From Octopus vulgaris (lineage: Eukaryota): DNA of 64,000 bases. Made by a program: the position numbers and the translations under genes. The stretch covers positions 74,338,001-74,402,000 of the forward strand of contig OX597826.1 in assembly GCA_951406725.2 (NCBI GenBank), given 5' to 3'. The notes below the pieces were generated by a model. The model ran no database searches. It worked only from the letters and a program-made list of their open reading frames with translations, and was not told the DNA's origin. Positions 1 through 64,000 of the stretch are shown here, piece by piece (within the stretch, counting starts at the first letter, position 1; the number at the start of each line of letters is the position of its first letter).

Positions 1-585
1 GATTGGTTGTAATTGAATATAAGAATCACGTGGCCATAGAAGTCAACTGCTCTGAAGGCGCGAACATTTCTTCTATATCTAGTGAAGGAGAAAATATCTT
101 TGGTCAATTGCTTCGAATATTGCATCCTTTCTAACCAGATTATAAATTCACATTCATACCAATTAGTTTTTATGCTCTTCGCTATGTTGATAGATACGGA
201 AAGCTAATGTTTATAGATAAAGAAACTGATCCTCTAACACTCGATTTACAAATATAATCTGTAAGCGGAACATAAAAAATATGTTAGATTTTTGAAAGTT
301 TAGCACGTAACACAGACCCTTTTGTTCTGAATTGCAGCGTTTGAAGTTTGCTTCTTTATTAGAAACCTTCATATAGAAACACTTCAAATAACTAGAAAAG
401 AAACATACATGCATGCATGCGTACACGAAAATCCGACTGATGCCTAAATCTTGCAGAAGATCTTTAATTCTGGATTAGAAGACAGCACTTTGTGTACGGG
501 TGAAATTTTTGGAGTAAAACCACAAGAATACACACATACACATATGTACAAAATATACATAAAATAATTCTTTCAAAGTTTAGTA

Positions 586-720
586 CAAGGCCAGTAATTT
601 TGTGCGGTAGGGAAACTCGATTACATCGACCCCAGAATTTGAACTCAGAAAGTAAAGAACCGAAAGAAATGTCGCTATGCGTTTTGTCCGGCGCATAAAC
701 GATCCTGCCAGCTCGACGCC
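586..720 (-). mobile_element. tRNA-derived SINE family A, internally deleted copy
   Basis: Reverse complement of the family head GGCG(G/T)CGAGCTGGCAG...GAGTTCAAATTC, which recurs many times in the window. Confidence 0.8.
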
Positions 721-721
721 T

Positions 722-1127
722 TACTCTTTTACTTGTTTCAGTCATTTGACTGCGGCCATGCTGGAGCACCGCCTTTAGTCGAGCAAATCTACCCCAGGAC
801 TTATTCTTTGTAAGCCTAGTACTTATTCTATCGGCCACTTTTGCCGAATCGCTAAGTTACGGGAGACGTAAACACACCAGCATCGGTTGTCAAGCAATGT
901 TGGGGGGACGAACACAGACACACAAACATATACACACACACACATATATATATATATACATATATATGACGGGCTTCTTTCAGTTTCCGTCTACCAAACC
1001 CACTCACAAGGCTTTGGTCGGCCCGAGGCTATAGTAGAAGACACCTGCCCAAGGTGCCACGCAGTGGGACTGAACCCGGTACTATGTGTTTGGTAAGCAA
1101 GCTACTTACCACACAGCCACTCCTGCA
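722..1127 (-). mobile_element. tRNA-derived SINE family B (CORE-like central motif), near full length
   Basis: Minus strand reads GCAGGAGTGGCTGTGTGGTAAG (A box)...GGTTCAGTCCC (B box)...ACCTTGGGCAGGTGTCTTCTACTATAGCC, then an internal (TG)n and an A-rich tail; many homologues in the window. Confidence 0.85.
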
Positions 1128-1264
1128 CTTTAATAATATAAATACAATAATAGAAGCCATTTTGTTTTTGGCTTGGAAATATAAAGAGAAAATGTAAGCT
1201 GGGGACACGCATGTATGTACACATACATACACATACACATCCATACAAAACACACACACACACA

Positions 1265-1321
<57 letters not shown>

Positions 1322-1559
1322 CAAAAAAGCAATTGTCAACATAAACAAAGCTACAAACAGTTTCTGTGGGAAGAAATTTATAAAACTGAAATAAGAGAAA
1401 ATCGGTGACGAATAAGAAAATAAATAGAAGGAAACCAATATGAAAAAAAAATCAAAACAATATAATGGAGGAGCAGCCTGGAAACCCAACATTTCTTTAA
1501 TATGGGCAAGTGCCCCTGTTGCAGCTGTAGCCTGCAGATGACAGAAGTGGGTATCAGTT

Positions 1560-1612
<53 letters not shown>

Positions 1613-1617
1613 GCATA

Positions 1618-2565
1618 AGGCCGTCGCTAAGTTTCTGATTTCAAATTCCGCCGAGGTCGACTTTGCCTTTCATCCTTTCGGTGTCGATAAATTAAGTACC
1701 AGTTGCGAACTGGGGTCGATCTACTCGACTGGCCCCCTCCTCCAACATTTCGGGCCTTGTGCCTAGAGTAGGAAAGATTATTATTATTGCGGTGAGTTTG
1801 CACGCTGGGCGAAATGCTTAGCGGTATCTCGTCTGCCGTTACGTTCTGAGTTCAAATTCCGCCGAGGTCGACTTTGCCTTTCATCCTTAAAAGGTTGATT
1901 AAATAAGTACTAGTTACGCACTGGGGTCGATGTAATCGACTTAATCCGTTTGTCTGTCCTTGTTTCTCCCCTCTGTGTTTAGTCCCTTGTGGGTAGTAAA
2001 GAAATAGGTATTTCGTCTGTCTTCGTATTCTGAGTTCAAATTCCACCGAAGTCGACTTTGCCTTTCATCCTTTCGGGGTCGATAAACTAAGTACCAGTTA
2101 CGCACTGGCGTCGATGTAATCGACTGGCCTCCTTCCCCAAAAGGTTGGGCCTTGTGCCCTCAGTAGAAAGGATCATTATTATTATTAAGACGGCAAGATG
2201 GCAGAAAGGTTAGCACACCGGCCGAAATGCTTAGCGGTATTTTGCCGTTCGCTACATTCTGAGTTCAAAGACCGCAGTTGTCGACTTTGTCGTTTATCCT
2301 TTCGGGGTCGATAAATCAAGTATCAGTTAAAACACTGGGGTCAATGTAATCGAGTAGTACTCTCCCCCAAAATTTCAGGCATTGTGCCTACAGTAGAAAG
2401 GATTATTATTGTTGTTATCACGGCGGCTATCTTGTAGAATCATTAGCACACCGGACTAAATGCTTAGCGGCATTTCATCCGTCTTTACGTTCTGAGTTCA
2501 AATTTCTCCGAGGTCGGACTAATCCACGTCACCGAAATTGCTGGCCTTGTGCCAAAATTTAAAAT
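1618..2565 (+). mobile_element. Cluster of four family-A SINEs (one a dimer) separated by (TTA)n
   Basis: Repeated GAGTTCAAATTCCGCCGAGGTCGACTTTGCCTTTCATCCTTTCGGGGTCGATAAA...AGTACCAG core, resembling the MetaSINE central domain. Confidence 0.85.
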
Positions 2566-2717
2566 CATCATTATTGTTGTTGTTGTTACAGATGTTATTC
2601 GTGTCGAAATCACCAGCATTAACACCGGAGCCGTGACTAGAGGCTGGTTGTTACACGGACCCTCTTTCGCCACGCCCTTCTTCCCTCTCCCAAAGCTCTC
2701 ACACACTCAGCCTCTGA

Positions 2718-2779
2718 TGACGTCACAAACCCCCCTCTCTTCTGACAGTTAGTCACGTGTTAATCACGTGGTCTGTCAG
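2718..2779. promoter_or_regulatory. Candidate enhancer: CRE plus tandem E-boxes flanked by inverted TGACAG sites
   Basis: TGACGTCA 2718-2725; CTGACAG 2742-2748; CACGTG 2754-2759 and 2765-2770; CTGTCAG 2773-2779; context not repeated elsewhere in the window. Confidence 0.35.
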
Positions 2780-3077
2780 TTCTGCAATGCCTTCAGGTTG
2801 GTCTATCAGTGGAGGTAAATGTTGTAAATTCTCACGGGAATTAAACATTTGTTACTCCCGGTTATCTTGATATCGGTCGATTCCATTCACAACGGCGATA
2901 CTCAATGTTTATACATGTGCACCACCAACGAATAACTGACATTTCTCTATGGTCTAGCTAGCTACAAACATGCATACATACATACATACATACATACATA
3001 CATACATACATACACACACACACAGAGATAGAGAGATAGATTATGCACTATAGGTACATAGCATATCTAGTATTTTA

Positions 3078-3126
<49 letters not shown>

Positions 3127-3880
3127 TGTACTTTAAACAGTTCGGCAAAAGAGGCCGATAGAATAACTACTATGCTTACAAAGAATAAGTCCTAGGGTCG
3201 ATTTGTTCGACTAAAGGCGGTGCTCCAGCATGGCCACAGTCACATGACTGAAACAAGTAAAAGAGTATCTCTACTGAAAGGTATGGTGTGGTCGAGGTTT
3301 CTGCAGGTCCTTCCCAATCAATGTTATTATGTTAACGTACTACTTAAACTATTGCAAGTTGACATCGTCGTCGTCGTCGAGTCATCATCATCATCATCCT
3401 CGTCGTCGTCGTCATCATCATCATCATCATCATCATCACCATCATCATCATTTATGTTCCATGCTGGCATGTGTTGAGCGATTTGGAAGGAACCGAGGGC
3501 CCGAAGACAGCATCGCACTCCAGTGTCTACTACGGCATGGTTTCTCACGACTGGATGCCATTCGTAATAACAACCACGTATAAGGATGACGATTCCAGAA
3601 GGCCGGTGTCCCGATGAGGAAGGAATGGATGTAGGGGTTAGTGAGAGATTGGAGGCGGGTGGACATAAGGGTGATGAGAAGAAGGGAGACTGGTCATGAA
3701 TGCCGGAATGGAATTAGGACGAAAGAAATCTGCTGGAGGATGGTAATGATTTAATGGCCTATCAATGAATGTGGTTTAGGATATACGTGTGCACAACAGC
3801 AACCGCAGCCCAAAATGTGAGGCGGGTTTACCCCGGGTTTTGTAGAGAGTAATTGTTTGGGACTTAATTATTTTCTAAAT

Positions 3881-4183
3881 CAGGGATTCTCATCCGGTGT
3901 CCATATGGCCCCTGAGTTGTTTGGGGGTTCATGAAAGCTAAATAGTAAATAGGGGTCCATGGTAGTTATTTCAAGTGTCCATGGAAACATTTTGCAATAA
4001 TTAATTGCAAGAAACAGCTGGGTTTCTTTCTCTAACATTTTACGTAATTCAGCCTACACAAATTAATGAGTGAAAAGCAAAATAGGTCTCTATAAAACTA
4101 AACATCGAATGGAAATAGGGGTCCACCAGAATAAAATGGTAATCAAAGGGGCCCATAGATAAAAGAATGGTTGAGCACCTCTG
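3881..4183. mobile_element. hAT-type MITE
   Basis: Termini CAGGGATTCTCA...TGAGCACCTCTG; imperfect 8-bp TSD TTCTAAAT/CCCTAAAT; homologous to 49502-49765. Confidence 0.75.
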
Positions 4184-4675
4184 CCCTAAATGCAAAGGAG
4201 CAGTCTTTGAGATACAGTCTTAGCTATGTTTCTAGAAGCGTAGCGTGCTATTCATACTTAAAGATGTAAGGTGTGATGAGGTTAAATGTGTTGTAAATCC
4301 CTACGCTGCACGTAGGCACTACACAAACACGCACGTGAGCGCGCGCACACACACAATAATCCATGCATGGTTAGAGTCAATTATTACAGCTTACATGATT
4401 AGAGGTATGTAGCAAGGATGGTTCACCTCAGTTGACCTTTCATCTCAGATGATTTAGCTTCCATTCCTGACAACTACGAGGGCTGTGTAATGTGGCGTGT
4501 CACCCAAAACACAGGCAAACTCGCATGACAATAGGTAACTAGTTTAATATCTAATCTACTAAATCTTGTTGTTTTTAAATAAACACATGCATACATACAT
4601 ACATACATACATACATACATACATACATACATACATACATACATACATACATACATGCATACATACATACATACA

Positions 4676-4850
4676 GGCTTCTGAAAACCAGAAAGGAGAA
4701 AGCTAATTCGAAGACTACAGATCCAATCCATCACTGGAACTGTAAAATATGTAAAACTTTCCAGAAGTTTATCATTTAAACATATATGAGCAAGTCTAGA
4801 AATGCAACTATATGCATGAGAATACATACATAAAACATATGAATTTGCAT
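4676..4850 (+). mobile_element. 3' end of an RLE-type (R4/NeSL-like) LINE inserted in (TACA)n
   Basis: Encodes KPERRKLIRRLQIQSITGTVK; flanked by TACA/CATA repeats; same family as 60470-60820 (minus). Confidence 0.65.
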
Positions 4851-5019
4851 ATACATACATGCATACACATACATACATATATGTACATACATACATATAT
4901 ATATGTATATATATATATACACACGTATAAATATACACACACATATAGTATACATTCTATTCTTTAATGCATTTCAGCCTTAAAGGCTGTGCCCAAGCTG
5001 GAACACCGCTAGATTGCTA

Positions 5020-5660
5020 GAGTCCATTCCGATGTGGTTAGTTTTTGGTAAATTAAGGAGTTTAATATAGCTGCCCTCGTCCGAGTTTCTTACATGATGT
5101 AAGTTCGTCAGCAGAAGGTCAAGGGGCTTCTTGAAAACGCCAGTCCCCACTCTCAAACTTTTTAGCAAGATTTTAAATTACGGTGGATCTTTGAATTCCA
5201 AAATATTTCAGTACCTGGTCCTTAATCTTGACGGGATGGATGGAAACTGTGGAATAATGCAGCAGCGTCTTGTTCTGGGACAGGTATAACTCTCGATGTC
5301 AAAGTTTGGTGCCAGACCCCTGGGATCTTCCGCGTGTCTATCACTGCATATTTCTTCCGTCTTGGGTCCAGTGCGTAGAGTTGCAATTCTTCCAGTCCCT
5401 CCCAGTAACTCATGTGTTTCACAGGTGTAAGCTTCTTGGTATAGTACCACTGAACTGTCTTAGGTTCCAGTATTAAATTAACACTGTGGATTGGCCATTG
5501 TTAAGAGCAGCAGTCCGACAACTGACGACAAATGTCCCCTATAGGACCAGCATAGTTTCCTGGTTTCTTGTCCTGAAAGTTCTCAGATTCCATCCGAGCA
5601 TTTGCCTGCACATTGCCACCATCTTTATGATATGCAGATGAAATGATGCATAGTTGCTCA
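5020..5660 (-). mobile_element. Decayed CR1/L2-like LINE ORF2 C-terminus
   Basis: ORF 5222-5422 MSYWEGLEELQLYALDPRRKKY resembles the SYxERLxxLxLxSLExRR motif downstream of RT; frameshifted. Confidence 0.65.
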
Positions 5661-6253
5661 AGTGTGTGTGCGTGTGTGAGTGCGTGTGTGTGAGTGCGTG
5701 TGTGTGAGTGTGTGTGTGTGCATTTGTGAGTGTCGTGCACGTCTGTGCAAAATAGCAAAGCTAGCACGTTGTATAACGAAATTTGTTAAAACGAAATTTG
5801 TCCAGAAAATGTAAAAAATAGAATCTAAAAGAATAAAAAAAAAATAATAATAATAATATGTCCTTTGTGTTTTTGTAAATAAGAAGTTTCTGGAAATTAT
5901 TTATTTAGAGTAAATTCTGAGATTTAATATCCCTTCTCTCACATGACTCTCCAATCCCATTTTAGGTGAGGAAAATGGGTTGGAACTGAAGAGTGTTATT
6001 TTAGAGAATTTGATTTATAGGATCAACGATCACATTTCGGCCATGACATGAAAAAACATCAACAAGTGGAGATAGGAGGAATTCAATTATGGATATATAA
6101 ACATTATTCTCTGTTGATGCTAACAAATTAGGTGTAATTGATTCCTTTATTGAAGGGTTTCAATCTATCAACTGATTTATGTGTTGTTTCATCGAAATGT
6201 TTAGCCTATAAAGTTTATATTAATATTTTACAGCACTTCGAATTCAGTCTGTC

Positions 6254-6351
<98 letters not shown>

Positions 6352-6439
6352 AACCAGCTTGGAGAAGAAGAAGAAACGAAACGAAACGAAACGAAACGAA
6401 TCGAATCGAATCGACGCGAGGGCGCTCAGTCATACAATA

Positions 6440-6682
6440 GTGCAAAGGAATTTTATTTAATTCTTTCGCAGGAAGGACTTGTTCGACGAATCGTGTTCTG
6501 TCCTCACCTTCGAAACACGCTGGAGTTGAACTAGGGACAGCTGATGAAGGGGATTTTTCCTTGTGTAGTTGTCTTGTACTCTGTTTTTTCGTTGTTAAAA
6601 AAATGGTCCGTTCCATGCTTGTTTTTACTTTTTCGTTTCTCGTTGAGTTCTACGTCTATTTGTGGTGTCCTGTACTCACGTA
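6440..6682 (+). mobile_element. 5'-truncated copy of the TA-embedded repeat carrying the permuted hammerhead
   Basis: Homologous to about 14245-14490 and 38965-39203; ends in a (TA)-rich tract. Confidence 0.75.
6492..6552 (+). ncRNA. Putative hammerhead ribozyme with non-canonical strand order C-B-A (copy 1, all core nucleotides intact)
   Basis: CGTG-TT-CTGTCCT / CAC / CTTC-GAAA-CACG / linker / GGGACAG-CTGATGA-AGGGG; stem III CGTG:CACG, stem I CTGTCCT:GGGACAG, weak stem II. Confidence 0.6.
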
Positions 6683-6791
6683 TATATATTTATATATGCA
6701 TGTATATATACATGTAGATATAGGTACGTACATATATGTTTGTATGTATGCATATATTTTATTTATTACACACACACACACACACACACAC

Positions 6792-6862
<71 letters not shown>

Positions 6863-7582
6863 GTTAGTGCATAATCATTGCGGCTTTTTAAACAAATTTT
6901 ATTGAGCAAAACCAATAACAACATGTAACAAAACATTTTTAAATGATTATTCCGGGGCATATTCTCTATCTACTTCAACATGAACACGTAACATAATATA
7001 GAACGCTATTACCCATATCATTAATACCAGTAATTGCCATACATTCCATACACCATTCATATTACAGTAAAGATGGGCGTCTTTCGGTTTCCGTCTATCA
7101 AATCCACTTACAAGGTTTTGGTTGGCCCGAGGCTGTAGTAGAAGACCAAGGTGCCACGCAATGGGACTGAACCCAGACTCATGTTGTTGGGAAGCAAGCT
7201 TCTTACCACACAGCCACTCGGTGTCACAGTATTGATCAGACTATCGGATGTTGATGCATACCGATGACCACAGTGCACTTTTTCGAATTGTTGTATTTTT
7301 CGAATAATGCCATTGCAATGGCTTGGCGTACAGGGCCCCCACCTCCGAACGGAACGCCATTTAGTTGCAGGGTTAATCATTTACAGCTGAGTGAACAGGA
7401 GTAACGTGAAGTGAAGTGTTTTGCATAAGAACAAATGCATGCCGCCTTGGGAATCGAAACCGCAATGGAAGGGCTCTTTAGTCTGCTAATCAATTTGGGA
7501 TTAACCTAATCCTCTTAGTTTTATTCTTTCTAAGGAATTTATCTTCCCTCGTCGTCTCAGGTGGAATATGGGTCAAATGTAG

Positions 7583-7643
7583 GTATTAGCCCCTGGCTGA
7601 AACTGAAATCACGCTTTCACGAATTTCATACCGAAACCGCAAC

Positions 7644-7711
<68 letters not shown>

Positions 7712-7730
7712 CACACATATACATATACAT

Positions 7731-7810
<80 letters not shown>

Positions 7811-8590
7811 ATGTGGAGGCACATGGCCTAGTGGTTAGAGCAGCGTAACACCTAAGATCCACGCGGCTCCGGCTGAAGGTAATGACGAACTTCTGCTGAC
7901 TCTTTCGCCACAACTTTCTCTCACTCTTTCCTCCTGCATCTTGCAGCTCACTTGCGATGGACCGGTGTGGTAACGATTCTGTCAATTAGTCGCTTGTATA
8001 TACTAAGTTGATATTGCAAATTGGTGAGAGAATTGAAGCATTTTAACTGCACTAGGTCCAACAATCCGACCATAGAATTCAGCTTTGAAAACCACGTCCC
8101 TATAAGAATTAACGAAGGTGACTTTTCGATGGCTTAATCAGAAGATGGAAGGCAGTGACCGACAATGGTGAGTAGGAAGAGAAAAATTATCCTCAGATCA
8201 GAGATTTGACCCGATTGCACGCACCAGAGTGGACTCAAATAAAGACGTCCATTGTGTAGAGTGTAGCGTTAAACCGAGACTGTGAAAATATGATCTAACA
8301 TAAACATTAACGCACACACTGACGCAATGTCATAACCGGACGGAATATGCTTAGTATGTGACTGTACATACACTGGCCTAGTGTCAAGTTATGACATGAC
8401 TAAGATATAATTCAGGTATTATACTGTATCAAATTATAGCAGTAAATTATCAGCGAATATTTTTATAATAAAATAGATAATGTTTCCCTTATTTCGCTAA
8501 CGCCATTAAACGAGGCTCGAGTACTGGTATTAGCCCCTGGCTGAAACTGAAATCACGCTTTCACGAATTTCATACCGAAACCGCAACCTC

Positions 8591-8592
<2 letters not shown>
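7583..8592 (+). repeat. Pair of ~66-bp identical direct repeats (7583-7650, 8527-8592), each followed by (TA)n
   Basis: GTATTAGCCCCTGGCTGAAACTGAAATCACGCTTTCACGAATTTCATACCGAAACCGCAACCTCATAT occurs twice. Confidence 0.85.
7814..7965 (+). mobile_element. tRNA-derived SINE family C, truncated
   Basis: Head GGAGGCACATGGCCTAGTGGTTAGAGCAGCG; shares CTCTTTCGCCACAACTTTCTCTCACTC with 9992-10272. Confidence 0.7.
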
Positions 8593-8649
<57 letters not shown>

Positions 8650-8802
8650 CTCACACACATGCATATACATATGTGAGTATATACATATATTTATGTACAT
8701 ATATGTATATCTATGTATATGTGTACGTATATATATGTGTGTGTGTGTGTTTGTGTGTGTTTGTGTGTGTGTGTGTCTGTATACACGCACACACGCGTGC
8801 GC

Positions 8803-8835
<33 letters not shown>

Positions 8836-8934
8836 GCGGATTTTCTCTAATTTATATATATTATATACTTATATTGTGAAATTTGATTTAATACTAAATT
8901 GAATTTTTCCCTGTAAGTTTGGAGTTATACTCCC

Positions 8935-9004
<70 letters not shown>

Positions 9005-9040
9005 TATATAAACTCACACGAAGCAGCACTGGATAAAATA

Positions 9041-9238
9041 TATTCGTGTAAAGTCATACTTAACGCGTTCTTGTGCATTCGGACGTGGGAAGTCCTTTCG
9101 CTATGGAAATAGTCTCTGGAAAGAATTCTCAGCCTAGACGACATGTCTGAAAAGGCATCGCGTTGTGAGGGACGTTACTCATAGGACGATGCGTTTTCTC
9201 ATGTGTAGAAGGAATGTGTTAAACATGATTTTACACGA

Positions 9239-9241
<3 letters not shown>
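9041..9241. mobile_element. Small TIR element (MITE)
   Basis: TATTCGTGTAAAGTCATACTTAAC...GTTAAACATGATTTTACACGAATA inverted termini, TA-flanked. Confidence 0.65.
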
Positions 9242-9294
<53 letters not shown>

Positions 9295-9991
9295 GTATAA
9301 CAGCACCGAATTATCCTATGATATGGAAGGTAAGGTACTTTTATCTTAGAATATTTAGCTGAACACCAAGAATACGATCTGAGATACGAGACACTGTTAA
9401 ACAGATATATTATTTATGTTAATCTGGAAACTCATTTGACAAAATCAGTATCTTGCCTTGGATATCAGAAAAATGTCATTAACATTTACTGAAACTCTGG
9501 CTAGAGGGCGCCATCAGTATTTATTTTGTAACTTACAGAAAGCTATTGGAGACTGTCCGGACGAATCGATTTGAAGAGGAATATTTACGTCGCGACGGCC
9601 GGAAGAGTTGATGTCTAGATTCATTCTCGGGTGCGGGGGGCGGCGTTGAGTGATGCTGGAGACATTAAGATTTCAAAGGAAGGAAGAATTATCTTGATCA
9701 ATATCACCGACAGAAAATATTTTCTTTTCTCTTTAATTTAAAGGGGGTGGGAAGTGGATTTTGAAAACAGAATAAAAATGAGTGGAACGGTTGTTATCAA
9801 TAGCTTATTTTCAATGGATAATTAGAGACAGCGATTGAGAGAATCTATTGTAATAATCGTTTCTCCGATCTCCTGCAGTGATACCCGTTGATATAAATAG
9901 AGTGAAGGAATCTTTACACATAGCGAGATTAATCTCTTCAGAATCGTATATTATATAGATTGAAATTTACAGGATAGTAATATAGTGATAG

Positions 9992-10272
9992 TGGAGGCGC
10001 AATGGCCTAGTGGTTAGGGCAGCGGACTCGCGGTCGGAGGATCGCGGTTTCGATTCCCAGGCTGGTCGTTGTGTGTGTTTATTGAGCGAAAACACCTAAA
10101 AGCTCCACGAGGCTCCGGCAGGGGGTGGGGTGGCGACCCCTGTTGTACTCTTTCGCCACAACTTTCCCTCACTATCTCTTCCTGTTTCTTGAGTAACGCT
10201 GCGATGGACTGGAGTCCCGACCAGCTGGGGGGAACACATATGCCACAGAAACCGGCTTGAAAGGGCGAAAAA
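9992..10272 (+). mobile_element. tRNA-derived SINE family C, full length
   Basis: GGAGGCGCAATGGCCTAGTGGTTAGGGCAGCGGACTCGCGGTCGGAGGATCGCGGTTTCGATTCCC head (A and B boxes); probable TSD AATATAGTGATA on both sides. Confidence 0.85.
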
Positions 10273-10294
10273 ATATAGTGATATATAAAATAAA

Positions 10295-10505
10295 GAGGCA
10301 AGCTGGTAGAATCGTTAGCGAGCCACGCAAAATACTTAGCGGCATTTCGTCCGTCTTTTTCGCTCTGAGTTCAAATTCCATTAAGGTCGACTTTGCCTTT
10401 CGTCGTTTCAGGGTCAATAAAATGAGTACCAGTTGAACACTGGGGTCGATGTAATAGACTATACCCCAACTAAAATTTCTGGCCTTGTGCCAAAATTTGA
10501 AACCA
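10295..10505 (+). mobile_element. SINE family A
   Basis: Family head and core present. Confidence 0.8.
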
Positions 10506-10841
10506 GTATAAGTGATATATATATATATATATATAAAGTTGCAAAAATTACAGCATATAAACGTGTCCCGTACATCATACGTGTCCGCCGGCGTTGAGTG
10601 ATGCTGGAGACATTAAGATTTCAAAGGAAGGAAGAATTATCTTGATCAATATCACCGACAGAAAATAGTTCATTAAGTTTCTTTAAAGATGATGTACAGT
10701 CTTATCACAGAATTTTAAAAATGAGTGGAACGGTTGTTATCAATAGCTTATTTTCAATGGATAATTAGAGACAGCGATTGAGAGAATCTATTGTAATAAT
10801 CGTTTCTCCGATCTCCTGCAGTGATACCCGTTGATATAAAT

Positions 10842-11062
10842 AGAGAGGGTGAATTAATCTTTGTATAGATGCACAATTTCCAATGGTGTAGGTGTAAATT
10901 TCCAAGGAATTTCATATTCACAGGCAATAAATTTATCAATGGTTGAACACAATGTGTTCAACCATTGATAAATTTATCGCCTGTGAATATGAAATTCCTT
11001 GAAATTTACACCTACACCATTGGAAATTGTGCATCTATACAAAGGATTAATTCACCCTCTCT
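10842..11062. repeat. ~220-bp near-perfect palindrome
   Basis: AGAGAGGGTGAATTAATC...TTGAACACA A TGTGTTCAA...GATTAATTCACCCTCTCT, centred at about 10951. Confidence 0.9.
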
Positions 11063-11541
11063 GTAATGCTAATAAGCAGGAATTGAAACCCACCTCGTTG
11101 TAATTAACAATGGATAAATTTGCCTTCTGTGAGTATGTAATCCCTCATCATATCTCTGGAAATTCATATGTGCACTATGGATTGGGTCACCTTCTGTGAT
11201 GCTATTAAGACTTTTTTAAAATTCAGATAAGACTGTACATCATCTTTAAAGAACTTTAATGAACTTTTGAAATCTGTTTATGTTACTTAATTATCTACAT
11301 TACTTCATGAGTATAGCCTTAACCTCTGAGTTCAAATTCCATTAAGGTGATGACTTTGCCTTTCGTCGTTTCAGGGTCAACTTTTAATGAGTACCAGTTG
11401 TATGAAACGATGTAAAACCTATCCATTCTTGTTGCTTCATTCTCCTTATAATCACCCCACATTACTGTATTGTTAAATCAGTATAGTTTTTTTTGGCCTT
11501 GGTGCAAAATTTAGGTACCATATAGTAAATATATATATATA

Positions 11542-11587
<46 letters not shown>

Positions 11588-12386
11588 TAATCGCCCTCCA
11601 ACTGCTCGGTCAAGATTAGATTTGCTGCAAGAAAGACGAAAGGTCACCCGAATATTTTTCTCCCGTTCTTGTACTCCAACACCGAGTTTACAAACTCTAT
11701 TTTCTTATCAAAATAAGAAAGAAAAACAACTTTAGAATCTTTGAGGTAGATGACTAGAGCAATGTTCTTTTTTATATAATTTCTTTTCTATTTTTTTTTT
11801 ATGTTCAAGTTATTTCTTTTTTGTTGCGTGTTGCGGGAGTTTGTTTATATACGGACTGTGTCTGCTGTAGTTTGTATATTATTCTACCTTAGCTAAATGT
11901 GTATTCAGTGCACCCACAGAGTTGTGGAGGCGACGGTAGTCGACAGAATGAAAAGATTGGGGTTAGTAACAAATAGAATAATAAGGATTTGTTCTATTTA
12001 GAACAATATAACCGCGAACGAAAGTTAAAGTTATATAGCCCCAGCATGGGCGGTGATGACGGGTTGGTGGTCTTTTATAGGTGGCAGCTTTATTGCAACA
12101 ACTGTTATGTAACAAACCAGTTGTAAGCTGAATAGAGCTGAATGTACAAGGAATGAAACTAACCAGAAGTCAAACAGTAATATAGTTACTTTATTATAGT
12201 AAATAGTTAATTATTGACATAGCCATTGTATCAATGAAGTATATTCGCAACAATACGAAAGTAGAGTCGTATGAATACGTAAGGTAGGAGTGTACGGATG
12301 TGGTTATGAGTGTGCATACATACGTGCATAAATACATACATACATACGTATATGCATATACATACATACATACATACATACATACA

Positions 12387-12449
<63 letters not shown>

Positions 12450-12454
<5 letters not shown>

Positions 12455-12632
12455 AACTGGGACAGGAACGTGAAACATTTAGAAGACGATGCAAAAAACA
12501 CGGACGGGACATTCGAAGCCTTCAATCTTCAGTCTGATCCGGTTCTTCACTGAAGATTGAAGGCTTCGAATGTCCCGTCCGTGTTTTTTGTATCGTCTTC
12601 TAAATGTTTCACGTTCTTGTCCCAGTTTGTAT
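12450..12632. repeat. Inverted repeat (84-bp arms, 15-nt spacer) of a TA-embedded PLE-like terminus
   Basis: Arms 12450-12533 and 12549-12632; the right arm is homologous to about 20467-20550. Confidence 0.85.
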
Positions 12633-12695
12633 TTTTTTACATTTACATATATATATATATAAGCGTCGACGTACCCTTCTTGATCTTATACGTAA

Positions 12696-12743
<48 letters not shown>

Positions 12744-12792
12744 AAAAAAAGTCAAGATAGAAAATGCTTAAATAATTTTATAAAAAACATTT

Positions 12793-12828
12793 CAGTACCG
12801 GTTTCAGTCATTGAGACTTTTTCAACTG
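12793..12828 (-). ncRNA. Minimal type-I hammerhead ribozyme, U3-A8 core variant
   Basis: Minus strand CAG-TTGAAAA-AGTC-TCAAT-GACT-GAAA-CCGG-TA-CTG: stem I CAG:CTG, stem II AGTC:GACT, palindromic stem III, GUA site. Confidence 0.7.
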
Positions 12829-12970
12829 TAACAATTAAACAACTAAATTTAGAAAAATTAAAAGAAAAGTTTTTTTTCTAAGACTATTTGTATAGTATTC
12901 AAATACAGGTGGCATTTTCCCTGTTTCTGCCTGTCCCTGCCTCTCTTGTTTACTCTTGTGGGTCCGAGGT

Positions 12971-13006
<36 letters not shown>

Positions 13007-13239
13007 AAATGGATAAATGAATTATCTTGTTAAGGATTATTCAAAATTTAACCGATACCTGGGTAGCAAAAATCACAACAGAAAAAACACGGTTGAAGTT
13101 ACGACCTTGGGGTGTCGCAACCGTGCCTTAGCGCGGATAATGGAATCCGAATTTGGAAATTTGCGGCCTTTGAAACATGTGTAGAAAATAATAAAAGGAA
13201 TTCTGTAGCATCTTCGTTCAGCTCCATTTCTTCCTTCAC

Positions 13240-13268
<29 letters not shown>

Positions 13269-13274
<6 letters not shown>

Positions 13275-13487
13275 GAGGGGGTGCTGAAAAGTTCCTGGTT
13301 TTGTGTAGAACAAAATACTAGATCAGTTGATTGTGATTTTATTCAACACATTTCCCTCTCAGATTCACATTTTTTTGCGGAGATCCTCCAGTTTTTCTAA
13401 GCCCTGTAAAAGAACTCGGAAGGTTGGACCTCCAACCAGACCTTTCGCGACACCATTAAAGCCGGGAACTTTTCAGCACCCCATGCC

Positions 13488-13492
<5 letters not shown>
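13269..13492. mobile_element. Tc1/mariner-type MITE in (TA)n
   Basis: TIRs ACGAGGGGGTGCTGAAAAGTTCCTGG / CCGGGAACTTTTCAGCACCCC...CGTGTA. Confidence 0.8.
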
Positions 13493-13559
<67 letters not shown>

Positions 13560-13796
13560 CTACCTCGAAACTGCGGTCCGTGCGTATCACTTAGGCTTAC
13601 GAGAGAGGGATGACCTCCCTTTACAAATACCATAAGGGCACAGATAGTGTGTCTAAAGCCAACTGTAGACGATGATCTCCTGGGGCTACAAGCTACAGTA
13701 ACACCCACCCTTAGTGGTTAGCCATATTGAGATGACGCTTATACTTTACGTTGTCGAGCGGTTACTGTTTACATCTCGTTCAGAGAATTATTATTG

Positions 13797-13845
<49 letters not shown>

Positions 13846-13855
13846 TTATATTATT

Positions 13856-14494
13856 GAACGCCACGCATCTTCTTCCAAGTAAGTTTTATCTTAATAATTC
13901 TGATGCGCTCTCTATACGATCTTTTTACTCTTTCGTTTTTCTCTCTTTCTATCTCTTATTCTTTTACCTTCTCTTCTCCCACTATTCTATCCCATTACTT
14001 GTCACTCTCTCTCCCTCACTCCTCTTTCTTTGCTCACGTGGCCCTCGTGACCATCGGCCATTTTTCTTTCTTCTAATTCGTGTTTCTTTCTCTCCTTTGT
14101 AGCTGGAACAAGGAAGACGCGTTTTTGTTTGTCTCCTGTCCAAGCTTGATTAATGCGTTCGCCATCACAACCTCGTTTAGCTTAACAGCCCTTCCTGTTT
14201 GTTTTAACCGTCCTGTTTGTGTTACCGATTTTGACCCTCCACAAAATCCCAAATTTTATTTAGTTTGCTTTGCGGGAACAACTGTTTTATCGAAAGCGCA
14301 TATTGTTGTTAAATGTTCGAAATACGAGACTAGCAAAAACAGCCAACAACTGATGAAGGCTCATTCTTTATGTTGTTTGTCTTGTTTTCCATTTGTGTCT
14401 TTTGTTGTTCGAAAAAATAGTTCATATTCCTTGTACACGTACTTCGTATTTTTTGTTGCACATGTTTCGTGACGTCCTGCGTCCACATATTCAT

Positions 14495-14541
<47 letters not shown>

Positions 14542-14650
14542 CGTATAGATATAAGTATGTACATATACGTATGTAAATATATATATATATATATTATTTA
14601 TGTTATTACACAATAGAACACCACGCATCCTCTTCCAAGTATGTTTTATC
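13856..14650 (+). mobile_element. TA-embedded non-coding repeat unit plus the start of a second head-to-tail unit (period 760 bp)
   Basis: GAAC(G/A)CCACGCATC(T/C)TCTTCCAAGTA(A/T)GTTTTATC at 13856 and 14616; homologous to 38545-39203. Confidence 0.75.
14297..14360 (+). ncRNA. Putative C-B-A permuted hammerhead (copy 2)
   Basis: CGCA-TA-TTGTTG / TTAAATG / TTC-GAAA-TACG / 17-nt linker / CAACAA-CTGATGA-AGG; stem I TTGTTG:CAACAA is perfect. Confidence 0.55.
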
Positions 14651-14673
14651 TATATATATACATATATATATAC

Positions 14674-14714
<41 letters not shown>

Positions 14715-15169
14715 AATATATATACATACATATATATAATGTTTCTCCCAGCTCGCCGCGTTTAAGCATTTCGCCCGGCGTGCTAACGTTTTTCCCAGCT
14801 CGCCGCTTTCACAAGCAACCAATAATACTAAAATTAAAAAGTGTAGAAAAATATACAAAACGCTGTGAAAGTGGATTTATTAACAAACTGCAATTTATTA
14901 TGAAAGTCTTGCATTTTCGTCGTAACAAGCAAAGTTCAGATCAATGTGACCGCCAGCTATCACATCTATTCTCCTCCGACAGTTGCCATACTTTAATTGC
15001 CAAGTATTCATCAAGTCACTCATTTGGATGTGTAGCAGGTGAGAAGAATGCTCCAAGTCAGCAGTGAAAACTTGACAATTATTGTGTTGAGACTCTGTAC
15101 AAGGCAGACGGCTCTATTTACTTGTTAGCTGCGACGACACACAACTTTCAAACCTCACCGATAAACAGA

Positions 15170-15995
<826 letters not shown>

Positions 15996-17108
15996 CGCCA
16001 AATGTTGAAAACGATTAAAGAAGACGTAGAAGGTGTATTGGGGGTAAAACACGGTTTTAACTGAACTGAAGCCATGTTGTAGTTTGGGGAGATTTTGTCA
16101 GTTGCTTATTGAGGAGAGAATGTCGTTTCAGTATTTTATTTTCGCCTTTTCTCTGCAGATTGTAAGGAAAAGAAAAGAGGCTTAGCTATGTATATCAGTA
16201 TTTGTACAACTTGAATCATCTTGTGTGGCTGTTATAAACTGGAGACTAAACAAACACACACCATGGATCCCAGTGTGGCAGAGTGAGGGGAATTAAAGCT
16301 GGCTAAAATTATATCGATTCCCCTTGAATAAATAAATGGGTTCTGTTTCAACTGCCAAACTTAGAATTTCTCGTTTAAGTTCTTGGTATTTCCAACAGTT
16401 GCTCTATTGGACGACAACCAACTAACGATATACTATAGAAACGAGTGGGAAAAGTTATTATATATACAGAAGATATTGAAACTTCTTTGATGGGTTCTCT
16501 ATTGATAACAGGAATTCATGCAACGGAAGAGGGATATCATATATCGAGATGTAGTGAAGTAAATAAACATTCAGTTTTATTATTTAACAGGATAGCATTA
16601 ATTGATATTTTATTTAAGTTGCAGTTATGAAAAATATATTCGTTTTAATTCTATTTTCCCTCTTCTATTTCAGATGTGACCAGCGTTACAAAGTCAGTAA
16701 ACCCGAGGAACCAATCCAAGTATGCTATGATATTTATGTATCAGTCCAAGTATACGACGACAGCGAGGTGACACCCGAGATTTCTGCAATCAAATATATC
16801 TTTAATCACCTCTAAACACCTCGTTTCAACAGAGAAAATAGCAAATTAAATATTTTTATGCTTATAAATCCTGAAGTCAGTCAGCTATCATGAAATCAAA
16901 TTTTCATCTTTATTTCTGTGGTCAGATCAATGTTTCTCTCGTCTAGCTGCAAATAGATACCATGAAGAGGTATAGTTATCTACCGTAGTCACTGGGATCA
17001 TCTTGTAGATGACGAGTGCTTCATTACTTTCCAGTTCAGAGATTAAATCTCTGTGAGTATAACATACGATGGATATAACTTGTTTGAGTAGAATAATACG
17101 TGACAGTA

Positions 17109-17320
17109 AGGCGGCAGGCTGGCAGAATCGTTAGCACGCCGGGTGAAATGCTAAGCGGAATTTTGTCTGCCGCTACGTTCTGATTTCAAATTCCGCCGAG
17201 GTTGACTTTGCCTTTCATCCTTTCGGGGTAGATAAATTAAGTACCAGTTGTATACTGCGGTCGATCTAATAGACTGGTCCCCACTCAAATTTCGGGCCTT
17301 GTGCCTTGAGTAGAAAAGAA
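17109..17320 (+). mobile_element. SINE family A
   Basis: Head GGCGGCAGGCTGGCAGAATCG, core, and tail GGGCCTTGTGCC...AGTAGAAAAGA. Confidence 0.85.
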
Positions 17321-18267
17321 TAGTTGCTGCCGAGAGTTGAAATTTTCTAAAGAGCGATGCAGCTTGTATCAGGAGATATTTCAGCAAATACTTAGCGAAA
17401 AGTATAAATATTAAATCGCTTTGAAAATATCGTGACAGGTATTCAATAGAACGGAGTTTAGTGAGCCATGTGACACCAAATATCTTGTTTAATATTTATT
17501 GATCACTACGAAACCTAAACTGTAATATTAAAGTAGAGTTGCACGCAGTGAGTAGCGTGACATCAAACAAGAAGCGTGAATTCAAGTGATTTATCTTGCG
17601 TATGGAACGTAGCAATAAGTGCATCTATTAGATTCCCGAGGAAAGCAGACATATAAGCACAATATATGTCCATCTATGTGCACACTGTCACCACAGACCT
17701 ACCACTATGACCATGTCACATTTTCTAAATACTTGGTACCTTCTTAAACAATTTCTCGGCAGAGATTTGATCCTCGGCTCTGCGAAGTGCCTCCTAATAA
17801 ACGTAGATTTTATTTCAACTGCTTCGTCATGAAACCAGAAACTGGAGTAAAATTACATTTAGATTAATTTTCAGCAGTATCATTCAAATGTCCATAGAAA
17901 TCTACCCTTTGTTCGTTGATATCCTAAGCAACAAAATTGTACATACATGCGCGCAGCGAAAATGACCGTAATGTTAAAAATATCGCTTTACAACCATGAG
18001 GTTTCGGATTCGATTCCACCGCTCGGCACCTCGAGTAAGTGTTTTCCACAATAGTTTCGTTTCTGGTTGACCAAAAACGAACCTTGTGAGTTAAATTTGG
18101 TGGTCGAAAGATGTATGGAACTCAGCGTGTTAGGGTGTGGATGTGTACCGTTTCAAAGGCAAAGGGAATCAAATCTGTTTATTACAAAATGGGTCTTAAA
18201 AGACTGGTTCTGTTTCCTAAAACACAGGACTAGTTTTTTGATAATCTTTATTTTCATGTCTGTACAA

Positions 18268-18690
18268 GACGGCGAGCTGGCAGAAACTTAAGCACACCGG
18301 GCGAAATGCTTAGTAGTACTTCACCTGTCTTTACGTTCTGAGTTCAAATTCCGCCGAGGTCGATTTGTCTTTCATCCTTTCGGGGTCGATAAAATAAGTA
18401 CCAGTTGCGTACTGGATCAATCTAATCGACTGGCCCCCTGTCCCCCAAAATTTTGGGCCTTGTGCCTAGAGTAGAAAAGAATCGTTAGCACGCTGGACAA
18501 AATGCTTAGCAGCATTTTTGATCGCCGAGGTCGAGTTTGCTTTTTCATCCTTTCGCGTGAAAGTGGGGGTGGGGTGGGGAGTCGATGAAGCAAATACCAG
18601 TTGAGCACTGGGGTGGGGTGAGGGTTCAATGTAATCCATTACCCCCACCTCCTTCCAAATTTCAGGCATTGTGCCTATATTAGAAGGGAT
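18268..18690 (+). mobile_element. Two tandem family-A SINEs
   Basis: Two successive head/core copies. Confidence 0.8.
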
Positions 18691-18978
18691 TATTTTCGTG
18701 TGTGTATGTATGGCGGAATGATACCATGCCATTTGGAGAAAGTCGTGGTGGAGGGATTAAAGAATGATACGAGCGTGACAGCGAGACAATAAAAATAAAT
18801 TATCCATGGGAATGTCATGAGGAAAAGGCCGAGGTGGTAATGGAAAGGGGAGTAGTAGTAGTAGTAGTAGTAGTGTTAGTTGTTGTGGTGGTGTTGGTGT
18901 TGGTGTTGGTGGGAAGAGGAGGAGGCACATGAGCAGGAAGTAATCTCGAGGTTGTAAGATTAGAATCAAGCTTCGAAC

Positions 18979-19010
<32 letters not shown>

Positions 19011-19272
19011 CCACCACCACCACCACCACCACCACCACCACCACCACCACCACCTTTGGTCCAAACAGTCCCCTGTGAAATATATCAGCCGGTAGTCTAG
19101 TTCTGTCATGGCTGCCATCAGGTCCGGTAGAGGAGGAGGAGGAGGAGGAGGAGGAGTATGTAGTGCGTGGGTTTGTAGGGGTTATGTAGAGGAAGCGGGA
19201 CTTTTTTTTTCATGGAGGTGAGGAAGGGTGTATGAATTGTTTAAGAAGGTGAGCTTACATAATTATAAATAC

Positions 19273-20022
19273 AGGCGCAAGCATGGCTGTGCGGTTAAGA
19301 AGCTCGCTCTACAACCACGTGGTCTTGGGTTCAGTTCCGCTGTACGGTACTTTGGGCAAGCGTCTTCTACTAATGCCTTGGGAGTTAATTTGGTAAACGG
19401 AAACTGTGTGGAAGCCAGTCGTATACACACATATGTGTGCGTTGTGTGTGTGTGCTGTGTCTTTGTATTTGTAGCCCCATCGCTTGACGAGCGTTGTTTG
19501 TTTGTTTACATCCCCCCCCCTAACGCTAGACAAGCACACACACACACACACACACACAGAGTATGAAATTAGCATAGTGGAAAATGGCCGAAAAGGGACA
19601 AAGGCACAAATATTTATATTTAGGGCTTCGTCCGTTGTTGAACGAAGTTACGCAGTTTCGGCAATTTTAATAACAATAATATACACATAATACACAATCT
19701 TTTAATCTTTTATTTGTTTCAGGCATTTGACTGCGGCCATGCTGCAGCACCGCATCTAGTCGAACAAATCGACCCCAGGATTTATTCTTTGTAAGCCTAG
19801 TACTTATTCTATTGGTCTCTTATGCCAAACCGCTAAGTTACGGGGACGTAAGCACACCCACATCAGTTGTCATGCGATGGTGGGGGGACAAACAAAGACA
19901 CACAAACACACACACACATATATAGATATATACGACGGGCTTCTTTCAGTTTCCGTCTACCAAATCCACTCACAAGGCTTTGGTCGGCCCAAGGCTATAG
20001 TAGAAGAGACTTGCCCAAGGTG
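19273..20022. mobile_element. Two family-B SINEs in opposite orientation (19273-19535 +, 19700-20022 -)
   Basis: Homology to 722-1127. Confidence 0.75.
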
Positions 20023-20110
20023 CGATACACATATATTATTTATATATATATACATGTATTACATATATCTGTATATATATATACATACGCGCGCACACAC
20101 ACTCATACGA

Positions 20111-20180
<70 letters not shown>

Positions 20181-20183
<3 letters not shown>

Positions 20184-20352
20184 CTTTATTTAAAAGCAGC
20201 AGAAATATCACAAAAACTGTTACTCAGAGTTTCACGTTCCCGTTCGTCGGACAGTTTTGTTTAGATTCTAAAAGAAAACTGTCCGACGAACGTGAACATG
20301 AAACTCTGAGTAACAATTTTTGCGATATTTCTGCTGCTTTTAAATAAAGCAT
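20181..20352. mobile_element. Inverted-repeat PLE-like terminus carrying two divergent hammerheads
   Basis: Arms 20181-20258 and 20275-20352, next to (TA)n. Confidence 0.8.
20213..20258 (-). ncRNA. Minimal type-I hammerhead ribozyme (U4C core variant)
   Basis: Minus strand AAAACTGT-CCGACGA-ACG-GGAA-CGT-GAAA-CTCTGAG-TA-ACAGTTTT: 8-bp stem I, GNRA-capped stem II; a degenerate mirror copy lies at 20275-20320 (+). Confidence 0.7.
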
Positions 20353-20430
20353 ATTACTCTACCTTTGGTATTTGAGTGCTCTTTTTTCTACTTTGTTTCA
20401 CATTTATGTGCTTACTCCGATATATATATA

Positions 20431-20615
20431 TAATCAGCCGAAATTGCGAAGATGATCCGGTTCTTGACTGATGATTGAGGGCTTCGAATGTTCCGTCCGT
20501 GTTTTTTGTGTCGTCTTCTAAATGTTTCACGTTCTTGTCCCAGTTTGTATATTTTTTTACTTTTACATATATACATGGCGGCTACGTACCCACTTTTTGA
20601 CCCTATACGTAAGTA
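20431..20615 (+). mobile_element. TA-embedded repeat with hammerhead strands in B-then-A order, 5'-truncated
   Basis: AGCC-GAAA-TTGCG (20436-20448) precedes TTCTTGA-CTGATGA-TTGA-GGGCT (20461-20483); homologous to 12535-12695. Confidence 0.6.
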
Positions 20616-20618
20616 TAT

Positions 20619-20681
<63 letters not shown>

Positions 20682-20790
20682 GCTTGCTCGCTTAGCCAGC
20701 GGGGTGGCGTCGTTCGAAGGCTAAAACAATGCGAACGCATTGTGACCAGCGATGTGTTGCAACATCTGATGGTCTGGTCAGTCACGTGAT

Positions 20791-20821
<31 letters not shown>

Positions 20822-20901
20822 ATTGATATTATTATTGATAGAAAGAGTATGAAGACTTGTACATCCACAAAATTTATTTTATAGTTATCTACAACATATT
20901 A

Positions 20902-21671
20902 AGATCTTTTTTGTTTGGCTGTGAACATTTCAAAGTTTATTGAAAATTTGAAAATTTAGTGTATTAATGTAGTTTTACAAACTGAATATCAGGAGATATT
21001 TCACTTTCTTCAGAAAAATTTTCTAAAAAACTTATAAATGTTTAAAGTTTGATTATTTTCACTCTGTCAGAAAACATGCTTTGGAAACTGTCATTTTGTG
21101 CGTGACAGCATGTGTTGTCGACTGCAAACAAATGAAATATTGGCAGAATTCTGCTTTATGCATGCCATTCGTCTGATAACTTTTTTATTTTTTGGAATTT
21201 TCAGAAAATTTTTACGAATTTGTATTCTACAGTCGGGAATTCAAGTGATTCTGCAAACCCGTCCCTCCAACCAAAAATTGGGGTGGTGGTGGTGCGTTAT
21301 TTAAGGCCTGTTTGACTGTTATTTTTAGCACACCTCTCGACTAGGGTACAAGTAGCAGATGGGCAGAAGCAGCAGAACACAACGTCGTTACACATGCTTT
21401 CAAGTAGAATGTATTTGTCGACACAAACAAAGGAGTTCTCATGTTTGGCTTGTTACTATGGAAACAAGCATGAATGCATCTGTGGCTTACGATTGGCCAA
21501 AATTACACAAAATTTGCAAAATTTAAAAGCTCATAACTTTTATTGATTTATAGCGAAAATGAATTTCATGGCATTAATTGACATATAAAACTACATCATT
21601 ACACCAAATATTAAATCATTTCGAAAAGAAATTGAAGAGATTGAAAATTGGCAGCCAACCAGAAAAGGTCT
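20902..21671. mobile_element. 770-bp non-autonomous TIR element with 8-bp TSD
   Basis: Termini AGATCTTTTTTGTTTGGCTG / CAGCCAACCAGAAAAGGTCT; TSD ACATATTA/GCATATTA; the empty site is visible at about 22270-22320. Confidence 0.7.
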
Positions 21672-21683
21672 GCATATTATAAT

Positions 21684-21766
21684 GACCTACACGTGTTTCC
21701 GCTGCAGCGATTACTCACTGTTGGAAAAGCAACATTGCATTATTGTTAATGCAGCTTCATCAGGTT
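21684..21766 (-). ncRNA. Type-I hammerhead with extended stem II (left-arm copy, one stem I mismatch)
   Basis: Mirror of 22083-22167. Confidence 0.6.
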
Positions 21767-22082
21767 CCGTCCATTTGGTCATCTTCGAAATGAACTGATT
21801 GAAGTAGATTTTTGTTAGAGTTCTGTAGGAGTTGGGGTGGGAGTTGTTATTTATAGGCACGTGCTGCTGACCTCAAATTCACACCAGTCGCTGCTCAAAG
21901 TTAGGGTTTGGTCAAAAATAGGTCATGGTCGAATTTGTGTTTTTGTAAGGTTCTTTGTCGGACAGCAACTGGTGTGAATTTGAGGTCAGTAGTACATGCC
22001 TATAAATAACAACCCCCACCTCCTACAGAACACTAACAAAATCTACTTCCATCAGCTCACTTTGGAGATGACCAAATGGACA

Positions 22083-22167
22083 GACCCTGATGAAGCTGCA
22101 CCGACAATAATGCAAGGTTGCATTTTCCAACAGTGAGTAGTCGCTGCAGCGGAAACACGTGTAGGTC
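22083..22167 (+). ncRNA. Type-I hammerhead ribozyme, canonical core, extended stem II
   Basis: GACC-CTGATGA-A-GCTGCA-(44 nt)-TGCAGC-G-GAAA-CACGTG-TA-GGTC; palindromic stem III. Confidence 0.75.
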
Positions 22168-23156
22168 ATTATAATATGCAGACCTTTCCTGGTTGGCTGC
22201 CAATTTTCAATCTCTTCAATTTCTTTTCAAATTGATTTAATATTTGATGCAGCGGAAACACATGTAGGTCATTATAATATGCTGTTTATAACTGTAAAAT
22301 ATATTTTGTGGATGTACAAGTCTCCACCATACTCTTTATTCTTATTAATATTAACATATACTCCAGAAAATTTTTACCGTTCAGCGAAGTGTACACGGAA
22401 TTACCATTCGGAAGAATTCACAGAGTGACTGGCGACAAATTGTACTCACAGACGTTAAATACTGACCGTAGTGGTTAGCCGTTAACTGGAATTTAACTGA
22501 GAGCTAATACGGTATCCACTCGGATAATGCATCCCTTCAAACTCACTTATAAATACACACACACGTACACACCATCATATACAATGTTACTAATACACAA
22601 GTAGACACATGGATACACTAAGAGCGCACAGATACGTACAGTTACATAAGCCGTATACATACACGCATGCAAGGATGGACTCAAAAGGATTACAAACGCC
22701 AACATTTCCTTGAATTTGCGTTTAATTCTCAGTACGAGGTATACATAAACAGCCATCAATTACTATACACATACACACAAACAAACAGACATACGTAGAC
22801 ACACCCACACACAACACACACACATTCCCTTACATATAGCTAAACAGACGAACACCCACCCGTTTGTATATATTATATACAAACACCTAATCATTTCACC
22901 GACAAGTACACCCATTCCCGATACACGAACTAACATACTCTTATAAATACACAAACATAAATGGACATCCGCATATTCCAATCCATACATACACACATAC
23001 ATGCGTACGCACGTACGCACAAAGATCCACATATCTGCATAGACATGCACAAACGCCCAAACATCCTAATACATACCTACAATACAAATATATACAATAT
23101 ACATATATACAAATATATACATACGCCCATTCGAACACAAACATTCAGTTCTACAC

Positions 23157-23236
23157 GGCGGGCATATGGCGTAGTGGTTAAGAGCGCGGGCTACTAATCC
23201 CAAGATTCCGATTTCGATTCCAGACACTTACCTGAA

Positions 23237-23304
<68 letters not shown>

Positions 23305-23435
23305 ATAATAATAATAATAATAACATCGAAAAATACCTTAGGAATCAGAACCCAGCTTCGAAATTTCCCCAAGACTCCTGATGAAGGCTGGAGAGTATAT
23401 CCGCCGAAACGTTGTGATAGCAACAAACAAGATAT
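23157..23435 (+). mobile_element. tRNA-headed SINE-like element with internal (TAC)n(TAA)n and a degenerate hammerhead in its tail
   Basis: Head GGGCATATGGCGTAGTGGTTAAGAGCGCGGGCTACTAATCCCAAGATTCCGATTTCGATTCC; tail CTGATGA-A-GGCTGGA...TCCGCC-GAAA-CG-TT at 23378-23413. Confidence 0.6.
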
Positions 23436-23567
23436 GATATATATGATATATATATATATAGTAAATCCAAAAATGCGAAGAACAAACACGAGAAAAAAAA
23501 ACCAACAACGCGAGGATGTGGTACATACAAAGTATTAGCAGACGCTCAGGGAAGAAAAGAAAGGTGG

Positions 23568-23600
23568 CTTTACGTTTCGAGCAAAGCTCTTCTTCGGAAA
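23568..23600 (-). ncRNA. Minimal hammerhead motif (U4C variant)
   Basis: Minus strand TTT-CCGAAGA-A-GAGC-TTT-GCTC-GAAA-CG-TA-AAG, inside a TA-flanked repeat of about 23460-23680. Confidence 0.5.
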
Positions 23601-24126
23601 CAGGAGACAGGGGAAAGTTCAAGAGAAAAGGAAGACGGTGGAAAAAAGTCGCCAACGATTCACATGTGGTTTCATTTTTAAAAAATATATATAGTTTAAA
23701 AATAGGATAAAATCTTTATAAGAATTTATCAAGTAGTTAGCGTGAAATCCACCAATTTTTTCACTTAAATATATTTATTTATATTATATAGAGGGCATTA
23801 CTATACATAAATGCCACACGCTAGGCGGGACTCTTAAAGCCAAAACTACCAAAATAAATAAACACATCATATCGAATGCAACTCTCGAAGCAAGTCATTT
23901 AAAAACGGAATTTAGCTGCAGATCACCGCGATTTCATAACTAGTGCAGTAATGCACTTTTTAATCATAATTCAATGTTTATAACGAATGAACAAAATCAA
24001 CATACCAGATGAGCAACCAATATATCCAACGTAGCATATAGAAATGTTCACCCTTTATACATCTATGTAAATGGTGGGCTTTTTTGAATTGCATTTCGGT
24101 AACAACGTGCTTATTCCGTAGATAGA

Positions 24127-24162
<36 letters not shown>

Positions 24163-24417
24163 AAAACAGATAGATAGATAGATAGATAGGTATGTAGCTA
24201 GATAGATAGACTGATAGACAGACAGACAGACAGACAGATATATATATATAGATAGATAGATAGATAGAACAACCTTCAAATATGACTTGTTTATAGTGAC
24301 CAAATGTTTGTGCTCTAAATGAGCTCACTCCCGCCATTCAAATTGACATTGTCTGAACAGTGCACAGTTTGCCACACGGCAGATGTGGGCGACAATCACA
24401 GAGACAAAGCACATACG

Positions 24418-24448
<31 letters not shown>

Positions 24449-25815
24449 GAATATATAGGACAGGTTTCTTTATGTTTCCGTCCACCAAATACACTCATAA
24501 GGCTTTGCTTGGCCCAAGGCCATAGTAGAAGACACTTGTCCAAGATGCCACGCAGTGGGACTGAACCTGGAATCATGTGATTGGTAACACCCACCAACTA
24601 GTACACTTACAGACACACACACATGCTTACCCATACTACAAGGGGCGTATAATCCGGGTGTGCTAGGTGTGCACTACACACTCATCGGAAATGGCAAATT
24701 CATTATAAAAGTTTAGCCTTCCTCATTAATTTAATCACAAATCTTAATGGAAAGCTTTCGTCCTGCCCCTGCTTGAAATTTGGTGGCATTTGGCGTGGCA
24801 GCCTATCCATTAGAGCAACTACCATACGCCACTCCATTACTGCCCATCCTCACAAACACTGTCGCACATCTACACACAAGCAAATATAAGCAGTCAGTCA
24901 GTCATTCACTTACAAACAAACAATAATACACAGATATCTAACTATCCTTTTACACGCATATAAACACACAGATATACACCCACCCGATCATACGCCCACC
25001 AGCACACAAATATACAACCAGCCATTCATTTCCATATACAAATAATGCACATACGAAAACATTTGCATACATAAACATTGACCCAACCTCGTATACATAT
25101 ACAAACATACGATATACGCAGCTACCCACTCATCCATATAAAAACGACCAAGCACACAAACACACTGATAGCTACTCATTGCCATATGCATATACACACA
25201 CGCGCACCAACATACATACTCGTCTTTCACCAACCAAAATACTACGAGACTCTTTCTTCCAACGTTCTTCCTCGCTTTTCCTCTCTCCGTACAAGCAACA
25301 ATCTTTCAGCATCGTAACAAAGGAGTTTTTCTAGATCGTGTCTGCTGCTCACCAGTGACCAAAGACAAGAGAGAGACCAGTCACGCCTAATTAGTTGCGG
25401 GTTCCATCTTATTCAGACGCACAACGTACGCCAATATATCTTCGCATACCAGGAGTATATTCGGCTCTCATAACTAAATAGGAAATAAAATGTCACATAT
25501 TGTAAATACCTACCAGCAGGAACACCAACCACCAGGGGTGGTGTTTCTATCAGCATTAACAATCAGTACATCCTCGATGTAATAAAATTTCTTTGCTATG
25601 AATGGTGTTGTAACAACAGAAAGGCGATATTAAAATTGTAACAAAAGCACTGCGTGTGAGGCGGAGAGCATAATATCTGAAAGGCATATATATATATATA
25701 TATATATATATTAATAGTAATGGTAAGACAACAAAAGAATGAAAGAGAGCTCGATATTATGTAAATAGAGGAATTTATCTGTAATATAATATGTGACAAT
25801 TATTCGATTCCCATA

Positions 25816-25874
25816 ATAAAACTCAGAGTTTCGGATGTCGAGGCGGAAACCTGCCCCGGCATCTCTTCAGTTAT
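25816..25874 (-). ncRNA. Type-I hammerhead ribozyme, canonical core
   Basis: Minus strand ATAA-CTGAAGA-GATGCCGGGGCAGGTTTCCGCCTCGACATC-C-GAAA-CTCTGAG-TT-TTAT, within a TA-flanked repeat of about 25710-25910. Confidence 0.65.
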
Positions 25875-25994
25875 GGAGGCAATCAAAATATGCTATGAAA
25901 ATGACCATATATGTATATATATATATATATATATACACAGAGGTGTGATATATTTGTTTAGGAAGTTGATTGTTATCATCGGTCAGAGCCCTTC

Positions 25995-26060
<66 letters not shown>

Positions 26061-26127
26061 GTCTGTCTATCTGTTTTTGTCTGTCTATCTATCTATGTTT
26101 AGTACTGCCACTAACGCACACATGTGT

Positions 26128-26201
<74 letters not shown>

Positions 26202-26426
26202 ATATAAATAGATATTTAGTGTATGTATTTCTAGTCTTGCTCTAAAAACCAATTTGTGTTTTTGTGTTTGCAATCAATTAAAAACTACACACCCGTGCAT
26301 CACACATGTTTCACGCAACAAAGGTTTCACCACGAACAGTTCTATTTCCAAACAGTAATATTAGTATTTCGTTTTTGGATTTGGTTTGCAAGATTCTTTA
26401 CGTGAGTTCGTGCGTTGAAGCATCTT

Positions 26427-26580
26427 TTGTTGTGTGAGGGGAGAGTCACTCTCCTTGAGTGCCTTATTATTTAACACAGCCACCGGTAAAGTTTCCAATC
26501 ATAAGTGAGTGGAAACTTAACCGATGAGTGTGTTAAATAATAAGGCACTCAAAGAGAATGACTCTCCCCTCACACAACAA
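26427..26580. repeat. Inverted repeat (~75-bp arms)
   Basis: TTGTTGTGTGAGGGGAGAGTCA...TGACTCTCCCCTCACACAACAA. Confidence 0.85.
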
Positions 26581-26904
26581 TATATTAGTATTGCTATAAT
26601 AGTACAACAGATAATAATAATAGTATAGACCTGAATAGTTGAAACAGCTGTTGATACAATCTAACATGTAAATATCCCTTATACCAGCGGACCCCAGCCT
26701 TTTGGGCACCATAGACTTTGATTTCATGCAAGACAATTTTTCCACACGCGCGTAACAAAACACCAGCAAAATGCGTAATCTACAGGGTAGCCGTAAAACA
26801 TCTTTACAATCTGGTTGCATGCAAGCAATGGAGTTCACGTGGAAGTGTACGGCTGTTCGCAGTTAAACTTCGTTTGTCTTTTCCAATAAACTCTACCGAA
26901 TTAT

Positions 26905-27409
26905 CTCTTATCTTTCACCGGTTTCAGTCATTAGACTGCGGCCATGCTGGGGCACCGCCTTGTAGAATTTTTAGTCGAATGAATCGACCCCAGTATTTTA
27001 TTTTATTTTATTATTATTATTATTTTATTTATTTATTTTTGTTAAGCCTGGTACTTATTCTGTCGGTGTCTCTTTTGCCGAACCGCTGACGGGGATGTAA
27101 ACACGCCAATACCGTTTGTTAAGCGCTGATGGAGGACAAACACGCGCGCGCGCGCACACACACACACACAAACATGCGACGGCTTCTTTCAGTTTCCGTC
27201 AACCAAATCCACTTTATAACAAAGTAAAACACCTGCCTTTTTCCTTTGTGTATTCGAACGCTACACCTTTGCTGTTGTATGTCTTCTTCATCCGAAAGGA
27301 TGAAAGGCAAAGTCGACCTCGGCGGAATTTGAACTCAGAACGTAACGACAGACGAAATACGGCTACGCATTTCGCCCGGCGTGCTAACGATTCTGCCAGC
27401 TCGCCGCCT
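26905..27409 (-). mobile_element. Family-B SINE fragment (26905-27212) and family-A SINE head (27290-27409)
   Basis: Homology to the other copies in the window. Confidence 0.75.
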
Positions 27410-27724
27410 TCTTTTTTTCTTCATTACCATTCTGCTCATAGATGTCGCCACTATTTCCTGTCAACCCAGCGCTTACAAAGGTTCGCGTGAAACATCAACA
27501 ACGCCAACCTATTTCATTTAAACCTCGCACTTAAATACTGAAATCAATCATGGGACACATATTGTGTCTTGTATGGAAATCGGTTGATTGTCCCGGAATG
27601 AAAATGTGTGACTGAGGTAGGAACGGCGGTGGTGGTGGTGGTGGTGGTGGGGTGATGGGAGGGGTGTAGTCGTCGTCGTCGCAGTCGCCGCCCTCGGTGT
27701 TGTTGTGACTGATGTTTATGTATG

Positions 27725-28375
27725 TGTTTATGTGTGTGTGTGCGTATGTGTGCGTGTGTGTATTTTTGCATGCGTTTCTGTGTATGTGTGTATGTGTGTG
27801 TGTGTATGTGTGTGCGTATGTGTGCGTGTGTGTATTTTTGCATGCGTTTCTGTGTATGTGTGTATGTGTGTGTGTGTATGTGTGTGTTTGTGTGTGCGTA
27901 TGTGTGCGTGTGTGTATTTTTGCATGCGTTTCTGTGTATGTATGTATGTGTGTGTGTGTATGTGTGTGCGTATGTGTGCGTGTGTGCATTTTTGCATGCG
28001 TTTCTGTGTATGTGTGTATGTATGTGTGCGTATGTGTGCGTGTGTGTATTTTTGCATGCGTTTCTGTGTATGTGTGTACGTGTGTGTATGTGTGTGCGTA
28101 TGTGTGCGTGTGTGCATTTTTGCATGCGTTTCTGTGTATGTGTGTATGTATGTGTGCGTATGTGTGCGTGTGTGTATTTTTGCATGCGTTTCTGTGTATG
28201 TCTGTATGCGTGTATTTGTGTGTGTATGGCTATGCGTGCGTATGTATGTGTGTATGGCTATGCGTGCGTATGTATGTGTGTGTATGGCTATGCGTGCGTA
28301 TGTATGTGTGTGTATGGCTATGCGTGCGTATGTATGTGTGTGTATGGCTATGCGTGCGTATGTATGTGTGTGTAT
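27725..28375. repeat. Microsatellite-derived minisatellites: 7 units of ~60-80 bp, then 5 units of ~30 bp
   Basis: Anchors TTTTTGCATGCGTTTCTG (x7) and ATGGCTATGCGTGCG (x5). Confidence 0.9.
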
Positions 28376-28841
28376 GCATGCTGTGTGTGTATACGTGCTA
28401 TGTGTGTGTGTGTAGTTGTATGTTTGAATGCTCAACTTGTGTAAGTGGTTGTAGGGAAACGAAGTGTTTACATGTCGGCGTGTGTGTTTCAGTGTTTTCT
28501 TTTGTTAGTATTTGCGTGTTTGCGTGGGAGGTAGAGAGAATTTGTGTGCGTGTGTGTGTGTGTATGAGTATGCGTGCGTGTGTGCGTGTATGTGTGTGTG
28601 TGTGTGTGTGTGTGCGCGTGTGTGTGCGCACGTGCGTACGCGTGTATGTGTGAGGATGCGTATATACGTATCTAGTTCTGTCGGTAGTTATCGGAATGTA
28701 GCATTGACCATAAATCAAAGCCTATTGTACTAAATGTATATTTTGACAAATCAAGAGAATAGTCTTGAAGCGCCCCCTTCTTTGAAACTTTGACTGAAGA
28801 TAGATTAGCAAAGAACAACAAACAGTTACTGACTCTGTACA

Positions 28842-28878
<37 letters not shown>

Positions 28879-30739
28879 TGTATGTCTGTGTGGTTGGTCA
28901 CACACTCATAGACACGTCAAATCTGATCGCAATTTCGAATTAGATTACTTTAGAAGTAAACATAAATAAACAAACAAATAAGGTCTGCTTGGAAATTGCT
29001 GAAACAATAGTCCAATCACATCTAGGGGTCACCTGTTACCATTTAATTTCTCAAACTTAAGAGAAAACAAATAGAAAATCATGTGGTAAGGTAGTGTACA
29101 CGTGTTGTGTTTCGATCTATGCCCGTTTCAGTCAGAATGTGAGCGCCTTGCTTATTTTATAATGTCACTAAGGCGCTGTTCCAATTAGGCCAACATAACA
29201 AAAGGTGAAATGGTTTGAGCCCATCAAAACAGATGGACAGGCGCACACAGAAACGACACCCCAGTAGACAGTTTTAAAGCCAAATCTGAACATTCGTGCG
29301 TATAGACGTGCAAAATAGACGTGTGTGTGTGTATGTAAACAACACACACACATCCGCCCGCTCACATACATATCATTGTTTACACAAACATACGACGTCT
29401 GTCTGAAACGAAACCGAACTTTTTTTTTTGCTGGCGGGGATAGGAAAAGAAAAATTATTGTTTTACTAGCAATTTAAGCAGTCAAATTTAAAGTACTCAA
29501 TATCCAGAGTCATTTGAAATACTATCAATAAAAAAAGATAAAAAATAAGGAAGAAAATGAGGCTTCCATCGTTGTTCACTCCGGATTTCACTTTGTTGCT
29601 TATATTAACAAACACAACGTCTTGTTTTTATTAAGCGGCAATGCGAAAGCAACGTTAAAAACCCAATTTATTTTACTAATGCACATACACCCCACCACAC
29701 ACAAACACACATATGTGTGCGCATGAGATAAAGCATTTCCCTATAACAATATAATAAAATCTCAAGATCATTGGGGAAAATAAATAAATCTGTCGTAGGT
29801 TAAAGTCAGAAAAGATGGATTAATTGAAAAAACAATGATGAAAATAAGCTGCATGCTCATGCGTATTTCCATGAGTATGTTGTGTGTATGTTTGCTTGAA
29901 AGAAGTTAATTTTGTATAGGCTGTATGACACAATTTCGTAATAGATGCTTCTCAAAATGTCAATATTTCACGAAATATTTTGCCTGCTTTTGAAGTACAG
30001 ATCTTGTTCATGCGGATTTTTGAGGATGAAGCATTGTTCTGGTCTGCATGCATCATATCTTTATTTCCATTCTTTTAAGACCTTGTATAAGGTTTTGGAA
30101 ATTAAAATCTTATTTTAATTATCAAATGTTGTCGTTAAATTTTGTCATATTTATCTTATCTATGAATTTAAAGGAGGAAGTAAGCTTGTAAAATTCTTGA
30201 ACAGCCATTCAGTCATGCCTATGTATCGTTTACGTTCATAGTCGAATACATATCGAATGAGTATATGCGTACTCGTACATTACGATAACATGCAAACACA
30301 GAAATTGTAATAGTATTGCTGAAATATGCGTTCTTAAGTATTAACTAGTAACTTTATATTTTTATTTTCTCCAACAGTCACATCAGTGTGCGTTTATGGA
30401 GGTGTCAAAGAGTTTTATCGAGAATCTATCACTGAAGCTCTTTAATTATGATTTTTTGATAATCTATTACAGTGTTGCTCAAAGTTTCACCAACTGATGT
30501 TCTCATCACATTCCTTGCAGCCTCATCCACACATGCTATGAACACACTAGCTTTTCTTGGTATTAGATCTAGTGTAAATTAAAAACTTTAAAGCAAGTTA
30601 TTCAACGCTATAAATAAACCTTTGTATTTTCACATAAAACGGATCTCAATAAAGTCACAGTTTTGTTGGGATGGGTGGAACTTGGTGTAAGGAAATCAGC
30701 TTCACTACATCAAGCGAGAAAGTAATAAGAAAGTTGCGG

Positions 30740-30932
30740 AGATGTACTTGCTTAGCAAGTGATCTGATCTGAGATCGTGTGCTGGAACGAAAACAATTGC
30801 AGCGTGGAAGGTGTTTATAAGCCATTTAAGAAGCACACAAAAACCGTTAGATTCACTTCAACATTTAAATTTAATTTGTCAAAATATTTTCGTCGCTCTG
30901 AGACCGCGACCTGTTCACTGACAAAACTCCGT
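30740..30932 (-). mobile_element. PLE-like terminal repeat, same family as 58700-58990
   Basis: ATGTACTTGC.TAGCAAGTGA.CTGATCTGAGATCGTGTGCTG... shared between the two loci. Confidence 0.8.
30875..30925 (-). ncRNA. Minimal type-I hammerhead ribozyme, G3-C8 core variant
   Basis: Minus strand TTTGTCA-GTGAACA-G-GTCGC-GGTCTCAGA-GCGAC-GAAA-ATAT-TT-TGACAAA: 7-bp stem I, 5-bp stem II, palindromic stem III. Confidence 0.7.
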
Positions 30933-32117
30933 GCTGTTGTTGTTTAATAAGAAAGTGTTTTAGATTTTCGAGTTCAATAATTCCCAGTCTCTTTCTCTGC
31001 TTCGAAAGGAGCTGGAACATTCTACTGAAGCGTGGCACTACTGAATATGATACATCTTGACTTTGTTCCAAAGAGCAGAGAAGCAATCAGAAATGTTTTT
31101 CATATCATTATGATTTAAAAAAAAAAACTTCGGCCTCAACTCAATATTATTTTGGAGTGATTCCTCCACTATTCCTGATTTTCTTTTTCATAACTTGGTT
31201 TATCAGCCAGTCCCATATAACAAAAAGAAAAACAGAATTTCGAAATCTCTCAGATATGATTCTACGTAGCTCATCCAAATATGTGTACGATACATTTGAA
31301 GGTCAGTATTTGGTATTTGGCATGCTCTCCTTCTATAATTTTACAACGATCTATCCTTATATATTTTAAAAATGAAACTTGATTACCACAACTGGATAGA
31401 CTGTTGCAGATTCTTACAGAAACAATAGCATATAATAAATATAGAAGAAAGCTTAATGTCGATAGTAAAATTGTTGCTTTTAAGGTTATACCATGATTAT
31501 TTTATGAATAATATTTAATAGTCGAGTGTTTCATGATTAATAAATTAATATTGTGGTCTGTAGAAGGTTAGGTCATTTTACTACACGTGAGGGACTTGGG
31601 ATTTTGTAGCGCTTGTATGGGTTTCCCGCTCACTAAGAACCGTTGGCAACCTTGAATACAATGTAGCTTATGTACGTATGGCATGTGTATGTGTATTCAT
31701 GAAATATAAATGAAGGCTGTCTGATGTTACGTACAGATAAATGAATATATCGTGTGCCGTGGCAGAGGTGAATGATCTCCTTGCTTTCCACTACCTCTGC
31801 CTTCCTTCACTGCCTTTAGAGGGAGGAGTAGAGACTATTTTGGAAAAGACTGGTTTATTATGTAAGTCATTAGCATATTGCTTTTCGCTTTCAGGCGTGT
31901 GTCGTTACGCCAAGTCTTTCTTGAATTGAATACTCGATACACCAAACAAAGGCTCTCTATCATTACTTAACGTAGTCTCAGAAGGATCGTGCGCTCTGCA
32001 GCTCATGCTAGCAAATGTTTACATAATCTAACCATTACATGTACTATATACACATATATTTTCTCAACATCCCGAGAAATGATAATAATGGCGATGATGA
32101 TGATGATGATGATGATG

Positions 32118-32581
<464 letters not shown>

Positions 32582-32599
32582 GATAATAATAATAATAAT

Positions 32600-32774
32600 A
32601 CATGGAACAAATAGGGCTGTAATAAGAGAGGAGCACTTGCAGAGAACAGCACTGCTTGGAACTGCCAGAATACTCCGGATGGTGCTCGAAAAATAAGGGG
32701 TGTTACCTTAGTTCACTGGTAGTGAACAGCTGGCACCGTAGTACATCTTCAGCGTTAGAAGGTGTGCAAAGACG

Positions 32775-32810
<36 letters not shown>

Positions 32811-33182
32811 GTAATAATAATAATAATGGATCATAGATATAGCATGCCCAGCTGATTACAATGTATGCGATAAGGAAGAAAGAAAAGTAGAGAGATATGA
32901 CAGGTTAGCTTGGGAAGTTAAGCAGTTGTGGTCGATGAAAAAGGTGGTAGTAGTACCAATAATTGTCAAAGCCCTGGGAACAGTGAGTAAAAATCTTGAG
33001 AAGTACATGGAACAATTAGGGCTGCCATAAGAGTTGATCACTTGCAGAAAACAGCACTGCTTGGAACTGCTCGAATACTCCGGAAGGCACTCGAAAAATA
33101 AGGGGTGTTACCTTAGTCCACTGGTAGTGAACAGCTGACAATGTAGTACATCTCCAGCGTTAGAGGCTGTGCAAAAGCGTTA
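32600..33182 (+). mobile_element. Two 5'-truncated copies of a second R4/Dong-like family (32600-32774, 32826-33182)
   Basis: IDIACPADYNVCDKEERKVERYDRLAWEVKQLWSMKKVVVVPIIVKALG; shared 3' ends, each bounded by (TAA)n. Confidence 0.8.
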
Positions 33183-33197
33183 ATAGTAATGATTGCC

Positions 33198-33395
33198 ACA
33201 AGGCCAGCGATTTCGTGTGAGACGGTAAGTCGGTTACATAGACCACAGTGCTCAAGTGGTACATATTTTATCGACCCCGAAAGGATGAAAGGCAAAATCA
33301 ACCCCCAGCAGCATTTGAACCCAGAACGTAAAGGAGAACGAAATACCACTAAGCATTGTGCCCGATCGGCTAACGATTCTGCCATCTCGCCGCCT
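33198..33395 (-). mobile_element. SINE family A
   Basis: Reverse-complement head and core. Confidence 0.8.
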
Positions 33396-33476
33396 TGTTA
33401 ATCTGTCTGTCTAGATATCCAGATAGACACCCCATACAGTATATAATAGAAGCCATTTATTATTATTATTATTATT

Positions 33477-33529
<53 letters not shown>

Positions 33530-33591
33530 TATTATTATTCTATGTTTGACTTTTGCTTTATATTTGTACGGTGTTGTACATTTTGCGTAGG

Positions 33592-33626
<35 letters not shown>

Positions 33627-34599
33627 AGTTAATGTTATCAAATGGTTAGTGATGCCGAGGAATAGTTATAGCTCCTACTTAATATCAACCGCCTGTAATT
33701 GTCATCGAAGAGACTCCTTCCACTGCTGATCACAAAAAGCGGTTTTATATACAAATACCTACACGTGTGCGTGTGTGTGTATGCATGTATGTGTATCTCT
33801 TATGTGTATACATTGTCTACACATTATGTGTGTGAGTGTGTATGTGTGTGCCTGTGTGTGCGTGTGTGTATTTGTTATAAGAAATTTGCGTGTGAAGTAA
33901 TTTGAGCGTCAAGAAAACTGCCAAATTATCTTAGAAATGTATTCAAGCGTGAATTCTTAACGTTTTAAAAAAAAATATGGAAGTTAAATACCGTGGAAAG
34001 ATCTAGAAGGAAAAAAAAATTGCATCTGAATCTGCGACGTCAATCGCTCTGTTGTTAAATAGGATTGCAAAAAGCAAAGTCTTGCTTGCAAATATACGAC
34101 AATGAACCGGAAGGGAAGAGTTCAAGTTTCACAAGTTCCTTGCTTTTTGCCTTTTTTAAAAAAATTATTATTACTGAGTGTTTATATTTTATATTTTGTT
34201 CTTTTATTACTTACTTGCTTCATTTAGTGGACATGCTGGTGGGTCTGCATTGGGGAGGTCTGCATGGGGTCGGGTGGGGTGTCTGCATTAGGGGGTTTGC
34301 GTGCTGGGGGGGGGGGGGTCTGCATCGTCGAACAGATCGATCCCAGTACATATTTTTAAGTACTTACTATATCGTTCGCTTTCGACTTTTTGCCGAACCT
34401 CTTTAAGTGGTGGGAATGTAAGCTAACCAACACCGGTTATCAAGCGATGGAGATGGCACAAATACAAACGAAAAATACAGATACATACACACATGCACAT
34501 GCACCACACACACACACGCACACATACATACATACAGACATACATACATACAGACATATGTGTGTGTGTGTGTATAATAAACCCTTATATATATATATA

Positions 34600-34913
34600 T
34601 ATATCACCGTGATGACCGTGACCGACCAGGCTAGCAGCTGTTGCTACACATCGCTGGTCACAATGTGCTTTGCATTGTTTTAGCCTTCAAATGATGCCAC
34701 CCCGCTGGCTAAGCGAGCAGGCCAACAAAAGAAAGAATGAGAGAAAGTTGTGGCGAAAGAGTACAGCAGGGATCACCACCTCCCCCTGCTGGAGTTTCGT
34801 AGAGCTTTTAGGTGTTCTCTCTATATAAACACTCACAACGCCCGGTCTGGGAAATCGAAACCACGATACTACAACTGCGAGTCCGCTGCCCTAACCACTA
34901 GGCCATTACGCCT

Positions 34914-34915
<2 letters not shown>
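34600..34915 (-). mobile_element. SINE family C
   Basis: Reverse complement of the GGAGGCGTAATGGCCTAGTGGTTAGGGCAGCG head; tail shared with 20682-20800. Confidence 0.8.
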
Positions 34916-34957
<42 letters not shown>

Positions 34958-35093
34958 GTACAAACCCTTAAAAAATCTTTGTTCACTTTCCTCGCTTTCA
35001 ACCCATGCCAAAGGGGTAAATAACGTAGTTCTTAAAGCTATTTGGCGTCTATTTCTATCATGTGGTGCTGCTCATCAATGCTCTTATTATGAT

Positions 35094-35138
<45 letters not shown>

Positions 35139-35335
35139 AAAATATTTAGTTTTTATACGCAATATAAAAACTAAATAGGAAAAAACTCAATTGTCACTAA
35201 ATGTGGCTGAGGGTGCTGGGTAGCACCTATATTGCTAGAAATAAGAGTTAAAAATTCCTTTGAGATGCAAGAAAGCACATTTTCATATACTGATAAGGGA
35301 GATAACCGCCACATAAGCGAAACTATATATACATA

Positions 35336-35547
35336 TATATATTCATATAAATTCAGTGTACATTTAAACACATAAGAAGTAACCATCATAGAATACCTGG
35401 CACGCTAGGAGGAATATTTTTCGTTCCCTTCGAAATTTATCCCTAATAGTGGTTTGGATTTTGGCTATTCCTTCTAGCATGCTAGGTATCCTATGATGGT
35501 TACCTTTTATGCGTTTAAATGTACACTGTATTTATATGAATAATATA
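35336..35547. repeat. Inverted repeat (~85-bp arms, ~38-nt spacer)
   Basis: ATTCATATAAATTCAGTGTACATTTAAAC...GGAATA / TATTCC...GTTTAAATGTACACTGTATTTATATGAAT. Confidence 0.8.
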
Positions 35548-35783
35548 TAATCTATTGACTAATTTCCCTACACGCTAGGCCACAGGTAGTAAAAATTTCT
35601 AAATTTTTTTTTACCCTGATATTACTAATATATATATATATATATATATGCAACATGCATCCACACAGTTGCCGTCGACCAAATCCACTCACAAAGCAGT
35701 GGTCAGCTCGGAGGATTTAGCAGAAGACACTGGTACAAGTTGCTACGCAATGGAAGTGGATCAGAAACCACATGGGTATAAAC

Positions 35784-36112
35784 CAGGGGTCGGCGACCCG
35801 TAGTAAATTACCCCAAGTGGGGTAAAAATGAAATTCTTGGAGATAATGAGGACTTATTATACATAAGTAAAATTACATAAAAAAACGTGTTCCTTGTTAC
35901 GACAGAAATTTTTCTTCTGGCAAACTGCATCTGTCCATTGTAATGGATGTGGAAATAAATTCGTATAAATAGATTCAATAAAATAGACTCAGTAAATCTT
36001 TTGAATTCAAAGAATCTATGTTTTTCTTTCTTTCAAATCAAGGGGATAACTTCGGCGTAAATAGAAATATTTTGGGGTAATTGGTAAAAAAAAAACAGTT
36101 CCCCGAGCCCTG
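35784..36112. mobile_element. hAT-type MITE inserted in a family-B SINE
   Basis: Termini CAGGGGTCGGCGA / TCCCCGAGCCCTG; TSD GTATAAAC/CTATAAAG. Confidence 0.7.
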
Positions 36113-37613
36113 CTATAAAGCAAAGCTTCTGAACTGGAAAGCCATGCCTTATATTTAACATACTCAGACGTATTCTTTGAATCATCTTATAATATTGGTT
36201 TCAAATTTTGGCACAAAGCCAGTCATTTTTGGGGAAGGGGACTAGTTGATTACATCGACTCCAGTACTCAACTGGTACTTATTTTATTGACCCCCAAAAC
36301 GAAAAAGTTGACCTCGGTGGAATTTGAATTCAGAACATAAAGACGGACGAAATACCACTAAACATTGTGCCCGAACTGCTAACGATTCTGGCAGCTTACT
36401 GCCTTCAGAACTTATCTTATTAATAAATCAATATACATAACTGGATGAGTATAATTAATATCTGTAACCTAGAATATAATAAATGTACAGAGTGTTTCAT
36501 ATGTGCATACCTCTTATGACCTTGGTGAAGGCAGGTTAACACTAAACGACCTCCACACACACTGTGTATATAGATCAGATCTGTATGTTGAGATAAGCAA
36601 AGACTTCCAGCTGGATATGAAACTAAGTTAATTGAATTAAAAGTTACAAACAGCAACAACTTTACAGCTACGTCCTACTTCCCTAAGCTGATAGGAATGT
36701 CAGTTTTTATCAATCAACCTCTTTTACTCTAGTCTCTTCCTATAAAATTGACCCCGTTGTAAAATTTACGAATTTGTTTCCGTTGTCGTAGCTAGGAAGT
36801 CTTTTTTTTTTAAATGTGAGAACAAAATAGAATCTATACTATAATAAACTATGATGAATGAAAGAGATTAATATGGTATAGGAATAACTTGTATTAAAAT
36901 GTTCTTCTGAAGAGCGATCTCATATGAAAAAAAGAGAATAAATAAATAAAAAGGCAATTCGTTCTGAATTGTACCATTCTGTAAACTGGAAGTTGGATTC
37001 TTGGGTTAATCTTACGGAGGAACACGTGCCTCGTCTAAAGCTTATCTCAATTGTAACCGTGATGTTATTTAGGTTTTATAATATTTAGACAAAAATATCT
37101 TTCTTAATGAAGTGGTTTTTTTTTATAAAATAAGTCCATGGGAAGCTGCGGAGTTCGTAAGTTAGATAAATGAATATAAGAAAATGTGAAATGAGTGGCC
37201 AGTTAAACCAAATTTGTATCCATTTCACACAAACACAATGGCCCTGAACATGGAAGTCCGTATATCCACATACGCACATATGATAGATAGATAGAGAGAT
37301 AGAGAGAGAGAGAGAGGGGGGGATAAAGAAAAGAGAGAAGAGGAGGGGAAAGTAAAAGAAGAGAGGAAAGAGAGAGAAGAGGAGGGGAAAGTAAAAGAAG
37401 AGAGGGAAGAGAGAGAAGAGTGAGAAGTGAACGCTTAAATTTATTTATAGATATACCCAGTGTGATTCTGTTGAAATGAAACAATATTTCTTTATTTGGA
37501 ACAGTGTATCTCGAAGCAAACAAACCAATAAATAATAGGGTGTAAACATTGGGTTACTGAAATAAAGTTACCTGTGAGAAACAATGCTTCATTCAATTCA
37601 CAAATTGGCATAA

Positions 37614-38045
37614 AGGCGGCGAGCTGGCAGAAAGGTTAGCAGGCCGGGCGAAATGCGTAGCCGTATATCGTCTGCCGTTACGTTCTGAGTTCCAAATTCT
37701 GCTGAGGTCGACTTTGCCTTTCATCCTTTCGGGGGTAGATAAATTAAGTACCAGTTACGCACTGGGGTCCATGTAATCGACTTAATCCATTTGTCTGTCC
37801 TTGTTTGTCCCCTCTATGTTTAGCCCCTTGTGGGTAGTAAAGAAATAGGTATTTCGTCTGCCGCTACGTTCTGAGTTCCAAATTCCGCCGAGGTCGACTT
37901 TGCCTTTCATTCTTTCGGGGTCGATTAAATAAATACCAGTTATGCACTGGGGTCGATATAATCGACTTAATCCGTTTTTCTGTTATTGTTTGTCCCCTCT
38001 GTGTTTAGCCCCTTGTGGGTAGTAAAGAAATAGGTATTTCGTCTG
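37614..38045 (+). mobile_element. Family-A SINE with two internal ~180-bp tandem units
   Basis: One head, then TATTTCGTCTG...AAAGAAATAGG repeated. Confidence 0.9.
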
Positions 38046-38344
38046 TCTGTTATTGAAAATTTATTGTTGGAGTGTGTTCGTAAAGTAAGTTACTGTTAAT
38101 TGTTATACCTCTTGTTGCGCCTATTGTTGGACTTTTTGTTTAAAAATTGCATTCTGGTTTTCTTTCGAAATCTATCTATGGTTTTCATCCGTGGGGGAAA
38201 ACATTAATTGCCGGCAAGATGCTGAAAAATGTCTTCGTCGGATGAAGATTCATCGACTGAGCGGGAAGCCAGTAAGATTGAAAGTTTAATTTTTGATAAT
38301 ATTTCTGATGTCTCGGAAAGTGAATTCCATGCTTTACCAAAAAG

Positions 38345-39203
38345 CATCATATATGTTGCATGTCTCGTTTCTCTGTATGTTTTTTTTTTCGTTGTTCGAA
38401 AAAAGTTCGTTTTCTATGTTTTTGCTTTTATGTTTTCGTATCTCATTGTGTTCAACGGTTTTTGGATGTCCTGTACCTATATATGCATGTACATATATGT
38501 ATGTATATATGCATATATTTATATATTGTTTATATTATTATATGATCGAACGCCAAGCATCATTTTCCAAGTAAGTTTTATCTTAATAATTACGATGCGC
38601 ACACTTACTCTATCTCTACTATCTCTTCTCTGTTCTGTCTCTGTCTCTCTCTTGTTCTTCATCCTTTCTGGTTTTCTCTCCCACCCTTCCTTATTCTTCT
38701 CCCCTCCCCTTTACCGTTCCCTCTCTGTCATTCTTCCTCCTTGACTCTCTCGTCGCTGACACGTGACGAAAGTGAATCTCTCTTTCTGCCCATTTCCTTC
38801 CTAAAGACAGCACGTGCTTATACCTGTCTCCTCTCATAAGCTGATCTTCCTAGCGTTCATAATAATGTTTCTATTATCTTGGCTCAACAGCCCTCACCGT
38901 TTGTTTTTACTGTCTTGTTCTCACTGTCCTGTTCTTGTTACCACTTTCACCCTCCGCAAAAAATCCCAAATTTTATTTAATTTGCTTTGCGGGAAGGACT
39001 GTTTCAAGGAGGTCGCGTATTGTCCTTGCCTTCGAACGCGGAGTAGATGAAACAGGGACAACTGATGAAGGGGAATATTCTTTATGTTGCATTCTCGTTT
39101 CTCTGTTTATTTTTTCGTTGTTCGAAAAAAGTTCGTTTTCTATGTTTTTTTTAATGTTTTCGTTTCTCATTGAGTTCAACGTTTTTTTTATGTCCTGTAC
39201 CCA
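38345..39203 (+). mobile_element. TA-embedded repeat: 3' end of one unit followed head-to-tail by a full unit (period 724 bp)
   Basis: TGTCCTGTACC at 38467 and 39191; unit start GAACGCCAAGCATC at about 38548; homologous to 13856-14490. Confidence 0.8.
39014..39073 (+). ncRNA. Putative C-B-A permuted hammerhead (copy 3; one A missing from GAAA)
   Basis: CGCG-TA-TTGTCCT / TG / CCTTC-GAA-CGCG / linker / GGGACAA-CTGATGA-AGGGG. Confidence 0.55.
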
Positions 39204-39294
39204 TATATATATATATATACATGTATATATACATATATATGTAGGTATGTACATATATGTATGCATATAGTCATATATTCATATATTATTTATA

Positions 39295-39449
<155 letters not shown>

Positions 39450-40216
39450 TACATGCATACATGTGAGTGTCCGTATATACACATACACCTATAGTTTCAC
39501 TGCTATTGAAATCTTGATAAATGTGTTAAGAAACGGTTTAGTGACAACGAAAAATAATAATAATTCGCGTTTTGGAGCCATTAATAAATTATTTTGCCGA
39601 AAGTAAATAAATATATTCCGCCGATTAACATTAAATAAGGAAAGAGGAAAGAAATGAAATATATTTGTAGAGATGTGAAGGGGCGGAGGGGCAATAACAA
39701 GCAGGCTAATGTGATACCTATAAGCACTGGATGGTAGATGACCGAACCGAAAACTGACACCGTTATCTAAAAGTGTCACTTGAAAAACAAGCAACTATCG
39801 TCTCCCTCCTGATGACAGAATAGATCTCTGATAGACTTCTTGTAGACAAAATATCAGTCATCTAAACATTTCCTCCTTTACCGTCTATTCCTAGTCACAA
39901 CAGAATACCAGGTTAATGGTTTTTAAACGATCAAAACATGTTTCTCTAGCATCTGAATGACACCAACCGATCATATTATGATATCCCGTCTTCTGAAGCT
40001 GGAATATATTTGGTTTTGACCCAAATATATGCGTTTTGAAAGCTTACATCTTTTTTCTGAGGTTCTGTTGGTAATATTCCCTGTCGTTTCAGAAATTGAG
40101 AGATAAAAGTTGTAAAAACTTTCAACATGAAGGCGTCTCTGCACGCTGCGAATTCTTTGCGTGAATAACTTCCTCCTTTTGGTTAATAATTATTGTTGTT
40201 GGTAAGGCAGTGAGTT

Positions 40217-40565
40217 GGAGGCGCAATGGCCCAGTGGTTAGGGCAGCGAATTCGCGGTCGGAGGATCGCGGTTTCGATTCCCAGACCGGGCGTTGTTTGT
40301 GTTTATTGAGCGAAAACGCCTAAAGCCCCACGAGGCTCCGGTAGGGAGTGGTGGTGACTCCTGTTGTACTCTTTCGCCCCAACTTTCTCTCATTCTCTCT
40401 TCCTGTTTCTTGAGTAACGCTGCGATGGCCTGGCGTCCCATCCAGCTGGGGGGAACACATACGCCGCTGCGATGGCCTGGCGTCCCATCCAGCTGGGGGG
40501 AACACATACGCCACAGAAACCGGGAAACCGGACCCATGAGCCTGGCTAGGCTTGAAAAGGGCGCA
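40217..40565 (+). mobile_element. SINE family C with an internal 47-bp tandem duplication, nested in a family-A SINE head
   Basis: CGCTGCGATGGCCTGGCGTCCCATCCAGCTGGGGGGAACACATACGC x2; the family-A head GGCAGTGAGTTGG resumes as TTGGTAGAATCG at about 40581. Confidence 0.85.
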
Positions 40566-40952
40566 TAAATAAAATAAAATTGGTAGAATCGTTAGCATGC
40601 CGGACAAAATGCTGAACGACATTTCGTCTGTCTTAACATTCCGCCAAGATCAACTTTGCCTTTCATCCATTTGGGTTCCATAAAATAAGTATCAGTTGAG
40701 TGCGGGAGTCAATTTATTCTACTTAACTCCTCACACAAAATGGCTTCTTTCAGTTTCCGCCAACCAAATTCACTCACAAGGCTCAGAAGACACTTGCCCA
40801 TGGTGCTACGCAGTGGGACTGAACCCGGAAACATGTGGCTGGTTAGCAAGCTACTTACCACACAGCCATTCCTGCGCCTATGTTAAATTCTTTGTTAAAT
40901 TCCCTAACAACAACGACGACGATGATCGTCATCCTTGTTGCTGCTGCTGTAG

Positions 40953-41039
<87 letters not shown>

Positions 41040-41281
41040 TGGCGAGCTGGCAGTATCTTTAGAATGTCGGACGAAGTGCTGAGTAGCATTTCATCTGTCT
41101 TTACGTTCTGAGTTCAAAATTCCGTCGAGGTTGACTTTGCCTTTCATCCATTTGAGATCGATAAAATAAGTACCAGTCAAGTGCCGAGGTCGATGTAATC
41201 GGTTTACGCAACTCCGATCCAAATTTCAGACCTTGTGTCTAGAGCGGAAAGGATTATTATTATTATTATTATTATTATTAT

Positions 41282-41730
41282 TGAGTGAGAGAGTAGTGCA
41301 TGCCATCAAAGTGACACTGGGGTAAAATATACGAAGCCCAGTATACTCATCATGACAACCCGTCTGATAAAGGTACACTAGGCACACGCATCACAACCAT
41401 ATGTGCGCGACATGGTGATCTCATATCAAGATAAACAGCACACATGACCTTGTTCTTCTGGTTGAGTAACCCATCCCGTTCAAAAGGTCCCTGAATAAGG
41501 GTTGTTTAAGGATGTTGAACGAACCACCCATGTTTCGAGAGGTGAATTATTCAAACCCCAAAGAATCCCTCTCAACACATGGTTATGATGCTCCCCCACT
41601 ACTTCTGCTCGTGATCAGAGATGCAACTAAGGGACATGCTCAACTGATTAAGGCCAAACAACTGACAAACAAATCTGTGGTATTGAGCAGAATATTCGCT
41701 GTAGCCCATCTTTTATACCAAGACAAAACA
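41282..41730. mobile_element. ~450-bp apparently non-coding insertion bounded by (TTA)n on both sides
   Basis: Sharp boundaries within one TTA tract; no convincing ORF. Confidence 0.5.
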
Positions 41731-41776
<46 letters not shown>

Positions 41777-43209
41777 GCAGAACGGATGCAGTAGTTAGTT
41801 TTGTTTCCATATGCTCTGAATCCAAATCTCACTCTCTTGGGCAATGGCAATCCCAGCCCGACGAAAATGTTTTAGAAGAATAGATAGTTATTTTTTTGTC
41901 TTGAAATATGTATCACATTTTAATACAGACAAAAAATCCTTTTTAATTAATAAATGATTATAACAAAACATTAGAAATAATTTTTACAAGAAATAAATTA
42001 TTTAATTACATGTGAAATATGTTATGTTTCCTTGCCTTTCTTTACACAGCTGATATTTTCTCACGGGAGAGCTAAATTGTGCCATTTATACAAAGACAAA
42101 ATTGCCCATGGCTTTATCAACTAAAGCCGCTTTAAATCTCAACTAATGGTTCTGTTAAATTTAATTAGACTTACGATAATAATCTAGCGATTAGAAAAAT
42201 ATTGCTAACAACTTAATTACTTAACTGAATGACAGTTATTTTCTTAACTTGGTCAAAACACTTTTACAAGAATCTGTGGCTTTTTTCACGTACACTGGAC
42301 TATTGATCAACTGTTCATATAAAGTATTTTTTTAATATAAGAAACAGATAACGTAGATGCAGTTGATGAATGCATCAGATGTAGGCATTCAGCTTTGTTG
42401 TAATCTGCTGTGAAATCTGTAGATACTTGAACAGAAAAATCTCACTGCATACAGATAACTTCTATGATTCGACAGAAGCACAAATTATTTCTTTGAACAC
42501 AGTAAAACCCTTGTCAAAATTACGGTACTCTTGCAGACCTTCGTTGGTCACAAAGATATCAGTCCCATGGTACCTCTGCGTAATTTGGTAGCGCAATAAT
42601 TTCTCAGTGAAAAAGAAAAAAAAACCATCGAGCAGGCAAAGATATTAGGATTCATTGAAGTAGATTGCTGTATATCACCGTATATAAGTCTAAGCATGCA
42701 AATATGTACTCATATGTTTATTTGTATATGGTACTTATTAGTTATTCAGATGACGAAGGGGCAGCACTTATGGCCTTAGTGAGGTTTTCACAAACTCGTG
42801 AGATTTGGTGGGGTTAGTGTTCGATTTGAATTACTATGGAATATACAGAACGGGGAGAGAATTACAGTAATATCACGAACTGAACCGAAACAAAACAGTG
42901 TATTTGTCAGCGGCCTCTGGTTGTTGTATAATGGTACTTGGGTAGAAAAAAACCCATTCAATTAAATGGATTTTTTTCTGTGTACATTAATTCAGGTACT
43001 AGTTCAATCATACCAGATTGCATCAACAGTACTCCAGAATGCGTCTTACTTTGTAGAAAAAAAATCACCAACTTTATAGGAGTAAGAGTGGCTGTGTGGT
43101 AAGTAGCTTGCTTACCACACATATACATATACGCACTCACATAATATTACCTATCTATCTGTCTGTTTGTCTATCAATCTATCTACCTGTCTGTCCATCT
43201 ATTTATTTA

Positions 43210-43293
<84 letters not shown>

Positions 43294-43324
43294 CTAGCTA
43301 TCTATCTATCTATCAGTCCGTCTG

Positions 43325-43411
<87 letters not shown>

Positions 43412-43964
43412 GTCTGTCTGTCTGTCTGTCTATCTTTTTTATCTAATATATCTATATCCACCAATTTCTCTGTATATTTATGTACGTCTGTCTCTATACA
43501 CGTACAAACTCACACAAAACAGACACACGCACACACACACCATGACACCGTGATGCCAATTATGCACCCCCCACCATCCTTTGGACGTGTAAGCATTTAT
43601 TTCAAACAACAAATATCCGTTGATTGTTGCCCATGAATAGATCGGTTTTTCCTTTTGCAAATCTCTTATCGCTACATTTCTTCATCAATTATCATTTCTC
43701 GCTTGATTACATTACTTTCTATCCTTAATTTATCCGGATATGTCCAACCGCCTACCTGTCTTCCGAAATAAAGATATTCTCGCATAGTAGGTGTGTCCCA
43801 ACAAGCTTCTAGTTCTCATCCCACTTTACCGGAAGTGGACAGTATGAGCATTTTGTTACTACCGTTTGGTAAGTTACGACAGCTCTTCAGTCTACCATAT
43901 TACAGCATGGGCATTTATTCTGCTTGGCGCACAATGTTCAGTGCGATTCATGCGTAAATCCACC

Positions 43965-44195
43965 AGCTCAACCGGGGTCCATATGGCCCTCGGCGGTTCA
44001 CATTATGTTCCGTTGTTGAAATTTATGTGCCATAAACTGGTTACTCTTCTACAGTTCTTTTATTCCTTTACTTGTTTCAGTCATTTGACTTATGCTTTGT
44101 AAGCCTAGGGCATATTTTATCTGTCCTCTTTTGCCGAACCGCTAAGTTACGGGGACGTAAACCAACATCGGTTGTCAAGCGATGATGGGGGAACA

Positions 44196-44252
<57 letters not shown>

Positions 44253-44260
44253 ACAAATAT

Positions 44261-44309
<49 letters not shown>

Positions 44310-44310
44310 C

Positions 44311-44352
<42 letters not shown>

Positions 44353-44580
44353 GATGGGCTTCTTTCAGTTTCCGTTTACCAAATCCACTCACAAGGCTTT
44401 GATCGGCGCGAACCTGTAGTAAAAGACACTTGCTAAAGGTGCTACGCAGTGGGACTGAACCCGGAACCATGTGGTTGGGAAGCAAGCTTCTTACCACACA
44501 GTTTTAACAATATTTTAGCAATATTTTTATACAATTCCTAATAATACATAAACATAAATATACAGTAGGTTGTTCTGTTT
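43965..44580. mobile_element. hAT-type MITE interrupted by a family-B SINE (44052-44500, minus)
   Basis: CTCAACCGGGGTCCATATGGCCC start; after the SINE it resumes with sequence matching about 49610-49650. Confidence 0.7.
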
Positions 44581-44904
44581 TATAAAAGTTGCAGGAAATT
44601 CCGAAGTCATATGGAGGCCGTAGTTGAAGACAATGGCGATTTTACTGAATGAATTTACTCCTTAGTATTTCAAGATATTTTTATGCAATTGCGGTAGATA
44701 TATCTGTTAAAATGAGATGTCAGTGTTATTTTCATTTTTGCGTAATTTAGACGACAATATACTCACCGTACCCTGTACACACACACGCGTGTGTGTGCGT
44801 GTGTTTGTGTGTGCGCGCGCGAGTGTGTGTGTGTATGTGTGTGTGTGTGTGCGTGTGCATGTCGGTGTAAAGAGAGTAATTAGATAAGAATTTTCCTAAG
44901 AGCC

Positions 44905-45445
44905 CAGATGTCATAGACTCTTTAACTGCGTAACGTCAAGGTTAGCTACTCGTTCTTAGATAACATGGCTTCGAACACTGCGCGCTGCAACAGAAAGAAC
45001 CACACTCGATTATAGACTTCAGGCCATTTCTGAACCTGTAAATGCCGAAATCCCAGTAGCTATCTACTGGGAAGATCCTACATATCAAAGGTTGTGTTCT
45101 ATAGAGTTACCCTCACATTGTACGACGGTACCAGAAGACACTACACGGGTATAATAGCCAATGATTTCAAGGGAAGATTTCCGCAATGCATATCCACCCT
45201 CAGGTACAGAGACAGAGAAACCCTATATCCATGTTCCGCTTCATCTGAAAACTCTGGGACCAAGGAAACGACTTCCCAATCATTGCATGGAGCATCTTTG
45301 AAAGGAAAGGACCTTCTTTATTCATGCAGAGTTCGCAACTGCTAACTTTGCCTCCACGAGAAACTGTATATACTGCAACAGACTGCAGTATCCATCAATA
45401 GGAAACTCGTTCTATTCTATTGTTGTCACGAAAGATACGCTCCGC
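44905..45445 (+). pseudogene. Decayed Penelope-like element ORF C-terminus: linker plus GIY-YIG endonuclease
   Basis: Across frameshifts: RNVKVSYSFLDNMASNTARCNRK...CKCRNPSS...VVFYRVTLTLYDGTRRHYTGIIANDFKGRF...WSIFER...C*LCLHEKLYIL...INRK; matches the PLE pattern KVSYS..NM / CxC / GIY / YIG / FKxR / CxLCxxEK / LN. Confidence 0.8.
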
Positions 45446-47999
45446 TAAAGAGCATTAAACGTATTGTCGTTAATAAACCATAAACAACCCAATATCAGGA
45501 GAACTTTTAATGAATTAAATCCTGTTATACCTTTTTTATGGATTAGGATGTCTTCATTTCAAAGCATAGTATGAAAATCGCCTCCTTATTCTTAGAGAAA
45601 AGGTCGGCGCAAGCATGATGTGGTGAAATAAATAATTATAATTAAGTCACACGTGTAGTGAGAAGAAAAAAATCATTAACTTAACTTAGTGATTAATTCT
45701 TGTCAAGAATGGAAAGATAGGTAACTCCGAAATTTGGATTATTTAAAAACTATATATAATTAATGAAGAGGTGAATGAGTTTGGTGTTGGCAGTACTGTG
45801 GCAGCTCTGGACATCTTTTGGTTTTATGAGACTTCGTCAACAAAGTATAGACTTTACCAGTCAAATTGCCTGATAAAAATTACTATAAAACTATATAAAT
45901 TGTTATTTCTTATTTTGTTTGTCAATAAACACGGTTGATTGCGAAAATTGAAATAATGACGAGAGAAAAATACCCAGGGACACTTTTTTGCATAAAAATC
46001 AAAATAGTAAGGTTGGTGTTGACATACTTAGTATGGTGAGTCATGTAATATTAATTAACTAAAATTACATCTTTGATGAGAAGGAAAATAATTAGCTCTC
46101 TTCTTAGCCAATATCTTATCATCTGCCTTAATCGTGAAGTGACATCCCCTTTTAAAACGTTTGCTCGGTGGTTTCTCACCGACAATGCATCCATATATGA
46201 TGTCATTTTATGTAAAAGAGTAGTAATTGATTTAAACATGTTTTTTTATTGTTTATGACTCAGTATATACCAGAAAACAGAAAGTTTACAAAATAAAATA
46301 AGTTATTTTCCCCCCCCAAGCGGCTACATTATATTTTGTGTCCTCTGTTCAAGCAGTTCGTTTTCGTGGGATATTGAATTCATAACTTGAGTATTTTACG
46401 ACTGAAATATCGAATAAGATTTCTTTTATTCTTTTAGCAGTATCGCTCTGGCTTTTACATTATATTATACCTTCTTACATTTATTTAATAACGCAACAAG
46501 GAAAATTATCCTGTTTTACTAGATATGAAAATTTTAGCTCCTGCAATTCAAACTAAACATTAAACATATTAATTGCAACCACCCAAACAATGTACCACTC
46601 CAGAATAATAATATTCTTCAAGCGTTCATTTTTTCTTCTCTCTTTCCGAAATAGAGGGAAGAAAATACTACCCGGAAATAGCTTTCAATTGATGAAGAGA
46701 CATCCATTAGGATTAAATTCTTTTGACTTTGCTATAATGTCAACCTGCCATGAACCCGTCATGCAATGTAGAAAGCCAATAGTGTTCGTTTGCCCTCAAG
46801 GGACAATTGTTCTTAATTTACTATAAACGTTTCGCTGATAATATTTCTCGAACCATCTCAGCTCTACTATGTTGAATGGTGGGCATTTCAAGATCATATT
46901 TACTAATTTCTAAATTAAGCAGAAAATGTTGGGCCGGAGATGCTTTTAGCCGAAATGTATCGGATGAAAAAGCTCTTTAACACAAATGATAAATTTGCAG
47001 CTTCTGATGTAACGAGTTAATTCATAACTGAAAAATTGTTTTAACAGACATTAGAACTATATGGGGAAGTACGGTAATGTAATTAATAGTGGGAAAAGAG
47101 CCTCAGGGGAATTCCATAGAGGAAAGATATAAGAATGAATTGTGAATAAAGAAAAATGAAGAGATTGCAAGATTGTTAAAAGTGACGAAGATTGAGATTG
47201 AAACAACAGTTTAGGAGTGTGGATTGATTTAAGAAATTTGTACATTTAACAGAGAACAACCATAGCAACAGGAGCATCAGGAAAACTATTCTTGACGGAC
47301 TATAAAGAAATTATATATAACACACAAGGAGTGGTGTTACAAAAAACATTAAAGAAAAATGCTCCACGCTTTTAAATTTTGTGAAAACTTTAACGGGCAA
47401 TTAGGAATTATTTTCTAAAAGAATTATTTTTGAAGAATAATTTACTGTTCTTATAAATTTCTCATCAAATCCTCCAAGACATGGCAATTATGGCGTAGTG
47501 ATGCTGTAACGATACTAACCAGGGACGTATAATGTAGTTGCACTTGGTGAGTGCCACACACCCACTTAAAGATTGTAGGTTTTCTTTACGATAACTCTGT
47601 TCTTGTAGTATCGTGTTATATCTGGTCGTAATTTACTTTTATCAAATCTAACAACACACACCCAGAAAGAAAGATTATATCAAGTTGAAGTTGTATTATA
47701 TACATAGAAAGATTGTATTTATTTTTTTAGTGGTACTTATACAGGGTTATTGGTTTGGTACAACAGCACACCCTGTGGAAGCAACCACCACACACACTAT
47801 TGGGACTTACAATATGGCATGAAAAAACATTTTAATTTCTGCATATAAGTGTGTTAAATTTAGGAATAACGAATTCTTTAGTACTGTCTTGTATTATAGC
47901 TGAACAAGACAAATCACTATAAGAGATGTCCTGAGCTAATTAAATAAAAGACTTAATGGTCAACGTAATTTGTTTTCAAAAATGCATAAATATATTATT

Positions 48000-48398
48000 T
48001 TCTACTCTTAGCAAAAGGCCCGAAATTTTGGGGGAATGGGGGGGGCTGTCGATTAGATCGATCCCAATACGCAACTGGTACTTAATTTATCTAACCCGAA
48101 AGGATGAAAGGTAAAGTCAACCTCGGCGGAATTTGAACTCAAAACATAGAGACAGACGAAATACATATTTCTTTACTACCCACAAGGGGCTAAACACAGA
48201 GAGGATAATCAAGGACAGGCAAACAGATTAAGTCGATTATATCGACCCCAGTGCGTAACTGGTACTTAATTTATTGATCCCGAAAGGATGAAAGGCAAAG
48301 TCGACCTCGGCGGAATTTGAACTTAGAACGTAGCGGCAGACGAAATACTGCTAAGCATTTCGCCCAGTGTGCTAACGATTCTGCCAGCTCACCGCCTT
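48000..48398 (-). mobile_element. Family-A SINE dimer
   Basis: Reverse-complement head and two cores. Confidence 0.9.
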
Positions 48399-48862
48399 GA
48401 ACTGTTTTAGCACAGATTTCTATCAGTCATTTGTTACCTTCTCTCTAAAAACCCTCTCTCTAAAAAAACACACAAAATGAATAAATAAAAACTAAACTTT
48501 TCTTTTTGTTCAAGGAAATAGAAAGAATAGATTTTAGCCAACTAATATTGCAAGAATGAAGCTGTTATCACTTCAAACAAAAGTCCTACAAGTTCTTCTT
48601 CCGTTTCAGCCACACCCGATAAAGTTATCTGAGTTGGATTTTTATCACATCCTATGAAAGAAAACTGTTCTTTATTTCTTTGGTAGGACCTCGCTGCTAG
48701 AGTGCTTCATCAAAATGAAGAGATATATTGGAAAAAGTGAATTACGAGCAAGAAGAACGAGGTGTAAGAATGAAAAAATGGAAAAACTAATGATAAGTTG
48801 AAAAACTTTAGAACCACCTTCGCCGCCCCCACACACGCACGTATAGTTGTATGAAACAATAG

Positions 48863-49044
<182 letters not shown>

Positions 49045-49501
49045 GGTATGTTGAATGATAATATATGATTATAATGGCGGTAGGGGAAAGTCTGTAGCTA
49101 GATAACACGCTCGTGTATATATTTATACACAAACCTATAAATACTTGTTTTGTTGGAATAGTTAAATATGCGTTATACCTATGTATCGCTAAACTGTATT
49201 GCAACACTAATACAAGAACGACTGTAGAAGTTTAATTGGTCTAAAAATCTTTAACGACTTTTATTGTTTCCACATTCATCGCAGTCCTTCTTCTTGTGAA
49301 CCGCAATCTAGGTAGAAACTCACGTAGGGGTGACCAACTACTAATCTGAAATATCGAGTATTCGCACGGGGGTAACCAACCCCTTCATCGGATATTACCT
49401 CCATGACCACTCCGTCGATGGAGCTTCATTGTCACTAAGCGAATTGATTGCATGGGAAGTCTCAGAGTTTTTGTGATGTTCTGGCGAGAGTTCAGGCAGA
49501 G

Positions 49502-49765
49502 CAGTAGTTCTCAACCGGGTCGACCCTTTTGGGTTGTGGGGGTGGGGTTTTTTAAAATTTCGCTGTTAAGGTTTGTGTGCAATAAATAGGTTACACTTCT
49601 ACAATACACAGGATATTTTAGTAATACTTTTTATACAATTCCGGATAATATTTAATTATAAAGATATAATATATTTTGTTTTAAACATCGAATGACTATT
49701 AGGGTTCATACGAGTATAAAAGCAATCAAAGGGGTCCATAGGCCAAAAATGGTTGAGAACCACTG
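49502..49765. mobile_element. hAT-type MITE
   Basis: TIR CAGTAGTTCTCAACC / GGTTGAGAACCACTG; TSD AGGCAGAG/AGAGAGAG. Confidence 0.8.
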
Positions 49766-49795
49766 AGAGAGAGTAACAATAGACTGTTTCATTGA

Positions 49796-50392
49796 GGCGG
49801 CGAGCTGGCAGAAACGTTAGCGCGCCGGGCGAAATGCTTTGTGGTATTTCGTCTGTCTTTACGTTCTGAGTTCAAATTCCGCTGAGGTCGACTTTGCCTT
49901 TCATCCTTTCGGGGTCGATAAATTAAGTACCAGTTATGCACTGGGTCGATCTAATCGACTTAATCCGTTTGTCTGTCCTTGTTTGTCCTCTCTGTGTTTA
50001 GCCCGTTCTGGGTAGTAAAGAAATAGGTATTTCGTCTGCCGCTACGTTCTGAGTTCAAATTCCGCTGAGGTCGACTTTGCTTTTCATCTTTTCGGGGTCG
50101 ATAAATTAAGTACCAGTCACGCACTGCGGTCGATGCAATCGACTTAATCCGTTTTCTGTCCTTGTTTGTCTTCTCTGTGCTTAGCCCCTTGTGGGTAGTA
50201 AAGAAATAGGTAGTTCGTCTGCCGTTACGTTCTGGATTCAAATTCCGCTGAGGTCGACTTTTCCTTTCATCCTTTCGGGGTCGATAAATTAAGTACCAGT
50301 TATGCACTGGAGTCGATGTAATCGACTTAGTCCCTTTATCTGTCCTTCTTTGTCCCCTCTATGTTTATCCCCTTGTGGGCAATAAAGAAATA
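49796..50392 (+). mobile_element. Family-A SINE with three internal ~183-bp tandem units
   Basis: One head and three near-identical cores. Confidence 0.9.
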
Positions 50393-51134
50393 ATTATATA
50401 TATAAGTACATGTATGTTAATATATGCATAAATACATTTATACACTCACACACACACACATAAATGCGTGAATGTATCACATCATTCTTCGCCTTTGAAA
50501 CGTTGATACTTTGACGGTTGCTGGCTTCCATATCGTCTGGGCTTCTTTCGTTTCTGCACATACCCACAGTGTTACTGTCGTAAAGAATTTCTGTTGAGTA
50601 AAGATCTTCTGATAACCTTCAACACCATCCTCATCCTTTGTTGTTGATATGCAATAACAATATTCTAAAAATACATTTCATTGAAATAATTTCCATAACA
50701 TTTATAAAGTTGCATGATTGTTATTATTCAAACATCGCTCAGACATTCCATGTTTATAAAGGGAAATTCTTATTTTTGTTTATCAGTTGCATTGTCCTGC
50801 AAGTTTTAATCTGTATTCCCACGCAATTATTTCTATGGTGTCATCAACATTCTCTTATCTAAAAATGTGAATGTAATTCTATATTCATATTTATTTTCTC
50901 CTAATTTTTTATCGTTATTTAATCTTATCTTATTTCGAAACAACTGTAGAGCAAATGACTATGGCTTTATTTTATAAGTCTAATATTTTAGCAAAGAAAT
51001 TCTGCTTTCGCTAACTCATAGCTCCTCAGAAACAAAATATTTTGCGTCTATAAACGCAGTTGCATTAATTTTAGAATATTTCTGTAAAATTTCAGCGAGG
51101 TGAACGAATTTTATTCACAAAAGTCAAACTACGT

Positions 51135-51735
51135 TTTAACTTTTACTTTTTTCAGTCATTCTTTTTGGCGCTGGGGCAGCGCCAAAAAGAATTTTTAGTC
51201 GAATGAATCTACCCCAGGACTTATTTTTTATATGAAGACTGGTATTTATTCTGTTGGTCTGTCTGCCGAATCGGTAAGTCACGGGGATGTATATACACCA
51301 ACACCGGTTGTCGAACGCTGGTGGGAGACAAACACAGATACAAAAACTTCCGCACACGCACGCACACACACACACACACACACACGCATATATATACATT
51401 TATATACGACGGGTTTCTTTCGGTTTCCGTCTACTAGATCCACGCACAAGGCTTTTTGTCGACCCGAGGCAAGTAGTTCTGTTAGCTCGCCGCCCTACAA
51501 CACAATAATATTAAATACATATAAAGCAGCGAGCAGTCAGAATTGTTTGCACGTTGGACGAAATGCTTAGAGGTATTTCGTCCATCTTTACGTTCTGAGT
51601 TCAAATTCCAGTGAGGTCGACATTGCCTTTTATCCTTTCGGGGTCGATAAAATAAGTACCAGTTAAACACCGGGATCGATGTAATCGACTTATCCCCTTC
51701 CCGGAAATTGTTGTCCTTGTGCCACAATTTGAAAC
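51135..51735. mobile_element. Family-B SINE (51135-51470, -) and family-A SINE (about 51525-51735, +)
   Basis: Homology to the other copies. Confidence 0.75.
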
Positions 51736-53214
51736 AAATATTAAACACATATGGCTAATACGACTATATATTTCTATCGAGGGTTCAACACCCAGAAAAG
51801 TGAGTATACCACCCGGCTTCTTTTTTCCAATTTGAATGATTTTTCCCCCATAAATTCCACTTTCAAGAAGAAATCAATAACAAATAAAATATGTCTTATT
51901 TTTTTTCAATAATTGCGGTATTTACAATTTTTCAGCAATCGCCTGTCGAATGATCAGATCTGGGCATTTAAAAAGGTTAATAATAGATAAATTAATCTAT
52001 CTAGGATTATGTCAGTCAGACATTGGTAAACAGAAGCTACTTGTTGTCTGGTGTAAATATTTGAAATATTTGGATTTCTACACTTGTGAGAAAGTGTCTG
52101 ACACCGAAGCATTTGTACCTTTTTTTAATTAAAGGTCAAAATCTCGATTCGGGACCTCACTCAGCTAGATTTATATTTACCACCCGCAAATACACACAGG
52201 TACAAAGAATGTATTATGTTTATTGAGTAGCGGTCATAAATAACAACAACAACAACAACAACAACAGCAACAACAGCAGCAACTGACATGAATGTGGGGT
52301 CAAGTAGGGGTACGTTCGTGTTTAATACTTGACTGAAAGCTAAACAAAGAAGTTGATATAAGAAATAAAATGGATGTTTATACGAGAAATTAAAGTGCTT
52401 CATTCTTTTTAATCGCAACTTTGAATTCTGTTTGTTTAGTAAACACGAACTTTATACCCCTTCATCTTTATAAATCGTAGAACCTGTCTCTGAAAATACC
52501 AAATTCTTTAGAGTCTTGTTTATTGGGAAAAGTTAACAAATTAAGCGAGCAAAAGTAACGACACTTCCAACCGAATTAATGGAATCACATTGCAATGAAT
52601 TCTACCAAATCTATTTCAAAACCAACAAATGCGGTTTCTATCTTCTCACAAACCCTCAACACAAAACGTCGAGGAATTTTTTTTTTCTTTAACAACCAGA
52701 GTGTGAGTTATAGAATTTCCAGCTTGTTAAACTCCGTTAGCGTAGGTCAACTGGAAAAAAGGGCCAGCTCATTTGTTACCTTATCTCCTACTTTATTTGA
52801 GACAATCATAACAACAGTAACAACAGTCATAATATTTTCTCCAACAGTATAAACACACTCGGAGCTGTTAAATAGAACTTCGCTCGTGGCGGAAATAATG
52901 TCGATGCACGCGAGACCTAACAATAACATCGTTTTCGTGCCAGACCCAACACATGAAACATTTATTTCACTCAAAATGCAACCAACAGACACAATATCAA
53001 AATCATTGATTACACGTGTTTATCCAATATAATCAACGGTTTCATAGCAACGAGTTCTCTCTCTCTCTCTCCCCACCTTCCTCTCTCTCTCTCTGTCTAT
53101 CTCTGCCTCTCCCTCTCTCTGCCCTTTCCACACTTTCTTTGTTGAGGATGGAATTATTTCGAGTCAGCAGTTTGATTTGAGAAGGGAATTTATTTCTAAC
53201 GATTAGCAGGTGTT

Positions 53215-53267
<53 letters not shown>

Positions 53268-53813
53268 ATGTGAAATATATGTCTTTATATATCTACGTGT
53301 AAAGTCTATGTCTTTATTCTGTAAGTGTGTTTAACTAGGTATGTGTCTGTATATTTGTGTCTGTACGTATTCAAGTGAGAATTAATTTAACACACGTACA
53401 GATAGACAGAATAGGAACACACACAACGAGGAAAACACACACACATACACACACACAATATATAGAACAACACAAGCACACAGCTAGATAGATGAGGTAT
53501 ACACACATACATACACGCGCCCACACACACGCACACACACACACACACACGCACACACACACACACGCGCGCGCACAGATAGAATGGGGACATACATACA
53601 CATAGCTACATAAACGAGGTACACACACACACACTCGTATAAACACACACACATGTATACATTTTCCGAAATATTAATGAACACACAGAGATGATCTCCC
53701 ACGTAGACAAGCCTTTTATGCCATAGCAGTTAAATCGCCCTTAAACCAGGGCTTAAGTTTACATTAAATATCAATTAAACCACACTTAATTATAGCAATA
53801 CACCTGAACTCTA

Positions 53814-54285
53814 AGCTGGCAGAAACGTTAGCACGCCGGGCAAAATGCTTAGCGGTATTTCGTCTGTCGTTACGTTCTGAGTTCAAATTCCGCCGAGCTC
53901 GGCTTTGCCTTTCATCCTTTCGGGGTCGATAAATTATGTACCAGTAACGCACTGGGGTCGATGTAATCGACTTAATCCGTTTATCTGTCCTTGTTTGTCC
54001 TATCTATGTTTAGCCCCTTGTGGGTAGTAAAGAAATAGGTATTTCTGCCGCTACGTTGTGAGTTCAAATTCCGCTGAGGTCGACTTTGCCTTTCATCCGA
54101 TAGAATAAATATTAGACTTATAAAGAATAAGTCCTGGAGTCCATACGGTGGTGCTCCAGCATGGCCACAATCAATAGAATATGTACTTGGCTTACAAAGA
54201 ATAAGTATTGAGGTCGATTTGTTCGACTAAAGGCGGTGCTCCAGTATGGCTGCAGCCAAATGACTGAAACAAATAAAAGAATAAA
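53814..54285 (+). mobile_element. Family-A SINE multimer joined to duplicated family-B tails
   Basis: A core to about 54098, then GATAGAATAA...GGTGCTCCAGCATGGCC-type tail twice. Confidence 0.75.
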
Positions 54286-54889
54286 AAATACACGAAAAAT
54301 CCAGCAGAAAATTCAGTATGCCGAGGCAAATAGACAGGAAGGTCACGACAGGAACGTCGGTAGAAAGATGGATAAAAAAAAAGCAGTGTGAAAAACAGTG
54401 CTGAACGACTACACAGAATAAGGTGTTGATGGTGTTGATGGTGATGACGCTGGTGGTGGTAAAGGTGATGGTGGTGGTGGTGGTGGTGGTGATGGTGGTG
54501 GTGATGAGGCTGGTTGTGGTAAAGGTGATCGTAGTGGTGGTGGTGGTAGTGGTGGTGGTGACAGTGGAATGACCTCTACAATAATTTTAACACGGAATGA
54601 ACCCTTAAAAGTAAATAACCTACTCTCGACACTATTGTGTCATTTTGATTAGCATCAAGTGTTTATAAAACGCTTATAAGGCTTGTGTGTAATTCAGGTG
54701 TGTGTGTGTGTGAGTGTGTGTGAGTGTGTGTGTGTGTGTGTGAGTGTGTGTGTGTAGGTGCGCGCGTATCTGATTGTGTATGGCGATGCATGTGTGTATT
54801 CGTATGTGAACTTGTAAATACAGACACATATTTATACATGAAAACGAGTGTGAATGAGTCTGAGTGTATATATGTGTGTATGTGTATAC

Positions 54890-54968
<79 letters not shown>

Positions 54969-55021
54969 TATGTGTGCGTGTGTATAAGTAAATATATATA
55001 TACATGTACTATACATATATA

Positions 55022-55076
<55 letters not shown>

Positions 55077-55206
55077 TACATATATACATGAATGTCTCGC
55101 CATAAAAGATAATACTTTTCACTGTGCCGACCTCCTTTAACAGTCAAAGAAGCCTCCACAGCAAAATTTATAAGTACTATCATATTTTATGGTGCATTCA
55201 TTTATT

Positions 55207-55287
<81 letters not shown>

Positions 55288-56309
55288 CAGTTTAATTTTT
55301 ACATCGTTCTTTCACTTCACTACCGAGCACATCGGCTACATGTCTACATTCAAGAACTTTTTACTAGCATTCTATTAGTAAATATGTATTTTATAACACT
55401 CACCCCACCACCTCCACCACATACACACACACACGCACACACACACACACATACATACATACACACACACACATCGACTCTCTTGAAGCGGAGCGGGTGT
55501 TATAAATATGGTGAGAAAAATATTGCAAAACATCAATACATGTCAGACTGGCAAAGAAACGAGGAAGGTACCTCGTGGTCGTGGGATGTGCTAGAAACAA
55601 CAAAATATCCCTTAAAACACATTCCTTTTCGCCTGAGAGTTATTTTGAAAGTATAAACAGAAACAGATTCGAACTATCTGTAGTTTAAAACTATGATTGA
55701 AATAGAATTTCGAAGAAACCCCCAAATCTAACGATTTGTGGATGTGCAGGGCAAATGAAAATTTTTAAAAATATTTTACTATGGTGTGCTTATTCCGAAA
55801 GTCCTACAAGGTATTTGTATTGTGAAAATCACTCGGCAACGACGAGATACTCAGCTAGTGTATGTGTGTGTATCTGTTTGTGTGTGTGTCTATTTCTCTC
55901 CCCCTCTCTCTCTAATATATATATATATATAAAACCCAACAACTCATATTCATTCACTGTTTCCTCTAATTGCTGTCGCCATTTTACCTTCGACTAAACC
56001 TATTCATTTATTTGTTACTTCCGGTCGATAATAAAATATCCGTATTCACATCCGTATTCATATTTCACTTTAAAATGTCAAACACACGAATGCAGCTCAC
56101 GAGTTTAAAAGAAGAAAAAATATGGTTACTGAAGGTAAATAATTTTGAAATTTGAATTAATTTGATGCGTATATACAGACCCCATCAGAGCATAATTAAA
56201 ACTTAAACACAAGATTCAACGAATGAACGATATTGGTCTAAATAACCAATTTTTCTGTTTGCATAATCTAAATGTCAAATGTCCAGAATGTTATTTTAAA
56301 CAGAAATTA

Positions 56310-57300
56310 CGGAGAGGGGTGATAAGTCGATTACATCGACCCCAGTAGATAACTGGTATTTATTTTGTCGATTCCGAAAGGATGAAAGCAAAGTCTACCT
56401 TGACGAAAGTTAAATTCAGAACGTAAAGACGTAAGCGCGCTAACGATTTTACCAGCTCGACGCCTGAATGATTATAATATTGGTTTCAAATTCTGTCACA
56501 AAGCCAATAAGTTCGGGGGTGGGGATTACATTGCCTCAGGGCTCAACTGGTACTTATCTTATCGACCCTGCAAGCATTTGAACCCAGAACGTAAAGACGG
56601 ACATAATGCTGCTAAGCATTTAGCACAGCATGCTAAGGATTCTGCCAGCTCGCCATCTAAATTAACTTAATATTATTTTCTACTCTAGGCACAAGGCCTG
56701 AAAGTTTGGGGGAGGAGCTAGTCAAATTAGATCGACCCCAGTACGCAACTGGTGCTTGATTTATCGATCCCGAAAGGATGAAAAAGGCAAAGTCGACCTC
56801 AGCGGAATTTGAACTCAGAACGTAACGGCTGACGAATACCTATTTCTTTACTATCCACAAGGGCCAAAAACACAGAGAGGACAAACAAGGACAGACAAAT
56901 GGATTAAGTCGATTATATCGACCCCAGTACGTAACTGGTACTTATTTAATCGACCTCGAAAGGATGAAAGGCAAAGTTGACCTCGGCGGAATTTGAACTC
57001 AGAACGTAACGGCAGACGAAATACGGCTACGCATTTTGCCCGGCGTGCTAACGTTTCTGCCAGCTCGCCGCCTTTAAAGTAACTTAATAATACTTAAGGC
57101 GGTGAGTTGGCAGAATTGTTAGCGCACCGGACAAAACGCTTAGTAGCATTTCGTCGATCTTCTTGTTCTGAGCTCAAATTCGACTTTACCTTTCATCATT
57201 TTGGCTTCCATAAAACAAGTACCAGTTGTGTACTGGGGATTGATGTAATCGACTTACAATCCTCCCCCAAATTTCTGACCCTGGGCCAAAATTTGAAATC
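56310..57300. mobile_element. Cluster of family-A SINEs (three minus including a dimer at 56680-57072, one plus)
   Basis: Repeated heads and cores. Confidence 0.85.
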
Positions 57301-57431
57301 AATATAAAATTATACTTGGGCCATAATAACGGCGGTGCCTCAGCATGGCCGCAGCTCTGAGCTGAAACTACAGAAAAAAAAAGAAAATAACGTTGGAAAT
57401 TCTTTCAGTGTGGATTATGTTTTGGCCACTT

Positions 57432-57631
57432 AAAACTATTTCATAAAGCCGTTATTCGTTTTAAGAAATAGTTCAAAACTATTTCATAAAGCCGTTATTC
57501 GTTTTAAGAAATAGTTCTTAGATTTTAACGTTCTGGACATTTGACATTTTGAATATGCAAATATAAAAATCAATTTTTTTAAAATTGATTTTTCTGTTTG
57601 CATATTCTAAATGTCAAAGGTCCAGACCGTT
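57432..57631. repeat. 43-bp perfect tandem duplication (57432-57517) followed by a ~105-bp hairpin (57527-57631)
   Basis: AACGTTCTGGACATTTGACATT...AATGTCAAAGGTCCAGACCGTT; a half copy lies at about 56248-56297. Confidence 0.85.
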
Positions 57632-57775
57632 ATTTCAAAGACTAACTGATCAAATTCCAAGTATTGGTAATACTACTTCTTTTTTTTTTGTATCTGAATG
57701 CATTTATTTTGTTTTTAATGGAAATAAATATATTTCGTTTGCATTTGTAGTTACCTTTCCATCTATTACTGAGCT

Positions 57776-58020
57776 GTAGTCGTGGCACTCCGTCGGTTAC
57801 GACGACGAGGGTTCCAGTTGATTCGATGAACGGAACAGTCTGCTCGTGAAATTAACGTGCAAGTGGCTGAGCACTCCACAGACACGTGTACCCCTTAACG
57901 TATTTCTCGAGGAGATTCAGCGTGACACAGAGTGTGTCAAGACTGGCCCTTTGAAATACAAGTACAAGAGAAATAGGAAGGATGAGAGGAAGTTGTGGTG
58001 AAAGAGTACAGCAGGGTTCG
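57776..58020 (-). mobile_element. Family-C SINE variant, 3' part
   Basis: Homologous to about 61684-61920. Confidence 0.8.
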
Positions 58021-58192
58021 GCTTCAAAACAATAGTGCTCATGAAAGCCGCTACGGAGGTGTATCATTACATCCGCCACTCACTCAGCTCACTCATAACA
58101 ATTAATGCTGAATAGCGTTTCTCTTCGGTAAGATCTGAAATCACATCTTTCTGTCTTCAGCAAGAAACAGCAGCGGTATTTCCTTGAAATCA

Positions 58193-58542
58193 AGGCAGCG
58201 AACTGGCAGAATCATTAGCACGCTTGACGAAATGCTTAGCGGTATTTCGTCTGCCGTTACGTTCTGAGTTCAAATTCCGCCGAGGTCGACTTTGCCTTTC
58301 ATCCTTTCGGGGTCGATAAATTAAAGTACCAGTTACGCACTGGGGTCGATGTAATCGACTTAATACCTATGTCTGTCCTTGTTTGTCCCCTCTATGTTTA
58401 GCCCCTTGTGGGTAATAAAGAAATAGGTATTTCACCCGTCGACTTTGCTTTTCATCCTTTCGGGGTCGATTAAATAAATTCCAGATGTAATCAATTTAAT
58501 CCCTTCCCCCAAATTTTAGGGCTTGTGCTTCCAATAGAAAGC
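58193..58542 (+). mobile_element. Family-A SINE with ~16-bp TSD
   Basis: TATTTCCTTGAAATCA / TATTTCCCTGAAATCA flanks. Confidence 0.85.
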
Positions 58543-58699
58543 TATTTCCCTGAAATCACATCTTTTTGTCTTCAGACGGAAAAGGACATAAGGGAGAAAA
58601 GACTGAAATAATGAATATATATCATAAATTAGGAGAAAATCGCCCCTGAGACAAAGTACTTTTCGGATTTTTTAAAAGATATTTAAAGGTTATTACGGA

Positions 58700-58990
58700 A
58701 ATGTACTTGCATAGCAAGTGACCTGATCTGAGATCGTGTGCTGAAACAAAAACAATTGCAGGGTGGAAGGAGTTTATACGCCATTTAAAAACACACAAAA
58801 ACCGTTAGATACACTTCAACATTTAAATTTAATTTCTGAAAATATTTTCGTCGCTTTGAGATCGCGATCTGTTCACTGCAAGCACGGGATTTTGTCAGTG
58901 AAGAGGTCGCGGTCTGAAAGCGACGAAAATATTTTGACAAATTGAATTTAAATGGTGAAGTAAATCTAACGGTTTCGGTGTGTTTTTTAA
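58700..58990. mobile_element. PLE-like inverted terminal repeat with two G3-type hammerhead copies
   Basis: Arms about 58785-58878 and 58895-58990; minus-strand core GTGAACA at 58870-58876; plus-strand HHR 58891-58941 with core GTGAAGA. Confidence 0.8.
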
Positions 58991-59609
58991 AGGTTATTAA
59001 ATATTTAAAAATTATTTTGTTATATTATTTCCTTCCATTATTTTTATAAATTTATTAGCTTCGATCTCTTTCTTTTTGCTTTTAAGAGTTAAGAAATTAC
59101 ACATTGGTACTGTCGTCTTATACATGCGGGGAAGAACATATACGTGTATGTGTGTGAGTGTGTGTGTGATCACACGCATATGCATGCATACACGCAAATA
59201 CACACATATTACTGTAACTATAAAAATATATAGATTTCACTATATGAAGTTCCACCGTATATCTAAAGTCGAAACATTAAAACAAATATTTGGATTTTCA
59301 CTTATCTTATATCCAAGAAATGCATAACGGCATCCATATACTTTCCTAGTTTATGTAATACATGCACGCAAACATACACATATATCTACATGCATATATG
59401 CATATACATGCAAATGTACATATATATATATATATACACAAAGACACACACAGTTGTTTAAGACTCCATATGTCAGAAAAAATGAGCATTCGTATATTTG
59501 TCAATTGAGGGGTATATTAACTTTTTTCCCTTTCTTATCTGGTCCTGAAGGGACCTTCTGTCGTGTCTACATACTTCCGCACGTTTGACTGTCCACTAGG
59601 GACCTTTAG

Positions 59610-59706
<97 letters not shown>

Positions 59707-59900
59707 ATGTATGTATGTATATATGTATGTATATATTTATGTATATATGTATGTATGTATGTATGTATATATGTATGTATGTATGTATATATGTATGTAT
59801 GTATACATGTATGTATGTATGTATGTATGTATGTATGTATGTATATATGTATGTATATATATATATGTGTGTGTCTGTCTGTATGTATGTATCTATATAT

Positions 59901-59966
<66 letters not shown>

Positions 59967-60469
59967 GTGTGTGTGTGTATGTATGTATATATATATATAT
60001 ATGTATATGTATGTACACATGTACATGTATATATATGTATGCATGTGTATGCACATGTATGTGTATATATATGTATATGTATGTACATATACATATAAAT
60101 ATACACACACTCGCACACACACACATACACACACACGTGGATGTGTGGTAAGAAGTTTCCTTCCCAACCACATGGCTCCGGGTTCAGTCCCACTGCGTGG
60201 CGTCTTGAGCAAGCGTCTTCTACTATAGCCTCAGGCCAACCAAAGCCTTGTCAGTGGATGAGGCAGACGGATCCTGGGAAACTGAAAGAGGACTGTCGAA
60301 TATATATATATATATATATCGTTCATTTATTTGATTTGACTATATGTATGTCATTATTAAGTTTATTTCAAGATTTCTTGCCAATAGAGAAAGGTCCGCT
60401 TTCTAACCTAGATCCAAGGTTCCTTCATTGGAATTTCAACATCAACAACAGGGTATTTTTGTTTGTATA

Positions 60470-60820
60470 TATGCACGTGTAGATTTGTATGTTTTATGTA
60501 TATATTCTCATGCATATAGTTGGATATCTAGGCATGTTCATATATATTTAAATGATAAACTTCTGCAAAGTTTTACAGATTTTTACAGTTCCAGTGACGG
60601 ACTGGATCTGTAGTCTTCGAATTAGCTTTCTCCTTTCTGGTTTTTAGAATCCTAATTTCTCAAGATTGGTATTTAGGCAGTGTGGTAAATTTTCCAGGAC
60701 CCCAATAATTATAGGTATAAACCTGAACTTGTAATCTGGACAGAGTAACTGCAGATTTCTCAATAGTTCAGCATAGGCGTTCTCTTTTTCACTGATCTTC
60801 AGCTTTATGTTAACATCCAT
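60470..60820 (-). mobile_element. 5'-truncated RLE-type LINE inserted in (TACA)n
   Basis: DVNIKLKISEKENAYAELLRNLQLLCPDYKFRFIPIIIGVL resembles an RLE C-terminus (KxxxY, PIIIG); starts directly at the (CATA)n tract. Confidence 0.75.
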
Positions 60821-61683
60821 GTATGTAAGTATGTATGTAAGTATGTATGTATGTAAGTATGTATGTATGTATGTATGTATGTATGTATGTATGTATGTAT
60901 GTATGTATGTATGTATGTATGTATGTATGTATGTATGTATGTATGTATGTATGTATGTATGTATGTATGTGTGTATGTATGTATGTATGCATGTATGTAT
61001 GTATGGCCGGATGGGTGGATGGATGTGTGTATATGTGTGCGTGTGTGTGTATGTGTGTATTCGTATTTGTGGTTGTCCCCCACCACTGCTTGACAATCGG
61101 TGTTGATGTTTCTACGTCTCTGTAACTTGGCTGTTCGACAAAAGAGAATGATAGAATAAATACCAGGTTTGAAAAAGAAGTGCTAGGGTCGATTCGTCGA
61201 GTCCAAGTGTTTGGAACCAAAAGCCTTGCTGAAAATGAAGAGACTGTCCTCGCCCGAGCAGCTGCTACAGAATGGACTTCGAAAAGCATTGGTTGGGAAT
61301 GGAAATACTTCCCTTCATCCTAATGAGTGTCGGGAATTACAGGGCAAACCCCGGAGTATATCTTCTCGCGGGTTTTGTTCTAAAACCACTACGGCTGGCA
61401 ATGTGTTGCAGAAAATCCGATCGCTAAACGTGTGGGAGCAAAAAATACAACAAATAAAATAACATTAAAATAAAACAAAAAAGAACACTCATGGTTTGTG
61501 TTCAGAAAAAGATATAGTAAAAGAAAAAGGGAAAAGGAAAAAGAAAGTTGCAAACAGTGCAGTGGGAACAGCAGCGAGTTCCTGATGTGAAAAATGTACA
61601 GGAACAGAGAACAGGGGTGATTCTGCTGCAGCATCACAGATCTTTGATGAGTGCGCTCCTCTTTTGGTTGAAGTCTGGATGGA

Positions 61684-62064
61684 AGCACTCCGTCGGTTAC
61701 GACGATGAGGGTTCCGGTTGATCCGAATCAACGGAACAGCCTGCTCGTGAAATTAACGTGTAAGTGGCTGAGCACTCCATAGACACGTGCACCCTTAACG
61801 TAGTTCTCGGGGATATTCAGCGTGACACAGAGAGTGACAAGGCCGGCCCCTTGAAATACAGGTACAACAGAAAGAGGAAGTAAGAGTGAGAGAAAGTTGT
61901 GATGAAAGAGTACAGCAAAGATCACCACCATCCCCTGCCGGAGCCTCGTGGAGCTTTTAGGTGTTTTCGCTCAATAAACACTCACAACGCCCGGTCTGGG
62001 AATCGAAACCGCGATCCTATGACAGCGAGTCCCCTGCCCTAACCACTGGGCCATTGCACCTCCT
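61684..62064 (-). mobile_element. SINE family C variant, full length
   Basis: Reverse-complement tRNA-like head at about 61995-62064; probable TSD TGGTTGAAGTCT on both sides. Confidence 0.85.
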
Positions 62065-62940
62065 GGTTGAAGTCTAACACAGCTGCCAACACAGACTGGG
62101 AATATCCTCGGTTGAGCGGGCGAGGGTGGTTGTGATGCAGAGAAGGTGCATGGACAAGTGAGACGCAGTCAATAACTTCAGCTTTAAATCTTTATCAAAC
62201 ACTGAGTTAATGATTTTGGCCAAGGTGCTCTCAAAGAAAGCCGCGTAACAACGTACTGCTCCAGGCGTGCTATTCCAGGTAGATCCATTCAGAGACCATT
62301 CCATCTTATGCAATACATCGCAGAGCGAAGCAGATCTGGATCTGGATCTTTGGTTAATTTTAGCTCGGTTTAAAGTATTCAATAGTGTTCTATCATCGGT
62401 ACCTGGTGGTTGTGCTAAGCGCTGTCGGTTTCGATCCCCTGTACAGGAGCTGTAAAGGGAAGGGGGCGAAAAGTATGTGATCATGGGGGTGGGCTATGAA
62501 AGGTGGCCCATGAGCGATTCTGATTAATGCCCTGAGACATGACCCGAAAACTAGATAAACCAGGATGAAAGATGATTGATTAAAATGATGAAAACGTCTG
62601 GAGGAGAAATTTGGCATAAAGCTCTTGAGGTATTCCTGGAATGATGGTCTGATAAGGAGACGCCAACAGGAATGTAGCTTCGTTGTTTCCTTAGGTAATT
62701 GTACAGTGAAGTAGAAAGGCGAAAGAAGTTCTTTTGGTTTAAAATGTAGGCATAAGTACAAAGTGTACACATACACTAGAACGTATAGACATGCATGCAA
62801 AAATATACACAAGCATGCACATACACATACACACACACACACATATATATACATGCATATATAAACGTATACACACAAACATAATAACCACAATAACACA
62901 CATATATATATAAATGCATAAATGCATATGTGTGTGTGTG

Positions 62941-63063
<123 letters not shown>

Positions 63064-64000
63064 ATACATACACACACACATATATGTAGAAAGAGATAAT
63101 ACAGATATATGCATACACACATGTATATATATATATGTATGTATACTTATATATATATATACATACATATGTGTGTATGTGTGTATATGTATATATCAAT
63201 AAATAATGTCAGCGATAATATTGTAATTAAATTCCGATCTGAGTTGAACGCCGTTTCTTCACAGCACTTTACGTGTGTGTGTGTGTGTGTGTGCGTGTTT
63301 GCATGTCTGTCTCCATATATTCACGTTGCTTCGCTGTTCGGTTATCTATCAACATGTTCACTATACACACATACACACATATATCTATATAGACACACAA
63401 TCATACCTATATACACATCCATGCCTATATACTCTCGCACAATAAAGTCAGCTTCCCTGATACAAGGAAATGTTGATCATCTTTGCTCTGTGACGCTTTC
63501 TGTTCAAACTGTCATTGACAGCCGCCATTTTGTTATCTATCAGAGATATCGTCAATAAACGGCCGATGTAATATCAGTTACCGCCTAGAGTGTTCAGGCT
63601 TGGGTTTTAAGTTCAGTCTCAGCATGATTCTACTGGACCATTATCTCTCTAACAGCTAAATGCTATAAGCACTGAGTTGTGATAAATTGACAGAGACACA
63701 CCAAAGCTGGTAACGATAATATATACCCTACACTCGTCTTTTCGGCTGACTGTTCTTGTTATACCAGATCAAACTTGACCCATGGTTTCCTAGTTTATAT
63801 TTGGGACTTATTGACACTGCGATGTCTGTATCATATGTAAAGATCAGTAAAAATAAAATTAACCCTTTGCTTGTCCCGTATATCACATTTAATGTGCGGA
63901 ACATATTTCCCTGGTCTCCATGCATCATATATGATATATATTCTCGATATTTTTTCAACCACGGGGGCAACTCGTGATTTATGAGAGTAAAGCTTGATAT

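Follow-up and report, generated by a model that had tools for sequence, protein, structure and literature searches.

In the stretch of Octopus vulgaris DNA analysed here (the window, 64,000 nucleotides), two loci at about 14 kb and 38 kb hold non-coding repeats of different families that are ~66 to 71% alike, and two further relatives lie at 6348-6771 and ~20430-20620. The features, with positions counted from the first letter of the window, are listed one per line.

13798..14651, + strand: family B copy with a single 760-bp unit and a ~90-bp repeated end (TA-rich stretch and tail), with TA runs on either side
13856..13891, + strand: first copy of the tail, the "unit start" of the original prediction
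14276..14288, + strand: stem II 5' strand (14276-14280, G14276 in the place of G10.1) and P4 5' strand (14282-14288), with 5/5 and 7/7 Watson-Crick pairs that covary across families
14297..14308, + strand: block S, made up of the stem III 3' strand, U-A, the predicted cut at 14302/14303 and the stem I 3' strand
14314..14326, + strand: block G, made up of the stem II 3' strand, GAAA (14319-14322) and the stem III 5' strand; stem III pairs 4/5, with one mismatch
14336..14356, + strand: P4 3' strand (14336-14342), stem I 5' strand (14344-14349) and CUGAUGA (14350-14356)
14480..14615, + strand: the unit's TA-rich stretch, where the first 3'-end cluster falls
14616..14651, + strand: tail, with the second 3'-end cluster and then (TA)n
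38352..39290, + strand: family A copy, ~1.3 units (724-bp period), motif at 38993-39068, GAAA box short of one A
6348..6771, + strand: family C copy, 5'-truncated forward part at 6441-6771, intact motif at 6472-6547
6348-6445, within 6348..6771: inverted tail of the family C copy, at its 5' side
20430..20620 (right end approximate), + strand: family F fragment, its start lying 3' of the predicted cut by a few bases; GAAA at 20440, CTGATGA at 20468

The two periods on which the original prediction was built were recovered: a 14-nt start motif is found at 13856 and again at 14616 (760 bp), and the end GTCCTG at 38468 and again at 39192 (724 bp). At two mismatches or fewer, the start motif has three sites in the window (13856, 14616, and 38548), all within these two loci. 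Position 13856 had been taken for the start of the unit and is instead the first base of its 3' tail. The repeated stretch of the 14-kb locus is ~13798-13891 / ~14556-14651 (39 bp at 89.7% identity outside the TA run), and that of the 38-kb locus is 38352-38518 / 39083-39238 (85.6% identity). The TA-rich microsatellite placed inside the period is present in both periods and turned out to be conserved within the unit; most copies end in it. Nor is there a credible ORF, as had been noted: stop-to-stop frames over both loci reach at most 172 aa, and none of four tested frames gave a Pfam match at the curated cut-off. The proposed head-to-tail arrangement holds only in part, since the periods are real and arrays exist elsewhere with one hammerhead per non-coding tandem unit, but the window loci span ~1.1 to 1.3 units with one ribozyme motif each; neither is a full dimer, because each has a single CTGANGA box. 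The 5' splice-site consensus GTAAGT closes the tail in families A, B, and F (38571-38576 in A, 13879-13884 in B, ~20612 in F); in A and B it precedes a long pyrimidine tract, an arrangement that recalls the pLTR intron of Penelope, and it is absent from family C.

The ribozyme motif was originally read as a permuted hammerhead of order C-B-A. Its strands run stem II 5' strand, P4, cut site, GAAA, P4, CUGAUGA. The strand preceding GAAA pairs with a segment 20 to 25 nt upstream of U16.1, and the upstream stem II strand is followed by one strand of a fourth helix, P4, whose partners are the bases preceding the stem I 5' strand. As the 5' strand of stem II is supplied from the upstream side of the cut, the chain has its opening between A9 and G10.1; with the stem II partner upstream and P4 added, the motif would be the SGC/CSG cycle, circularly permuted and opened at A9/G10.1. 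The permutation is thereby supported, while a simple reordering of three intact boxes is not, the stem II partner lying upstream of the cut. The cut site itself is predicted by analogy and supported by the pile-up of 5' ends in families A and C described below.

The motif belongs to a set of related non-coding families with units of ~720 to 830 bp. DNA searches covered the 2.8-Gb genome, and the best 40 candidates were scored for each of types A, B, and C, from first-look totals of 4,727 candidates for family A, 3,648 for family B, and 1,995 for family C. The best 40 of the 3,648 family B candidates are 89 to 92% identical (self excluded), the best genomic relatives of the family C window copy reach 96 to 98%, and the family F anchor has 1,177 exact matches; families C and F include young copies. 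The pattern YCGAAA-N18..34-CTGATGA has 12,942 matches, partly outside these families, versus 974 for the reversed control. Nine families were set by spacer sequence alone, of which ~7 are independent because A/D and C/C3 are mutually close. The four-helix fold also occurs in further, more divergent families, each found once or twice (L007:836-934, L165, L166, L175, and L193).

Insertion ends were mapped at the 80 best-scoring loci picked for covering the core, short copies being left out. Most copies are 5'-truncated, and the 5' ends of these 80 loci are scattered from -100 to -1011 relative to CUGAUGA (a ~900-nt spread) rather than fixed on both sides, as the LTRs or TIRs of LTR retrozymes, LTR elements, and DNA transposons would have it. 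The 3' ends, by comparison with the same box, fall into two clusters: +200..229 in 23/30 and +264..268 in 4/30 loci of family A; +217..225 in 8/20 and +299 in 10/20 of family C; and +241..256 in 14/30 and +306..310 in 3/30 of family B, where the other 13/30 end earlier, in the TA-rich stretch. The resulting tail is ~40 nt long in A, ~55 in B, and ~75 in C, the latter two exceeding the usual 30 to 40. TA or related repeats follow most 3' ends, and, judged on the 3' flanks, insertion is into (TA)n, apparently without a clear TSD. Inverted 5'-truncated arms occur at 7 or more of the 80 loci, the window's 6348-6445 included. At several loci the junction of an inverted arm with the forward copy is at the predicted cut or close to it (L224/L317, L266/L406, L276, L284, and L308), and such fold-back junctions suggest template switching at the cut end.

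Copies at unit spacing are a minority. Among the first 100 listed anchor matches of each family, same-strand neighbours at this spacing were counted by eye for 26 in F, 4 in C, and 0 in A; those of family F comprise 9 dimers, one trimer, and one five-mer, so that tandem organisation, although uncommon, reaches five units. The five-motif array (~4.3 units) has spacings of 720 to 726, a first unit that lies in a TA run and lacks its 5' part, and 98.7 to 100% identity between neighbouring units. Over 10 family F arrays, identity is 98.0% within an array (n = 21 pairs) versus 90.8% between arrays (n = 45), a between-array value for family F only, that of family C being excluded because rows L414 and L421 were mis-anchored. 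The five-mer fits a single insertion from circular or multimeric RNA, and local expansion is also possible.

Excerpts of the published work on PLEs list pLTRs, inverted 5' arms, and a tail among the marks of these elements (PMC8557442) and trace the tail to two internal RT start sites (PMC11167929), which our two mapped 3'-end clusters match. Partial tandems, the two-cluster 3' ends, and the arrays all back the earlier proposal of a non-autonomous retroelement with pseudo-LTR architecture, and we hold with high confidence that the element is of the PLE type.

If the ribozyme is active, the cut should leave a trace in the insertions. Among 90 loci anchored at CUGAUGA, 31 had 5' ends at -6..+37 from the predicted cut. 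A second set of 120 copies was anchored ~146 nt 3' of the site, which controls for the general fall-off by truncation; it consists of the first 70 of 878 family C and the first 50 of 1,003 family A matches, overlaps partially with the earlier loci, and was binned after the result of the first set was known. Ends in -3..+36 account for 40 of the 98 copies at risk, versus 6/104 in the preceding 40 nt and 4/58 in the following 40 nt (Fisher p 1e-9 and 2e-6), and 2 of these last 4 are fold-back junctions whose forward part, by eye, starts at the site. On a finer scale, 16 ends lie in 0..9, 13 in 10..19, and 3 in -10..-1. End calls carry an error from microhomology, and some represent internal deletions or fold-back junctions; hazards rise again further upstream (0.11-0.30), in part through subfamily differences from the references. 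Processing at the predicted site, as originally proposed, is indirectly backed in families A and C, and the pile-up is likely a footprint of cleavage in vivo, to which RT stalling in the pseudoknot could contribute. The remaining 58 of the 98 copies read through the site, and therefore uncut or re-ligated RNA also serves as template.

These observations can be arranged into a cycle. The ribozyme would cut a read-through transcript once per unit, and a PLE protein would nick (TA)n DNA and prime reverse transcription inside the RNA, at two sites ~265 and 310 to 350 nt 3' of the cut that would give copies without and with the tail. On cut RNA, RT would run off at the newly made 5' end or slightly short of it (~40% of the copies reaching there); on uncut or re-ligated RNA it would read through, which would account for pseudo-LTRs, multimers, and copies of greater length. 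Within an RNA of unit length, stems II, III, and P4 may clamp the 3' end on the core and so favour re-ligation to a circle, an outcome to which we give an even chance. Taken as a whole, we consider it rather likely that the repeat, with its high copy number, PLE-like ends, and predicted permuted hammerhead, derives from the Naiad clade and is copied in trans by a PLE RT/GIY-YIG protein.

The strongest competing account keeps the active ribozyme and dispenses with circles, the templates being cut linear RNAs together with uncut read-through transcripts of partial tandems, and the multimers arising from multimeric donors or local expansion. In the excerpts of PMC11167929, PAc, the one PLE tested in vitro, uses uncleaved RNA as its main template and HHR cleavage is dispensable, so circles are not required for partial tandems, and the role of the ribozyme step in PLE transposition is itself debatable. 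Arrays are likewise a minority of copies, and circles of metazoan retrozymes required a protein ligase in vitro (PMC7229834). Yet the 4.3-unit array, with its near-identical units, truncated first unit, and TA flanks, resembles one insertion, for which a circle is a simpler source than scarce long donors, and the 58/98 copies that read through the site also count against this account, which we put a little short of even.

The Naiad derivation of the element, circular or linear, draws on the fold. Naiads favour (TA)n, cephalopods hold remnants of them only, and no canonical HHR is reported for them in the excerpts of Craig et al. (2021, PMC8557442), which give just "HHR_core" and "HHR_half_core" marks. 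By eye, the end of the Octopus Naiad consensus in that work has the same fold. A 23-nt piece of the motif of Naiad_Obim/Ovul has 538 genome matches (control 0), one of these loci with an RT fragment upstream, and 13 of 20 loci fetched around RT hits, some of them picked for nearness to motif matches, carry the motif 3' of RT remnants and in the same orientation. Two loci (L111 and L187) have an EN fragment 5' of RT. The originally suggested PLE link is thereby both supported and narrowed to the Naiad clade. The open-core form was also recognised by eye in 10 supplement excerpts of non-nematode Naiad consensuses (PMC8557442), one with a 2-bp stem I, which by file order are a ctenophore, a hydrozoan, three corals, two in the cubozoan/rotifer part, an arthropod, and two octopuses; type CSG was recognised at 7 places in the nematode part. 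These counts come from 60 of the 62 CTGATGA places in the supplement, from 10/23, 10/43, and 10/25 places of three variants, and from 30 of 47 GAAAC places, in a file where motifs broken by line ends are missed and most names follow from file order.

Families A to C resemble the Naiad remnants only in the fold and, as to sequence, in a short CATCCWTTT-like stretch close to the 3' end. An ORF with N-terminal GIY-YIG, CxC, and RT, as in Naiads, is not found in the element; EN before RT occurs in separate loci of the motif-bearing family. Because the element is without an ORF, we file it as Naiad-type non-autonomous and not as a Naiad, and that it is Naiad-related we regard as highly probable. 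One Naiad remnant is adjoined by a 478-aa open frame that by eye is LTR-retrotransposon integrase-like (L088:37-1470).

No intact Naiad partner was found among 152 and 20 matches or at 15 loci with mid-identity RT hits, and none of the Naiad frames recovered is intact (at most 292 aa), even though young copies exist in families C and F. The partner searches scored the best 150 of 2,725 and the best 150 of 6,859 candidates, so a young Naiad may have been missed. A young C-terminal-EN (Neptune-like) PLE, by comparison, has near-identical open frames of 683 to 753 aa with RT, Cys-linker, and GIY-YIG at 4/4 fetched loci. Its loci (L092-L095, e.g. G000:C18:77.00 Mb) also have an upstream frame of 340 to 370 aa, a pLTR, and TA-run flanks. 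It is possible, then, that the fold is Naiad-derived and that recent mobilisation was by another PLE clade, such as this family in TA runs, whose frames are open where those of Naiads are broken; we consider this unlikely, as families A to C have no sequence in common with its 3' UTR or tail, which also disqualifies it as a parent by sequence, as the adjoining family C copy is a separate insertion after a truncation, and as a young Naiad may have escaped the scored sample. The fetched loci show no DNA similarity of families A to C to either Naiad or Neptune-like ends. We infer the mobilising protein solely from fold, tail, and target, because no intact Naiad was found and the Neptune-like element has no shared end sequence, and a Naiad protein is the mobiliser we somewhat favour.

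Whether the fold is a working ribozyme was approached through its pairing. The four helices covary over the nine families: with majority strands, pairing is 100% in stems I to III and 94% in P4, versus 40 to 52% when strands are swapped between families, and the upstream stem II partner makes 5/5 pairs in all nine, four of its positions showing 2 to 4 pair types. A MAFFT alignment of 15 motifs shifted the helices out of register, and the pairs were accordingly tallied from anchors. Among 30 unselected pattern matches, 14 reach 8/10 or more for stems I and III (shuffles 1.25%), and among these 14 an upstream stem II partner with at least 4 pairs is present in 11 (shuffles 31%) and a downstream one in 1 (shuffles 5%); stems I and III jointly with the upstream stem II are found in 11/30 versus 0.3% of shuffles. 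In the 14-kb copy, all pairs of stems I, II, and P4 are intact, and stem II differs on both sides from the family B majority. Single-strand folding does not favour the fold (z -0.2 to +1.5 for 5/5; ViennaRNA, which cannot model pseudoknots). By the general kink-turn rule, a standard kink-turn beside stem III would fit 23/23 F, 15/19 Naiad-type, 23/45 C, 0/13 B, and 0/4 A copies; base positions are given in the usual hammerhead numbering. No Rfam hammerhead appeared among the 150 listed of 287 window matches or in two focused scans. The order is S-G-C with an upstream stem II strand, and not that of a type I hammerhead; a canonical type I reading with the downstream GAAA was rejected by eye, stem I being unable to form.

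We weigh two readings in which this pairing does not amount to an open-core ribozyme. The element might carry a conserved non-catalytic RNP signal, a fossil hammerhead, with 5' ends clustering through RT stalling in the pseudoknot. Many ends do lie at +9 to +23, within helix strands, but ends are scarce at +37 to +43, the first part of the fold that RT encounters, and frequent at 0 to +8, by which point RT has already copied the pairing partners, and CUGANGA, GAAA, U-H with H never G, U16.1-A15.1, and G10.1-C11.1 are kept in 9/9 families, all of which makes a fossil improbable. An ordinary type-SGC hammerhead, with stem II formed by the bases right after CUGAUGA and the upstream strand acting as a switch or tertiary contact, is the least probable reading: families A to E do have a 3- to 4-bp G.U-rich alternative there (G-C, G.U, G.U/G-C after one extra A, an extra base between 9 and 10.1 being typical of PLE hammerheads; PMC4209133), but no stem II 5' strand follows CUGANGA directly, the downstream pairing is just 1 to 2 bp in families F, G, and the Naiad type against 5/5 upstream in all nine, and the 14 unselected copies favour the upstream partner by 11 to 1. 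The open-core permuted hammerhead is thus the reading we prefer, a candidate catalyst that is likely a self-cutting RNA of unusual strand order as judged from conservation and pairing, and it is probable that it cuts in vivo.

Published systems offer several points of comparison, taken here from excerpts of the respective papers. Animal non-LTR retrozymes (PMC7229834; Li, Clavereau & Pollet 2026, 10.64898/2026.07.22.740005) are likewise non-coding, low in GC, and head-to-tail with one hammerhead per unit, occur as dispersed monomers, dimers, and multimers, and have been proposed to be non-autonomous PLE derivatives, all as here; since their PLE origin has already been argued in both of these sources, where retrozymes are defined by type I ribozymes, the general idea of the original prediction is already in print. 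Retrozymes carry a type I hammerhead and give RNAs of 170 to 400 nt (PMC7229834), whereas the motif here is non-circularly permuted, in units of 720 to 830 bp that are mostly 5'-truncated, although consensus lengths reach 972 bp among the retrozymes of Li et al. (10.64898/2026.07.22.740005). Circles are known for retrozymes, whereas the element here is known from genomic copies alone. With Naiads (PMC8557442) it shares pLTRs or partial tandems, inverted 5' arms, the tail, the (TA)n preference, and the four-helix 3' fold, and it differs in having no ORF and no detectable homology outside the fold. Non-autonomous Chlamys PLEs such as MRC1 (PMC8557442) belong to the N-terminal-EN clade and have pLTRs and multicopy head-to-tail insertions, as here, but share 3'-end sequence with autonomous partners, of which none was found here.

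The SGC, CSG, and GCS hammerheads of Eckert et al. (2023, PMC10085705) have the same cyclic strand order, a similarly short link from the stem I 3' to the stem II 3' strand, and an extra helix tying stems I and II. The chain here opens at A9/G10.1, a break that in the excerpts of that paper is assumed not to occur and lies outside its six orders; single extra bases between 9 and 10.1 are known (PMC4209133, PMC3705267), and insertions known between A9 and G10.1 are of 1 to 2 nt only. SGC and CSG came from metatranscriptomes and metagenomes, CSG from two sequences (PMC10085705), whereas here there are thousands of copies in an animal genome. In the full-text literature searched, which leaves most subscription journals outside its coverage, permuted hammerheads in Naiads, in octopus, or with an A9/G10.1 opening are undescribed.

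These comparisons allow a broader and more tentative proposal, which we hold with somewhat less than even confidence: Naiads may carry hammerheads (CSG in nematodes; A9/G10.1-opened in cnidarians, molluscs, and others) and may have spawned at least nine protein-free parasite families of 0.7 to 0.8 kb that self-cut in vivo, circularise via clamped ends, and copy by rolling reverse transcription, with the 5' ends of thousands of insertions recording the cut. If true, this would fill the stated gap that Naiads "lack canonical HHR", take hammerhead wiring beyond the six orders deemed possible, place in animal genomes the non-circular permutations so far tied to environmental RNA, and carry retrozymes past type I ribozymes, and the pile-up of insertion ends would be a genomic read-out of ribozyme activity in PLE transposition.

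The window holds other repeats besides. A canonical-order (type I) PLE-type hammerhead, CTGATGA-A-GGC...GCC-GAAAC, lies at 23330-23420 in another abundant repeat family. An abundant SINE-like repeat of ~183 bp, both tandem and dispersed, occurs on both strands at 1614-2500, 37600-38045, 49790-50400, and ~15 other places. Finally, an inverted pair of a CCTGATGAAGCTGCA-bearing repeat spans 21690-22110, outside the studied families, with CTGATGA at 22087 (+) and 21763 (-).

Follow-up and report, generated by a model that had tools for sequence, protein, structure and literature searches.

The window (the whole 64,000-nt stretch of Octopus vulgaris DNA that was analysed) contained a 5'-truncated copy of a non-coding repeat, family 2a, on the plus strand at 20431..20618, which ended with an optional tail and was directly preceded by a (TA)n run. 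Positions 20431-20490 read TAAT-CAGCC-GAAA-TTGCG, then 12 nt, then TTCTTGA-CTGATGA-TTGA-GGGCT, and all motifs of the original prediction were found where it had placed them. On the plus strand, the copy comprised the 3' strand of stem II (CAGCC, 20435..20439), whose partner in intact copies is GGCTG, 21 nt upstream of U16.1 and 5' of the cleavage strand; GAAA (G12-A15.1) with the 3' strand of stem III (20440..20447); the bulged strand of a predicted kink-turn (3-nt loop, G, A, U) with the 3' strand of P3b, a helix extending stem III (20448..20460); the 5' strand of stem I (20462..20467), which in intact copies pairs with TCAAGA after the cut; the CUGANGA core (C3-A9, 20468..20474), with N7 being T, A, G or C across copies; and the 3' strand of the outer helix P0 (20477..20490), which includes GGCT and in intact copies has its partner approximately 80 nt upstream of the cut. 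A tail (20568..20618, plus strand) continued beyond the point, +130..+159 from the cut, where copies usually have their fixed 3' end. The 5' end of the copy lay 8 nt past the predicted cleavage site. It had neither the helices further upstream, nor the 5' strand of stem II, nor a cleavage strand, and is unable to cleave alone. A separate palindromic repeat of approximately 160 nt was located just upstream (20185-20345).

In a second, two-armed insertion of family 2 in the window, the arms lay head to head in opposite orientation (12449-12533 minus, 12535-12652 plus), and the GAAA block was absent. Its inverted left arm occupied 12449..12533 (minus strand), and its right arm (12535..12701, plus strand, tail present) started at approximately +30. 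CTGAAGA at 12550-12556 confirmed the earlier report of a copy at approximately 12550 with a free N7 position, and N7 varied among copies.

Many of the family 2 copies fetched from the genome were 5'-truncated. Intact copies read GGAGCAATC, TCAAGA, TTAAT, CAGCC, GAAA. An upstream strand GCAA-TH-TCAAGA had been predicted, and intact copies carried GCAA-TC-TCAAGA, 5 nt before CAGCC-GAAA. A cleavage strand that paired with both flanks was found in 83 of the 142 fetched copies that have GAAA..CUGANGA. The proposed reversed order (cleavage strand, GAAA, CUGANGA) was borne out in intact copies, where stems I and III flank the predicted cleavage site. This block order is non-circular, unlike the type I, II and III circular permutations of Rfam, whose models gave no hits at gathering score in a scan of the window, where the family 2 copies are truncated. 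The 5' truncation itself also stood, but it is better understood as having arisen when the copy inserted into a (TA)n target than as a cut made by the microsatellite.

The 23-nt core had 3,627 exact matches in the 2.8-Gb genome versus none for the reversed control. A sister subfamily, 2b, was recognised through indel variants and added 945 matches genome-wide. A block-order descriptor gave 167 matches in the window and 627 kb of fetched loci, picked for containing the family, versus 0 in the reversed sequences; the block order is therefore not a product of chance. A metagenome pattern scan gave 0 matches.

Conservation was assessed in two alignments. Alignment A1 held 63 of 73 extracted copies (10 rows were dropped owing to deletions, inversions, truncations or near-duplication), and alignment A2 held 39 rows (20 of 2a and 19 of 30 2b loci, truncated or deleted ones being dropped). 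Family 2 copies are related by descent, so the counts are not independent events. The core columns were conserved in 61-63 of 63 copies, with N7 variable. U16.1 was present in 63 of 63 copies and H17 was C in 62 of 63 (A1). The hammerhead features CUGANGA, GAAA (fixed by the search pattern in A1 and A2) and the UH site were thereby kept. In the 63 copies of A1, stem I was paired in 98.7% of cells and stem III, whose 3' strand was fixed by the search pattern, in 99.4%. Stem I showed double changes in A2 (AU to GC in 16 of 39 rows, AU to UA in 18 of 39), and stem III showed wobble changes only within family 2. Contigs carrying four organism labels were also compared. The variants listed for them (>15%) fell on N7, the kink-turn and other loops, linkers, wobble positions and outer helices, while GAAA, stems II and III and all core positions other than N7 had none.

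The original prediction had formed stem II from AGCC and the downstream GGCT. This assignment failed: a 5-nt insertion after A9 would be needed, and the innermost pair was broken in 11 of 63 rows (A1) and 22 of 39 rows (A2), as was the next pair in 19 of 39 rows (A2). The pairs fail in A2 because 2b has an A-rich stretch in place of GGCT; in 2a, the same bases belong to P0. An alternative downstream pairing, TTGA:TCAG, was rejected since it needs a CC insertion before GAAA. The upstream GGCTG:CAGCC was paired in 96.5% (A1) and 94.9% (A2) of cells, its CAGCC strand being fixed by the search pattern. Because of this, stem II covariation was taken from a cross-family comparison. An upstream stem II of at least 4 bp was found, among copies with a cleavage strand, in 74/83 of 2a, 15/15 of 2b, 25/25 of family 1, 7/7 of Naiad and 2/5 of family 3. 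Through the upstream strand, a stem II with G10.1-C11.1 was present next to GAAA with letters that differ across four unrelated families: GGCTG:CAGCC in family 2, GAAGG:CCTTC in family 1, GACAC:GTGTC at the Naiad end and a bulged G(T)GCC:GGCC in family 3. A downstream stem II at the published 0-1 nt offset occurred in 0/83 of 2a, 0/15 of 2b, 22/25 of family 1 (G-U rich), 0/7 of Naiad and 0/5 of family 3, and at offsets 0-6 none of the 15 2b copies offered a downstream pairing of 4 bp.

These numbers bear on whether the repeat carries a plain type-SGC hammerhead, in which stem II would form downstream of CUGANGA (with GGCT, or as TTGA:TCAG) and the upstream match would be secondary or regulatory. 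Type SGC is experimentally proven (PMC10085705), its block order is present here, AGCC pairs with GGCT in 65/83 2a copies, and 22/25 copies of family 1 could form stem II with a downstream strand. We nevertheless regard this explanation as very improbable, given that no 2b copy (0/15) offers such a helix at any of the offsets considered, the innermost pair is broken in 22/39 rows, the GGCT bases pair in P0 with compensatory changes, and a stem II 5' strand 0-1 nt after CUGANGA was found in neither 2a (0/83) nor 2b (0/15). The comparison supports the upstream GGCTG as the conserved stem II partner, so the core appears to be opened between A9 and G10.1. Of the three-block (C-B-A) model originally put forward, the block order survived but its completeness did not, since a stem II partner lying upstream calls for a fourth block and the CUGANGA block is split.

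From 5' to 3', the elements were arranged as the P0 5' strand, hairpin P0b, the stem II 5' strand, P3b and the cleavage strand (AUC, stem I), followed by a 5-nt linker, the stem II 3' strand-GAAA-stem III, the kink-turn, P3b, stem I-CUGANGA and the P0 3' strand. In P0, the bases after A9 pair with the strand approximately 80 nt upstream of the cut (AU to UA in 9/63), and P0b occupies the interval that separates P0 from the 5' strand of stem II. In most 2b and family 1 copies, P0 began directly at A9 or no more than one base away from it; in 2a, two U-U or C-U mismatches lay between A9 and P0. The four-way junction was found in 60/84 copies of 2a, 14/24 of 2b, 22/25 of family 1 and 2/4 of family 3 (shifted controls ≤1.0). 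In Naiad, it was found in 0/11 at 4 bp and in 7/11 at 3 bp, versus 2.2 for the control. A near-identical head-to-tail array (G000:C1:79499296-79502489, L005-L008) consisted of 720-726-nt units with five ribozyme copies, and one of its units had a compensatory AU/UA change in P0b.

P3b was a 7-bp helix with a compensatory CG/UA change in 15/39 rows. The 12-nt stretch between the GAAA block and stem I fits a kink-turn, followed by P3b. The kink-turn consensus used for this assignment is a 3-nt bulge followed by tandem G-A and A-G pairs between two helices. Judged by sequence fit, the six G-A/U-G positions (1b, 2b, 3b, 1n, 2n, 3n) were conserved and the loop was variable. RNAalifold recovered stem III and P3b unprompted; folding programs, RNAalifold included, also proposed a competing pairing in which the upstream GGCTG is sequestered. 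Taken together, the alignments make a conserved split fold very likely. In such a fold, P0 and P0b would stack and hold A9 against G10.1 without a covalent join, and the kink-turn would fold P3b back so that it links stem I to stem II at their tips.

Dimeric hammerheads of Penelope-like elements (PLEs) are a model for blocks that act in trans. By analogy, two tandem units or two molecules might together rebuild an ordinary hammerhead, and tandem units with periods of 720-867 nt were indeed common. However, P3b, the kink-turn and P0 join all blocks within approximately 145 nt of one unit and covary locally, and the palindromic stem III was absent, which leaves trans action with hardly any probability.

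The split layout was also found outside family 2. The unrelated family 1 had a copy at 6442..6560 (plus strand) in which the upstream GAAGG pairs with CCTTC. Further split reversed copies of family 1 lay at approximately 38990-39090 and 14280-14380 (plus strand); the one at 39062 had compensatory changes in stems I and III and had lost one A of GAAA, and the one at 14350 was decayed. Family 3, whose stem II has a bulge after the first pair, had the same layout at L240:330-470 (minus strand; near 1759000 of G000:C1), with 1,175 first-look candidates. In the supplement of Craig et al. (PMC8557442), the published consensus sequences Naiad_Obim and Naiad_Ovul both end in this ribozyme layout, and the Octopus Naiad consensus motif had 670 genome matches with ≤1 mismatch.

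The distribution of 5' ends was analysed in 93 copies collected via a marker downstream of the ribozyme, from 89 loci among the first 100 of 1,541 matches, all on C1. In this sample from the first 100 matches, 27 of 74 copies at risk ended at +1..+12 versus 7 of 47 at -12..-1 (Fisher p 0.012); the other bins held 9/83 (+13..+24) and, further upstream, 2/40 and 0/38. With the start defined as the first exact 6-nt run, the values were 28/72 versus 4/44 (p 0.0005), again within the first 100 matches. The CAGCC-anchored set, a partly overlapping sample, gave 25/90 versus 5/65 (p 0.002), and the 2b sample alone gave 5/29 versus 0/24 (p 0.056). No ends fell at a TA-rich site at -84..-73 (TATACA, approximately -80; 0 of 29, and also 0 of 53). 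Most ends were at +3..+12 rather than +1, within a spread of +1..+21, and their exact positions (+6, +8, +10) were shaped partly by TA microhomology. Some copies began exactly at +1. In two Naiad-type copies (L247:1506 and 2108, plus strand), the 5' end followed a (TA)n run and coincided precisely with the predicted cleavage site.

This pile-up is most simply explained by a reverse transcriptase that ran to the end of a template already cleaved at its 5' side, the products then being trimmed somewhat. As truncated copies start shortly past the predicted cut, the element is likely self-cutting, and active cleavage by the split hammerhead seems probable to us. Activity is not guaranteed, as we found no precedent for a core opened at A9/G10.1. 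The fold might instead be conserved without cleaving, as a protein-binding structure for the PLE enzyme or a kink-turn bound by an L7Ae-family protein, with the 5' ends produced by reverse-transcriptase stalling and TA microhomology. Such a role would suit the spread of ends over +1..+21 and an opened core that is unprecedented in the literature searched and whose activity is a prediction from sequence; in addition, the hammerhead of a Poseidon PLE required protein in order to cut, and in vitro insertion could proceed without it (PMC11167929). It would leave unexplained why the CUGANGA/GAAA core and UH site are kept across unrelated families with only N7 free, why ends become so much rarer on the upstream side of the cut, although the strong P0b hairpin and a better TA match are located there, and why some copies, including the two Naiad copies in L247, start exactly at +1. 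We therefore consider a non-cleaving fold unlikely and favour cleavage by the split hammerhead.

The repeat unit was 720-870 nt long and pyrimidine-rich, with no recognised open reading frame (ORF) and one ribozyme per unit. Units occurred as partial tandems and in one array of five ribozyme copies. Of 125 copies, 95 had their 3' end within +130..+159 of the cut, mostly running into (TA)n, and a few had a further tail. The (TA)n target, partial tandem, fixed internal 3' end, tail and inverted arm together form a Penelope-like footprint, the inverted arm, when scored with a strict marker, being present in 5 of 90 loci and also at window 12449-12533. No ORF of an autonomous partner (GIY-YIG and RT) was recognised by eye beside the fetched family 2 copies (0.7-1.5 kb flanks). 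Nearby RLE/LINE fragments (L123, L126) were taken as separate insertions. In searches of the supplement of Craig et al. (PMC8557442), short family 2 motifs were absent or matched coding sequence only.

The best explanation for the window copy, with a probability of roughly 0.7, is a 5'-truncated copy of a non-coding retroelement with a predicted split reversed hammerhead, likely copied from cut RNA by a Penelope-type enzyme. Tandem transcripts would be cut by the ribozyme into unit-length RNAs, and a Penelope-type enzyme would copy the precut RNA into (TA)n. Reverse transcription would start internally, approximately 145 nt after the cut. Running off the cut 5' end would yield short copies such as that at 20431, and passing an uncut or re-ligated site would yield partial tandems and arrays; the longer copies show that uncut or re-ligated templates were also used. 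We hold Penelope-type mobilisation to be highly probable. That Naiad specifically drives family 2 has about an even chance, and a circular template is somewhat doubtful.

Metazoan non-LTR retrozymes share the non-coding tandem units with one hammerhead each, and are thought to be mobilised by Penelope-like elements via cleaved or circular RNA (PMC7229834; 10.64898/2026.07.22.740005). According to the same sources, they have type I hammerheads and mostly 150-450-bp units. The octopus unit, known here from DNA copies, has the retrozyme organisation but differs in its length (720-870 nt) and in having the split reversed form instead of a type I hammerhead. Naiad PLEs (Craig et al. 2021, PMC8557442) share the (TA)n targets, partial tandems, inverted 5'-truncated arm and 30-40-bp tail, the tail being a described PLE feature (PMC8557442, PMC11167929); family 2, unlike Naiad, has no ORF. 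Naiads were reported to be without canonical hammerheads, and Naiad_Ovul was marked HHR_half_core (PMC8557442). For the Poseidon PLE, internal initiation of reverse transcription was shown, which the fixed 3' ends of family 2 match, and hammerhead cleavage was not needed for in vitro insertion (PMC11167929).

The closest known ribozymes are hammerheads from metatranscriptomes, type SGC (HRIMA-1 and variants) and type CSG, described by Eckert et al. 2023 (PMC10085705). Shared with these are the reverse block order, two pseudoknots, a short linker that joins the 3' strands of stems I and II, and an additional helix that connects these two stems at their tips. The octopus form differs in that CUGANGA and the stem II 5' strand are separated, in its four-way junction and in the predicted kink-turn on stem III. 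Eckert et al. reported non-circular hammerhead forms almost only from environmental RNA and DNA, and assumed CUGANGA and the stem II 5' strand to be inseparable (PMC10085705). As their search patterns require adjacency at A9/G10.1, they cannot match the octopus form. In the predicted topology, the circle from which SGC, CSG and GCS derive has its opening at a fourth position, A9/G10.1. We found no description of a split-core reversed topology in the open-access papers and preprints searched.

On balance, we lean towards a broader interpretation in which animal genomes carry many thousands of active reversed hammerheads in several independent sequence families, with a catalytic core opened at A9/G10.1, a four-way junction and a kink-turn as clamps, and hence a topology outside the six permutations considered possible; these would represent the missing Naiad ribozyme and a new retrozyme class whose truncated copies record the cut in vivo. 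If this is true, an interrupted reverse-order form in thousands of animal copies extends ribozyme topology and explains the apparent absence of ribozymes in Naiad elements, and an entire class escapes searches based on descriptors. The accumulation of 5' ends would then be a genomic readout of in vivo cleavage that bears on the role of hammerheads in Penelope-type transposition.

Other repeats in the window also contained hammerhead motifs. Ordinary-order cores (CUGANGA, stem II, GAAAC), as typical of Penelope elements, were found at 23378-23410 (plus strand) and approximately 25835-25870 (minus strand), and were missed by Rfam at gathering score. An inverted pair of another repeat (approximately 21700-21763, minus strand, and 22087-22150, plus strand) had CTGATGA, a long hairpin and a downstream GGAAAC, and is possibly a two-armed hammerhead-bearing insertion. 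A very abundant SINE-like repeat of approximately 185 nt, presumably the known octopus tRNA-derived SINE, often formed short tandem runs (1614-2340, 37600-38050, 48040-48390, 49790-50400, 53770-54050 and others).
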